A stretch of 32,000 nt of DNA. It comes from Aulosira sp. ZfuVER01 (lineage in GTDB: Bacteria; Cyanobacteriota; Cyanobacteriia; Cyanobacteriales; Nostocaceae). Positions within the stretch are counted from its first letter, which is position 1, and the number at the start of each line of letters is the position of its first letter. The notes under the pieces were generated by a model. The model ran no database searches, was not told the origin of the DNA, and worked only from the letters and a program-made list of their open reading frames with translations. Made by a program: the position numbers and the translations under genes. The stretch is taken from positions 122,559 to 154,558 of the forward strand of contig JAVRCV020000052.1 of NCBI GenBank assembly GCA_034530615.2, read 5' to 3'. Below are positions 1-32,000 of the stretch, in pieces.

Positions 1-478
1 CAAATTTCAAACAGCGATCGTTATCACCATGTTCATTTTCGCCATCAGTTAACAAAAAAACTTGAGAAACAGTGTCTTTTTTCCCCTTTGCTAACTCCTC
101 AATGCCCAAACGCAAACCTTCATCAATTGCCGTCCCACCATCAGCACTCAAGCGGTTAATTTGCTTTTTGATGTGTTCTCGGTCTTCAATAACTTGATTG
201 GGTACTAAGACTTTGGCCCGGTGATCGAAAACCACAACAGTCAGACGATCCCCTGGATTGAGTCTATCAACCAAACGATTTGCCGCTTGCTTGACAGTTT
301 CTAGAGGTCGCCCATTCATCGAACCACTATGATCGAGAATTAAACATAAATTAAGTGGGACATTGCGATCCAAAATTTCCCCGATCGCAGAAATCGAAAG
401 CGATAACTGACGCTGGCTGTTCGGTTGATTAGCATCTAAATTACTATCATTCAGGACGGGCTGTAAGTTAACTTTCAT
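1..478 (-). CDS. von Willebrand factor type A (vWA) domain protein, N-terminal part only (the rest lies outside the window)
   Basis: Absent from the ORF track because it runs off the window edge. My minus-strand translation from the ATG (rc of 476-478) reads MKVNLQPVLNDSNLDANQPNSQRQLSLSISAIGEILDRNVPLNLCLILDHSGSMNGRPLETVKQAANRLVDRLNPGDRLT... DHSGSM is a DxSxS MIDAS motif placed after a hydrophobic strand, as in vWA domains. Confidence 0.75.
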   Translation of the reverse strand, partial: MKVNLQPVLNDSNLDANQPNSQRQLSLSISAIGEILDRNVPLNLCLILDHSGSMNGRPLETVKQAANRLVDRLNPGDRLTVVVFDHRAKVLVPNQVIEDREHIKKQINRLSADGGTAIDEGLRLGIEELAKGKKDTVSQVFLLTDGENEHGDNDRCLKF

Positions 479-608
479 AACGCAAAATTCCTAGTAAGGA
501 TATACATTTTTATAAATAACTTCAAAGCTTAACATTAGCGCTACGGAAAACAGATACATTTAACTATCTGTCAAAAGTCTAGATTCCAAAGTCCAGAATA
601 ATTAATCT

Positions 609-636
609 TGACCACTGACCATTGACCACTGACTCT
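609..636. repeat. STRR-type heptamer tandem repeat (TGACCAC/TGACCAT, 4 units)
   Basis: Direct reading gives tgaccac tgaccat tgaccac tgactct. It resembles the complement of the TTGGTCA-type short tandemly repeated repetitive sequences known from heterocystous cyanobacteria. Confidence 0.7.
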
Positions 637-816
637 TAACGAAAAAATATGCAACTTAAAATCGCAGTAGCTTATATTCAAGAATATCTTAGAAGCTAAG
701 GATTGGCAGATGTTCAGCCCCCTGAACCATTAGCCAGAAATCCACACCTTGAAGATAGCTAGCATCGCGCTAGTATGTATTACAGTTAACGGCATAATTT
801 CAGGCGATCAGTTGCT

Positions 817-1479
817 ATGGACATTTCCCCCATCAAGGCTGTTCAAGCCCCCTATTACGGCGATAATTCTTACCGGACGCCGCCGCCAGATTTACCTTCC
901 CTATTGTTGAAGGAGCGAATTGTCTATCTTGGGATGCCCCTGGTACCTGCTGTCACAGAATTGATCGTCGCGCAACTACTCTATTTGCAGTCCGACGACC
1001 CCGAGAAGCCTATTAAAATTTATATCAACTCAACCGGCACATCCGGTTATAGTGGCGAGCCGATTGGCTTTGAAACCGAAGCCTTCGCCATCTATGACAC
1101 CATGAAGTACATCAAGCCACCCATCCACACTATCTGCATCGGTTCAGCAATGGGTATGGCAGCGATGCTACTCGGTGCCGGTACTAAAGGTTGCCGCGCT
1201 AGTTTACCCAACGCCAATATTATCCTGCACCAGCCCAAGAGCTACGCCCAAGGTCAAGCAACGGATATCCAAATTCGGGCGAAGGAAGTTCTGGCAAATA
1301 AGGCATCAATGGTTGATATCATATCTCGCACCACTGGGCAAACCCCAGAAAAAATTACCAAAGATATGGATCGCCTCTTCTACATGACTCCCTATCAAGC
1401 TAAGGAATACGGTTTGATCGATCGAGTTTTTGAAAAAGAAGAACTTGCCAATCCACCTCTGCCTGCGAGCATTCTTTAA
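817..1479 (+). CDS. clpR: ClpR, a non-catalytic ClpP paralogue
   Basis: ClpP fold throughout. Aligned by eye to the downstream ClpP, the nucleophile Ser is Gly (GSAMGMAAMLL versus [11 protein letters not shown]) and the triad Asp is Leu (DMDRLFY versus DMDRDFF). The His is kept (IILHQP). The clpR-then-clpP3 order matches Synechocystis slr0164/slr0165. Confidence 0.9.
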   Translation: MDISPIKAVQAPYYGDNSYRTPPPDLPSLLLKERIVYLGMPLVPAVTELIVAQLLYLQSDDPEKPIKIYINSTGTSGYSGEPIGFETEAFAIYDTMKYIKPPIHTICIGSAMGMAAMLLGAGTKGCRASLPNANIILHQPKSYAQGQATDIQIRAKEVLANKASMVDIISRTTGQTPEKITKDMDRLFYMTPYQAKEYGLIDRVFEKEELANPPLPASIL

Positions 1480-1480
1480 T

Positions 1481-1541
1481 GAGTCAAGAGTCAAAAGTCA
1501 AAGGTCAATATCATTTTGACTGTGGATTGTGGACTTTGGAC
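1481..1541. repeat. Heptamer repeats forming an imperfect inverted repeat in the clpR-clpP spacer
   Basis: The left side reads gagtcaa gagtcaa aagtcaa aggtcaa and the right side reads ttttgac tgtggat tgtggac tttggac. The two halves are partly complementary. A GTCAAAAGTCAAAAG run of the same type recurs near 31020. Confidence 0.65.
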
Positions 1542-1572
1542 TAAGTAATAAATTACAAATGGAGTAGCAAAA

Positions 1573-2166
1573 ATGCCTATAGGTGTTCCTAAAGTTCCTT
1601 ACCGGATGCCCGGCGGGCAGTTTACAGATTGGATTAGCATCTACGATCGCCTTTACCGAGAAAGAATTATTTTTTTGGGGCGAGACATTGATGACGAAAT
1701 TGCCAACCAAATTATCGCGGTTATGTTATACCTGGACTCGGAAGATCCAGGTAAGGACATTTATTTGTACATCAATTCCCCCGGTGGTATGGTTACTTCC
1801 GGCTTGGCAATTTATGACACCATGCAACACATCAAATCAGATGTGGTAACAATTTGCGTGGGTTTAGCCGCCTCAATGGGGTCTTTCCTCTTGGCTGCTG
1901 GCACCAAAGGCAAACGCATGGCATTGCCTCACTCACGGATTATGATTCACCAACCTTCTGGTGGAACCCGTGGACAAGCAACGGATATCGAAATTGAAGC
2001 TAGAGAGATTCTGCGGATTCGTAACCAGCTCAATCAGATTTATGTCAATAACACTGGTCAGACTTTGGCCAAAATTGAAAAAGACATGGATCGTGACTTT
2101 TTCATGTCTGCTCAAGAAGCTAAAGAATACGGTTTGATTGACCGTGTGATTGAAGAACGTCCTTAG
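1573..2166 (+). CDS. clpP: ATP-dependent Clp protease proteolytic subunit (ClpP3-type partner of ClpR)
   Basis: Complete Ser-His-Asp context: [24 protein letters not shown] and [20 protein letters not shown]. It lies 93 bp downstream of clpR on the same strand. Confidence 0.95.
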
Positions 2167-2169
2167 TAG

Positions 2170-2335
2170 GTAGCACAGGGGCAGGGAGCAGGGGGGACAA
2201 GGAAGACAAGGAGGACAAGAAATTTTAGGTTTTGGATTTTAGATTGAAAACTAATCCAAAATCGTAAATCCAAAATCCAAAATTGTTTCCAATGCCCCAT
2301 GCCCAATGCCCAATGCCCCATGCCCCACACCTAAA
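2170..2335. repeat. Compound repeat with a G/A-rich arm, a central hairpin and a CCCCATG/CCCAATG heptamer arm; likely terminator region
   Basis: The left arm is ggggcagggagcaggggggacaaggaagacaaggaggacaag. The central inverted repeat pairs ggttttggattttagatt with aatccaaaatcgtaaatccaaaatcc. The right arm is ccaatgccccatgcccaatgcccaatgccccatgcccc. Confidence 0.7.
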
Positions 2336-2445
2336 ATAAATTGTCAATCGTGAACTTTCAATTAGAATATAAATCTTTATTATTAATAACTTCAGACTTT
2401 AAGCGGAAAGCTTGAAGCTGAATATTCGATAGCTGATAGCTCAAG

Positions 2446-3075
2446 ATGGATCTTGGAGATTGCTACCGTGTATTGGGTTTAAGATCGGGGGCCTCTTTTG
2501 CCGACATCAAAGCGTCTTACAGACGATTGGCGCAGCAATATCATCCCGACATCAACCCTGATGACAACAAAGCTAAAGACAAATTTATTGCATTGACAGA
2601 GGCTTACAAACTCCTGCTGACGGTAGTCATACCAACAGATACTGTTGGCACTGCGAGTCAATCGCAGGTGTCTGCGCGTGAGGGAAAAAACGCAACAGCA
2701 ACACCGCAGGAGAAAGCACCAGCAGCTTCGGTGAAAACCCAACAAGTGACAACACCAAAGCCACCAAGTGTTACAGCCATAGAAGAGCGGCTCAAGTGGA
2801 AGACTTACGAGCAGTTGCAGCGATTTTTAAAAGAAAAACGATATCCGCAAGCGATCGCACTTGTCGAAGCGTTGGCAGATCGCTTACCAGAAGACACAGA
2901 AGTTCGTCAGTGGCAAGCTATTGCTTATCAAGTTTGGGGACGGGTGCTAATCGAGCAACATCAGGTGCTAAAAGCCAGAATTTATCTCAAAAAAGCCCTC
3001 AAAACTGACCCCAACAATAAAGCTTTGTGTAATGAGGTGCAGCGAGATTTCCAGCGTTTGGATCAGATTTTTTAA
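2446..3075 (+). CDS. J-domain (DnaJ-like) protein with a TPR-like C-terminal region
   Basis: The N-terminus DCYRVLGLRSGASFADIKASYRRLAQQYHPDINPDD carries the HPD tripeptide. A low-complexity T/P/Q linker follows, then helical repeats (YPQAIALVEALA..., LKARIYLKKALKTDPNN). Confidence 0.85.
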   Translation: MDLGDCYRVLGLRSGASFADIKASYRRLAQQYHPDINPDDNKAKDKFIALTEAYKLLLTVVIPTDTVGTASQSQVSAREGKNATATPQEKAPAASVKTQQVTTPKPPSVTAIEERLKWKTYEQLQRFLKEKRYPQAIALVEALADRLPEDTEVRQWQAIAYQVWGRVLIEQHQVLKARIYLKKALKTDPNNKALCNEVQRDFQRLDQIF

Positions 3076-3079
3076 CGAT

Positions 3080-3227
3080 CATTTTTTATTGGGCATGGGG
3101 CAAACAAGGAGTGTGGGAAGTGTGGGAGGATGGGGAAGATAGGGAAAGCTAATAAAGTGTGTTTATTTTCTCCCCTCTCTCCCCTCTCTACCCAAACTCC
3201 CCCATCTCCCCTGCACCCCTACCTCCC
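3080..3227. repeat. Purine-rich arm / pyrimidine-rich arm element between convergent genes
   Basis: The left arm is gggcatggggcaaacaaggagtgtgggaagtgtgggaggatggggaagatagggaaag. The right arm is ctcccctctctcccctctctacccaaactcccccatctcccctgcacccctacctcccc. The architecture matches 2170-2335 and the insertion inside queA. Confidence 0.65.
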
Positions 3228-4583
3228 CTATCTTTGGGCGTGTATATAGTCCACAAAGTAAAATTTAGGACGAAGCCAGAATTTTAACCAAGTGTAAACT
3301 CCTAAACTAATTAGGGCTGTAATCATTAAGGGTAAGCCTAGCTTGACTCGCAGCGCATCAGGGAGAAGGGCAACTACTGAGAGTGTAATAATAAAGTACG
3401 CTACAAGTATTACCTGCGATCGCTCTATATTTTTCAGGGCCTGACGACAGCTACTACAATGCTGAGTATGTTGTTTGTAGCGATCTAGCATCACCGAGCG
3501 ATCTTCGTTGATTGTTGGGCTTTCTGGAACTTTAATACCCACTTCGCTCCAAGGTAGTTGTCCGTGACAATACTTATCAAACCAATTCCGAAATTCAATG
3601 ACTAAGCGATCTGCGCTTGTAGGTAGTTTGTAAGCAGTTTTCCAACTTTCAACTGATGTTTTTTGTTGAAGAAAGTACTCTTGTTGTTGCAAAAGTATCA
3701 TATCTCCATCAAGAACCGAATTTCGAGTTTTGATATGAGTCCACCAGCGAGGTATTAAACGATGAAGTGTTGTGGCAAAATTACGACTAAATTGCGCTAC
3801 AATCCTTGATTTACCTGGAGACACGGGAATGCAATAGGTAACGAGTCCCATCTGCTTGTCAGAGTTAGGAATACCAATCGCATACTCCAAGTGGCAAGGT
3901 GGTTCAAAAGTAATTTTTGTTTTATAGAATACTTCACTATTTACTTCAATCAAATTTGGTGTTGATTGCAAAACTTTCAGAGGGATGGGTCTTGCTTGTT
4001 CGCGATCGCCTTGAAATCCATGATGGGCAAAAGGAACATGGCTAGGATCTGCAATATTTTCTACAAGGGTTTGCCAATCGTATTCTAAATCACGTACATA
4101 AGAATCCCAAACAAAACCTTTGCTAGCATCTACTAAAGGTGATAAAGGTAACGGTGTAGCATCAGCATTGGCAGTTGATTTCGCATCTGGCCAGACCCAA
4201 AGTAAATCATTTTGTTGGCGTACAGGCAGCGAAACTACGCAGAAATTTTGTTGATTTTTAGTAACAATTTGTGGATCTTCAGCTTGGGGAATATGGGTAC
4301 AAATTCCTTGCGCATCAAATTGCCAGCCGTGATAGCTACACATTAAATTGCCTGTTTTCTCGTCAACCCTTCCTTCACTCAAGGGAGCTAGGCGATGAGG
4401 ACATTGATCTAAAAATACTCGGTAAGTTTCAGATGATTGGGGCTTCCATACGACTAAACGAAGTCCCAAAAGAGTTACTGATGTTGGTTGCTTGGGGTCG
4501 ATATCTTCAATTGGCAACAGAGGATACCAGTGCTGAAAAAAGTTGAATTCGGATTGCATTTTACTTTGTTTACCTTTAATCAT
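3228..4583 (-). CDS. Rieske [2Fe-2S] non-haem iron oxygenase of the PAO/Tic55/Ptc52 family
   Basis: Rieske motif CPHRLAPLSEGR...CSYHGWQF. Mononuclear iron motif ENIADPSHVPFAHHG. C-terminal CxxC (HCSSCRQAL) followed by two hydrophobic helices, as in the pheophorbide a oxygenase family. Confidence 0.85.
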   Translation of the reverse strand: MIKGKQSKMQSEFNFFQHWYPLLPIEDIDPKQPTSVTLLGLRLVVWKPQSSETYRVFLDQCPHRLAPLSEGRVDEKTGNLMCSYHGWQFDAQGICTHIPQAEDPQIVTKNQQNFCVVSLPVRQQNDLLWVWPDAKSTANADATPLPLSPLVDASKGFVWDSYVRDLEYDWQTLVENIADPSHVPFAHHGFQGDREQARPIPLKVLQSTPNLIEVNSEVFYKTKITFEPPCHLEYAIGIPNSDKQMGLVTYCIPVSPGKSRIVAQFSRNFATTLHRLIPRWWTHIKTRNSVLDGDMILLQQQEYFLQQKTSVESWKTAYKLPTSADRLVIEFRNWFDKYCHGQLPWSEVGIKVPESPTINEDRSVMLDRYKQHTQHCSSCRQALKNIERSQVILVAYFIITLSVVALLPDALRVKLGLPLMITALISLGVYTWLKFWLRPKFYFVDYIHAQR

Positions 4584-5016
4584 TTAATGAATTAGATTTG
4601 AGAACCAACAAATCTAAAACATCATTTAATGGCAGATTTAATCACTATTTATCATATTGACGAACTAAAACTGATGTTACATCTATGATTGCACAGGCCT
4701 TATTTCAGGTTACTATCCTATTTATAGACTTTTCTTTGCTGTAAGGCTTAATTATTGTATATAATAAAAAATCTCTATAAATTACACTTTTAATTATTTT
4801 ACTGAGGCAATCGTTAATTATTCTGAAAAATGAGTAAATAAAAAAGTGTGACTTGACGATATAAAAAGTAGTATTATAAGCGCTAGAAAATTTTGTGTTT
4901 CAAAATTAAGTCTAAAGCATAATAATATTACCTTGTGTAGGTGAAACCCTACTAGAGAGAGTAAAATCTGAAAACTAGAAATCCTCGGATTTATGGCTGG
5001 GGAATACTAAAAGTTT

Positions 5017-5277
5017 ATGTCTAATTCTGTAATTACTATAACAGTCAAGTTATTTGCTGCTTATCAAGAAGCTTATAAAGCATCAGAATTGGTGTTAGAA
5101 TTTCCCGATGGTACACCGGTGAGAGCAGTATGCGATCGCTTGATTGCGGAACATCCAGAACTGCGCCAATTGCGAGATATTACCCGCTTTGGGATTAACT
5201 TAATATTTGTCGAACCGGATACACCCTTGCAAAATGGGGATGAAGTGGTGTTAATTCCCCCTGTCAGTGGTGGTTAA
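5017..5277 (+). CDS. moaD: MoaD/ThiS-family sulfur carrier (molybdopterin synthase small subunit-like)
   Basis: 86 aa with a beta-grasp-like pattern. The C-terminus is ...GDEVVLIPPVSGG, ending in the diagnostic Gly-Gly. Confidence 0.8.
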   Translation: MSNSVITITVKLFAAYQEAYKASELVLEFPDGTPVRAVCDRLIAEHPELRQLRDITRFGINLIFVEPDTPLQNGDEVVLIPPVSGG

Positions 5278-5307
5278 CATAAATAGGCTCGCTAATCATG
5301 AAATCTG

Positions 5308-5724
5308 ATGACTAAACCAATAGTTTGGGTACATGGAGACTGTCTAAGTCCCCACAATCCTGCACTCCAACAATATCCTAACGTTCCAGCCATCTGGGTT
5401 TGGGACGATGCGTTGATAGAAGAATGGCAACTGAGTCTCAAACGCATTACCTTTATCTACGAATGCTTGCTAGAGTTACCTGTGGAAATTCGGCGTGGTA
5501 ATGTAGCCCAGGAAATTGTCGCCTTTGCTCAAGAGCATGATGCCGATTTAGTTGTTACCACAGCAAGTCCTAGCCCGCGCTTTGCGAATATCTGCAAGGA
5601 AGTTGAATCTGCTTTAGCTATGGAAGTGCTAGAGGTGGAACCGTTTTTTGATTACGACGGCTATATCGATCTGAAGCGGTTCTCTCGCTATTGGAAAGTT
5701 GCCGAGAAGTATGTTTTAGAATAA
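5308..5724 (+). CDS. Small protein resembling the N-terminal alpha/beta domain of photolyase/cryptochrome; function unknown
   Basis: The pattern IVWVHGDCLSPHNPAL...AIWVWDD...RITFIYECLLEL...IRRG...EIVAFAQEHDADLVVT recalls the W-x-R-x-DLR-x-DN-x-AL ... FI-x-D ... L-x-sL-x-L ... G layout of photolyase N-terminal domains. No FAD-binding helical domain follows. The assignment rests on recall only. Confidence 0.4.
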   Translation: MTKPIVWVHGDCLSPHNPALQQYPNVPAIWVWDDALIEEWQLSLKRITFIYECLLELPVEIRRGNVAQEIVAFAQEHDADLVVTTASPSPRFANICKEVESALAMEVLEVEPFFDYDGYIDLKRFSRYWKVAEKYVLE

Positions 5725-5841
5725 GCAGCGATTTCTTTGTGAGGCTGCGCCAAATAGCCTTGACTTCTTTCTCATTTCTTTCTTTGTGTCCTACCCTTCG
5801 GGAAGCCACTTCGTGTCTATGCGTTCTTTGCGGTTCGTTCC

Positions 5842-6174
5842 TCAATCCAACCTACTCATCTGCTCATTAATGGAGTTCAAAGGCTCATTAACGGAGTAAA
5901 AAGCCTCATTAACGGAGCAAAAAGCCTCGTTCACGGAGCTAAAAGCCTCATTAACGGAGCTAAAAGCCTCATTCACGGAGTAAAAAGCCTCGTTCACGGA
6001 GTAAAAAGCCTCATTAATGGAGCTAAAAGCTTCATTAACGGAGTAAAAAGCCTCATTAACGGAGCTAAAAGCCTCGTTCACGGAGTAAAAAGCCTCATTA
6101 ATGGAGCTAAAAGCCTCGTTCACGGAGTAAAAAGCCTCATTAATGGAGCTAAAAGCCTCATTAACGAATATCAA
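5842..6174 (-). CDS. Possible heptad-repeat protein (NEAF[S/Y/C]S[V/I])n encoded by the 21-bp repeat; coding status uncertain
   Basis: The minus-strand frame is open across the whole array. The position 4 and 7 polymorphisms are synonymous in this frame (AAT/AAC, GTT/GTG). Against coding, the only start after the upstream in-frame TAG (6223-6225) is a TTG at 6172-6174, and there is no ATG. Confidence 0.3.
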   Translation of the reverse strand: MIFVNEAFSSINEAFYSVNEAFSSINEAFYSVNEAFSSVNEAFYSVNEAFSSINEAFYSVNEAFYSVNEAFSSVNEAFSSVNEAFCSVNEAFYSVNEPLNSINEQMSRLD

Positions 6175-6177
6175 AAG
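5863..6177. repeat. Tandem repeat of 15 units of 21 bp (consensus CTCATTAACGGAGTAAAAAGC)
   Basis: I read unit boundaries at 5863, 5884, 5905 ... 6157. Variation is restricted to unit positions 4 (A/G), 7 (A/C), 9 (C/T) and 14-15 (TA/CT/CA). Confidence 0.95.
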
Positions 6178-6353
6178 CTCAACCGCATAACATCTTGTGA
6201 AAAAACTATTCTCAGACTCCGGCTAAGAGCAAGAAATATCGTGGCTAGGGACAGAAAATTGTTGTGCTACTAAGTTTGTATCATTATCTCCCTAAGTTTA
6301 CTGAAAAAATTCCTTATAATCGTTTGTAATGGTCTAATATCGTACTCAACCAC

Positions 6354-6809
6354 ATGGAACCAATAACCATCGGTGCGATCGCTCTTTTAACTTTAATCGG
6401 CAATAAGGTCATCGATTGGTCAACAGAAAAGGCTTTGGATGCTGGTTTAGACAAAGCCAAGCAAGTTCTTAAAGCTAAATCACCTGAAACAGCCGCCGCT
6501 TTAGAAACCGCAGCCGCACAAGCAGCCTTACCACCAGGAGAACGAGAATATATTGGTGAAGCTGTGTTGGTAGAAGAGGTAAAAAAAGCAGCAGAAGCAG
6601 ACTCGGAAATTAAGGAAGCTGTCGAAGCATTAGGAAATCAAGCCAGTACTGCTGCACAAGCTAACCCAGAACTGGCAAAGGCTATTGCAGAGTTAACCGC
6701 TGCTATTAAAGCGCAAAGTCCGACAACGGTAGAAAACTGGCAAGGTATAAATATCAAAGGTGGCGAGAATAGTATCAGTAATCCCACATTCAACTTTGGC
6801 AGCAAATGA
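6354..6809 (+). CDS. Small helical protein with an N-terminal hydrophobic helix and a C-terminal G/N/Q-rich motif shared with the adjacent NLR (Bell/HeLo-like executioner candidate)
   Basis: The N-terminus is MEPITIGAIALLTLIGNKVIDW, followed by an A/E/K-rich helical body. The C-terminus is ENWQGINIKGGENSISNPTFNFGSK. The TGA stop overlaps the ATG of the next ORF (ATGA at 6806-6809). Confidence 0.8.
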   Translation: MEPITIGAIALLTLIGNKVIDWSTEKALDAGLDKAKQVLKAKSPETAAALETAAAQAALPPGEREYIGEAVLVEEVKKAAEADSEIKEAVEALGNQASTAAQANPELAKAIAELTAAIKAQSPTTVENWQGINIKGGENSISNPTFNFGSK

Positions 6810-9800
6810 CCAACGAGAATTGGCAAGGGATAAACATTAAGGGTGGCGAGACTAACATCAACAACCCAATCATCAATTTTGGGTCATCACAACAGACTTC
6901 TCCACCAAATATCCCCAACAATTTAATTTACAAAGGCGCGGTCGAGTTTGTTGGGCGAGAAAATGAACTTACCGATATCCATCAGAAATTGCAGCAGTCG
7001 GCTAACGTAGCAATTTCGGCGGTAGCTGGGATGGGTGGTATCGGCAAAACAGAACTAGCAACCCAGTACGCATTAAGACATGAAGCTGATTATCCTGGCG
7101 GTATCTGCTGGCTAAATGCAAGAGAATCAGAATTAGCAGCTAGCATTGTGCAATTTTATCTGTTGTACATTGGTCAAGAAATCCCAAAAGAATTGGGGGG
7201 AAAACTGCTGAACCTCCAAGAACAAGTACGGTGGTGTTGGCAGCATTGGCAACCATCTGAGGGTTTGGTGTTGGTAGTATTAGATGATGTCACTAATTTA
7301 GAGAATCTGCGAGAATTACAACCAACAACCAACCGCTTCCGGGTACTCATCACCACCCGCTTACGCAATCTCAACCGCAATTTTGTCAAGGAAATTTCCT
7401 TAGATGTACTCCCGGAAATCAAAGCTTTAGAACTGCTAACAGCTTTTGTAGGTGAAAAGCGAATACAACGGGAAGAAACAACAGCTAAACAATTGTGTCA
7501 ATGGCTGGGATATTTACCCTTGGGGTTGGAATTAGTCGGACAGTATTTAGCTGAAGATCCAGATTTATCCTTAGCAGAAATGTTGGAACGGCTGAAAGTG
7601 CAACGCATAGAGGATGAAGCACTAGAACGGAGACAGCCAACCCTGAGTGCAGCACAGCTGGGAGTGAAAGCCGCCTTTGAATTAAGCTGGCGAGAACTGG
7701 ATGAAAAAACTCAGCTTGTAGGTGCGTTGTTGAGTTTATTTGCTCCTGATGTTATACCTTGGCAATTGGCAGAGGCTACCAGTGAGTTGCTGAATTGGGC
7801 AAAGGCAGATGTAACGGAAGCGAGAAAGCAACTCTACAAACGCCATCTCATTCAAAGATTAGAAGATACAAACGCTTGTTATCAAATTCATCCATTAATT
7901 CGACAATTTCTCCAAGGAAAATTTGGACAAATTCCTCTCATTACTGGCAAGGAAGAGTTAGGAATGGAATTCAAACAAGCTTTTGCAACTGCGATGGTAG
8001 CAAAGGCAAAAGAAATTCCTAAAACTCCCACCCGTGAATTTATTGAGTCAATACAAGGTACTATTCCCCATGTCCAAGAAGTTGCCCAGAACTTAATTCA
8101 TGCCGTCAAGGATGAAGATTTAACTTGGGTATTTGTTGGCTTGGGTAATTTTTATGAAGGACAGGGTTTGTATGCGTTAGCAGAACCTTGGCGTATACAA
8201 TGTTTATCAACAGTCAAAACTCGTTTGGGAGAAGAACATCCCGAAGTTGCTACCAGCCTCAACAACTTGGCTAATCTCTACGAATCCCAAGGAAATTACA
8301 CCGCAGCCGAACCCTTGTTTCAGCAAGCTTTGGCAATGAGAAAACGCCTGCTGGGAGAAGAACATCCCAACATTGCCCAAAGCCTCAACAACTTGGCTAA
8401 TGTCTACGAATCCCAAGGAAATTACACTGTAGCTAAACCCTTGTATCAGCAAGCTTTGGCAATGTATAAACGCCTGCTGGGAGATGAACATCCCCACGTC
8501 GCCACCAGCCTCAGCAACTTGGCTAATGTCTACTATTTCCAAGGAAATTATACTGTAGCTAAACCCTTGTATCAGCAAGCTTTGGCAATGAGAAAACGCC
8601 TGCTGGGAGATCAACATCCCGACATCGCCACCAGCCTCAGCAACTTGGCTAATCTCTACTATTCCCAAGGAAGGTACTCCGAAGCCGAACCTTTGCATCA
8701 GCAAGCTTTGGCAATGAGAAAACGCCTGCTGGGAGATCAACATCCCGACACCGCTACAAGCCTTATCGACTTGGCTGATCTCTACTCTTCCCAAGGAAAT
8801 TACACCGCAGCCGAACCCTTGTATCAGCAAGCTTTGGCAATGCATAAACATCTGCTGGGAGATGAACATCCCCACGTCGCCATTAGCCTCAACAGCTTGG
8901 CTAATCTCTACTCTTCCCAAGGAAATTACACCGCAGCCGAACCCTTGTATCAGCAAGCTTTGGCAATGCATAAACATCTGCTGGGAGATGAACATCCCCG
9001 AGTCGCCACCAGCCTCAACAACTTGGCTAATCTCTACTATTCCCAAGGAAGGTATGCCGATGCCGAACCCTTATATCAGCAAGCTTTGGCAATGAGAAAA
9101 CGGCTGCTGGGAAATGAACATCCCCGAGTCGCCACCAGCCTCAACAACTTGGCTAATCTCTACAAATCCCAAGGAAATTACACCGCAGCTGAACCTTTGT
9201 ATCTGCAAGCTTTGGCAATGAGTAAACGCCTGCTGGGAGATGAACATCCCGATGTTGCCGCCAGCCTCAACAACTTGGCTTTACTCTACTCTTCCCAAGG
9301 AAATTACACCGCAGCCGAACCCTTGTATCAGCAAGCTTTGGCAATGCATAAACATCTGCTGGGAGATGAACATCCCCACGTCGCCATCAGCCTTAATAAC
9401 TTGGCTTTACTCTACTCTTCCCAAGGAAATTACACCGCAGCTGAACCTTTGTATCTGCAAGCTTTGGCAATGAGTAAACGCCTGCTGGGAGATGAACATC
9501 CCGACATCGCCACCAGCCTTAACAACTTGGCTTATCTCTACTCTTCCCAAGGAAATTACACCGCAGCTGAACCTTTGTATCTGCAAGCTTTGGCAATGAG
9601 TAAACGCCTGCTGGGAGATGAACATCCCGATGTTGCCGCCAGCCTCAACAACTTGGCTTTACTCTACTCTTCCCAAGGAAATTACACCGCAGCCGAACCC
9701 TTGTATCAGCAAGCTTTGGCAATGCATAAACATCTGCTGGGAGATGAACATCCCCACGTCGCCATCAGCCTCAACGACTTGGCTTTACTCTACTATTCCC

Positions 9801-9934
9801 AAGGAAATTACGCCGCCGCCGCACCCTTGTATCTGCAAGCTTTGGCAATTTTTGAGCAAAAATTAGGTGTCGATCATCCTCGTACAGTTAAGTGTCGTCA
9901 AAATCTTGAACTTCTTCATGCTGCTAACTCTTAA
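6806..9934 (+). CDS. NLR-like STAND ATPase: N-terminal short signalling motif + NB-ARC + TPR array
   Basis: Residues 4-27 are ENWQGINIKGGETNINNPIINFGS. NB-ARC motifs are present: P-loop GMGGIGKT (7028-7051), Walker B LVLVVLDDV, RVLITTR, GYLPLGLELVG (GLPL-like) and YQIHPLIRQF (MHD-like). These are followed by 13 full 42-aa TPR units plus a C-terminal cap. Confidence 0.92.
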   Translation: MTNENWQGINIKGGETNINNPIINFGSSQQTSPPNIPNNLIYKGAVEFVGRENELTDIHQKLQQSANVAISAVAGMGGIGKTELATQYALRHEADYPGGICWLNARESELAASIVQFYLLYIGQEIPKELGGKLLNLQEQVRWCWQHWQPSEGLVLVVLDDVTNLENLRELQPTTNRFRVLITTRLRNLNRNFVKEISLDVLPEIKALELLTAFVGEKRIQREETTAKQLCQWLGYLPLGLELVGQYLAEDPDLSLAEMLERLKVQRIEDEALERRQPTLSAAQLGVKAAFELSWRELDEKTQLVGALLSLFAPDVIPWQLAEATSELLNWAKADVTEARKQLYKRHLIQRLEDTNACYQIHPLIRQFLQGKFGQIPLITGKEELGMEFKQAFATAMVAKAKEIPKTPTREFIESIQGTIPHVQEVAQNLIHAVKDEDLTWVFVGLGNFYEGQGLYALAEPWRIQCLSTVKTRLGEEHPEVATSLNNLANLYESQGNYTAAEPLFQQALAMRKRLLGEEHPNIAQSLNNLANVYESQGNYTVAKPLYQQALAMYKRLLGDEHPHVATSLSNLANVYYFQGNYTVAKPLYQQALAMRKRLLGDQHPDIATSLSNLANLYYSQGRYSEAEPLHQQALAMRKRLLGDQHPDTATSLIDLADLYSSQGNYTAAEPLYQQALAMHKHLLGDEHPHVAISLNSLANLYSSQGNYTAAEPLYQQALAMHKHLLGDEHPRVATSLNNLANLYYSQGRYADAEPLYQQALAMRKRLLGNEHPRVATSLNNLANLYKSQGNYTAAEPLYLQALAMSKRLLGDEHPDVAASLNNLALLYSSQGNYTAAEPLYQQALAMHKHLLGDEHPHVAISLNNLALLYSSQGNYTAAEPLYLQALAMSKRLLGDEHPDIATSLNNLAYLYSSQGNYTAAEPLYLQALAMSKRLLGDEHPDVAASLNNLALLYSSQGNYTAAEPLYQQALAMHKHLLGDEHPHVAISLNDLALLYYSQGNYAAAAPLYLQALAIFEQKLGVDHPRTVKCRQNLELLHAANS
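8140..9900 (+). repeat. 126-bp tandem array encoding the TPR units of the NLR (approximate bounds)
   Basis: The period is exactly 126 bp; for example the CAT of the HP dipeptide falls at 8237 and at 8363. Positions 9167-9393 are identical base for base to 9545-9771, a 227-bp match at an offset of 378 bp (3 units). Confidence 0.9.
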
Positions 9935-10015
9935 CTCTTTACTTTGGCTTTCGGTAGCAGACAGCGATCAAATAATTGCACAATAAAAGTAGTTCGTCAT
10001 AGTTACTACTTAGAA

Positions 10016-11410
10016 ATGCCGACTAAACTAGCAGATGCACAAAATTTACTTTCCGATCTAATTGCCCGCTACTCATCTCGTGTAGATTATTTGATGATTC
10101 GCCTGGAAGAAGCCGAAGGTACTGATATCTTGTTGCGTGGTGACAAGGTAGAAACCCTCAGCGAAGGTATCTCAATGGGCGGACATATTCGCGCTTGTTA
10201 TAAAGGCGGGTGGGGCTTAAGCTGCTTTAATCGGCTTTCGACAATTCAAGAACGGATCGAAGAAGCGATCGCAGCTGCGCGCATGGTAGGTGATGAAGAG
10301 ACTGTACTAGCTCCAATTGACCCAGTGCAAGCAGTATGCAGTCTACCCCTCACAGGAACCGATCCGCGCAAAATTTCGTTGAGTCAGAAAAAAGAATTAT
10401 GCGATCGCTATTCCGATCTACTCAAAAGCGTTGATTCCCGAATTACTACAACTTCAGTCCGCTACGGTGATACTGCCCAAAAAATTATTCTTGCCACCTC
10501 AGATGGTACATTCATTGAACAATCTTGGGTGGACATGGAAATGCGCTTCGCTGCTACTGCGAGAAACGGCGAAACTGTCCAAACCGGCAGAGAAACCACC
10601 GGTTCACGCAAAGCCTACGAAGATTTAACCAAATTAGACGAACAAGTTAAGAGTGCTTCTCAAAGAGCGATCGCAGCTTTATCTCTACCATCAGTAAAAG
10701 GTAATACTTATACCGTCGTAATTGACCCTATACTTACTGGTTTATTTGTTCACGAAGCCTTTGGACATCTGTCTGAAGCTGATATGGCTTACGAAAACCC
10801 GGATATTTTAGAAGTCATGACCATTGGACGGCGATTTGGCCCAGAAGAACTGCAAATTTTTGATGGTGCTGCGCCCGAAGGACATCGCGGTAGTTATTTT
10901 TACGACGATGAAGGCACACCTGCCACAACAACCCAACTAATTAAAGATGGAGTTTTGGTAGGACGTTTGCATTCCCGTGAAACCGCAGGCAAATTGGATG
11001 AAGCACCCACAGGCAATGCCCGTTGCCTTAATTATCACTTCACTCCCATTGTACGGATGACAAATACCTGGATTGAAAGAGGTAAAACACCAGTTGCAGA
11101 CTTATTTAGCCATATCAAAGAAGGCGTATATGCCCGTAATTGGCTAGGTGGAATGACCAATGGGGAAATGTTTACCTTTAGCGCCGGGGAAGCATGGATG
11201 ATTAGAAACGGCAAAATCGCTGAACCTGTCAGAGATGTCACCCTTTCTGGTAACGTTTTCCAAACCTTAGCAGATATTGAAGCAATTGGTGATGACTTTT
11301 ACTGGGATGAATCTGGCGGTTGTGGTAAAGGTGGACAAAATGGCTTACCTGTAGGTTGTGGCGGCCCCAGCCTGCGAATTCGAGATGTAGTAGTTGGCGG
11401 TGAAACTTAA
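10016..11410 (+). CDS. tldD: TldD-type metallopeptidase (TldD/PmbA family, peptidase U62)
   Basis: It carries the HEAFGH metal-binding motif and a GGGxG-rich C-terminus (GGCGKGGQNGLPVGCGGP). I prefer the ATG at 10016 (MPTKLADAQNLL...) over the track's TTG at 9944. Confidence 0.85.
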   Translation: MPTKLADAQNLLSDLIARYSSRVDYLMIRLEEAEGTDILLRGDKVETLSEGISMGGHIRACYKGGWGLSCFNRLSTIQERIEEAIAAARMVGDEETVLAPIDPVQAVCSLPLTGTDPRKISLSQKKELCDRYSDLLKSVDSRITTTSVRYGDTAQKIILATSDGTFIEQSWVDMEMRFAATARNGETVQTGRETTGSRKAYEDLTKLDEQVKSASQRAIAALSLPSVKGNTYTVVIDPILTGLFVHEAFGHLSEADMAYENPDILEVMTIGRRFGPEELQIFDGAAPEGHRGSYFYDDEGTPATTTQLIKDGVLVGRLHSRETAGKLDEAPTGNARCLNYHFTPIVRMTNTWIERGKTPVADLFSHIKEGVYARNWLGGMTNGEMFTFSAGEAWMIRNGKIAEPVRDVTLSGNVFQTLADIEAIGDDFYWDESGGCGKGGQNGLPVGCGGPSLRIRDVVVGGET

Positions 11411-11773
11411 AAAATTCGTAATTCAACACGTTTCAGTCAGGGTCTAAATCTTGTTCTGAAACTTAAGCTAAGTGTAGCCAAAAGGCAATTCCCATCATAA
11501 TCAAAAGGTGACGAATCTGCCTGTACCAATCAGCAATCTGTAGGCTATGCTTTTAAGCATAGGGCAAACACATATTTTTTAGCTGTTCAAAACATGAAGA
11601 ACAGTTAGAGTAATTTGCATGACATGATGCTCAGAAAAATTTTGTGACATTGGTCATGCTTTGCGTAAATCCTGTTGTATTTTTATCGGCAATCAGCTAA
11701 CAGAGGGGAAATTTACAATCACAAGGCTTTTGCCCTGCTGTTAAACAGGATTGACTTGAGAGGTATTTCATCA

Positions 11774-13174
11774 ATGAATAAAACTTCCCAGACGCAAAGC
11801 AGCGCCAGTATTTCCCTATTGGGCAGAATCAATTTAAAAGTTACAAAAAAGAAAATTTTATTCACTTCCCTTGTCTTATTTGTGGCTTTACTCAGTGTGG
11901 GTGGTGTGTGGTTTTCTAGCAGGTATAAGTTTGCTAATAAAATGGCAATCAAACTACAAGAACTATCTAATGCTGAGTATCCTGCTAATCCGGCTCTATT
12001 AAGTAAAAACTTCCAAAGATATTCTAGCCGTAAATTAACCATTATCAAGAGAGATGCTACTCACTTTGATTTTGTGTTAGAGCCAACAAACACAAAAACA
12101 GCAAAAATAGTCATCAAAAATGTTGATCTAAAATTATTAGTACCTAAAGTACCAGAATGGGTTAAAAAAGACAAAGATTTAGAATTAATTGCTTTTGTCG
12201 AACGGGAATGGAACAGACAGCAAGTAAGTTTTCCGGCTAACTCAGAAAATATAGAAATTAGTGGCGGTGATGGTTTTGAAAAGCAAAATCTCTATGAAAT
12301 TGCTTTAAGCAACAATTGCTTAAATGCAGGATTTTGGGAAATTGCACTTTTTACTAAAGAGGATGGCAATAAATCTCTTTATTATCAAACTTGGTTTACC
12401 TTCCCCATAGGACATTACAAAAATATCTTTGAAAAGATTAATAAAATATCTTATTGGCAGTATTGGTGGAGATTAGAACACTGGCAAGAACCCAGTGATT
12501 CTATTATGAGAAATAATCTGCTAAGAAATATAATCGATCAAAAAGAAGCTCCCGTTAATTTTCCTCTAGATGAAAGAATAATTGCATCCGGAGAACAGAG
12601 TAGAAAAATCAGAACTACCTTAACGAAAAACCTCACAACTTGGAGAGATTTTTACAGCAATAAACAAGAAATTAAATTTGCGGCTTTTCAACCACCAGGA
12701 TTTTATAACCCTGACCAAATTTGGAATACTCAATACTGGAGAATAGGTAAATTTGAAAAAGCTATTTTGAAAAACATTAAGCCTGTGAATAATGACACAA
12801 CCTTACAGGAAATTGAGTTATTATTCACTGATACTAAGACTGGTGAAAAAAATAGATTATTTATCAGTGGTATTAATTTCAAAGATTTGCCTAGTTTGGC
12901 TATTTCAGATTATGCTAAGGGCTTAACTATGCCTCTAGGAATTGGGGTTCCGCCATTTTTGCAAAGCTACGAAGAATTAAACAAGAATCATCCAGATGAA
13001 AGCCCTTACTTTAGTTTCTTGCTAGATTCTCAAGATAGATGGATCAATCATCACCAATTAGGAGTTGATGGTTCAATCATGCATCTGGATAAGAACAACC
13101 CCAATCTTTTGCATCTTTACTTACTTTCTTATGAACGAAATACTTTAATTGCTCATTTTTTGGTGAATCTATAG
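11774..13174 (+). CDS. Hypothetical membrane-anchored protein, AT-rich, with no recognisable domain
   Basis: Long uninterrupted ORF with one N-terminal TM helix (ILFTSLVLFVALLSVGGVWF). I prefer the ATG at 11774 (MNKTSQTQ...) to the track's TTG at 11675. It is visibly more AT-rich and K/N/I-rich than its neighbours. Confidence 0.7.
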   Translation: MNKTSQTQSSASISLLGRINLKVTKKKILFTSLVLFVALLSVGGVWFSSRYKFANKMAIKLQELSNAEYPANPALLSKNFQRYSSRKLTIIKRDATHFDFVLEPTNTKTAKIVIKNVDLKLLVPKVPEWVKKDKDLELIAFVEREWNRQQVSFPANSENIEISGGDGFEKQNLYEIALSNNCLNAGFWEIALFTKEDGNKSLYYQTWFTFPIGHYKNIFEKINKISYWQYWWRLEHWQEPSDSIMRNNLLRNIIDQKEAPVNFPLDERIIASGEQSRKIRTTLTKNLTTWRDFYSNKQEIKFAAFQPPGFYNPDQIWNTQYWRIGKFEKAILKNIKPVNNDTTLQEIELLFTDTKTGEKNRLFISGINFKDLPSLAISDYAKGLTMPLGIGVPPFLQSYEELNKNHPDESPYFSFLLDSQDRWINHHQLGVDGSIMHLDKNNPNLLHLYLLSYERNTLIAHFLVNL

Positions 13175-13200
13175 CAATCTTAAATCATTAATTGTAAACA

Positions 13201-13233
13201 ATATCCCCGAATTCTCAAAGAATTCGGGGATAT
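13201..13233. terminator. Perfect 14-bp stem hairpin between convergent genes (candidate bidirectional terminator)
   Basis: The arm atatccccgaattc (13201-13214), the loop tcaaa and the arm gaattcggggatat (13220-13233). It sits 27 bp after the stop at 13174 and 32 bp after the minus-strand stop at 13265. No strong T-run follows on the plus strand. Confidence 0.6.
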
Positions 13234-13264
13234 GTAGCTTGCATACACAGTTTATGATGGCTAC

Positions 13265-13591
13265 TTAGTCAACTCTTACTTGCTTCAGTAAAGCAATCCA
13301 CATATCTGATGGATTTGAATAGTAATCAATTTCTTCAACTTGATACCGATAATTTTGATAGCCATGTTGCAAAATAATATAGTCACGGGGTTTAATACCT
13401 TTTCCTGTTCCGGTCATGTAACCCCCCAAGCCTCCTTGTCGCGTTTCAAATATGTAGTCTTTGCCTCGCATTAATTGGCTATAATCGTGTATTTTATGCT
13501 TTTGTTGTGTTTCATTTAATATAACGAGCATTGGCAAGAACCCACTAAATAAACTAAAGCTAAAATTAATACCTGTTCTAGGAATAGACAT
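13265..13591 (-). CDS. Small hypothetical protein
   Basis: ORF of 108 aa; an alternative start at M21 gives MLVILNETQQ.... The C-terminal two-thirds look globular (GKDYIFETRQGGLGGYMTGTGKGIKPRDYIILQ...YRYQVEEIDYYSNPSDMWIALL). I recognise no domain. Confidence 0.55.
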   Translation of the reverse strand: MSIPRTGINFSFSLFSGFLPMLVILNETQQKHKIHDYSQLMRGKDYIFETRQGGLGGYMTGTGKGIKPRDYIILQHGYQNYRYQVEEIDYYSNPSDMWIALLKQVRVD

Positions 13592-14277
13592 AGTGAGTTT
13601 TCCAAAAGATTATGTTTACAAAAAGAGTTTTAGCTAGATGAGTATTAGGTTTTTCCAAAAACTAAGCGAGAAAAATGTTGTGTAAATTGTAATTAGAAAA
13701 TAACCTTACAAGATTGTACTCTGGATATGAGTCTAACTAATTACAAGCCACTGCACTTATATGTGCAAAAATTTAACCAATACAGTTCAGTTAATTCTGC
13801 TTATTCTTCAGATAATACTGAACCCTATTGAATTTATGGAATATATAACCCAAGTCTTATCTGCACCCTATTGCAACATAAACTCAAAAATTATTAGCAG
13901 TTCTCTGAGAACATACTCAAAAACGATCCCACGATCAGTATTTATAATTGGGAATCATTTTTTTAAAACTAATTAGATAAAAATCTTTCAAATTGTTACT
14001 ACATAAAATTTCTATGGTTTCTCATGCCAGATAAATAATGAAAATAGAAGTAGCAAAGCTATTACTAGCTAACTATAGTGCCCTCAAGATTAAATGTGAG
14101 CCTAATAATCAGTTTACAGTAATAGCGATCTTAGCGTCTACTGTAAAATTACCAAAATATTATGTGCAGTATATCCATATATAGGCTTCTATCCTCGACA
14201 TAGGTATACACATTAATCTATCAATATCTGATGTCCTGGCAACATCACTAAGATGTATTTTAAACAACAAAAATGCT

Positions 14278-14874
14278 CTATTTTGCGCTAACTTTTTTTA
14301 TAGCAGTATCTACTTGCTTCAGTAATAATTCTAATGCTTGAGAATTATCTAATACAACATCGGCACGAGCCACTTTTTCTGTAATAGGCATTTGGCTATT
14401 GATTCTAGCTTCTGCTTGTTCTTGAGTTAAGTGATTTCGATGTATTAATCTTTGCAACTGTTGCGACTCAGAACAATGCACTACCCAAATTTCTGTTACT
14501 AAATTAGCCATCTGAGCTTCAAATAGCAGAGGTATGACTAAAACTAATGTTGGTGCAGAGGTTTCAGCAATTGCTTTGAAAAAGCGATCGCCTACATAAG
14601 GATGAATTAAATTCTCTATCCAATTGCGTTCATCTGGACTAGCAAAAATAATTTCGCCCAGCTTTTGGCGGTTCAAGTTGCCATCTGGAAGTAAAATTTG
14701 TGCGCCGTAACGTTGTGCGATCGCGCCCAGAAGAGGCGAACCTACAGACACTGCATCTCTAGCATAAATATCTGCATCGAAAATCGGCAAATTATAAGCG
14801 CTAGCTAAATAGTTAGCGACAGTAGTTTTACCTGTAGCGATACCTCCAGTTAAACCGATCAAGCGTTTGGTCAT
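14278..14874 (-). CDS. coaE: Dephospho-CoA kinase
   Basis: The N-terminal P-loop IGLTGGIATGKTT and the overall length of about 200 aa are typical of CoaE. Confidence 0.9.
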   Translation of the reverse strand: MTKRLIGLTGGIATGKTTVANYLASAYNLPIFDADIYARDAVSVGSPLLGAIAQRYGAQILLPDGNLNRQKLGEIIFASPDERNWIENLIHPYVGDRFFKAIAETSAPTLVLVIPLLFEAQMANLVTEIWVVHCSESQQLQRLIHRNHLTQEQAEARINSQMPITEKVARADVVLDNSQALELLLKQVDTAIKKVSAK

Positions 14875-14904
14875 TTGTCGTTTTTATATGTCATTTTTTC
14901 TTTT

Positions 14905-16470
14905 TTAATTGTCATTTATTGCCCATGTAATTAATGCTTGGGTCAATCCATCTAAAGTATATTCTTCCGCTTCTACATCTACTCTTCGGAGTAAATCGTG
15001 ACAAGTTTTGGAAGTTTGGGGGCCAATTGAGGCAATACAGACTCCTGCTAAGACATCTGAATTGTTGCTGAATTTATTTTCAATCAGTTGACAGAAAAAT
15101 TGCACAGTTTTAGAACTGGCAAAAGTAATTATATCGACCTCATGATTTTGCAGCGCTAATTCTGCGGTTTGGGGGATACTGCTGGGACAACAAGATTGAT
15201 ATGCTGCAACTTCTATCACTTCTGCGCCCTTCGCAGTTAATTCTTTAACTAAAACTTCTCGTCCACCGCTTTCAACTCTCGGAAATAAAACTTTTTTCCC
15301 CGATAGTTCCTCTGGGAATTTTTCTACTAAAGAATCTGCGACAAAATTAGGGGGAATAAAATCTGGTTGCAAACCGCGTTTTTTGAGGCTTTGGGCTGTT
15401 TTTTCGCCAACCACAGCAATTTTGACATTAGCTAAGGTACGCGCATCTTTACCTTGTGCAGTTAATCTGTCAAAAAAGTAGTCTACACCATTAGTAGAAG
15501 TGAGAATTAACCAGTCAAAGTTAGCTAAATTAGCGATCGCATTATCCAACGCTTCCCAACTTGAAGGCGGGCCAATTTCTAAGGTAGGCATTTCAATGAC
15601 AGTTGCGCCTGCGGCTGAGAGGCGATCGCAAAATTGGCTGGACTGTCCAACGGCACGTGTGACTAAGATTGTTTTACCACTGAGAGCTGACATAGTTGAA
15701 GGGCTGGAATTTTTATCTGTAGTTAAGTTCGCTGAGGATATTTTCTCAGGTTGTAGGTAATTCCGTAGCCCGACAACCTCGCCAATGACAATTACAACTG
15801 GCGAAAGAGATAAGCCTGCTGTTGTTTCTAAAATATTGCCCAGTTGATCTATCCAAATTTGTTGATTGGGAGTTCCTGCCCAGCGGATGATGGCAATAGG
15901 TGTGAGATGCGATCGCCCTTGTCGCAGCAGCCGATGTACAATCTCTGCTAGATGTTGCCCACCCATCAAAATTACTAAAGTTTCTAGCCTTGACAACGCT
16001 TCCCAATCTAAAGCATCTGGTTCATGTGCTGTCAACACTGCAAAACAGCGACTCAAAACCGGATCTGTCAGGGGAATTCCGGCTAATAACGGTGCTGCTA
16101 AAGCCGAAGAAATTCCTGGTACAACTTCAAATGCACAGCCAGATGACTTCAATGCCTCAATTTCGGCAGTACAGCGCCCAAAGATAAACGGATCGCCTGA
16201 TTTTAGCCGCACAACTTGTTTGCCCTGCTGGCAATACTTGACTAATAACTTATTAATTTCAGCTTGCGGTGTGCTGGGTTTACCACCACGTTTGCCTACA
16301 TCTAACTTCAAACAATCAAGTGGTACACACTCCAACAATTGCTCATCTACTAGGGCATCGTATACCAATACCTGAGCTTGCTTTAAGAGATTGTTAGCTT
16401 TTACCGTTAGATATGCCACATCTCCTGGCCCAGCACCTACCAGGTAAACTTTGCCCATTTCTTCAATCAT
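14905..16470 (-). CDS. cobA: Bifunctional uroporphyrinogen-III C-methyltransferase / uroporphyrinogen-III synthase (CobA-HemD fusion)
   Basis: The N-terminal half has the SUMT signature VYLVGAGPGD...LKSGDPFIFGR. After an S/T-rich linker of about 20 aa, the C-terminal half (KTILVTR...DWLILTSTNGV...IGPQT) is HemD-like. Confidence 0.85.
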   Translation of the reverse strand: MIEEMGKVYLVGAGPGDVAYLTVKANNLLKQAQVLVYDALVDEQLLECVPLDCLKLDVGKRGGKPSTPQAEINKLLVKYCQQGKQVVRLKSGDPFIFGRCTAEIEALKSSGCAFEVVPGISSALAAPLLAGIPLTDPVLSRCFAVLTAHEPDALDWEALSRLETLVILMGGQHLAEIVHRLLRQGRSHLTPIAIIRWAGTPNQQIWIDQLGNILETTAGLSLSPVVIVIGEVVGLRNYLQPEKISSANLTTDKNSSPSTMSALSGKTILVTRAVGQSSQFCDRLSAAGATVIEMPTLEIGPPSSWEALDNAIANLANFDWLILTSTNGVDYFFDRLTAQGKDARTLANVKIAVVGEKTAQSLKKRGLQPDFIPPNFVADSLVEKFPEELSGKKVLFPRVESGGREVLVKELTAKGAEVIEVAAYQSCCPSSIPQTAELALQNHEVDIITFASSKTVQFFCQLIENKFSNNSDVLAGVCIASIGPQTSKTCHDLLRRVDVEAEEYTLDGLTQALITWAINDN

Positions 16471-16546
16471 TTACTTAAATTTATTTGTGATTTTTCTAAA
16501 ATATGAAACTGAGATACTTGCATTTATTTAAATATTAAATTTTGAT

Positions 16547-16601
16547 TTCGTAGTCAGCATTTTAGTGCTGTCAAATCTAGGACTAAAGTCCTGACTACGA
16601 A
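16547..16601. repeat. Dispersed hairpin repeat (TTCGTAGTCAG ... AGGACTAAAGTCCTGACTACGAA); probable operon-end terminator
   Basis: The outer arms are 16547-16557 and 16591-16601, 11 bp and perfectly complementary. The inner palindrome is aggactaaagtcct. A related half-copy gacgaaagtcctcactacaaac occurs at 25553-25574. Confidence 0.65.
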
Positions 16602-16623
16602 CTTAATTTACCCCTGAATATTG

Positions 16624-17091
16624 TTAATTTGATTTAGCATTCATTTTATCGAGAATACTGGTAATTTTCTCAGCCTTTTCCGGTTGACGTTGTTTCTGCA
16701 ATAAATCTCTAGCTATTTGCAGGTTAGTTTTAACTGCTTCTTTCTGTTCTTGCTGCATCATTAAATTGGCTAAACGCAAGTAAGCTTGAGGGTTTTTAGG
16801 ACTGCGCTGAATTACGTCTTCAAACCATTCTTGTCCCTCCTCAACTTTGCCTTGCTCCTTTAACACATCTCCTAACAGCAACCGAACCATATCATTGGTC
16901 GAGTTAAGAGAAATCACTTTCCGAAAAGCCGCTTCTGCACCTTCATAATCTTGCTGTTGGTAAAGATTAACACCTTTTTGGAAAAAGTTTGAGGTAATCA
17001 AAGTTTTCCCAGCAAAATAAATGAGTAAAACAATACTGGAAACTACGACAACAATGGCAACAATATCATTAGTGTGAAAGGTTTCTAGCAT
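16624..17091 (-). CDS. Membrane-anchored TPR protein
   Basis: It has an N-terminal TM helix (IVAIVVVVSSIVLLIYFAG) followed by TPR-like helices (YQQQDYEGAEAAFRKVISLN..., PKNPQAYLRLANLMMQQ). Its start lies 4 nt after the upstream stop. Confidence 0.8.
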   Translation of the reverse strand: MLETFHTNDIVAIVVVVSSIVLLIYFAGKTLITSNFFQKGVNLYQQQDYEGAEAAFRKVISLNSTNDMVRLLLGDVLKEQGKVEEGQEWFEDVIQRSPKNPQAYLRLANLMMQQEQKEAVKTNLQIARDLLQKQRQPEKAEKITSILDKMNAKSN

Positions 17092-17095
17092 TTTT

Positions 17096-18028
17096 TTAAG
17101 CCAAAAGACAGGCGATGGGAAAAATCAGATATTCAATGAAAAACAGTTTCCAGATAAATTGGTAAAACTGAGCGATCGCACGTTTTTCTTGTAAGTCTAC
17201 TGCCAAACTGCGCACCCACATCAAACACAGCAATACTAGATGAGTAATTACTAAGAATAGAGCGTTAACAGCGGCTATGTGTAACACACCCACTAAAATC
17301 ATCCCCAAATAGCAAACAGTTAACACCCAAAGTGCCAGATTAAAGACTGTTCGCGGCCCGAGTTGGATAGTCAAAGTATTGATATTGTACAAGCGATCGC
17401 CTTCCATATCGGGGACATCTTTAAAGATAGCGATCGCAAATGTAAACACCAAAATAAACACCGTCAGCACCCAAACCGACGGTGGAATTGACGTGTTTTG
17501 TTGTAATAGCCAACTAAAGTGCAAAAATAACCCTAAATTAACAATCGTTCCCCTTACTGAAAAAATGCAGAAAGCTGCCCAAAAAGGAAAACGCTTCAAA
17601 CGAATTGGTGGTAAAGAATAAGCAGTCCCAAGTGCTAGACTAATAGCCACCATCCCCAATAAAAAAGGGCCATTCAGCCAAGCTACAACTAGTGCCAAAA
17701 CACCAGTAATTGCAACAATTAATTGCCCTTGGATTTTAGAAAATGCCCCTGATGCCAGTGGGAGATGAGGCTTATTAATCTTGTCAATCTCAATATCTTC
17801 GAGTTGATTCAGTCCCACAATATAAACATTGCCACACAAACAGGCAATCCAAGCTCCCAAGACAGGTATCAGGGAAAAATGACGATTGCCTACAGCAATA
17901 GCAATCAAATACAAAGCCAAGACACTTAAACTCGTGCCAATAATTGTATGTGGACGAGAAAATTGCCAAAAAGCATAAAACCAGCGACCCCACACACTCA
18001 AAGACTTTTGTCTAGAAAACTGATTCAT
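17096..18028 (-). CDS. hpt: Homogentisate phytyltransferase (UbiA family; tocopherol synthesis)
   Basis: Blocks match my recollection of Synechocystis slr1736: FWQFSRPHTIIGTSLSV, GNVYIVGLNQLEDIEIDKINKPHLPLASG, AIAIFKDVPDMEGDR and FYQFIWKLFFIEYL. Confidence 0.85.
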   Translation of the reverse strand: MNQFSRQKSLSVWGRWFYAFWQFSRPHTIIGTSLSVLALYLIAIAVGNRHFSLIPVLGAWIACLCGNVYIVGLNQLEDIEIDKINKPHLPLASGAFSKIQGQLIVAITGVLALVVAWLNGPFLLGMVAISLALGTAYSLPPIRLKRFPFWAAFCIFSVRGTIVNLGLFLHFSWLLQQNTSIPPSVWVLTVFILVFTFAIAIFKDVPDMEGDRLYNINTLTIQLGPRTVFNLALWVLTVCYLGMILVGVLHIAAVNALFLVITHLVLLCLMWVRSLAVDLQEKRAIAQFYQFIWKLFFIEYLIFPIACLLA

Positions 18029-18031
18029 GCT

Positions 18032-18874
18032 CTACTTATTCCCGCACAACAACCCAAACCGAATCAAGCCACGCTGATAACCTCGACGCATCAAACCTAG
18101 TGATAGCGCCCCAACAATCGTCGTCCAGCCGGAAGTTAGTAACCCCCAAATCGCTTTGGGAGTAAATGCCGAATCAATCACAAAATCCCAAAATGGCGCA
18201 ACAGCAGTTGACCAATCGGCAGTACGAATATTTTGTAAGGGAAGTTGAGATGCGATCGCGGTATACTCTGGCAACGAAATCACATAAGGTAAACAATACA
18301 CTTGATAAATTTCTTGCAAGTGTTTTTGTTCATCCTCTGTCAATGGAGAGTTGTCAATCGGGCGATGACACCAAGTCACCATAATCAACTTGCCACCAGG
18401 TTTCAGCACTCGGTAGCACTCCTGCATAAACTTGGTTTTATCTGGCATATGTTCGCCACTTTCCAAAGACCAAACCAAGTCAAAAGTATTGTCATCAAAA
18501 GGCATTGCTTGCGCATCTACGACCAAGAATTGACTTCTATGGCTTAAATTAAGCTCTTGGGCACGTTCTGTGGCTCTAGTCGCTTGTACTGGACTCAGAG
18601 TAATCCCCGTTGCCCTAGCATGAAACTTTTCTGCTAGGTACAGAGAACTACCGCCAATACCACAGCCTACATCCAAGATATTTTCCGCTGTTGTTACCCC
18701 TGCCCAATTAAGCAGTTCTTCGATTAAATCAATTTGAGCTTGTCGGCGGTCTTTTTTTTGCGTCCCATCTGGCCCGTAGTAGCCATGATGCATGTGTTCG
18801 CCCCAAATGTCTTCCCAAAGACCAGAGGAGGCATCGTAAAACTGCTGGATTTTTTGGTAAAGTATTGCACTCAT
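18032..18874 (-). CDS. Gamma-tocopherol methyltransferase (SAM-dependent)
   Basis: Blocks match my recollection of Synechocystis slr0089: FYDASSGLWEDIWGEHMHHGYYGP, RRQAQIDLIEELLNWA, LDVGCGIGGSSLYLA, WSLESGEHMPDK and VYCLPYVISLPEY. Confidence 0.85.
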   Translation of the reverse strand: MSAILYQKIQQFYDASSGLWEDIWGEHMHHGYYGPDGTQKKDRRQAQIDLIEELLNWAGVTTAENILDVGCGIGGSSLYLAEKFHARATGITLSPVQATRATERAQELNLSHRSQFLVVDAQAMPFDDNTFDLVWSLESGEHMPDKTKFMQECYRVLKPGGKLIMVTWCHRPIDNSPLTEDEQKHLQEIYQVYCLPYVISLPEYTAIASQLPLQNIRTADWSTAVAPFWDFVIDSAFTPKAIWGLLTSGWTTIVGALSLGLMRRGYQRGLIRFGLLCGNK

Positions 18875-19025
18875 GAAGAAAGCAGTGTTAAGACAAAGCA
18901 GAATTTAAATAAACATATTCGTAGGCTACCATGTGTGTTTTTAATTAAATAAGGGTGTTTTGGATTTTAGAGAAGGTAAACCCCATGCATACCCCCTTCG
19001 CAAAATTTATGAATCTTACCTTGGT

Positions 19026-20360
19026 ATGACTGTTTCTCGCACAATTTGTTTAGGGTTTTTAGCTGTCATCACTGTAGGAACTATCCTACTGATGTTGCCT
19101 TTTTCTACTACTAGTGGTAATTGGAACGACCCAATTGTGGCGTTATTCACTTCAACATCCGCAGTTTGTGTTACTGGGTTATCGGTAGTCGATCCTGGCA
19201 CTTATTTTTCCTTTTGGGGTCAGTTTTTTATTGCGCTATTGGTTCAAATAGGTGGTTTGGGCTACATGACAACTACCACTTTTTTGATTTTGCTCATTGG
19301 GCGCAAGTTTGACTTGCGAGACAAAATTGCAATTCAACAAGCTTTAGATCGACCAGGGATGAGTGGTAGTGCCCAAGTGATTCGCTCGATTATTGCCACT
19401 ACCCTAATTTTTGAAATCACTGGAGTGTTTTTACTCCTACCAGCATTTGTGCCAGATCATGGTTGGAACAAAGGACTCTGGTTGGCGATTTTCCATAGTG
19501 TTAATTCTTGGAATAATGCAGGTTTTAGCCTTTTCAAGGATAATTTAATTGGCTATCAGTCATCATTACTCGTAGTATTCACAGTTACAACATTAATTAT
19601 TTTTGGGGGCATTGGTTATCAGGTAATTTTAGAAATGTACCTCTGGTTACGCGATCGCATCTTCAAAAAAATAGCCTGCCAAGTATTTTCACTAGATTTT
19701 AAAGTTGCTACTAGCACAACATTATTACTTTTATTTGTTGGAACTCTTGCCTTTTTATCAATCGAGTTTAGAAACCCTGAAACTTTTGGAGGAATGAATT
19801 TACGCGACCAATTATTATTAGCTTGGTTTCAATCTGTTACTCCTAGAACTGCTGGTTTTAACACCATTGATATTGGTAAAATGACAACTGCTGGTTTATT
19901 TATCACTATTGCACTGATGTTTATTGGTGCAAGTCCAGGCGGGACAGGCGGTGGTATGAAAACCACAACATTGAGAATTCTCACCAGTTGTACCCAATCA
20001 ATTCTCCAAGGGAAAGAAGAAGTTTTATTATATGAGCGTAAAATCGCAATCAATCTAATTTTGAAAGCTGTGGGTGTGTTAGTTGGTTCTGTAGCGCTCG
20101 TGATTTTGTCTACAATTTTAATTGCCCTGACAGATCCAAATTTAGATTTTATTCAAATTTTGTTTGAAGTAGTATCAGCCTTTGCTACAGTTGGTCTTTC
20201 AACTGGTATTACAGGAAGTGTCTCCACTGCTGCCAAGCTAATATTAATTCTCACAATGTATATTGGACGGGTTGGTGTTTTACTCCTCATGTCTGCTATA
20301 TTAGGCGACCCACGCCCAACCCGAATTCACTACCCCGAAGAAAACTTGTTAGTGGGATAA
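19026..20360 (+). CDS. ktrB: TrkH/KtrB-family potassium transporter membrane subunit
   Basis: Polytopic membrane protein with repeated selectivity-filter-like segments (CVTGLS, QIGGLGY, NNAGFS, RTAGFNT, PGGTGGGMKTTT, ATVGLSTG). I prefer the ATG at 19026 over the track's TTG at 18960. Confidence 0.88.
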   Translation: MTVSRTICLGFLAVITVGTILLMLPFSTTSGNWNDPIVALFTSTSAVCVTGLSVVDPGTYFSFWGQFFIALLVQIGGLGYMTTTTFLILLIGRKFDLRDKIAIQQALDRPGMSGSAQVIRSIIATTLIFEITGVFLLLPAFVPDHGWNKGLWLAIFHSVNSWNNAGFSLFKDNLIGYQSSLLVVFTVTTLIIFGGIGYQVILEMYLWLRDRIFKKIACQVFSLDFKVATSTTLLLLFVGTLAFLSIEFRNPETFGGMNLRDQLLLAWFQSVTPRTAGFNTIDIGKMTTAGLFITIALMFIGASPGGTGGGMKTTTLRILTSCTQSILQGKEEVLLYERKIAINLILKAVGVLVGSVALVILSTILIALTDPNLDFIQILFEVVSAFATVGLSTGITGSVSTAAKLILILTMYIGRVGVLLLMSAILGDPRPTRIHYPEENLLVG

Positions 20361-20507
20361 ACATAGTCAATATATTAATACCGAGATGATAATAACATTC
20401 AATAAATAACCTGATAAAATTTACACTGATAGGCAAAACTAGATTTTTGTTTATCAGTGTATTTTTTATGCCCTAAATCCAGGGAGCGCTATTTAAGGAT
20501 AAAACTT

Positions 20508-21203
20508 GTGAATCTTTCAGCATTAAGCTTTTTTCGCAGTTTACGTAAAGATAACCATCAATTTGCAGTAGTTGGTTTAGGTCGTTTTGGTCGCTCTGTA
20601 TCTTCTACACTGCATAGATTAGGTTATGAAGTATTAGCAACAGATATTGATGAAAAGCGAGTATCTGAAGCATTGACGGATCAGATAGTTGGTCATGCTT
20701 TGCAGTTAGACTCTACAGAACCTGCTGCACTGAAAGAAGCAGGAATTTTTGAATTTGATACAGTTATCGTGGCAATTGGTAACTATGTTCAAGAAAGTAT
20801 TATCACTACTTTAAATGTCAAAGAGGGGGGTGTACCCCATGTAGTGGCTAAAGCTTCTAGCGAAGTTCACCAAAAGCTGTTGAAACGAGTGGGTGCAGAT
20901 CATGTTGTTTTCCCAGAATACGAAGCAGGTTGTGCCCTTGCACGCACACTCACCAAACCATCAATCATAGAGCGATTTGACCTCGATCCAGACAACAGTA
21001 TTGTAGAGTTGATTGTCCCTGATGAATTTCACGGTAGAACTATTACTGAACTCCAACTGCGTAACCGCTATGGGGTGAATTTGGTGGCAATGAGTCAGGA
21101 TGGTAAATTTGTCATTAATCCTGACCCAACTAAACGTCTACAGCGTGGTTCAGCGATGGTAGTTATTGGCCACAACAAAGATATTAATCGCTTGCCAATT
21201 TGA
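20508..21203 (+). CDS. ktrA: TrkA/KtrA-family RCK regulatory subunit
   Basis: It has the Rossmann motif FAVVGLGRFGRSV and a C-terminal TrkA_C-like region (ELIVPDEFHGRTITELQLRNRYGVNLVAM). The start is uncertain. I chose the GTG at 20508, while the track begins at a GTG at 20457. Confidence 0.8.
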   Translation: MNLSALSFFRSLRKDNHQFAVVGLGRFGRSVSSTLHRLGYEVLATDIDEKRVSEALTDQIVGHALQLDSTEPAALKEAGIFEFDTVIVAIGNYVQESIITTLNVKEGGVPHVVAKASSEVHQKLLKRVGADHVVFPEYEAGCALARTLTKPSIIERFDLDPDNSIVELIVPDEFHGRTITELQLRNRYGVNLVAMSQDGKFVINPDPTKRLQRGSAMVVIGHNKDINRLPI

Positions 21204-21290
21204 TCTCTAACCTAGCTCTTGATGAGCGATCGCGTCTGGAATTTCTTCAACAGAAATCACATATTTGAATCTTCCACCCACAAAAACGAA

Positions 21291-21323
21291 AAAATACGTC
21301 CAAGCTAATCTTGAACGTATTTT
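21291..21323. terminator. Hairpin between convergent ktrA and TPR genes (candidate bidirectional terminator)
   Basis: The arm aaaatacgtccaag, the loop ctaat and the arm cttgaacgtatttt, with 13 of 14 positions paired. On the minus strand the hairpin is followed by TTCGTTTTT. Confidence 0.6.
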
Positions 21324-21345
21324 AATTGGCAGCTAAAGCTAAATC

Positions 21346-22542
21346 TTAAAGGGGATTCATGGAAGTAGGTTGTGGTTCCAAAACTGGAACATAGCCAGGA
21401 TCTTCTTGCGCGGCTTGCGGAACTTCTACTTGATTTGGCTGTTGTGCCTCAGTTGGTTTGAATATGATAGTTCTAGTGCTTGCAGCCGCAGCAGGAGTCG
21501 CTCGTTCCCTAGCTTGAGCTTGCCGCGCTGCTTCTTTTTGGGCAATTTGCAGCATTAAAGAATCAATTTTATCGGTTTGTGCGATGTTGCTTTGTCCTTG
21601 ATACTCTTGACGGGCACGTTTCAAGGCGCTGTTAGCTTCTTTGATATGGCCTTGATTGTATAAAGTCACTCCCAAATTGTAGAAAGCCAAAGCATTTTTA
21701 GGATTCTGACGCACAGCTTGCTGGTAAACAGCAATCGCCTCAGATGTTTGACCTTGCATTACCATCAAACTGCCCAAGTTGTTGTAAGCTGTGGCATTTT
21801 CAGGATCTCGTTGTAAGGCTTGTTGATAAGCAGCGATCGCTTCTGGAAGTTGACCTTGCTGTTGTAGGGCGATCGCTAAATTAAAATAAGCATTGGCATT
21901 ACTGCCATTAAGATTAAGTGCCTGCTGATAAGCAGCGATCGCTTCTTGGATTTGTCCTTGTTCGTAAAGTGCCAATCCTAGGTTATATTGGGCTGCTGCC
22001 ATTGTTGGATCTATCACCAGGCTTTGGCGATAAGCGGTAATCGCTGCTTCTCTTTGACCTTGTTGGTGCAACGCTAACCCTAAGTTGTAATAAGCCTCGC
22101 CGTAATTAGGATTTATCCTAATTGCCTCTGCATACTCTTGTGCTGCAACATCCAAGCGGTTTTGTTGTAAAAGAATATTGCCCAAGTAATTCCGTGCTAT
22201 TGCCAGATTAGAGTCTCGTCGCAAGGCTTCGCGGAAGGCATATTCTGCGCCTTGTAAGTCTTGGCGGTTATAGCGCATAAATCCCTGCTGGAAAAAGCTA
22301 GCTGCATCCAGATCCTTACTGACAACGTTCTGGGCTAAGAGCTTGCTTCCTGGTAAATTAATTATTGTGGGTGCAGCTAATACCAAAAATGCAACGGAAG
22401 TGGAAAGCAACTGCCGATGAGCACTCCGATGCTGCGCTACTTGAGAAAAACTGCGAAACCACTGGCGAAGTTGATGTTGGTTAAACATGAGTGGCAGGCC
22501 TGTACTTATTGTTAGATCCTTATAAGTCAGAGTACCCACCAC
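21346..22542 (-). CDS. TPR repeat protein with an N-terminal signal/anchor
   Basis: About seven consecutive 34-aa TPR units (AxxYNLGxAL.QQGQ..EAIAAYQQAL..DP). The N-terminal hydrophobic segment is VAFLVLAAPTIINLPG, and the tail is P/Q/A-rich. Confidence 0.85.
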   Translation of the reverse strand: MVGTLTYKDLTISTGLPLMFNQHQLRQWFRSFSQVAQHRSAHRQLLSTSVAFLVLAAPTIINLPGSKLLAQNVVSKDLDAASFFQQGFMRYNRQDLQGAEYAFREALRRDSNLAIARNYLGNILLQQNRLDVAAQEYAEAIRINPNYGEAYYNLGLALHQQGQREAAITAYRQSLVIDPTMAAAQYNLGLALYEQGQIQEAIAAYQQALNLNGSNANAYFNLAIALQQQGQLPEAIAAYQQALQRDPENATAYNNLGSLMVMQGQTSEAIAVYQQAVRQNPKNALAFYNLGVTLYNQGHIKEANSALKRARQEYQGQSNIAQTDKIDSLMLQIAQKEAARQAQARERATPAAAASTRTIIFKPTEAQQPNQVEVPQAAQEDPGYVPVLEPQPTSMNPL

Positions 22543-22575
22543 AACATGAAAAATTAAAAGTCAAATTTAAAGATT

Positions 22576-23832
22576 TTAAATACTTGACTCAGAACTTGAA
22601 CCTGTTACCGCTTCTGGCAAAATTAACATCGCATCCCCGAAAGAATAGAAACGATATCGAGCAGCGATCGCTTCTTGGTATATCTTTAACAATCTTTCCC
22701 TACCAATCAAAGCACTTACCAGCATTAATAAACTAGAGCGTGGCAAGTGAAAATTAGTAATTAGACCATCCACTACCCGCCATTGGTAGCCAGGGTAGAT
22801 GAATAAGTCTGTCTTACCACAAAATGGTTGTAAATTCCCAGATTGCGCCGCCCCTTCTAAAGCTCTGACTGCTGTTGTACCCACAGCAATAATCCGACCA
22901 CCTGCTGCTTTAGTAGCCTCGATCTGCTCTACTGTGGAGGCGGGAACTTCAATCCATTCTTCATGCATTTGGTGGCTAGTGACATCTTCCACTTCCACAG
23001 GGCGAAATGTTCCTACACCAACGTGCAGTGTAATAAAAGCTTGATTAATGCCGCGATCGCGCAACTTTTCGAGTAATTCTGGAGTAAAGTGTAACCCCGC
23101 CGTTGGTGCTGCGATCGCTCCGGGATATTTAGCATAAACAGTCTGATACTGTTCGTCATCAGCTTCCGATGCAGTGATATAGGGCGGTAAAGGTACTTCA
23201 CCAAATACATCCAACAATTGCACCAAAGAAACTCCCTCTGGCAGTTCAAATTGTAATAGCCGCCCCCCAGTCGCCTTATCCGTTGCGAGTACAGTAGCTG
23301 TGAGAGATGAGGGAGACTCGGAGAGGGGGAGACGCGGAGACGAGGTGAAAGAATTCCCCGCGTCCCCGCGTCTCCATGTCCCCGCGTCCTCTGCTCCCCC
23401 TACTCCCCTTCCCCTTGGCTCAAAAATAATTTTCGCTCCCCGTTTGAAGCGTTTTCCTGGCTTGACTAAAGCCAACCAACAGTTATACTGTTGTTCCTCT
23501 AGCAATAACACCTCAATTTCCGCACCAGTAGATTTACGGCCATAAAGTCGAGCCGGAATAACTTTTGTGTTATTCATTATCAGTAAATCTCCGGATCGTA
23601 AAATTTCTGGCAGATCGCGGAAAATATGGTGTATACTTCGGGGATTTACTACTAGTAACCGAGAGCTATCTCTAGGTAATACTGGATTTTGGGCTATGAG
23701 TTCGGGCGGAAGTTCGTAGTCATAACCAGCTAATGAACAGTCTAAGTTCACATTTTCTACCCCTAGGTTCGAGGTATGGTTTAAATTGGCTTGTGTTAGT
23801 TGTTGCTTCATTGAGATTGAGTCTGCCTTCAA
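22576..23832 (-). CDS. queA: S-adenosylmethionine:tRNA ribosyltransferase-isomerase
   Basis: Conserved blocks: [62 protein letters not shown] and [16 protein letters not shown]. At 418 aa it is long for QueA, partly because of the internal insertion listed next. The start may be M1 or M8. Confidence 0.92.
23305..23415. repeat. GC-rich palindromic repeat element inserted in frame within queA
   Basis: Purine arm gggagactcggagagggggagacgcggagacgagg. Pyrimidine arm with CCCCGCGT at 23356, 23364 and 23380. Positions 23328-23342 pair with 23361-23375 at 14 of 15 positions. The element is translated as [37 protein letters not shown]. Confidence 0.75.
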
Positions 23833-24051
23833 TCAACCTGTTTGAGCTTTTCTGATTTATCAAGCTCAAGGGGATCGCTGCTCGATTTAATTCCTTGATT
23901 TTAAGATTGATAGTATTACGTAACACGGAACCCCCAACATAAAAATTGGGTAAACCTCCCTATCTAAAAACGGGGGCTTTTACCCTACCGGGATCTGGCA
24001 TTTATTGACGAATATATAAATGTAGGATTGGCTTTGATCCCAAGCACCAAC

Positions 24052-24441
24052 ATGGAATACTTGTATTACCTGGCAAATGCCAGTCTAACACTGAGGGTCG
24101 TTCAATACCTGCATGGCAGACCCCAGATGCCCGTTTCCTTCGTCACCGTAATTCATCAAATAGATGGCTGGGTGGTGAGGATCAAACTCAAAGGTCAAGT
24201 CTCGCCTCAGGTTGACGGTGACTTTCGAGCTTTTCTTAATGAATTAGGAATCAGCTACGAACCACCCATGCGGGTACAAATGGCACTTTGGAGTTTGGAA
24301 GCTGGACAGTGTCCTGTAGACGTAATGCGTCGCTACCAAGTAGCTATCGTTTCTCATGGTAGCCCCGAAAGAGAAGAAATTGAGGCATTCCGACAACAGT
24401 TTGTTCGCGGATTAGGTTACTGTCCCGAAACATTGGCGTAA
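24052..24441 (+). CDS. Hypothetical protein
   Basis: ORF with balanced composition. I prefer the ATG at 24052 (MEYLYYLANAS...) over the track's TTG at 24028. I recognise no domain. Confidence 0.6.
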   Translation: MEYLYYLANASLTLRVVQYLHGRPQMPVSFVTVIHQIDGWVVRIKLKGQVSPQVDGDFRAFLNELGISYEPPMRVQMALWSLEAGQCPVDVMRRYQVAIVSHGSPEREEIEAFRQQFVRGLGYCPETLA

Positions 24442-24528
24442 TGACCTTTGGCTTTAAGACTGTGGCAAAATAATTTGGTAATTGGTTGTTAGTAACTAGA
24501 GATTGTATCTATAAATACTAGTGACCAA

Positions 24529-25011
24529 TTACGTGTTATCAACTACAGAGTCAAAAGCGGCAGGAATGTATTCTTGTAGTTGTAACTCGTAACCATCTAC
24601 TAATGAACTGGCTAGGGCTTTCTGTGTAAATTTTCTTTCAGAGAAATTTTTTGCTACCCTCTGACAGGAAACAATAGCAACATCAAATCGGCATGGGTAA
24701 TCTGCCTTTTCGGGGTAATTAGCTAAAAACATCTCAGCAGTACGCCAAAGCTTTGCTTGTTTTTTGGCAGTGATAGCACTTCTTCCCCCGGAATCCCAAT
24801 TACCTGGACTGCGAGTTTTGACTTCCACAAATGCCAAGGTTGAGTCTTGAGTGACTCGGCCATCATATTGGGCAATAATATCGATTTCTCCCCAACGAGA
24901 ATAAAAGCGCTGATGGAGTATTAACCAACCTGTAGATTGCAGCCATTGTGCTACTAGGTCTTCACCTAAGTCACCAATGTCGGGATAATGAGATGCAGGA
25001 GGGTTCGCCAT
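24529..25011 (-). CDS. yraN: YraN-family (UPF0102) endonuclease-like protein
   Basis: It shows the family pattern GEDLVAQWLQSTGWLILHQRFYSRWGEIDIIAQ...LAFVEVKTRS. Confidence 0.8.
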   Translation of the reverse strand: MANPPASHYPDIGDLGEDLVAQWLQSTGWLILHQRFYSRWGEIDIIAQYDGRVTQDSTLAFVEVKTRSPGNWDSGGRSAITAKKQAKLWRTAEMFLANYPEKADYPCRFDVAIVSCQRVAKNFSERKFTQKALASSLVDGYELQLQEYIPAAFDSVVDNT

Positions 25012-25026
25012 TGGCTAAAAATTTTT

Positions 25027-25536
25027 ATGACTAAAAGATTAAATATTCGGATTTGGACAAGTGTATTCAGTGTATTACTTTGGGGATTGATTGGCATCAC
25101 AGCAATTATAGGTTATGCCCCCATAGCCTTGGCACTGGAATACAACAAAGAAATTTTGGTAGAGTCGGATTTTTCGGGACGGGATTTAACAGACTCCAGC
25201 TTTACTAAAGCTAATCTCAAAAAGAGCAACTTCAGTAAAGCAAACTTGAGTGGTGTTAGCTTCTTTGCTGCAAATCTAGAATCAGCAAATTTGGAAGGAG
25301 CAAATCTAACTAATGCTACGTTAGATTCAGCTCGCTTCATTAAAGCCAATTTGACTAATGCAGTGTTAGAAGGTGCTTTTGCAGCGAATGCTAAGTTTGA
25401 TGGTGCAATAGTTGATGGCGCAGATTTTACGGATGTGCTGCTGCGTCCGGATGAGCAAAAAAAATTATGTCAGGTAGCTAAAGGTACTAATCCCACTACA
25501 GGAAGAGATACTCGCGATACCTTGTTTTGTCCTTAG
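25027..25536 (+). CDS. Pentapeptide-repeat protein with a signal peptide (probably lumenal or periplasmic)
   Basis: Starting at the ATG at 25027 gives MTKRLNIRIWTSVFSVLLWGLIGITAIIGYAPIALA followed by LEY, a canonical signal peptide. Tandem A(D/N)LxG pentapeptides follow (ANLKKSNFSKANLSGVSFFAANLESANLEGANLTNATLDSARF...). Confidence 0.85.
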   Translation: MTKRLNIRIWTSVFSVLLWGLIGITAIIGYAPIALALEYNKEILVESDFSGRDLTDSSFTKANLKKSNFSKANLSGVSFFAANLESANLEGANLTNATLDSARFIKANLTNAVLEGAFAANAKFDGAIVDGADFTDVLLRPDEQKKLCQVAKGTNPTTGRDTRDTLFCP

Positions 25537-25615
25537 TGCTTCAATATTTGGGGACGAAAGTCCTCACTACAAACGTATTTACCCTCAAAGATAGTAGCGA
25601 TCGCCTATAAAATAC

Positions 25616-25951
25616 TTAAACTAAGCGAAAGATAAATGGGTAGCGATACAATACATCGCGATCGCCCAAGATTTTGACAATGGCAATGATGGGCATGATA
25701 ATACTGATGACCCACAACCCAATCAATAGCAAAATCCCAATCCCCACCAGGGTTAGCAATCCAAAAATAATTCCGTAAATGTAAAGGTTGATGTGAAAAT
25801 TGAGGGATTCTCTGGCATTGTCTTTAACAACGGGGTCGTTACTCATCAACAAAATTGCAATCGGTATGCCAATAGATACAATTGTGGAGCTAAAAAATAT
25901 CGCTCCATGACTTAGGGCAGATAACAACTTGCGTTGTGGGAAGTCTTCCAT
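25616..25951 (-). CDS. Small integral membrane protein, DUF4870-like
   Basis: 111 aa with three hydrophobic helices. The pattern LSHGAIFFSS...PIAILLMSNDPVVKDNARESLNFHINLYIY is typical of that family as I recall it. Confidence 0.65.
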   Translation of the reverse strand: MEDFPQRKLLSALSHGAIFFSSTIVSIGIPIAILLMSNDPVVKDNARESLNFHINLYIYGIIFGLLTLVGIGILLLIGLWVISIIMPIIAIVKILGDRDVLYRYPFIFRLV

Positions 25952-26036
25952 GACTCAATCCCTCTGGTTTTGCTCACTTCTCGATTTTACGATCGCAAGT
26001 TGCGATCGCCATCATTCTGTCAGAATATATTTGCAA

Positions 26037-27620
26037 CTAAACTGAGGGATTTAATTTTTTCTCCCACAACCACCCCAATACACCTAAAGCTAATAACAAA
26101 GGTGTCAACCAATCACCCCAACGCACATATAAAGTTTGAGTTTGACGTTGATAAATTGTTTCGGCATAAGTTTCGTAGGTATTATATCTAGATATCCACA
26201 AGGTTCTACCATGAGGGTTGATAAACGCTGAATATCCGGTATTAGTCGCCCGCACTGACCATCTATCAGTTTCAATTGCCCGCATGATATCCTGTGCATG
26301 GTGCTGGAAGGGCATGGCAGCAGTGTAATGTGCATCGTTGGAGGAACTGAGGATAAATTTCCCACCCGCCGCAGCTTGACGACGAAATTGCGAAGAAAAG
26401 GCTGAGTCGTAACAAATACCAACAATTACACGCCCAAAAGGGGTATTAAATAGTTGATTGGGCGAACCAGGAACTTGATGTTCATCCAGAGGTGACAGGC
26501 GTTGAATGATCTGTCCTAAAATCGCCTCGAAAGGGATATATTCACCTAATGGTACTAGTTTGGTTTTGTCGTAGCGGCTAAAAGCTTCTCCTTTACTAGT
26601 ATAGGTAAACAAGCTATTGGTGTAACTGCGTCCTCTTTCTCCAAAAGCACCAATCCAAGCAACTACGCCTTTTTCCTTCACTGCTGAGATGATGGGAGTT
26701 GTGCTTAAGTCACGTTGGAAAAAAGGTAAGGCTCCTTCTGGGGTGAGGACTGCATCTACACCTCGATCTGCTAAAGTTAAATATCCGTTGGTGTAGCCTG
26801 CGATCGCCCGTCGCAATCCTTCTGGTTTTAGTTTAATAATGTTGGGAATGTTACCTTGAACAATTCCTATTTTTAAGGCTTGTTCTGGAGTTTGGCTGAG
26901 GGGAACACTGTAGAAGCTAAAACCGATGAGGTGTAGGGTGATGAATAGTAATGTTGCAAGTGCAAAGTATTTATTAACGAACCGCTGAGGCGCAGAGGAA
27001 CCAGAGGAGGAGATTTTACGGTTAATCCAGGCTTCGGCAATAAAGCCATTTACGGCGACAATTGCGGCTGTAATAGCGCTTGGCCCGGCGAGTTGACCGA
27101 GGTGTAAAATTACTAAATTCTGCGGACTTTGGGTGTATGAAAGAGAACTCCACCATAAAGCGCCAGCACTCCAAATTCCTTCTAATAAGCACCAGATAGC
27201 TGTGCCGATAAGTACCCGCAATACAGGTTTTGAGACAGCTAAACGCACCATCAAAGCTGCCCAAGCAACGACAATGGCTGCACCCCAAAGGGTAACGAAT
27301 GTCAAACAGAAGATGGTAATTGCCAAACTCGCCAGCCAAGGAACACCCAACCAATCCATTGGATGGATGCCGGTAATCCAGAATAAAGCTAATCCGTGAT
27401 AACCAATACCCCAAAATAAAGGTAAAAAGAAGAATTTTCGCCTTTTACCTTCTAAGTTTGTACTTTTTTGAACAACTAACACCCAGAGAGGGACGAGGGC
27501 AATCCAAGCTAGAAACCATGCGCCTACAGGGGCTACAGTTAGCCCCATTAATACCCCACTAATGAAGGATAAAATGTAAAGGCTAAAGGATGAAAATAGC
27601 TTTTTTGTTTGATACTTCAT
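26037..27620 (-). CDS. lnt: Apolipoprotein N-acyltransferase
   Basis: A polytopic N-terminal half is followed by a CN-hydrolase domain (IVQGNIP..., KTKLVPLGEYIPF, ICYDSAF). I prefer the ATG at 27620 (MKYQTKKLF...), because the track's extension to 27680 would run through a terminator-like hairpin. Confidence 0.85.
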   Translation of the reverse strand: MKYQTKKLFSSFSLYILSFISGVLMGLTVAPVGAWFLAWIALVPLWVLVVQKSTNLEGKRRKFFFLPLFWGIGYHGLALFWITGIHPMDWLGVPWLASLAITIFCLTFVTLWGAAIVVAWAALMVRLAVSKPVLRVLIGTAIWCLLEGIWSAGALWWSSLSYTQSPQNLVILHLGQLAGPSAITAAIVAVNGFIAEAWINRKISSSGSSAPQRFVNKYFALATLLFITLHLIGFSFYSVPLSQTPEQALKIGIVQGNIPNIIKLKPEGLRRAIAGYTNGYLTLADRGVDAVLTPEGALPFFQRDLSTTPIISAVKEKGVVAWIGAFGERGRSYTNSLFTYTSKGEAFSRYDKTKLVPLGEYIPFEAILGQIIQRLSPLDEHQVPGSPNQLFNTPFGRVIVGICYDSAFSSQFRRQAAAGGKFILSSSNDAHYTAAMPFQHHAQDIMRAIETDRWSVRATNTGYSAFINPHGRTLWISRYNTYETYAETIYQRQTQTLYVRWGDWLTPLLLALGVLGWLWEKKLNPSV

Positions 27621-27650
27621 AAGATTTCTTGCAAAAATCCGAATAAGAAT

Positions 27651-27696
27651 AAAAAACCACAGATGAACACCGATTAACACCGATATTTATCTGTGG
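27651..27696 (-). terminator. Candidate rho-independent terminator downstream of gyrA
   Basis: The minus strand reads ccacagat - 24-nt loop - atctgtgg followed by TTTTTT. The arms are at 27689-27696 and 27657-27664. The loop contains the direct repeat atcggtgtt/aatcggtgtt. The loop is large, so confidence is moderate. Confidence 0.5.
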
Positions 27697-27737
27697 TTCG
27701 ATATCCAAAAAATCGACTTATGCAAAAGGTCTATACT

Positions 27738-30338
27738 TCATTCTGCCTCTTCTAAAAGACCTGTATCACCCGTATCAGGAGGAACTATGGCTACTCCGGT
27801 GATGGCATCATCTTCGTCTAAGCGCTGAACTCTCACGCCTGTTGCCGATCGCGATTGTACGGAAATTGCATTCACCGCTTGGCGTATAATAATACCGCGA
27901 TTTGTTACCATCATGATTTCGTCGTCGCTGTTGACAATCTGCAAGGTGGCTAATTTGTCTTTGGTTTTGCGGTTTTTGAATTTGGTTGCCATCAAACCCT
28001 GACCGGCACGATTTTGCAACCGGAATTGGGCAACTGGGACGCGCTTGCCATATCCACCCATCGTAATTACCAACACCCAAGGGCCAGTACTACCAATAGC
28101 TGCTACTTCTGTGGATTCTTCATTTTCGATATCTTCGGTTTCGAGGATCTCTTCAATATCGGCCTCGGTTTCGGTATCTGTACTCAAGGTGTCGAGAATG
28201 GCGGCGGGAAGGATATCCATCCCGACTAATTCATCACCGGGCTTAAGTTTCATGGATTTTACACCACGAGTTGCCCTACCTAGAGGACGCAATTGTTCGT
28301 GGTTACAGCGAAAATGAATTGCCATCCCATGACGAGAACCTACAATTACACTGTCTTCTACCCTAGCGCGTCGTACCCAGCGTAATTGGTCGCCTTCTTC
28401 TAAGGAAATTGCTATTAAGCCGTTGGCGCGAATGTTACTAAATGCTGTCAAATCAGTTTTCTTGATATTGCCACCTTTGGTGAGCATCACCAGATATTCT
28501 TCACTGGTAAACTCATCAACTGGAACAATGGAAGTAATTTTTTCTTCCTTGGGAATGGGCAACATTTGCACAATTGGTGTACCGCGACTGGTACGGGAAC
28601 CCACGGGAATTTGATAAGCTTTCAGGCAGTAGACTACACCGCGATCGCTAAAAAATAAAACACTGTCGTGATCGCAGCAAGTCAAGAAATGTTCAATGGT
28701 GTCATCATCTTTGACCTTAGCCCCGGCTTTGCCTCTGGTAGCGCGGCTTTGAGCTTCAAAGGTGTTGACTGGCATCCGTTTGATATAACCTTGCTCTGTT
28801 AGCAAAATGATTGCTTTTTCATTTGCTATCAGGTCAAGATCGTCTAATTCTCCTTCTGCATGGGTAATTACAGTGCGTCGGGGTGTGGCGAAGCTAGTTT
28901 TGATTTGCGCAACTTCGTCTTCAATGATTGCCAGCACTCTTTCCCGCCGTGCCAAAATATCTTGCAAGTCGGCAATTTGTGTTTGTAAATCTTCGTGTTC
29001 TTGGCGAATTTTATCTGCTTCTAGGGCTGTTAAGCGCCGCAGTTGCATCTGTAAAATTGCATCTGCTTGGACTTCCGAAAGCCCGTATGTGGTAATTAGT
29101 TCACCTTTGGCTGTGGGTGCATCGGAAGCATGGCGAATTAAGTTAATGATTGCATCTAAATGCGATAGAGCAATTAACAATCCTTGTAAGATATGGTCAC
29201 GGTCTTCCGCTTTCCGCAGTTCATAGCGTGTGCGTCTGTTAATCGATTCAATACGGAAATCTAAGAAGACTTCTAAGAACTGCTTGATGGTGAGGGTTTG
29301 AGGTTCACCATTCACCAACGCCAGCATATTTGCCCCAAAGTTGGCTTGCAGTGGGGTTTGCTTGTAGAGGTTATTCAGTACTACCCTAGGATAGGCATCG
29401 CGCTTGAGTTCGATGACAATTCGCATCCCATCGCGATCGCTTTCATCCCGAATATCTGCAATTCCCTCGATGCGTTTATCATTCACCAACTCGGCAATTT
29501 TTTCAATTAATGCGGCTTTGTTGGTTTGATAGGGCAATTCGGTGATGATAATTGCTTCTCTTTCTGGTCTTCCTCTTTGTTCAATGGTTTCGATGTTAGC
29601 CACGCCGCGCATGGTAATCGAACCGCGCCCGGTGGTGTAAGCTTCTTTAATTGCAGCCGTTCCCAAAACCTGGGCCCCAGTGGGAAAATCTGGGCCGTGG
29701 ATATACTGCATTAACTGGAGATTGGTGATTTCTGGATTGTGAATCAATGCCACTAATCCATCAATCAATTCGCCTAAATTGTGCGGCGGGATGTTTGTTG
29801 CCATCCCCACAGCAATCCCAGAGGAACCATTCAGCAACAGCTGGGGAATCCGTGATGGTAGAACTGTTGGTTCTTGTTGGGAACCGTCGAAGTTATCAAT
29901 AAAATCTACGGTTTCCGATTCGATGTCGTGGAGTAAGGCTAGGCTAGTTAAGGCTTGCAAGCGACATTCTGTGTACCGCATTGCCGCTGGCGGATCGTTG
30001 TCTACTGAACCGAAGTTACCATGCCCGTTGATTAAGGGCGATCGCATGGAAAAATCCTGCGCCATCCGCACCAAGGCATCATATACTGCCGTGTCGCCGT
30101 GAGGGTGATATTTACCCAAAACTTCCCCCACCACACGGGCGCATTTACGGAATGGGCGATCGTGCGTCAAACCTAGCTCGTGCATTGCGTAGAGGATGCG
30201 ACGATGCACAGGTTTCAGACCATCCCTGGCATCTGGCAGCGCCCGACCCACAATCACACTCATGGCGTATTCCAGATAAGACCGGGACATTTCGTTCCGC
30301 AGATCTGTCGGGATAATCCTCTCCTGTGAGGTTGTCAT
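27738..30338 (-). CDS. gyrA: DNA gyrase subunit A
   Basis: The N-terminus reads [31 protein letters not shown]. The active-site Tyr context [10 protein letters not shown] and GHGNFGS are present, and the C-terminal domain has beta-pinwheel repeats. Confidence 0.97.
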
Positions 30339-30792
30339 AACCTAAAAAACTCCAAAAATCGCAGATTTTAGCCCTTGTACTTGACAAATTGCAAAATTAT
30401 TCCAATTTACTCTTGAATAATTGCTAGATTTTGGTACAATTCTAGCACATATTGCTTTTTGTTGCCGGGAGAGGTAAGTCTGAGGGTTAAGGAGAAACCT
30501 GACGAATCAATGGTAAATGACTGTACCTGAGAGGCTTTTGGCTGAGGGTTAAGCGAATCTAACTAAAACGCCTGCCAAATATAAGCAATTTAAAATCAAA
30601 AAAAGTATAAATAAACTAACCATTACACAGCAGGCATTATAGCTAATGAGCGTACCTCAATTAAATGTTTGACAGAGCATTCAGATTGATTTAGCTATAG
30701 ACATCACAGAGCAAATATTAGATAACGGTGTAGATTATTGCCATCAGTTTTTACTTCTGTAACTGTGATTTTCCATATCATCTGAGACTACC

Positions 30793-31005
30793 ATGACTTT
30801 TCAACAATTACGAATTGGCGATTACTTTCGGATTCCTGGTATAAGTTTCAAATGTGTGTATAGAAAAGCTAGTAATTCATCTTGCAGTTTGAATTCTCTA
30901 TTAGAACCTATTCGACCAGGAACAACAGTTGTACCGTTAAATCAAGCACAAATTGCTAAGTATATGGCAGAAAAGCGAGATTTCTGGAAAAGCTTACAGG
31001 AATAG
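30793..31005 (+). CDS. Small hypothetical protein (70 aa)
   Basis: ATG-initiated ORF in an otherwise empty spacer of about 800 bp, with non-repetitive composition. I recognise no domain. Confidence 0.45.
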   Translation: MTFQQLRIGDYFRIPGISFKCVYRKASNSSCSLNSLLEPIRPGTTVVPLNQAQIAKYMAEKRDFWKSLQE

Positions 31006-31152
31006 TGCTGCTGTGTGGAAGTCAAAAGTCAAAAGAATTGTATTCTGGGCTTTTGCGCCCTTTCCTTTTTAATGGGATCTCTATTTACGCCGTGCTTTAC
31101 TAGATATCAAGTACTCAGGGAAAGACAGATTTCAATTATGTATTGAAGAGTA

Positions 31153-31449
31153 CTAGCAATACATTGTGACATCTTCACCACATTCATCTGCTAAATAACT
31201 TAGAGCCTTGAACCGTAGTTCAACTAACTGTTCGTAGAAAGGATTGAGTTTACATAGAGGGGGAATGTAAACAAGCGTGCGATCGCAGAATTTAATTTCT
31301 CGCTCAAAAGGACAACTGGAAGGAATAATCGTACAAATTAACCGCGCTAATTGGTAATTTTCTATTTTGATGGATTCTAGGAGTTGGCGGATTGGTTGGA
31401 GTAGAACCTTGCCAAAATGAATTGAAGTGGATTTAGTGGTAAACATCAT
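31153..31449 (-). CDS. Mo-dependent nitrogenase C-terminal domain-like small protein
   Basis: The segments CPFEREIKF...IPPLCKLNPFYEQLVELRFKALSYLADECGEDV match my recollection of the cyanobacterial Mo-nitro_C family. Its ATG overlaps the stop of the upstream ORF (31446-31449). Confidence 0.55.
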   Translation of the reverse strand: MMFTTKSTSIHFGKVLLQPIRQLLESIKIENYQLARLICTIIPSSCPFEREIKFCDRTLVYIPPLCKLNPFYEQLVELRFKALSYLADECGEDVTMYC

Positions 31450-31964
31450 TTTTTTAGGGAATAAACTTGTTTAGGAGTTAGTAAGACTTTTTCTATTAGG
31501 AGTCTATCGGAATCGGAAGTATCTGCTATGATTATGTCTTTCGTCTTTTCATGCAGCAAAATTTTACCTTGAGCATCAAAACTAAAGTCTTGGCTAGGAA
31601 TAAATCCTTTTTCAATAAGTTTTTTGAGAACAAATTTAGTAACAGTTGCTAGTAACTGAGCATAGGGTTTCCAACCAGACAAATTATCTAAAATCCAGTG
31701 AAATGTATCTGTATCAGTTACAGATAACTCTAGTACTGCTGCTGTTAAAAAAGATTCTGTATATTGAAAACCCATGCTACTGTTTAGCTGAGTTATCCAA
31801 CATTCTGCTAATTTTTTATCTTTAAAGTTTAAGATGTAGATTGCTCTCTCCAGATGAAAGTGAAATAGCTCTAAATCTTCCATATTGCACCAATGAGTTA
31901 CAGCAAGAAATCTAACCAATTCATTAAAGAGAGGAAGTAGGGTGGAGGTGAATTTGGACTCCAC
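31446..31964 (-). CDS. Hypothetical protein, translationally coupled to the Mo-nitro_C-like gene
   Basis: 172-aa ORF with a 4-nt overlap onto the downstream gene. I recognise no domain. Confidence 0.55.
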   Translation of the reverse strand: MESKFTSTLLPLFNELVRFLAVTHWCNMEDLELFHFHLERAIYILNFKDKKLAECWITQLNSSMGFQYTESFLTAAVLELSVTDTDTFHWILDNLSGWKPYAQLLATVTKFVLKKLIEKGFIPSQDFSFDAQGKILLHEKTKDIIIADTSDSDRLLIEKVLLTPKQVYSLKK

Positions 31965-32000
31965 CCTGAGTTAAGGTGTATTAGGTTAGTTGTTTTCTAC

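Follow-up and report, generated by a model that had tools for sequence, protein, structure and literature searches.

The closest described relatives of the locus considered here are the BASS7 Bell/NLR pairs (Dyrka et al. 2020, bioRxiv 10.1101/2020.01.06.895854). Their motif has the consensus ENWQGINIKGG.NTI.N.TFNF, and it is found with a Bell effector family, an NB-ARC/TPR receptor, collinear overlapping genes and a Nostocales host. In the same study, overlap was reported for 42% of collinear Bell/NLR pairs, and the motifs BASS1 and BASS3 were observed to behave as prions and to form fibrils, with the NLR side converting the Bell side. In the literature searched, BASS1, BASS3 and BASS11 are the BASS motifs that have been examined experimentally. 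The last of these occurs in Bab/Agp of E. coli ECOR25, an amyloid-controlled abortive-infection system (Ibarlosa et al. 2024, bioRxiv 10.1101/2024.11.07.622273), where a small Bell-related helical protein has a C-terminal amyloid motif and the adjoining gene encodes a TPR-containing sensor whose N-terminus carries that motif too. HET-S/NWD2 of the fungus Podospora anserina likewise has a motif (HRAM) at the C-terminus of the effector and at the N-terminus of the adjoining NLR, and templating is proposed to free an N-terminal membrane-targeting helix. The EAD adaptors of NTP-dependent conflict systems (Kaur et al.; PMC8195603) also place one module on the effector as well as on the sensor and in this way connect partners encoded by separate genes.

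A locus with all of these BASS7 features is found in a 32,000-nucleotide stretch of DNA (the window) from Aulosira sp. ZfuVER01. The chromosomal position, ThiS-orf138-Bell-NLR-TldD, is the same as that of the Nostoc sp. 106C pair OUL32057/OUL32058. The window pair is absent from the 2020 BASS7 list and differs from its relatives in detail. It has the canonical ENWQGINIKGG half, in contrast to the QGVITTGG variant of the syntenic Nostoc sp. 106C pair; it has N-P where most BASS7 members have N-N or G-N; and its TPR array (14 units) is longer than in the published pairs. The 2020 report also has a J Mol Biol version.

Differences from the other systems are larger. HET-S/NWD2 shares the placement of the motifs and, as proposed below, the freeing of an N-terminal helix by templating, but its domains are HeLo and NACHT-WD rather than Bell and NB-ARC-TPR, HET-S has two pseudo-repeats compared with the one copy of ORF-A, and HRAM has no sequence similarity to the window motif. 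[quoted passage not shown] EADs are globular and about 90 residues long, in contrast to the 24-residue BASS7 segment, which is modelled as disordered in the monomer.

The shared 24-residue motif

ORF-A ends in ENWQGINIKGGENSISNPTFNFGS-K-stop and ORF-B begins with MTN-ENWQGINIKGGETNINNPIINFGS (Table 1). The two copies are identical at 19 of 24 residues, 11 of which are encoded by different synonymous codons; the original prediction had listed these coordinates, residues and codon differences, and all were exact when rechecked. The BLOSUM62 local score of copy 1 against copy 2 is 111, compared with 25.6 ± 5.5 (maximum 61) for 5000 composition-preserving shuffles.

Table 1. Positions of the features of the Bell/NLR locus within the window
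Feature	Position	Strand	Basis
ORF-A, Bell/BASS7 protein	6354..6809	+	87% identical to OUL32057.1 (published Bell/BASS7 protein, Nostoc sp. 106C)
Bell helical domain (predicted), ORF-A residues 1-121	6354..6716	+	AlphaFold2 model
BASS7 copy 1, ENWQGINIKGGENSISNPTFNFGS, ORF-A residues 127-150 of 151	6732..6803	+	profile HMM E 1.8e-12, 42.8 bits
ATGA overlap, ORF-A stop/ORF-B start, translational coupling layout	6806..6809	+	read from sequence
ORF-B, 1042 aa, NLR-type receptor BASS7 - NB-ARC - 14 TPR units	6806..9934	+	Pfam
BASS7 copy 2, ENWQGINIKGGETNINNPIINFGS, ORF-B residues 4-27	6815..6886	+	profile HMM E 1.2e-6, 24.1 bits
NB-ARC NTPase domain	6959..7612	+	Pfam + motifs
TPR array, 14 units x 42 aa (126 nt), strongly conserved internally	8165..9931	+	TRF

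An HMM built solely from the 11 published BASS7 sequences was run over the six-frame translation of the window. Copies 1 and 2 are the only matches, the next best segment having an E-value of 0.85, and the two sequences group with the seven published BASS7 pairs (Dyrka Supplementary Table 2). The layout is also that of the family: one copy lies at the C-terminus of a Bell protein, and its match begins a repeat protein of the NB-ARC or NACHT kind (here NB-ARC) that is encoded on the same strand and within 5 kb, in a host that belongs to the multicellular Cyanobacteria. Judged by profile, grouping and layout, the window motif is BASS7, a family published in 2020, and the system has already been described. 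Comparison of both segments with the published BASS motifs had been put forward as a check. It places them in BASS7, and the suggestion that they might represent an undescribed variant is lost.

At the nucleotide level the copies share 51 of 72 positions, with 22/24 identical at the first codon position, 19/24 at the second and 10/24 at the third. The different synonymous codons used for 11 of the 19 identical residues imply that synonymous sites are saturated, and the Nei-Gojobori estimates are pS = 1.03 (saturated) and pN = 0.12. Because pS is saturated and pN is only 0.12, the likeness of the two copies is, on the codon evidence, maintained by selection on the peptide, as had been predicted. 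Recent duplication or gene conversion is ruled out by the same analysis.

The Bell protein and its NB-ARC/TPR partner

The exact ORF-A sequence is on record as MDZ8050969.1 of Aulosira sp. ZfuVER01 (Nostocales). Both genes of the pair are annotated as hypothetical in the genome. All named homologues of ORF-A are from Nostocales, and OUL32057.1 is among the Bell proteins of Dyrka Supplementary Table 2. The protein starts M-E-P-ITIGAIALLTLIG, which makes position 2 acidic, and the N-terminal hydrophobic helix of the Bell domain is MEPITIGAIALLTLIG. In the AlphaFold2 model computed with alignment A1 (mean pLDDT 67.6 for the whole protein), six helices span residues 3-121 with block-mean pLDDT 61-85, and the tail that carries copy 1 is modelled as disordered (pLDDT 36). 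ORF-A is predicted, on this model, to be a helical bundle with a disordered tail. Bell proteins are defined by a helical domain about 100-120 residues long, by a hydrophobic helix at the N-terminus and by an acidic residue in position 2 or 3 (Dyrka et al. 2020, bioRxiv 10.1101/2020.01.06.895854), and ORF-A has all three.

Other searches with ORF-A have been negative. Pfam, NCBIfam and PADLOC return no family, only sub-threshold noise (Phasin_2, ApoLp-III, OspC), and PADLOC has no model covering the protein. A Foldseek search of the PDB with the model (mean pLDDT 67.6) finds nothing at E < 1 and so shows no fold link to pore-forming domains of the Bab, HeLo, Hell or MLKL kind. A profile search of PDB sequences with alignment A1 finds nothing at E < 0.1.

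ORF-B matches Pfam NB-ARC at residues 52-269 (2.1e-15) and TPR_12 (1.3e-247). Walker A (GMGGIGKT) is at 7028-7051 and Walker B (LVVLDD) at residue 156; IHPL occurs at residue 361, beyond the 6959..7612 domain range. An NB-ARC domain with Walker A and B, followed by TPR or WD repeats that are strongly conserved among themselves, is what characterises an NLR (sensu Dyrka/Saupe). In the TPR array, TRF detects a repeat at 8226-9849 with a period of 126, 12.9 copies and 88% matches. The units have a mean pairwise amino-acid identity of 71%; some of them do not differ at all, and the differences fall mostly at about 13 positions. Copy number varies among syntenic loci, for example 4.8 (L001) and 6.9 (L004). 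The family search of ORF-B detected no DNA-binding domain.

Pairing in related loci and the proposed mechanism

The two-copy layout is found in 18 of 27 related genome loci, where the next ORF, 0-237 nt downstream, has the second copy at its N-terminus. In 15 of those 18 there is then a Walker A, at +67 to +82. A census of Bell-like genes gives the layout in 33 of 51. Locus L009 reproduces a further published pair, OYE01691/OYE01692. The motifs of partners also vary together: cognate pair scores sum to 1806, compared with 1487 ± 53 for permuted pairings (z = 6.0; 0/20000 permutations reach 1806), and sub-types change jointly in both partners, e.g., QGVITTGGQTTVKGSTFNFGS with QGIITQGGKVIVQDSTFNFGS.

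Metagenomes and viral contigs were scanned with back-translated DNA seeds of the motif. All 28 full BASS7 copies from the metagenomes are terminal, either ≤25 residues from a C-terminus or ≤8 from an N-terminus. The viral contigs gave seven matches, none of them BASS7; they represent a globular phage protein with a chance ENWQGINY, so that phage-encoded BASS7 decoys are not seen with this seed. Sense-codon fusions of Bell to NB-ARC are absent among the best 150 of 222 Bell clusters. When relatives are compared, one homologous partner protein begins with either BASS7 or Pfam EAD1, the one in place of the other, which implies that the two modules are functionally interchangeable.

These results bear on the rest of the original prediction. 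An NLR-associated amyloid layout of the BASS type had been proposed, and the BASS7 profile match, the Bell homologue, the NB-ARC and TPR partner and the recurrent, covarying pairing all uphold it. Paired occurrence in related loci had been named as a check, and membership of a common globular domain in unrelated contexts as a ground for refutation; the first gave the 18 of 27 loci, and as to the second every full metagenome copy was terminal. The further suggestion of an effector-associated-domain logic is supported by the exchange of BASS7 and EAD1. The two genes probably form a Bell/NLR unit for amyloid signalling that belongs to the published BASS7 family, in a host from the filamentous Nostocales.

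Amyloid templating with membrane damage is the most likely mechanism, by analogy with fungal HET-S/NWD2, with the BASS1 and BASS3 motifs, which have been tested, and with Bab/Agp (BASS11) of E. coli. A trigger would be bound by the TPR array, and the NB-ARC domain would oligomerise and bring the N-terminal BASS7 segments together. The gathered segments would nucleate a cross-β fold, and this would template the BASS7 tail of Bell, which would be the more abundant protein. Conversion of Bell would then release the hydrophobic helix at its N-terminus, the helix would damage the membrane, and that cell of the filament would die (abortive infection or altruistic death).

A different role for the motif is that of a homotypic adaptor, making an ordinary stoichiometric contact between Bell and NLR (e.g., β-strand pairing) like the globular EAD/Death-like adaptors, without self-propagating amyloid. 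The exchange with globular EAD1 in relatives would fit such a contact. However, the length of about 24 residues, the G/N/Q-rich composition and the strand-turn pattern resemble those of prion- and fibril-forming motifs, the ORF-A tail is disordered in the monomer model, and the related BASS1, BASS3 and BASS11 motifs are amyloids; a simple adaptor is the unlikely reading.

The neighbours of the pair are ClpP, DnaJ, PaO, ThiS, TldD and CoaE, and the gene neighbourhood contains no recognisable defence island, which counts against the amyloid-signalling explanation, as do the negative structure and PDB profile searches with ORF-A and its lack of a PADLOC model. The housekeeping neighbours, the weak matches of ORF-A to Phasin_2 and ApoLp-III and an incomplete match between ORF-B and the NCBIfam AfsR model could be taken to mean that ORF-B acts as a STAND/TPR regulator (AfsR-like or MalT-like) with no role in cell death, that ORF-A is phasin-like or a membrane protein, and that the two share the segment as a common localisation or sorting tag. 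This is very improbable: the matches are all under the curated cut-offs (AfsR far under), ORF-B is without a DNA-binding domain, and the motif is seen solely as an effector C-terminus or a sensor N-terminus. That the likeness is a passive leftover of DNA duplication or gene conversion between adjoining genes, with the peptide functionless, might be suggested by copies just 83 nt apart, start to start, but given the third-position, pS and pN values above and a pairing that is kept across genera and covaries, it is scarcely credible.

A -1 frameshift joining ORF-A to ORF-B was also considered and rejected; the window offers no slippery site for it, and upstream of its ATG the ORF-B frame stays open for just 9 codons.

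Sister loci with a single motif copy

Amyloid signalling through BASS7 may be encoded in a second way. Fifteen homologous loci have a single motif copy, and their Bell-motif ORF stops at UGA in 15/15. The following codon is CUA in 10, CUG in 2, CUC in 1 and AUA in 2, and in all 15 the NLR reads on in frame past the UGA, with no start codon that could be used upstream of its conserved N-terminal block. Alignment A6, which covers 10 of the 15 loci, shows a 5-bp hairpin with compensatory changes that starts 8 nt after the UGA; three loci outside it (L054, L098 and L116) have just a short variant stem. One of the single-copy loci encodes a Gloeotrichia NLR 81% identical to that of the window. A Bell-UGA-NLR junction of Gloeotrichia lies in CP051187 at 4450171-4450800 (L136 3001-3630). 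The UGA-hairpin layout does not occur in the window. Rfam has no family matching the window or the UGA-hairpin element, and the element is therefore not SECIS or a known recoding element.

The UGA and stem resemble type II readthrough in RNA viruses, where UGA-CUA or UGA-CGG precedes a stem-loop by about 8 nt (Firth & Brierley 2012, PMC3542737). The sister loci differ in having a bacterial host, RF2 rather than eRF1, and a short hairpin. A plausible, if tentative, reading is that the sister loci use programmed UGA readthrough: termination would produce a free Bell-motif effector, and rare readthrough a Bell-motif-NLR fusion able to seed it. The two-copy layout may be one of two genetic solutions for placing the same amyloid motif on effector and sensor.

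The window locus is another clear example of a BASS7 Bell/NLR pair. With the system already published, it adds annotation and no new concept. It does have some value as an experimental candidate, as the motif is very regular and the cognate pairs covary in many genomes, providing natural specificity variants for cross-seeding. The sister loci, with one motif, an in-frame UGA-CUA and a downstream hairpin, would carry more weight if confirmed. They would represent programmed stop-codon readthrough of the structured type in a cellular organism, a bacterium, and this would account for many seemingly orphan Bell proteins that lie beside a motif-less NLR.

The BASS7 motif pair and its carriers

The small protein ORF-A ends in ...TTV-ENWQGINIKGGENSISNPTFNFGS-K-stop, and the adjoining NB-ARC/TPR protein, ORF-B, begins with MTN-ENWQGINIKGGETNINNPIINFGS. 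The two segments share 19 of 24 residues, and 11 of the 19 use different synonymous codons, the codon list being exactly that of the original prediction. Nucleotide identity between the copies is 51/72 (22/24, 19/24 and 10/24 at codon positions 1, 2 and 3), with Nei-Gojobori values of pS = 1.03 (saturated) and pN = 0.12. The local alignment score is 111, compared with 25.6 ± 5.5 (maximum 61) for 5000 shuffles. Because pS is saturated, pN is low and the score lies above the shuffles, the similarity is real, well above chance and kept at the peptide level, as had been proposed; recent DNA duplication or gene conversion as its source is ruled out by the codon differences and the saturated pS. No third copy occurs in the window in any reading frame. 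The two genes overlap by ATGA, which suggests co-expression.

Seven pairs of the bacterial amyloid-signalling motif BASS7, cyanobacterial without exception, are given in Supplementary Table 2 of Dyrka et al. 2020 (10.1101/2020.01.06.895854); published examples include PTIINENWQGINIKGGTNTINNNTFNF and SENWQGINIKGGEPTIKDNT. The flanks of the published pair OUL32057/OUL32058, FNFGSK-stop and NFGSSQQ, are the same in the window. A profile made from 11 published BASS7 sequences alone was searched against the six-frame translation of the window, where its two matches were the C-terminal tail of ORF-A, at E 1.8e-12, and the start of ORF-B, at E 1.2e-6; no other segment scored better than E 0.85. Since this profile matches both segments, the motif is identified as the already described BASS7, and the suggestion of an undescribed variant is withdrawn.

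ORF-A belongs to no family in Pfam, NCBIfam or PADLOC. It has 36 homologues, and all those bearing organism names are Nostocales; OUL32057.1 from Nostoc sp. 106C is 87% identical. The identical sequence is deposited for Aulosira sp. ZfuVER01 as a hypothetical protein, and the protein collection searched contained the exact ORF-A but not the exact ORF-B protein. An AlphaFold2 model with the homologue alignment places six helices within residues 3-121, at pLDDT about 65-85, and leaves the tail, residues 123-151, disordered (pLDDT 36). Bell domains have been described as helical, about 100-120 residues long, with an N-terminal hydrophobic helix and an acidic residue (10.1101/2020.01.06.895854). 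ORF-A fits this description, including the acidic residue at position 2. The model had no Foldseek match among solved structures at E < 1, nor did PDB sequences searched with a profile yield one at E < 0.1.

In ORF-B, a Pfam NB-ARC domain (residues 52-269, E 2.1e-15) and the IHPL motif are followed by 14 TPR units of 42 residues. Variation in this array is confined mostly to about 13 of the 42 positions, and some units are identical; the copy number of the underlying 126-nt unit differs between the syntenic loci of the window, Aulosira sp. DedQUE10 (L001) and Nostoc sp. 106C (L004). The array thus resembles those of fungal and bacterial NLRs, whose repeats are reported in the literature to be highly conserved internally and quickly reshuffled. 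ORF-A and ORF-B are almost certainly a BASS7 Bell/NLR pair; the profile matches, the published Bell homologue, the NB-ARC and TPR domains and the recurrence of the pairing bear out the amyloid-signalling layout first proposed.

The order ThiS-orf138-Bell-NLR-TldD is common to these three genomes. Neighbouring genes in the window are housekeeping ones (two ClpP, DnaJ, PaO/Rieske oxygenase, ThiS/MoaD, TldD/PmbA, CoaE, CobA-HemD), and no defence island was recognised among them. Neither of the flanking ORFs, of 138 aa and 499 aa, matches a Pfam family at E <= 1e-5; L001 and L004 share the 138-aa one, likewise upstream of the pair. ORF-A is preceded by a 21-nt tandem repeat that recurs in the corresponding place in the syntenic loci but with other copy numbers; in the window it yields a spurious ORF with the heptad VNEAFSS.

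Coordinates of features in the window and in homologous loci (L numbers, own coordinates)
Feature	Locus	Position	Strand	Remarks
ORF-A	window	6354-6809		151 aa
ORF-B	window	6806-9934		1042 aa
Motif, ORF-A	window	6732-6803	+	24 residues
Motif, ORF-B	window	6815-6886	+	24 residues
Walker A	ORF-B	residue 75		GMGGIGKT
Walker B	ORF-B	residue 156		LVVLDD
IHPL	ORF-B	residue 361
126-nt TPR unit	window	8226-9849		12.9 copies
126-nt TPR unit	L001	7873-8483		4.8 copies
126-nt TPR unit	L004	7873-8740		6.9 copies
21-nt repeat	window	5863-6166		14.5 copies, 83% matches; 187 nt upstream of ORF-A
21-nt repeat	L001	5616-5814
21-nt repeat	L004	5567-5826
Spurious ORF	window	5842-6174	-	110 aa
Flanking ORF	window	5308-5724		138 aa
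Flanking ORF	window	11675-13174		499 aa
258-aa partner	L016	6465-7241
258-aa partner	L017
258-aa partner	L021	6492-7268
258-aa partner	L095	2999-2223	-
645-aa protein	L095	2245-308	-	23-nt overlap with partner gene
Bell/BASS7 gene, decayed NLR	L045	1771-2800
Hairpin element, no stop	L105	3263-3400
In-frame TGA	L019	6412
In-frame TGA	L020	4450
In-frame TGA	L022	6436
In-frame TGA	L023	6397
In-frame TGA	L024	6496
In-frame TGA	L025	6496
In-frame TGA	L027	6178
In-frame TGA	L051	6330 and 10408
In-frame TGA	L054	7467
In-frame TGA	L098		-
In-frame TGA	L116		-
In-frame TGA	L133	1149
In-frame TGA	L136	3454
In-frame TGA	L138	1617

Recurrence, co-variation and exchange of partners

A scan with one genome per species gave 27 related loci, which included two published BASS7 pairs (L004 and L009). 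At 18 of the 27 the next ORF has the Bell tail motif again at its N-terminal end, 0-237 nt downstream, and in 15 of these 18 Walker A follows the partner motif by 67-82 residues. The summed score of cognate Bell tails and partner N-termini was 1806, compared with 1487 ± 53 when permuted (z = 6.0, 0/20000 permutations). This excess points to co-evolution of the two motif sides, because neutral divergence after one pre-split duplication would not yield it. Sub-types switch jointly on the two sides, QGVITTGGQTTVKGSTFNFGS occurring with QGIITQGGKVIVQDSTFNFGS and INFKNANPTISNNTFNF with INFKDSSPTISNNTFNF.

The back-translated seed ENWQGIN has 94 matches in the analysed viral and metagenome loci (L028-L114), and 28 extend into the full motif. 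All 28 are terminal: 18 are C-terminal, in ORFs of roughly 130-190 aa, and 10 sit 3-8 residues past an in-frame stop preceding a long ORF. The original prediction had allowed that the motif might be part of a common globular domain, or that homologous loci might lack the pairing; the terminal placement and the paired loci show that neither is so. The remaining 66 matches are the heptapeptide only, including all seven viral ones (L028-L034), which were rejected as chance occurrences, five of the seven lying in one globular phage protein family (...VEAF-ENWQGINY...).

Several loci depart from the simple pair. In L045 the NLR behind the Bell/BASS7 gene has decayed: a mini-ORF of 43 aa retains the motif alone, and Walker A GMGKST comes after it in another frame. 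Bell/NLR units with differing tail motifs lie within a few kb of one another in L051 and in Aetokthonos (L018, about 3840), whose second pair has the motif INIGGDVKGVSAYDISGGSITQGDIS.

The partner is not always an NLR. In Brasilonema and Scytonema, the product of the gene past Bell/BASS7 is 258 aa long, carries a BASS7 motif at its N-terminus and lacks an NTPase. Homologues have the same C-terminal domain, some 200 residues in length, joined to Pfam EAD1 or to other G/N/Q-rich segments in place of BASS7. Because EAD1 stands in for BASS7 on homologous proteins, the effector-associated-domain adaptor logic invoked earlier gains support, and BASS7, judged from these architectures, acts on effectors like an adaptor module that can be exchanged. 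AF2 models the partner with confidence as beta-rich (block-mean pLDDT mostly 85-96), and the model resembles pore-forming toxins: its best Foldseek matches in the PDB are staphylococcal leukocidin and hemolysin-type toxins, including alpha-hemolysin (E 7e-5 to 2e-3; probability mostly 1.0, all at least 0.90), with low TM-scores of 0.24-0.41. In L095 the protein encoded 3' of the partner gene is 645 aa long; it has pentapeptide repeats at each end, about 12 near-identical repeats of ~33 aa between them (LPPELLGEALAAAREIQSESIRADALRALAEK) and no NTPase motif. This protein may be the sensor of a three-gene unit.

Proposed mechanism

The domain architecture, the motif duplicated under peptide-level selection, the co-variation of its two sides and its terminal placement are established here. 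The steps of the mechanism are drawn by analogy with HET-S/NWD2, BASS1 and BASS3, and Bab/Agp (BASS11). BASS1 and BASS3 have been reported to behave as prions in Podospora and to form fibrils in vitro, the Bell side being converted by the NLR side, and Bab/Agp mediates abortive infection under amyloid control (bioRxiv 10.1101/2024.11.07.622273). In ORF-B, the TPR array would sense a ligand and the NB-ARC domain would oligomerise; the clustered N-terminal BASS7 segments would nucleate a cross-beta fold that templates the Bell tail, setting free the N-terminal helix of Bell to damage the membrane. On these precedents amyloid-templated cell death is the probable mechanism of the pair, and the chief competing explanation is that Bell and NLR interact homotypically, as with an adaptor, and without amyloid.

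In-frame UGA in sister loci

At eight of the nine related loci seemingly without a partner motif, the Bell-motif ORF stops at TGA and the frame continues into an NLR; these Bell loci are not orphans. Among 51 non-redundant Bell-like genes taken in a census, 15 have an in-frame UGA, 33 are two-copy and 3 are unclassified, one of these last being L008, which is two-copy in the 27-locus analysis. The stop is TGA in all 15 in-frame loci, and TAA or TAG in non-overlapping two-copy loci. The following codon is CTA (10), CTG (2), CTC (1) or ATA (2). Walker A lies 49-56 codons past the TGA in 12 of the 15, and no NLR of this group has its own motif copy. The Gloeotrichia NLR (L136) is 81% identical to ORF-B, aligning from post-stop residue 12.

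Nucleotides are conserved for about 45 nt from the stop codon onward. In an alignment of ten of these loci, a 5-bp stem starts 8 nt past the UGA with every stem cell paired and compensatory double changes in four of five pairs; register-shifted controls are 61% paired or less. The residues encoded over the stem differ (PPERERV, SSSGERT, SSGEAPT, SSGRGTD), and the constraint is therefore on the RNA. A candidate second stem, between loop GGG and a downstream CCC, is invariant and hence gives no covariation signal. Type II readthrough signals of RNA viruses have the same layout, UGA-CUA with a stem-loop about 8 nt downstream (Firth & Brierley 2012, PMC3542737). The element has no Rfam family, and no description was found in literature searches.

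This arrangement looks like programmed UGA readthrough, which would give a free Bell-motif protein and a rare Bell-motif-NLR fusion. Directly past the stop, pN/pS is 0.63 in-frame; the two alternative frames give 1.09 and 1.18. Selenocysteine insertion at the UGA is an alternative reading of the open frame. Others are non-AUG re-initiation and an N-terminally truncated, motif-less NLR. Eight of the loci were inspected for start codons: none (ATG, GTG or TTG) occurs in frame after the TGA before codon 30-45, which is within or past the conserved F[IV]GRE.EL..LH block of the NLR. A natural sense-codon Bell-NB-ARC fusion was absent from the best 150 of 222 Bell clusters. The two in-frame-UGA units of L051 are arranged in tandem and differ in motif, only one of them having BASS7. 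In the two-copy locus L105, a possible intermediate between the two layouts, the hairpin element lies past the NLR's own BASS7 with no stop (NF-ISS-ERERVKSNP).

The covariance model of the UGA-hairpin element has no match in the window, and the element is therefore a lead on the family and not part of the window finding. The pair in the window is a further BASS7 Bell/NLR case of a published system; the in-frame UGA and hairpin architecture of its sister loci, which looks like programmed readthrough, is the item most deserving pursuit.

What the first reader, a model, noticed from the sequence alone, without database searches (positions are those of the whole stretch)
6354..6809. The 151-aa partner protein looks like a trans-acting membrane executioner (Bell/HeLo-like)
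The protein starts with a hydrophobic helix (MEPITIGAIALLTLIGNKVIDW). An A/E/K-rich, apparently all-helical body of about 100 aa follows, then the shared motif. It has no catalytic signature.

In described amyloid-signalling pairs, the small partner carries a membrane-targeting domain (HeLo in fungi, Bell in bacteria). Its N-terminal helix is released when the C-terminal motif is templated by the activated NLR. The ATGA stop/start overlap at 6806-6809 implies co-translation with the NLR.

If this reading is right, the module is an abortive-infection or programmed-cell-death device in a multicellular cyanobacterium.
Basis: inference. Interest (0 to 1): 0.8.

Follow-up and report, generated by a model that had tools for sequence, protein, structure and literature searches.

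The report
Known Bell/BASS7 partner of a cyanobacterial NLR

Summary
ORF 6354-6809 (+) encodes a 151-aa protein. It has an MEPIT-plus-hydrophobic N-terminal helix, an Ala/Glu/Lys-rich helical body and a 24-residue tail motif. That motif recurs (19/24 identical) at residues 4-27 of the NB-ARC/TPR protein, which starts in the ATGA overlap at 6806.

The motif is BASS7 of Dyrka et al. 2020. The syntenic orthologue in Nostoc sp. 106C (OUL32057.1, 87% identical) is listed in that paper's table of Bell/NLR amyloid-signalling pairs, so the kind is already known.

Evidence found here:
- The two motif copies co-vary across 19 loci.
- They differ at synonymous sites, so selection acts on the protein.
- The pair moves as a unit between genomic contexts.
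- The same body carries several other tail motifs and is once fused directly to a NACHT NTPase.

Membrane killing remains inferred, from E. coli Bab/Agp and fungal HET-S. Structure prediction was only moderately confident and matched no solved fold.

A side finding in related loci, not in this window, may be new. In 16 loci the Bell gene ends in a TGA in frame with an NLR that lacks its own motif and has no conserved canonical start codon. A covarying hairpin lies 8 nt downstream. This suggests programmed read-through.

The parts
6354..6809 (+). Gene for the 151-aa Bell-domain/BASS7 protein (stop codon included)
   Evidence: ORF. The protein is identical to MDZ8050969.1 of Aulosira sp. ZfuVER01. 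The orthologue OUL32057.1 is listed as a Bell/BASS7 protein.
6354..6419 (+). N-terminal MEPIT motif plus short hydrophobic helix (residues 1-22). This is the putative membrane-inserting or pore-lining helix.
   Evidence: M1, P3, T5, G7, A8, I9 and K18 are at least 90% conserved; position 2 is E or D in 33/34 sequences. AF2 predicts a helix at 3-15. It matches the 'MEPIS' region described in 10.1101/2024.11.07.622273.
6354..6719 (+). Globular all-helical domain (residues 1-122)
   Evidence: AF2 predicts six helices, with pLDDT 70-89 over most of the domain. A body-only profile recovers 211 clusters, nearly all 110-170 aa with the domain at the N-terminus.
6732..6803 (+). C-terminal BASS7 motif ENWQGINIKGGENSISNPTFNFGS (residues 127-150)
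   Evidence: Matches the bass_07 rows of Table S2. Disordered in the AF2 monomer models. Co-varies with the NLR copy.
6806..6809 (+). ATGA stop/start overlap between the two genes
   Evidence: Gene overlaps occur in 42% of collinear Bell/NLR pairs according to Dyrka et al..
6806..9934 (+). Partner gene: 1042-aa NLR-like NB-ARC/TPR protein
   Evidence: Pfam NB-ARC (2.1e-15) and TPR_12 (14 stretches). The P-loop GMGGIGKT lies at nt 7028-7051.
6815..6886 (+). N-terminal BASS7 copy of the NLR, ENWQGINIKGGETNINNPIINFGS (residues 4-27)
   Evidence: 19/24 identical to the Bell copy, with 11 synonymous codon differences. Co-variation across 19 loci.
6959..7612 (+). NB-ARC NTPase domain of the NLR (residues 52-269)
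8226..9849 (+). TPR sensor region encoded by a 126-bp tandem array (12.9 copies, 88% matches)

Best explanation
The gene encodes the effector half of a two-gene NLR/amyloid-signalling module of the Bell/BASS7 type.

Shown here:
- The 151-aa protein belongs to a Nostocales-centred family of about 110-170-aa proteins.
- Each has a conserved M-[ED]-P-[IL]-T hydrophobic N-terminal helix, a roughly 100-residue helical domain, and a disordered C-terminal motif of about 25 residues.
- In this locus and at least 18 others, that motif is repeated at the extreme N-terminus of the NLR-like NTPase encoded immediately downstream. Here the two genes are translationally coupled through ATGA.

Inferred from the fungal HET-S/NWD2 system and from E. 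coli Bab/Agp:
1. The TPR array of the NLR senses a trigger, possibly phage-derived, and the NB-ARC domain oligomerises.
2. This brings the N-terminal BASS7 copies together so that they adopt a cross-beta fold.
3. That fold templates the BASS7 tail of the soluble small protein.
4. Refolding of the tail loosens the helical bundle and frees helix 1.
5. Helix 1 inserts into the cytoplasmic membrane and kills or disables the cell. This would amount to abortive infection or regulated cell death within a filament.
For: Family membership:
- The motif equals BASS7. The syntenic orthologue OUL32057.1 (P0005, 87% identical) and OYE01691.1 (in the 90% cluster of P0015, which is 56% identical to the query) are in the published table of Bell/NLR pairs.

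N-terminus:
- The acidic residue at position 2 and the hydrophobic helix are the most conserved part of the protein. Dyrka et al. describe the same for Bell and Ibarlosa et al. for the MEPIS region, where G11K in helix 1 of Bab abolishes defence.

Fold:
- Helical domain plus disordered tail in two AF2 runs.

Coupling of the two motif copies:
- Across 19 loci, identity to the own partner is 16.6/24 against 13.9/24 for non-partners. No permutation out of 100,000 reached the observed value.
- Columns 7, 15 and 18 are identical on both sides in 19/19 loci although they vary between loci. Column 18 is P, S or N.
- Within the window, the copies differ at 11 synonymous sites, so the protein sequence is what is conserved.

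The pair is a unit:
- Flanking genes are shared only with Nostoc sp. 106C and Aulosira sp. DedQUE10. Loci with 84-88% identical Bell genes lie elsewhere but keep the NLR.

Effector position and modularity:
- The body-only profile hits a 909-aa protein in which the domain is fused N-terminally to a NACHT NTPase.
- The same body carries at least five different tail motifs.

Experimental precedent for the class:
- Bab/Agp is toxic only when both motif copies are intact. Bab moves to the cell periphery on infection.
Against: - No cyanobacterial Bell protein and no BASS7 motif has been tested. Dyrka et al. tested BASS1 and BASS3 only.
- The AF2 models are moderate (mean pLDDT 70 and 65). No coordinates were available to check that helix 1 is buried.
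- Foldseek found no significant match in the PDB, best E = 0.9. No sequence relative has a solved structure.
- I could not compare directly with the founding Bell sequence or with Bab.
- Pfam, NCBIfam and PADLOC gave no significant match for the small protein.
- The neighbourhood is housekeeping (ClpP, DnaJ, PaO, ThiS, TldD), not a defence island.
- The hydrophobic stretch could in principle be a constitutive membrane anchor.
Confidence: 0.7

Rival explanations
1. The small protein is a non-lytic regulator or adaptor. It could be a cap that binds the NLR's N-terminal motif and holds the receptor inactive, or a scaffold that merely reports NLR activation. The lethal or defensive output would then lie elsewhere.
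For: The motif pairing and co-variation show interaction between the two proteins, not killing. No catalytic or toxin family matches. The locus is among housekeeping genes.
Against: The most conserved part of the protein is the N-terminal MEPIT/hydrophobic helix, not the motif. A pure cap would need only the motif. The domain occupies the effector position in a Bell-NACHT fusion. The NB-ARC/TPR partner has no other effector domain. Bab, the tested relative of the class, is the killer.
Confidence: 0.15
2. The N-terminal hydrophobic helix is a constitutive membrane anchor. The protein would then be a resident membrane tether that recruits the activated NLR to the membrane through the shared motif.
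For: There is one strongly hydrophobic N-terminal segment and the rest is hydrophilic. Some JGI entries for homologues are auto-named 'uncharacterized membrane protein'.
Against: The uncharged stretch is only about 14-15 residues (P3 to N17, bounded by E2 and K18), short for a bilayer span. The crystal structure of Bab and the AF models of Bell domains in Ibarlosa et al. show helix 1 cupped by four helices in a soluble protein.
Confidence: 0.08
3. It is a phasin- or apolipophorin-like amphipathic-helix protein that coats lipid or polymer granules, and its adjacency to the NLR is incidental.
For: Weak Pfam matches: Phasin_2 at 17.6 bits and ApoLp-III at 15 bits.
Against: Both are below the curated cut-offs (24.9 and 36.3 bits). 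They are seen in only 2 and 4 of 110 family members, as expected for Ala/Glu/Lys-rich helices. No structural match was found. In all but one of the related loci examined the gene was followed by the matching motif or an in-frame NTPase ORF.
Confidence: 0.02

Closest known systems
Bell-domain/BASS7-NLR gene pairs of filamentous cyanobacteria (Dyrka et al. 2020, bioRxiv 10.1101/2020.01.06.895854), e.g. OUL32057.1/OUL32058.1 of Nostoc sp. 106C
   Same: Same protein family (87% identity) and same flanking genes (ClpP, DnaJ, PaO, ThiS ... TldD). Same overlapping gene arrangement and the same motif family at the same two termini.
   Different: In the 106C pair both motif copies have drifted together (QGVITTGGQTTVKGSTFNFGS / QGIITQGGKVIVQDSTFNFGS). 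Its NLR is 252 aa shorter, which is six 42-residue TPR units.
Bab/Agp antiphage system of E. coli ECOR25 (Ibarlosa et al. 2024, bioRxiv 10.1101/2024.11.07.622273)
   Same: A small helical protein with a conserved MEPIS-type N-terminal hydrophobic helix and a C-terminal amyloid motif. The motif is repeated at the N-terminus of the adjacent TPR-containing sensor. The demonstrated mechanism is the one inferred here.
   Different: Bab has a shorter domain ('Babybell', about 80 aa), and its motif is BASS11 rather than BASS7. [quoted passage not shown] No sequence-level match was found here.
HET-S/NWD2 of Podospora anserina (HeLo domain plus HRAM prion-forming motif; established knowledge, summarised)
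   Same: The same logic: NLR N-terminal motif, amyloid templating of the effector's C-terminal motif, release of an N-terminal helix, membrane damage.
   Different: A different kingdom. No HeLo or Helo-like Pfam match. HET-S has two pseudo-repeats of its motif, whereas this protein has one.
Four-helix-bundle and coiled-coil executioner domains of MLKL and plant CC-NLRs (ZAR1, Rx)
   Same: An N-terminal helix with an acidic residue near its start, tucked into a helical bundle and released on activation. Dyrka et al. and Ibarlosa et al. draw this parallel.
   Different: Those domains are fused to their kinase or NLR and do not use amyloid templating. The Rx-CC and Bcl-xL entries in my Foldseek list were not significant (E = 2.6-9, TM at most 0.27).

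Membership tests
Bell domain (Dyrka et al. 2020) | Short protein (about 120-140 aa) whose N-terminus is a predicted hydrophobic alpha-helix with an acidic residue at position 2 or 3 | tested here: met
   151 aa. E2 (E or D in 33/34 homologues). Hydrophobic helix at 3-15. Definition.
Bell domain (Dyrka et al. 2020) | [quoted passage not shown] | tested here: inconclusive
   AF2 gives six helices over residues 3-121 with mean pLDDT 70 and 65. Packing of helix 1 could not be inspected. Foldseek found no significant PDB match.
Bell domain (Dyrka et al. 2020) | HMMER-detectable homology to the founding Bell domain (ONI86675.1); that is, inclusion in the authors' Bell set | tested here: met
   Tested indirectly. 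The 87%-identical syntenic orthologue OUL32057.1 and family member OYE01691.1 are in Table S2, which lists only Bell-set proteins. A direct comparison with ONI86675.1 was not possible.
Bell domain (Dyrka et al. 2020) | Encoded next to, and collinear with, an NB-ARC/NACHT NLR-like gene, often overlapping it | tested here: met
   ATGA overlap with an NB-ARC/TPR gene. The same applies in related loci.
Bell domain (Dyrka et al. 2020) | Membrane-targeting, cell-death-inducing activity | not testable with these tools
   Shown only for Bab in E. coli. Not shown for any cyanobacterial Bell protein.
BASS7 amyloid signalling motif | Motif of about 25 residues of the form ENWQGINIKGGxNTIxxNTFNF at the C-terminus of the effector and the N-terminus of the adjacent NLR | tested here: met
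   Both copies align without gaps to the bass_07 rows of Table S2. 19/24 identity between the copies.
BASS7 amyloid signalling motif | Forms amyloid fibrils or prions, and the NLR-side copy seeds the effector-side copy | not testable with these tools
   Only BASS1, BASS3 and BASS11 have been tested experimentally. Here the only support is disorder in the monomer models and co-variation.
HeLo / Helo-like (fungal) domains | Match to the Pfam HeLo or Helo_like_N models | tested here: not met
   No such hit at E <= 1. The resemblance is functional and architectural only.
Phasin_2 (PF09361) | Score at or above the gathering threshold of 24.9 bits | tested here: not met
   17.6 bits over 35 residues. 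Only 2 of 110 family members hit at E <= 0.01.
Babybell (Bab) domain | [quoted passage not shown] | tested here: not met
   The domain is about 120 aa, the tail is BASS7 and the partner is NB-ARC/TPR. No PDB sequence hit.

The most novel reading that the evidence does not exclude
The window's two-gene layout has a duplicated BASS7 motif and an ATGA overlap. It may be one of two interchangeable expression designs of the same Bell-NLR module.

In 16 related loci, including the finished genome of Cylindrospermum stagnale PCC 7417, the second design appears:
- The Bell-motif ORF ends in TGA (13 TGAC, 3 TGAA) that is in frame with the NLR.
- The NLR has no motif copy of its own.
- The NLR has no conserved canonical start codon. 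In 15 of the 16 loci the first ATG/GTG/TTG lies after the conserved FVGR motif.
- A 5-bp hairpin 8 nt after the UGA is kept by compensatory changes.

The reading not excluded is programmed UGA read-through. This would give an abundant short effector (Bell-BASS) and a rare long sensor (Bell-BASS-NLR) from a single motif copy. That would be a recoding-based way to set effector:sensor stoichiometry in a bacterial amyloid signalosome.

The evidence comes from related loci, not from the window itself. I found no mention of it in the papers searched.
Probability: 0.4. Interest if true: 0.8.

Novelty: already known. Interest (0 to 1): 0.3.

Why it matters
The locus is one more instance of a catalogued prokaryotic NLR/amyloid-signalling pair, so on its own it adds little. 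It does support the view that filamentous cyanobacteria carry HET-S-like cell-death modules that nobody has yet tested experimentally.

Two results from this check are useful for anyone who wants to test them:
- There is clean co-variation of the two BASS7 copies across loci. Column 18 is P, S or N and always matches between partners. This pinpoints specificity positions for cross-seeding experiments.
- Many relatives replace the duplicated motif by an in-frame UGA plus a hairpin. If that is programmed read-through, it would link the 'all-in-one' and 'two-component' NLR architectures. It would also explain why many Bell proteins appear to have orphan motifs in paired-motif screens.

Tried and rejected
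- **Family libraries.** Pfam, NCBIfam and PADLOC scans of the small protein gave only sub-threshold noise such as Phasin_2, ApoLp-III, OspC and StbC. A scan of all 110 aligned members showed these are sporadic. EAD11 was hit by 2 of 110 at E = 7e-4 and was not pursued.
- **Solved structures by sequence.** Searches with the full and the body-only profile returned nothing below E = 0.08. Bab did not appear.
- **Solved structures by fold.** Foldseek of the better AF2 model against the PDB gave a best E of 0.9. The Bcl-xL and Rx-CC entries are not significant.
- **Deeper alignment.** A 110-sequence alignment did not improve the model: pLDDT 65 against 70.
- **Variant C-termini.** I first suspected that the variant tails of some homologues (for example KADTIGIE...IIIHE in Gloeotrichia) were frameshifts or insertions of a short mobile repeat. 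I dropped this when the same tails proved to be conserved motif families and the downstream 'repeat' proved to be an in-frame, conserved junction.
- **Pseudoknot.** Pairing of the hairpin-loop GGG with the downstream CCC run is possible but invariant, so it is unsupported by co-variation. Single-sequence folding of the junction is not distinctive. Rfam has no match.
- **Metagenome scan.** The scan with the wide alignment failed and the narrower one gave only 7 loci.
- **Literature.** Searches for read-through in this context found nothing relevant.

Full report
**What is in the sequence**

Its TGA stop (6807-6809) overlaps the ATG (6806-6808) of a 1042-codon ORF. Pfam identifies that ORF as an NB-ARC NTPase (residues 52-269) followed by 14 TPR units, which is an NLR-like architecture.

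The small protein has a single strongly hydrophobic segment at residues 3-16, bounded by E2 and K18. Its body is 25% Ala, 12% Glu and 9% Lys. Its 29-residue tail is rich in Asn, Gly, Ser and Thr.

The tail motif ENWQGINIKGGENSISNPTFNFGS (residues 127-150) recurs as ENWQGINIKGGETNINNPIINFGS at residues 4-27 of the NLR. That is 19 of 24 identical residues. At the DNA level only 51 of 72 bases agree, and 11 of the 19 conserved residues use different codons. The resemblance is therefore maintained on the protein, not produced by a recent DNA duplication or by gene conversion.

The protein is identical to database entries from Aulosira sp. ZfuVER01, so the window comes from a heterocystous, filamentous cyanobacterium or a very close relative.

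**What it is**

Pfam, NCBIfam and PADLOC gave no significant match for the small protein, but the literature does describe it. Dyrka et al. 2020 (bioRxiv 10.1101/2020.01.06.895854) defined the Bell domain as follows:
- proteins of about 120-140 aa;
- an N-terminal hydrophobic helix with an acidic residue at position 2 or 3;
- a C-terminal motif shared with the N-terminus of an adjacent NB-ARC/NACHT protein.

They also defined ten families of such motifs (BASS1-10). Their Table S2 lists the present motif as BASS7. It includes the pair OUL32057.1/OUL32058.1 of Nostoc sp. 106C and the pair OYE01691.1/OYE01692.1.

Exact-sequence look-up shows that OUL32057.1 is my hit P0005, 87% identical to the window protein. 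OYE01691.1 sits in the cluster of P0015, at 56% identity. The 106C locus has the same neighbours as the window: ClpP, ClpP, DnaJ, PaO/Rieske, ThiS, a 138-aa ORF, then Bell, NLR and TldD. It is therefore the orthologous locus, and the kind of system is already catalogued, down to the orthologous pair.

Ibarlosa et al. 2024 (bioRxiv 10.1101/2024.11.07.622273) add that the first 15 or so residues, the 'MEPIS' motif, are shared by Bell, fungal Hell, Bab and several antiphage NLRs. The window protein starts MEPIT. In the family alignment M1, P3, T5, G7, A8, I9 and K18 are at least 90% conserved, and position 2 is E or D in 33 of 34 sequences.

**Independent evidence gathered here**

- *Structure.* Two AlphaFold2 runs, with 34 and 110 aligned sequences, agree on helices 3-15, 26-42, 44-57, 69-82, 84-103 and 105-121 and on a disordered tail from residue 122. 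Confidence is only moderate, with mean pLDDT 70 and 65. Foldseek against the PDB found nothing significant (best E = 0.9). Bcl-xL and the Rx coiled-coil appear among the non-significant rows, and no phasin or other structural family appears. Profile searches of PDB sequences were also empty. Ibarlosa et al. note large topological variation among Bell folds, so this negative result is weak evidence either way.
- *Family size.* A profile of the body alone (residues 1-122, motif removed) finds 211 clusters at 50% identity with E <= 0.001 among 1.84 billion representatives. Nearly all are 110-170 aa with the domain at the extreme N-terminus. The members with a named source are mostly cyanobacteria, plus one Chloroflexaceae member.
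- *Effector position.* One hit (P0278, 909 aa) has the domain fused directly to a NACHT NTPase. This is the 'all-in-one' arrangement in which effector domains sit.
- *Modularity.* The same body is found with at least five other tails. Examples are ...EKVVNLAQGI..SINIQNQTVNL and ...KIAEKIGI..VYQT..GNIIIHE. Some resemble BASS5 rows of Table S2.
- *Co-variation of the two copies.* In 19 loci where both copies are present, each Bell motif matches its own NLR better than other NLRs: 16.6 against 13.9 identities out of 24. No partner shuffle out of 100,000 reached the observed total. Three variable columns are identical on both sides in all 19 loci, and column 18 takes three states (P, S, N) always in step. 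The loci are related, so the number of independent events is smaller than 19, but several double changes are needed.
- *The pair travels as a unit.* Only Nostoc sp. 106C and Aulosira sp. DedQUE10 share the window's flanks. Loci with 84-88% identical Bell genes lie in other contexts yet keep the NLR with its matching motif.

**How it most likely works**

The steps shown are the family membership, the architecture, the coupling of the two genes and the co-evolution of the two motif copies. The remaining steps are inferred from HET-S/NWD2 and from Bab/Agp:
1. The TPR array senses a trigger and NB-ARC oligomerises.
2. The clustered N-terminal BASS7 copies adopt a cross-beta fold.
3. That fold templates the tail of the small protein.
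4. The helical bundle loosens and helix 1 inserts into the membrane.

In Bab/Agp, toxicity needs both proteins and both motifs. Beta-breaker mutations abolish it, G11K in helix 1 abolishes defence, and Bab moves to the cell periphery on infection. No cyanobacterial Bell protein and no BASS7 motif has been tested. I therefore put 0.7 on the full mechanism, although membership of the family is close to certain.

The rivals are a non-lytic cap or adaptor, a constitutive membrane anchor, and a phasin-like coat protein. Their weights are given in the Rival explanations section of this report. The phasin idea is effectively excluded.

- The ATGA overlap argues for translational coupling rather than co-translation.
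- 'HeLo-like' is an analogy. No HeLo model matches.
- The locus is surrounded by housekeeping genes rather than defence genes.

**A side finding in related loci**

While checking whether homologues with other tails also have a matching NLR, I found a second architecture. It occurs in 16 loci: L001, L003, L005, L026, L027, L029-L034, L036, L042, L043, L045 and L046. These include the finished genome of Cylindrospermum stagnale PCC 7417. Their shared features are:
- The Bell-motif ORF ends in TGA, as TGAC in 13 loci and TGAA in 3.
- The TGA is in frame with the downstream NB-ARC or NACHT ORF.
- The NLR has no motif copy of its own. It continues straight after the stop as L-Q-S/P-P-E-R-E-R-V-K-L-N-P-P...FVGR.
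- In 15 of the 16 loci the first in-frame ATG, GTG or TTG lies after the conserved FVGR motif, 29-52 codons downstream and often inside the P-loop. In the one case I checked (L042), the public gene call starts at a non-canonical ATT codon; the L003 call also translates from Ile.

Eight nucleotides after the UGA lies a 5-bp hairpin:
- It is paired in 75 of 75 cells of a 15-sequence alignment.
- Three of its five pairs show compensatory double changes: GCCCG/CGGGU, GUCGG/CCGAC, GUCUG/CGGAC and GUCCU/AGGAC.
- Controls with the partner slid by 1-3 columns pair in at most 43% of cells.
- RNAalifold predicts the same helix.
- In the divergent loci the encoded peptide changes while the helix is kept.

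A stop codon, a short spacer and a structured element is the classical layout of read-through signals, as in the MuLV gag-pol junction. UGA-C is the weakest termination context in E. coli. Both statements are from my own knowledge and were not tested here.

The simplest reading is programmed read-through, giving an abundant Bell-BASS and a rare Bell-BASS-NLR from one motif copy. The alternatives are selenocysteine insertion and non-AUG re-initiation. I believe cyanobacteria generally lack the selenocysteine machinery, but I could not check this.

The type-B proteins AFZ25224.1 and PSB27295.1 are absent from Table S2, as expected for a screen that requires two motif copies. I found no mention of this arrangement in the two key papers or in full-text searches.

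The window locus is not of this type.

**Verdict**

Interest in the finding itself is low to moderate. The in-frame-UGA architecture in sister loci is the item worth following up.

Noticed in passing
Related loci, not the window: L042:4379-4420 (Cylindrospermum stagnale PCC 7417); also L001, L003, L005, L026, L027, L029-L034, L036, L043, L045, L046: The Bell-motif ORF ends in TGA (13 TGAC, 3 TGAA) in frame with an NB-ARC/NACHT ORF that lacks its own motif and has no conserved canonical start codon. A 5-bp hairpin 8 nt downstream is fully paired in all 15 aligned sequences, with compensatory changes in 3 of its 5 pairs. This suggests programmed UGA read-through producing Bell-BASS and Bell-BASS-NLR.
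   Followed up: partly
window 5863-6166: A 21-bp tandem repeat (14.5 copies, 83% matches; also read as a 42-bp unit) lies between the 138-aa ORF and the Bell gene. On the minus strand it reads as a NEAF(S/Y)S(V/I) heptad ORF of 110 aa (5842-6174). Its function is unknown. I did not check whether it contains the promoter of the pair.
   Followed up: no
window 8226-9849: The TPR region of the NLR is a 126-bp tandem array (12.9 copies, 88% identical). The orthologous NLR of Nostoc sp. 106C is 790 aa against 1042 aa, a difference of 252 aa or exactly six 42-residue units. Repeat number therefore varies between orthologues, as in fungal NLRs with highly similar repeats.
   Followed up: partly
Family alignment A1 and proteins P0141-P0280: The same Bell-type body is combined with at least five different C-terminal motifs: BASS7, BASS5-like KLAEKIG...NIQNQ, EKIYGNIQGS.IESLTQNF, KIAEKIGI..VYQT..IIIHE and NNTGNVAVGGSVSIQAETFHQTF. 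This shows motif shuffling on a constant effector domain.
   Followed up: partly
Loci L009, L010, L012, L013, L014 versus window, L008, L011: Bell genes 84-88% identical to the window's keep their NLR partner but sit in different genomic neighbourhoods. Only Nostoc sp. 106C and Aulosira sp. DedQUE10 share the ClpP...TldD flanks. The pair behaves as a mobile two-gene cassette, though no mobility genes were seen in the window.
   Followed up: partly
P0278 (909 aa) and P0224 (412 aa), metagenomic proteins: The Bell-like domain also occurs fused to other modules. In P0278 it is N-terminal to a NACHT NTPase, with a BASS-like stretch (KIGTQIINNIQLHQ) between the two. In P0224 it is followed by an N/G-rich stretch, a hydrophobic segment and a GUN4 domain.
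   Followed up: no
Alignment A3 (110 family members): Two members give weak Pfam matches to EAD11 (Effector-associated domain 11; best E = 7e-4). This could hint at a link to the adaptor domains described for NTP-dependent conflict systems, or it could be noise.
   Followed up: no

Follow-up and report, generated by a model that had tools for sequence, protein, structure and literature searches.

A Bell-like effector/NLR gene pair sharing a BASS7 motif in the filamentous cyanobacterium Aulosira sp.

Introduction

Bacterial gene pairs in which an NLR-like protein and a separate effector carry the same short motif were catalogued by Dyrka et al. (2020, bioRxiv 10.1101/2020.01.06.895854), in whose terms BASS stands for "bacterial amyloid signalling sequence". 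In the Bell/BASS-NLR model published there, the output of the NLR is delegated to a motif-bearing Bell partner. The Bell domain is described as an all-helical unit of about 100 amino acids that opens with a hydrophobic helix and is acidic at position 2 or 3, and the NLRs of the class combine NB-ARC or NACHT with TPR or WD repeats. The pairs are collinear in 91% of cases and have overlapping ORFs in 42%, and the two genes usually overlap or lie no more than 10 bp apart. One motif family, BASS7, is restricted to cyanobacteria (Dyrka et al. 2020).

BASS1 and the RHIM-like BASS3 form prions and fibrils, with NLR-side motifs converting Bell-side motifs, and the Bab/Agp pair of E. coli (BASS11) provides amyloid-dependent abortive infection against T5. 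The experimental amyloid tests in the literature that we examined concern BASS1, BASS3 and BASS11, and BASS7 is named in a grammar paper of 2021 as one of the families whose sequences were too few for contacts to be predicted. The N-terminal signature of Bell has also been described for Hell, Bab and Avast2, and a hydrophobic MEPIx N-terminus with a helical bundle and a disordered tail has been described for both Bell and Babybell. Bab loses its Abi activity through a G11K mutation in its helix region, and the defence activity of Avast2 is affected by mutations in the corresponding part of its N-terminus.

Here we describe two genes in a 32,000-nucleotide stretch of DNA from Aulosira sp. ZfuVER01 (the window). 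Judged by its sequence, the gene pair at 6354-9934 is a Bell-domain effector/NLR pair with a BASS7 motif. The feature is real and not new: its class (Bell/BASS7-NLR) was catalogued in 2020, an orthologue already stands in the table of the defining paper, and the window pair is one more well-preserved example. We consider it probable that the two genes of this filamentous cyanobacterium (Aulosira sp., Nostocales) form a regulated-cell-death or defence module, of Bell/BASS-NLR type and BASS7 family, working by a scheme of sensing, templating and membrane attack.

Results

The upstream gene of the pair (Table 1) encodes a small protein that begins MEPITIGAIALL, with E2, and M1, P3, T5, G7, A8 and I9 are nearly invariant among 31 effector homologues. 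Its AF2 model (mean pLDDT 68) contains six helices over residues 3-121 (pLDDT 64-86), followed by a disordered tail, with pLDDT below 50 for residues 123-151. The sequence is identical to that of proteins from Aulosira sp. MAGs and shares 87% identity with OUL32057.1, a Bell-domain protein according to Dyrka et al. (2020). E2, the conserved N-terminus, the six-helix model and the retrieval of the orthologue as Bell by the defining study all fit the published description of the domain, and on the strength of orthology and a moderate-confidence AF2 model we regard the protein as a probable Bell effector. Pfam, NCBIfam and PADLOC gave no family match for it. A Foldseek comparison of the model with the PDB returned best hits at E ~1 (Ctr1, Bcl-xL and others), and searching the PDB sequences with a profile of the effector family yielded nothing significant and recovered no Bab/Babybell chain.

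Table 1. Positions of the effector/NLR pair and its parts within the window.
Feature	Position	Strand	Basis
Gene for 151-aa Bell-like protein, candidate membrane-targeting cell-death executioner	6354..6809	+	ORF, orthology, AF2
N-terminal hydrophobic helix MEPITIGAIALLTLIGNKVIDW, MEPIS-type motif, acidic residue at position 2	6354..6419	+	sequence
BASS7 motif, effector-side copy ENWQGINIKGGENSISNPTFNFGS, residues 127-150	6732..6803	+	alignment; bass_07 entries of Table S2
ATGA, 4-bp overlap of effector stop and NLR start (translational coupling, one operon)	6806..6809	+	
Gene for 1042-aa NB-ARC/TPR NLR-like STAND ATPase, sensor	6806..9934	+	ORF, Pfam, motifs, AF2, Foldseek
BASS7 motif, NLR-side copy ENWQGINIKGGETNINNPIINFGS, residues 4-27	6815..6886	+	pairwise alignment, six-frame search
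P/N/Q-rich flexible linker, residues 28-51	6887..6958	+	sequence; pLDDT 39-60; no domain match
Nucleotide-binding oligomerisation module, NB-ARC	6959..7921	+	Pfam, motifs, AF2, Foldseek
P-loop; Walker B; GLPL motif and winged-helix IHPLIRQF also inside the NB-ARC module	7028-7051; 7265-7291	+	
13 highly similar 42-aa TPR repeats, presumed ligand sensor	8231..9868	+	TRF, repeat register, Pfam

The original prediction described the product of the downstream gene as an NLR-like STAND ATPase in which a short motif and a P/N/Q linker lead straight into NB-ARC. This is the arrangement that we find (motif 4-27, linker 28-51, NB-ARC from 52), and the listed NB-ARC motifs and the TPR array are all in place in the protein: GMGGIGKT at residues 75-82 (with K81), LVLVVLDDV at 154-162, RVLITTR at 179-185, GYLPLGLELVG at 235-245 and IHPLIRQF at 361-368. 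Pfam recognises NB-ARC at residues 52-269 (E 2e-15) and 13-14 TPR_10/TPR_12 units (E 1e-247). The TPR repeats are near-identical, with few variable columns (TRF over 8226-9849: period 126, 12.9 copies, 88% matches), and the 13-repeat array is followed by a capping repeat that reaches the stop codon. From residue 52 the AF2 model is a confident Apaf-1-like NOD (pLDDT mostly 80-95), for which Foldseek finds Apaf-1 (E 3e-13) as well as CED-4, plant NRC/ZAR1 and MalT (8bob). A protein of Aulosira sp. DedVER01a matches the NLR at 100% identity over 460 amino acids.

The claim that this NLR lacks an effector domain of its own also held. No Pfam domain was found in residues 1-51 and no PADLOC or NCBIfam match in residues 1-70; the AF2 model is of low confidence before residue 52 (pLDDT 39-60 for residues 1-40), and the only structure in the first 40 residues is a small beta-hairpin at 8-19 (strands 8-12 and 15-19), so that none of Pfam (1-51), PADLOC and AF2 gives an effector fold in residues 1-70. 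With PADLOC the NLR matched generic TPR models only; the Avs and bNACHT models, NOD included, had no match. An above-cutoff NCBIfam match to NF040586 (FxSxx-COOH system TPR protein, 431 bits) was rejected as repeat-driven: its best-scoring stretch pairs NLR residues 738-1040, repetitive TPR only, with profile positions 432-736. No radical-SAM or FxSxx gene was found near the pair.

Could the small protein instead be a regulator of the NLR, an inhibitor or a chaperone, with the output of the NLR lying elsewhere? The TPR array might, for example, sequester a target in the manner of MalT- or AfsR-like STAND regulators. The NOD has a match to the SARP regulator AfsR in NCBIfam, far below threshold (143 bits against a cutoff of 1430), Foldseek also matches MalT (8bob), and no known toxic domain was detected in the small protein by Pfam, PADLOC, NCBIfam or Foldseek. 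However, neither a DNA-binding domain nor any other output domain is present in the NLR, and the small protein keeps a conserved hydrophobic MEPIx N-terminal helix, the region implicated by Bab G11K and by the Avast2 mutations. We regard a purely regulatory small protein as very unlikely, and an executioner role remains our preferred reading. It is also the division of labour foreseen in the original prediction, in which output would be delegated to the upstream small protein; this matches the published Bell/BASS-NLR model, which for BASS7 is an inferred one.

The two proteins are linked by their motifs. NLR residues 2-27 and effector residues 125-150 share 20 of 26 positions (pairwise E 1e-12), and the two copies are about 80% identical in DNA. 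A six-frame fuzzy search of the 32-kb window found copies at 6732-6803 and 6815-6886 only, which bears out the earlier view that the motif is confined to the NLR and its upstream neighbour. The motif matches bass_07 rows of Table S2 of Dyrka et al. (2020), e.g. 'NENWQGINIKGGTNTINNNTFNF', and the window pair shows the shared motif, collinearity and NLR partner of a Bell/BASS-NLR pair. The reading of the motif as a tag shared by both proteins thus stood, but its amyloid or prion-like role and its prior description had been missed. By analogy with other BASS families, the BASS7 motif is thought to act as an amyloid or prion-like templating element; in the window pair it is rich in N, G, Q and I and disordered in the monomer models, with the beta-hairpin at NLR 8-19.

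Among the closest known systems is a syntenic orthologous pair in Nostoc sp. 106C, OUL32057.1/OUL32058.1, which is included in Table S2 of Dyrka et al. (2020) and corresponds to P0005/P0038 (87% identity). Its NLR belongs to the same clade (87% over the first 460 amino acids). The window NLR has the longer TPR array (13 repeats, 1042 aa, vs 790 aa in 106C), and the window motif is of the canonical ENWQGINIKGG form, whereas that of 106C is of a diverged QG(V/I)ITxGG form in which both copies have changed together (QGVITTGGQTTVKGSTFNFGS / QGIITQGGKVIVQDSTFNFGS). BASS7 pairs of Nostocales resemble the window pair in motif family, 4-bp overlap and flanking order (ClpP-ClpP-DnaJ-PaO-ThiS ... TldD), and PAX60321.1/PAX60320.1 of Calothrix elsteri is another BASS7 Bell/NB-ARC-TPR pair. 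In the window, the neighbours are housekeeping genes (ClpP, DnaJ, PaO, ThiS, TldD, CoaE, gyrA and others), and no recognisable defence island or prophage surrounds the pair; because it sits among housekeeping genes, its context does not support an antiviral role. A promoter scan of the + strand upstream of 6354 gave no sigma-70-like site.

To place the locus among its relatives, BASS7 motifs were counted in species-representative genomes with an HMM built from 40 instances, a true locus being one that scored at least 25 bits. There were 66 such loci (25-53 bits), and chance ENWQGIN matches reached at most 18 bits among the scored matches. The two-copy, same-strand layout was seen in 35 of the 66, spanning many cyanobacterial genera. 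The original prediction had staked its model on orthologues having a motif-bearing neighbour, and in all 35 loci where both copies were detected, a small ORF with the motif lies immediately upstream in the same orientation; at one further locus, where the upstream DNA is cut off, the NLR-side copy stands alone. Twelve BASS7 loci have the identical 4-bp overlap, and the 83-nt offset between copies recurs in 12 loci besides that of the window. The homologues found all come from Nostocales or other filamentous cyanobacteria, that is, from multicellular or filamentous hosts.

This census comes close to refuting the view that the repeat is a functionless accident of local duplication at a gene boundary. 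Two copies 83 nt apart with some 80% DNA identity are what such an accident could leave behind, but the layout is conserved in 35 loci across many genera and was independently described in the literature, its spacings range from 83 to 449 nt, and the protein core ENWQGIN is kept even where the DNA has diverged. We find the accident hardly credible.

Cognate copies are similar rather than identical, agreeing at 13-20 of 24 positions. Over positions 8-24 they share 9.2 identities, against 7.2 for non-cognate copies (36 distinct pairs, permutation p ~1e-4), an excess that could come partly from shared ancestry or gene conversion rather than from selection for matching. Both partners are also modular. 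The effector family keeps its helical domain while the C-terminal motif is swapped among at least four types, and within the NLR clade the N-terminus is swapped among BASS7, BASS9 and other types, as would be expected if the motif were a signalling adaptor.

These data also bear on a second alternative, in which the motif is a docking tag that forms no amyloid. The N-terminus of the NLR would then pair one-to-one with the C-terminus of the effector, for example by beta-strand augmentation, and the small protein would serve the NLR as a stoichiometric adaptor or as its membrane anchor; prion-like templating and amplification would play no part. The shortness of the motif, the simple beta-hairpin that is all AF2 gives for it and the incomplete match between cognate copies, never full, are compatible with such a tag, and the amyloid tests in the literature that we examined concern other BASS families. 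On the other hand, the segment has the N/Q/G-rich, strand-turn-strand pattern of other BASS families, and amyloids or prions have been demonstrated for three of these (BASS1, BASS3 and BASS11). It also passes as a module between effectors and NLRs that are unrelated, a behaviour easier to reconcile with self-templating than with a heterodimer interface that has co-evolved. We therefore consider docking without amyloid unlikely, and favour a templating motif.

Discussion

The domain architecture, the motif pair, the operon coupling, the conservation of the layout and the co-divergence of the two copies are direct observations. By homology or analogy with described systems, amyloid formation, templating, membrane attack and a trigger (phage, other non-self or stress) may be added to them. 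We suggest that the NB-ARC/TPR protein would be the sensor, its 13-repeat array presumably binding a ligand, and that binding would release an ADP-locked autoinhibition and allow the NB-ARC modules to oligomerise. The oligomer would gather the N-terminal 24-aa BASS7 segments into a cross-beta (beta-arch) fold, and this nucleus could template the same fold onto the identical-type C-terminal motif of the co-translated 151-aa Bell-like protein. Once converted, the tail might release the hydrophobic N-terminal 'MEPIT' helix from the Bell bundle for membrane insertion, killing or arresting the cell.

The scheme resembles HET-S/NWD2 of Podospora anserina, where an NLR with a short N-terminal amyloid motif adjoins the gene of a pore-forming helical effector that has the same motif C-terminally, and where NLR oligomerisation templates the effector, as is proposed for the window pair. 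Neither the motifs (HRAM vs BASS7) nor the effectors (HeLo vs Bell) have sequence homology, the fungal NLR is of the NACHT/WD rather than the NB-ARC/TPR type, and HET-S has two motif pseudorepeats where the window effector has one motif. Bab/Agp (E. coli ECOR25), whose abortive infection was shown by experiment, uses BASS11 and a shorter Babybell domain (~80 aa) and resides in a prophage defence island, whereas the window pair lies among housekeeping genes. Avs and bNACHT proteins are likewise STAND NTPases with a C-terminal repeat sensor and presumed activation by oligomerisation, and Avast2 and bNACHT02/11/23 have the same MEPIS-type helix fused at the N-terminus. In contrast to their fused effectors, that of the window is a separate polypeptide linked through the motif only; residues 1-51 of the window NLR are domain-free and disordered or of low confidence in AF2, and the NLR matches no Avs or bNACHT model in PADLOC. 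In the RHIM-mediated RIPK1/RIPK3 necrosome, a short amyloid motif common to the partners also drives a cell-death switch, but the partners are kinases rather than NLR and Bell, and BASS7 has no sequence relation to RHIM. In practice, the window pair offers a clean BASS7 system, with two motif copies and a sensor of 13 repeats, suited both to testing BASS7 as a templating amyloid and to asking what cyanobacterial NLRs sense.

Many cyanobacterial Bell/NLR pairs outside the window have a single motif copy only. In these one-copy relatives the effector ORF ends in UGA at 38 of 38 unique junctions, mostly as UGA-C, and 8 nt further on lies a conserved, covarying GC-rich hairpin that may be an H-type pseudoknot, its loop being rich in A. 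Past the junction the NLR continues in the same reading frame, and a canonical start before its conserved FVGR motif is often absent. We found no description of this arrangement in the literature searched, and Rfam has no family at the junction. Tentatively, and with not quite an even chance of being right, we propose programmed UGA readthrough: termination would yield a free effector-motif protein and occasional readthrough an effector-motif-NLR fusion. A single motif copy would then serve both partners, with the sensor-to-effector stoichiometry set by translation, and the two-copy layout of the window would be a 'resolved' alternative of the same system. The junction is potentially more important than the window pair itself. 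Readthrough, if true, would show how one coding copy of an amyloid signalling motif can serve two proteins, and would be an unusual case of stop-codon recoding stimulated by structured RNA in a cellular bacterial immune gene, unusual at least to our knowledge.

Other explanations of the junction fared less well. Selenocysteine insertion at the UGA is unlikely, since the hairpin lacks the typical spacing and loop features of a bacterial SECIS; in addition, the Sec-decoding trait went undetected in Cyanobacteria in a comparative study. A MITE-like insertion was rejected because the junction always occupies the same in-frame position between the motif-bearing ORF and the STAND gene. A conserved peptide signal, 'SPERERVKLNPP', was dropped in favour of an RNA element: pN/pS in the linker after the UGA is ~1-2, with no protein-level purifying selection seen there, and pS is unusually low, which points to constraint at the nucleotide level. 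The RNA element is further supported by covariation and by a compensated +1/-1 indel.

Identity of the effector-NLR pair

Dyrka et al. (2020, bioRxiv 10.1101/2020.01.06.895854) described 'Bell domain / BASS motif / NLR' gene pairs. In these, the effector is a helical protein of about 100 aa with a motif of about 25 aa at its C-terminus, and the product of an adjoining, collinear and often overlapping NB-ARC/NACHT-TPR/WD gene has the same motif at its N-terminus. The 'bass_07' sequences in Table S2 of that study include NENWQGINIKGGTNTINNNTFNF, and one row of the table is the pair OUL32057.1/OUL32058.1 of Nostoc sp. 106C. By exact look-up, OUL32057.1 (P0005 among our effector homologues) is 87% identical to the window effector, and OUL32058.1 (P0038 among the NLR homologues) is 87% identical to the window NLR across 460 aa. 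The Nostoc sp. 106C locus is also syntenic with the window (ClpP, ClpP, DnaJ, PaO, ThiS, a 138-aa ORF, effector, NLR, TldD). The window pair agrees with the Bell/BASS-NLR class in each defining feature that could be tested, and one of the listed BASS7 pairs is its orthologue; the class is already published, and the pair itself is an added member. We regard this identification, as Bell/BASS-NLR with the BASS7 motif, as close to certain.

Coordinates of features in the window and of junctions in related loci
Feature	Position	Strand	Remarks
Effector gene	6354-6809	+	ORF, 151 aa
NLR gene	6806-9934	+	ORF, 1042 aa
NLR P-loop GMGGIGKT	residues 75-82		K81
NLR Walker B LVLVVLDDV	residues 154-162
NLR RVLITTR	residues 179-185
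NLR GYLPLGLELVG	residues 235-245
NLR IHPLIRQF	residues 361-368
TPR array	8226-9849		88% self-identity at DNA level
TldD/PmbA metallopeptidase gene	9944-11410		putative start 10 nt past NLR stop (window 9934-9944)
499-aa ORF	11675-13174		inside low-G+C stretch; predicted N-terminal hydrophobic segment
Example single-motif junction	L022 2018-2100
Junction loci, BASS7			L008, L013, L018, L022, L024, L042, L043, L047, L048, L052, L054, L061, L065, L069, L073, L079, L080, L082, L092, L110, L122, L124
Junction loci, other motifs			L001-L004, L126-L150

The effector ends in ...TVENWQGINIKGGENSISNPTFNFGSK and the NLR begins with MTNENWQGINIKGGETNINNPIINFGSS; the two stretches align with 20/26 identities (pairwise E 1e-12), their DNA is about 80% identical, and the genes themselves overlap by ATGA. 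A six-frame fuzzy search recovered these two motif copies only, in line with the original prediction that no other gene in the window carries the motif. The effector matched no family in Pfam, NCBIfam or PADLOC. Its N-terminus, MEPITIGAIALL, is a hydrophobic 'MEPIS-type' helix with an acidic residue second. Such a helix is typical of Bell, Hell and Bab, and Avast2 and some bNACHT proteins begin with it too. AlphaFold2 modelled effector residues 3-121 as a bundle of six helices and the tail (123-151) as disordered. An identical sequence is present among Aulosira MAG proteins.

The NLR protein

The original prediction held that the NLR has no effector domain of its own and delegates its output to the small protein upstream. 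Pfam placed NB-ARC at NLR residues 52-269 (E 2e-15) and gave a very strong TPR_12/TPR_10 signal, so that both predicted domains were recovered, and the predicted sequence motifs were each located where they had been placed. Upstream of residue 52 there was no Pfam domain, and residues 1-70 had no PADLOC match. An AlphaFold2 model of residues 1-460 (33 input sequences, mean pLDDT 82) had pLDDT values of 39-60 across residues 1-40, where only a small beta-hairpin was formed (8-12 and 15-19), and the confident NOD began at residue 52. In Foldseek searches, the modelled NOD matched Apaf-1 (E 3e-13), CED-4 and the NB-ARC modules of plant NRC/ZAR1. Because of these results, we conclude that the NLR hides no effector fold; none appeared in residues 1-70 with either domain scans or AlphaFold2. 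The idea of an effector-less NLR with delegated output is thus essentially correct, and it matches the published Bell/BASS-NLR concept.

The TPR array predicted to follow NB-ARC comprises 13 repeats, each of 42 aa, which keep perfect register over the C-terminal half of the protein and have a DNA identity of 88%. Variation is limited to a few of the 42 columns (positions 5, 6, 8, 15, 18, 25, 37 and 39). Orthologues are 528-804 aa long and a same-species nr record has 622 aa, versus 1042 aa in the window; this wide spread indicates that repeats have been gained and lost, or that the assemblies have collapsed. The TPR repeat also gives rise to an artefactual minus-strand ORF of 279 aa (8207-9046).

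Proposed mechanism

The components shown for the window pair, or read directly from its data, are an effector-less STAND ATPase; a small helical protein that is co-transcribed and translationally coupled with it; a co-varying motif, rich in N/G/Q/I, which the two proteins share and which monomer models leave disordered; and a repeat sensor of the hypervariable type. By analogy with known systems, we suggest that a ligand would bind the TPR array, NB-ARC would oligomerise, and the N-terminal NLR motifs would cluster into a cross-beta nucleus. This nucleus would template the effector tail, and effector helix 1 would then be released to damage the membrane. HET-S/NWD2 is a fungal precedent, prion and fibril formation as well as NLR-to-Bell conversion are known for BASS1 and BASS3, and in E. 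coli Bab/Agp, T5 infection activates a Bell-type effector in an amyloid-dependent manner and brings about abortive infection. We found no experimental work on BASS7 in the literature searched. The full mechanism is, in our judgement, probable for the window pair, and identification and mechanism combined are very likely. The NLR differs from Avs/bNACHT proteins in having neither a fused effector nor a PADLOC match, and we therefore do not count the pair among them; it plausibly works like an Avs/bNACHT system whose effector is detached.

Motif shuffling and co-divergence among relatives

The recovered effector family has 36 members (P0001-P0036, alignment A2), and all named members are from Nostocales. 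Across these 36 proteins the helical domain is conserved and at least four unrelated C-terminal motifs occur. Among the closest 120 NB-ARC/TPR relatives of the NLR (P0037-P0156), N-termini are likewise interchangeable: BASS7 (in several cyanobacterial orders), a BASS9-like 'NAKGWQTQVEGG', an N-terminal domain of some 100 aa, found in proteins with the precomputed Pfam family PF19954, or none. 'GNYNExxxxDY' is a further N-terminus in the NLR clade. The signalling motif thus moves between effectors and NLRs as a module; such swapping matches the expectation for a signalling adaptor. Both motif copies have diverged in parallel at the orthologous Nostoc sp. 106C locus, and in a set of 36 distinct pairs the variable positions 8-24 show 9.2 identities between cognate copies versus 7.2 between non-cognate ones (permutation p ~1e-4), an excess to which shared ancestry can contribute.

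A scan of one genome per species for ENWQGIN, with matches scored by the motif HMM, gave at least 66 true BASS7 loci. Among the matches listed, 35 of the 66 have two same-strand copies, at the C-terminus of a small ORF and then at the N-terminus of a long one, and 12 of these two-copy loci share the 83-nt offset of the window. Wherever both copies were detected among the matches listed, the effector-side copy lies upstream of the NLR-side copy, and for this reason the suggestion that orthologues routinely occur without a motif-bearing neighbour fails; the comparison of neighbourhoods sides with the original prediction. In one further locus the NLR-side copy alone was detected, and its upstream DNA is truncated. 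In three two-copy loci (L045, L078, L125) a stop follows 30-52 codons after the NLR-side motif, and these copies are probably decaying.

A UGA junction in single-copy relatives

Some relatives, although not the window, have a single-motif UGA junction; examples are L065 of Nostoc minutum NIES-26 and L003 of Gloeotrichia CP02. There are 31 single-copy BASS7 loci among the matches listed, 22 with sufficient downstream DNA. In all 22, a single stop directly follows the effector motif and the NLR continues in the same frame, which is open up to the P-loop in 21, with an earlier break in L047. The stop is invariably TGA, mostly TGA-C, in 38/38 unique junctions; all are in frame, and in 37 no further stop occurs within 45 codons. 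The junction follows at least ten unrelated C-terminal motif families and once precedes a NACHT gene. A metagenome scan, with a pattern covering the core of the downstream element alone and excluding the TGA, found TGA exactly 8 nt upstream of the stem in 24/24 matches. In two-copy pairs with a true spacer the stop is TAA (19), TAG (3) or TGA (1), and all three frame-offset classes occur.

The element reads TGA-N8-GCCCG-AACGGGAA-CGGG(C/U)-AAAGUUAAA-UCCC; it has no matching Rfam family, and the arrangement is not mentioned in the literature searched. Stem 1 has compensatory changes at 3/5 pairs (GUCGG/CCGAC, GUCCG/CGGAC, ACCCG/CGGGU). A second stem (GGGA/UCCC) is putative; it is 99% paired, shows one compensatory change and would possibly make an H-type pseudoknot. 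The post-UGA codons show no protein-level constraint and unusually low synonymous divergence. Five loci have a +1 insertion in the loop that a downstream -1 offsets; the encoded peptide changes from ERERAKLNPP to ERGTGKVKSP, and the frame into FVGR is restored.

In 15/34 junctions the frame offers no canonical start codon until after the conserved FVGR, and in 26/38 the UGA is followed by CTA, which is not a start codon. Taken together, the junction observations tentatively favour programmed UGA readthrough, by which a putative linker may be translated to give an effector-motif-NLR fusion, a reading that we put at slightly less than even odds. Other readings would be non-canonical reinitiation (GTG adjoins the TGA in two junctions), a purely regulatory RNA element, or evolutionary inertia. 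Selenocysteine insertion is unlikely because Cyanobacteria showed no Sec-decoding trait in a comparative study. Against readthrough, L138 (contig JAESFI010000095.1, around 6830) has an in-frame TAG two codons past the TGA.

Genomic surroundings

The other identifiable genes of the window (1-32000) are ClpP (two), DnaJ, PaO/Rieske, ThiS, TldD, CoaE, CobA-HemD, UbiA, a methyltransferase, TrkH/TrkA, QueA, Lnt and GyrA. All are housekeeping genes, and the NLR pair is outside any defence island or prophage. No terminator-like site was seen past the NLR stop, TldD follows the pair in Nostoc sp. 106C too, and co-transcription of the NLR with TldD/PmbA is possible. A tandem repeat at 5863-6166 (21 nt x 14.5 copies, 42-nt super-unit, 83-88% matches) sits 190 nt upstream of the effector gene, possibly in its 5'-UTR or promoter region; a 110-aa minus-strand ORF (INEAFSSVNEAFY...) is spurious, being generated by this repeat. 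The 499-aa ORF had no Pfam match. G+C is 0.32 over 11675-14000 versus 0.42-0.47 elsewhere, and this stretch may have been horizontally acquired.
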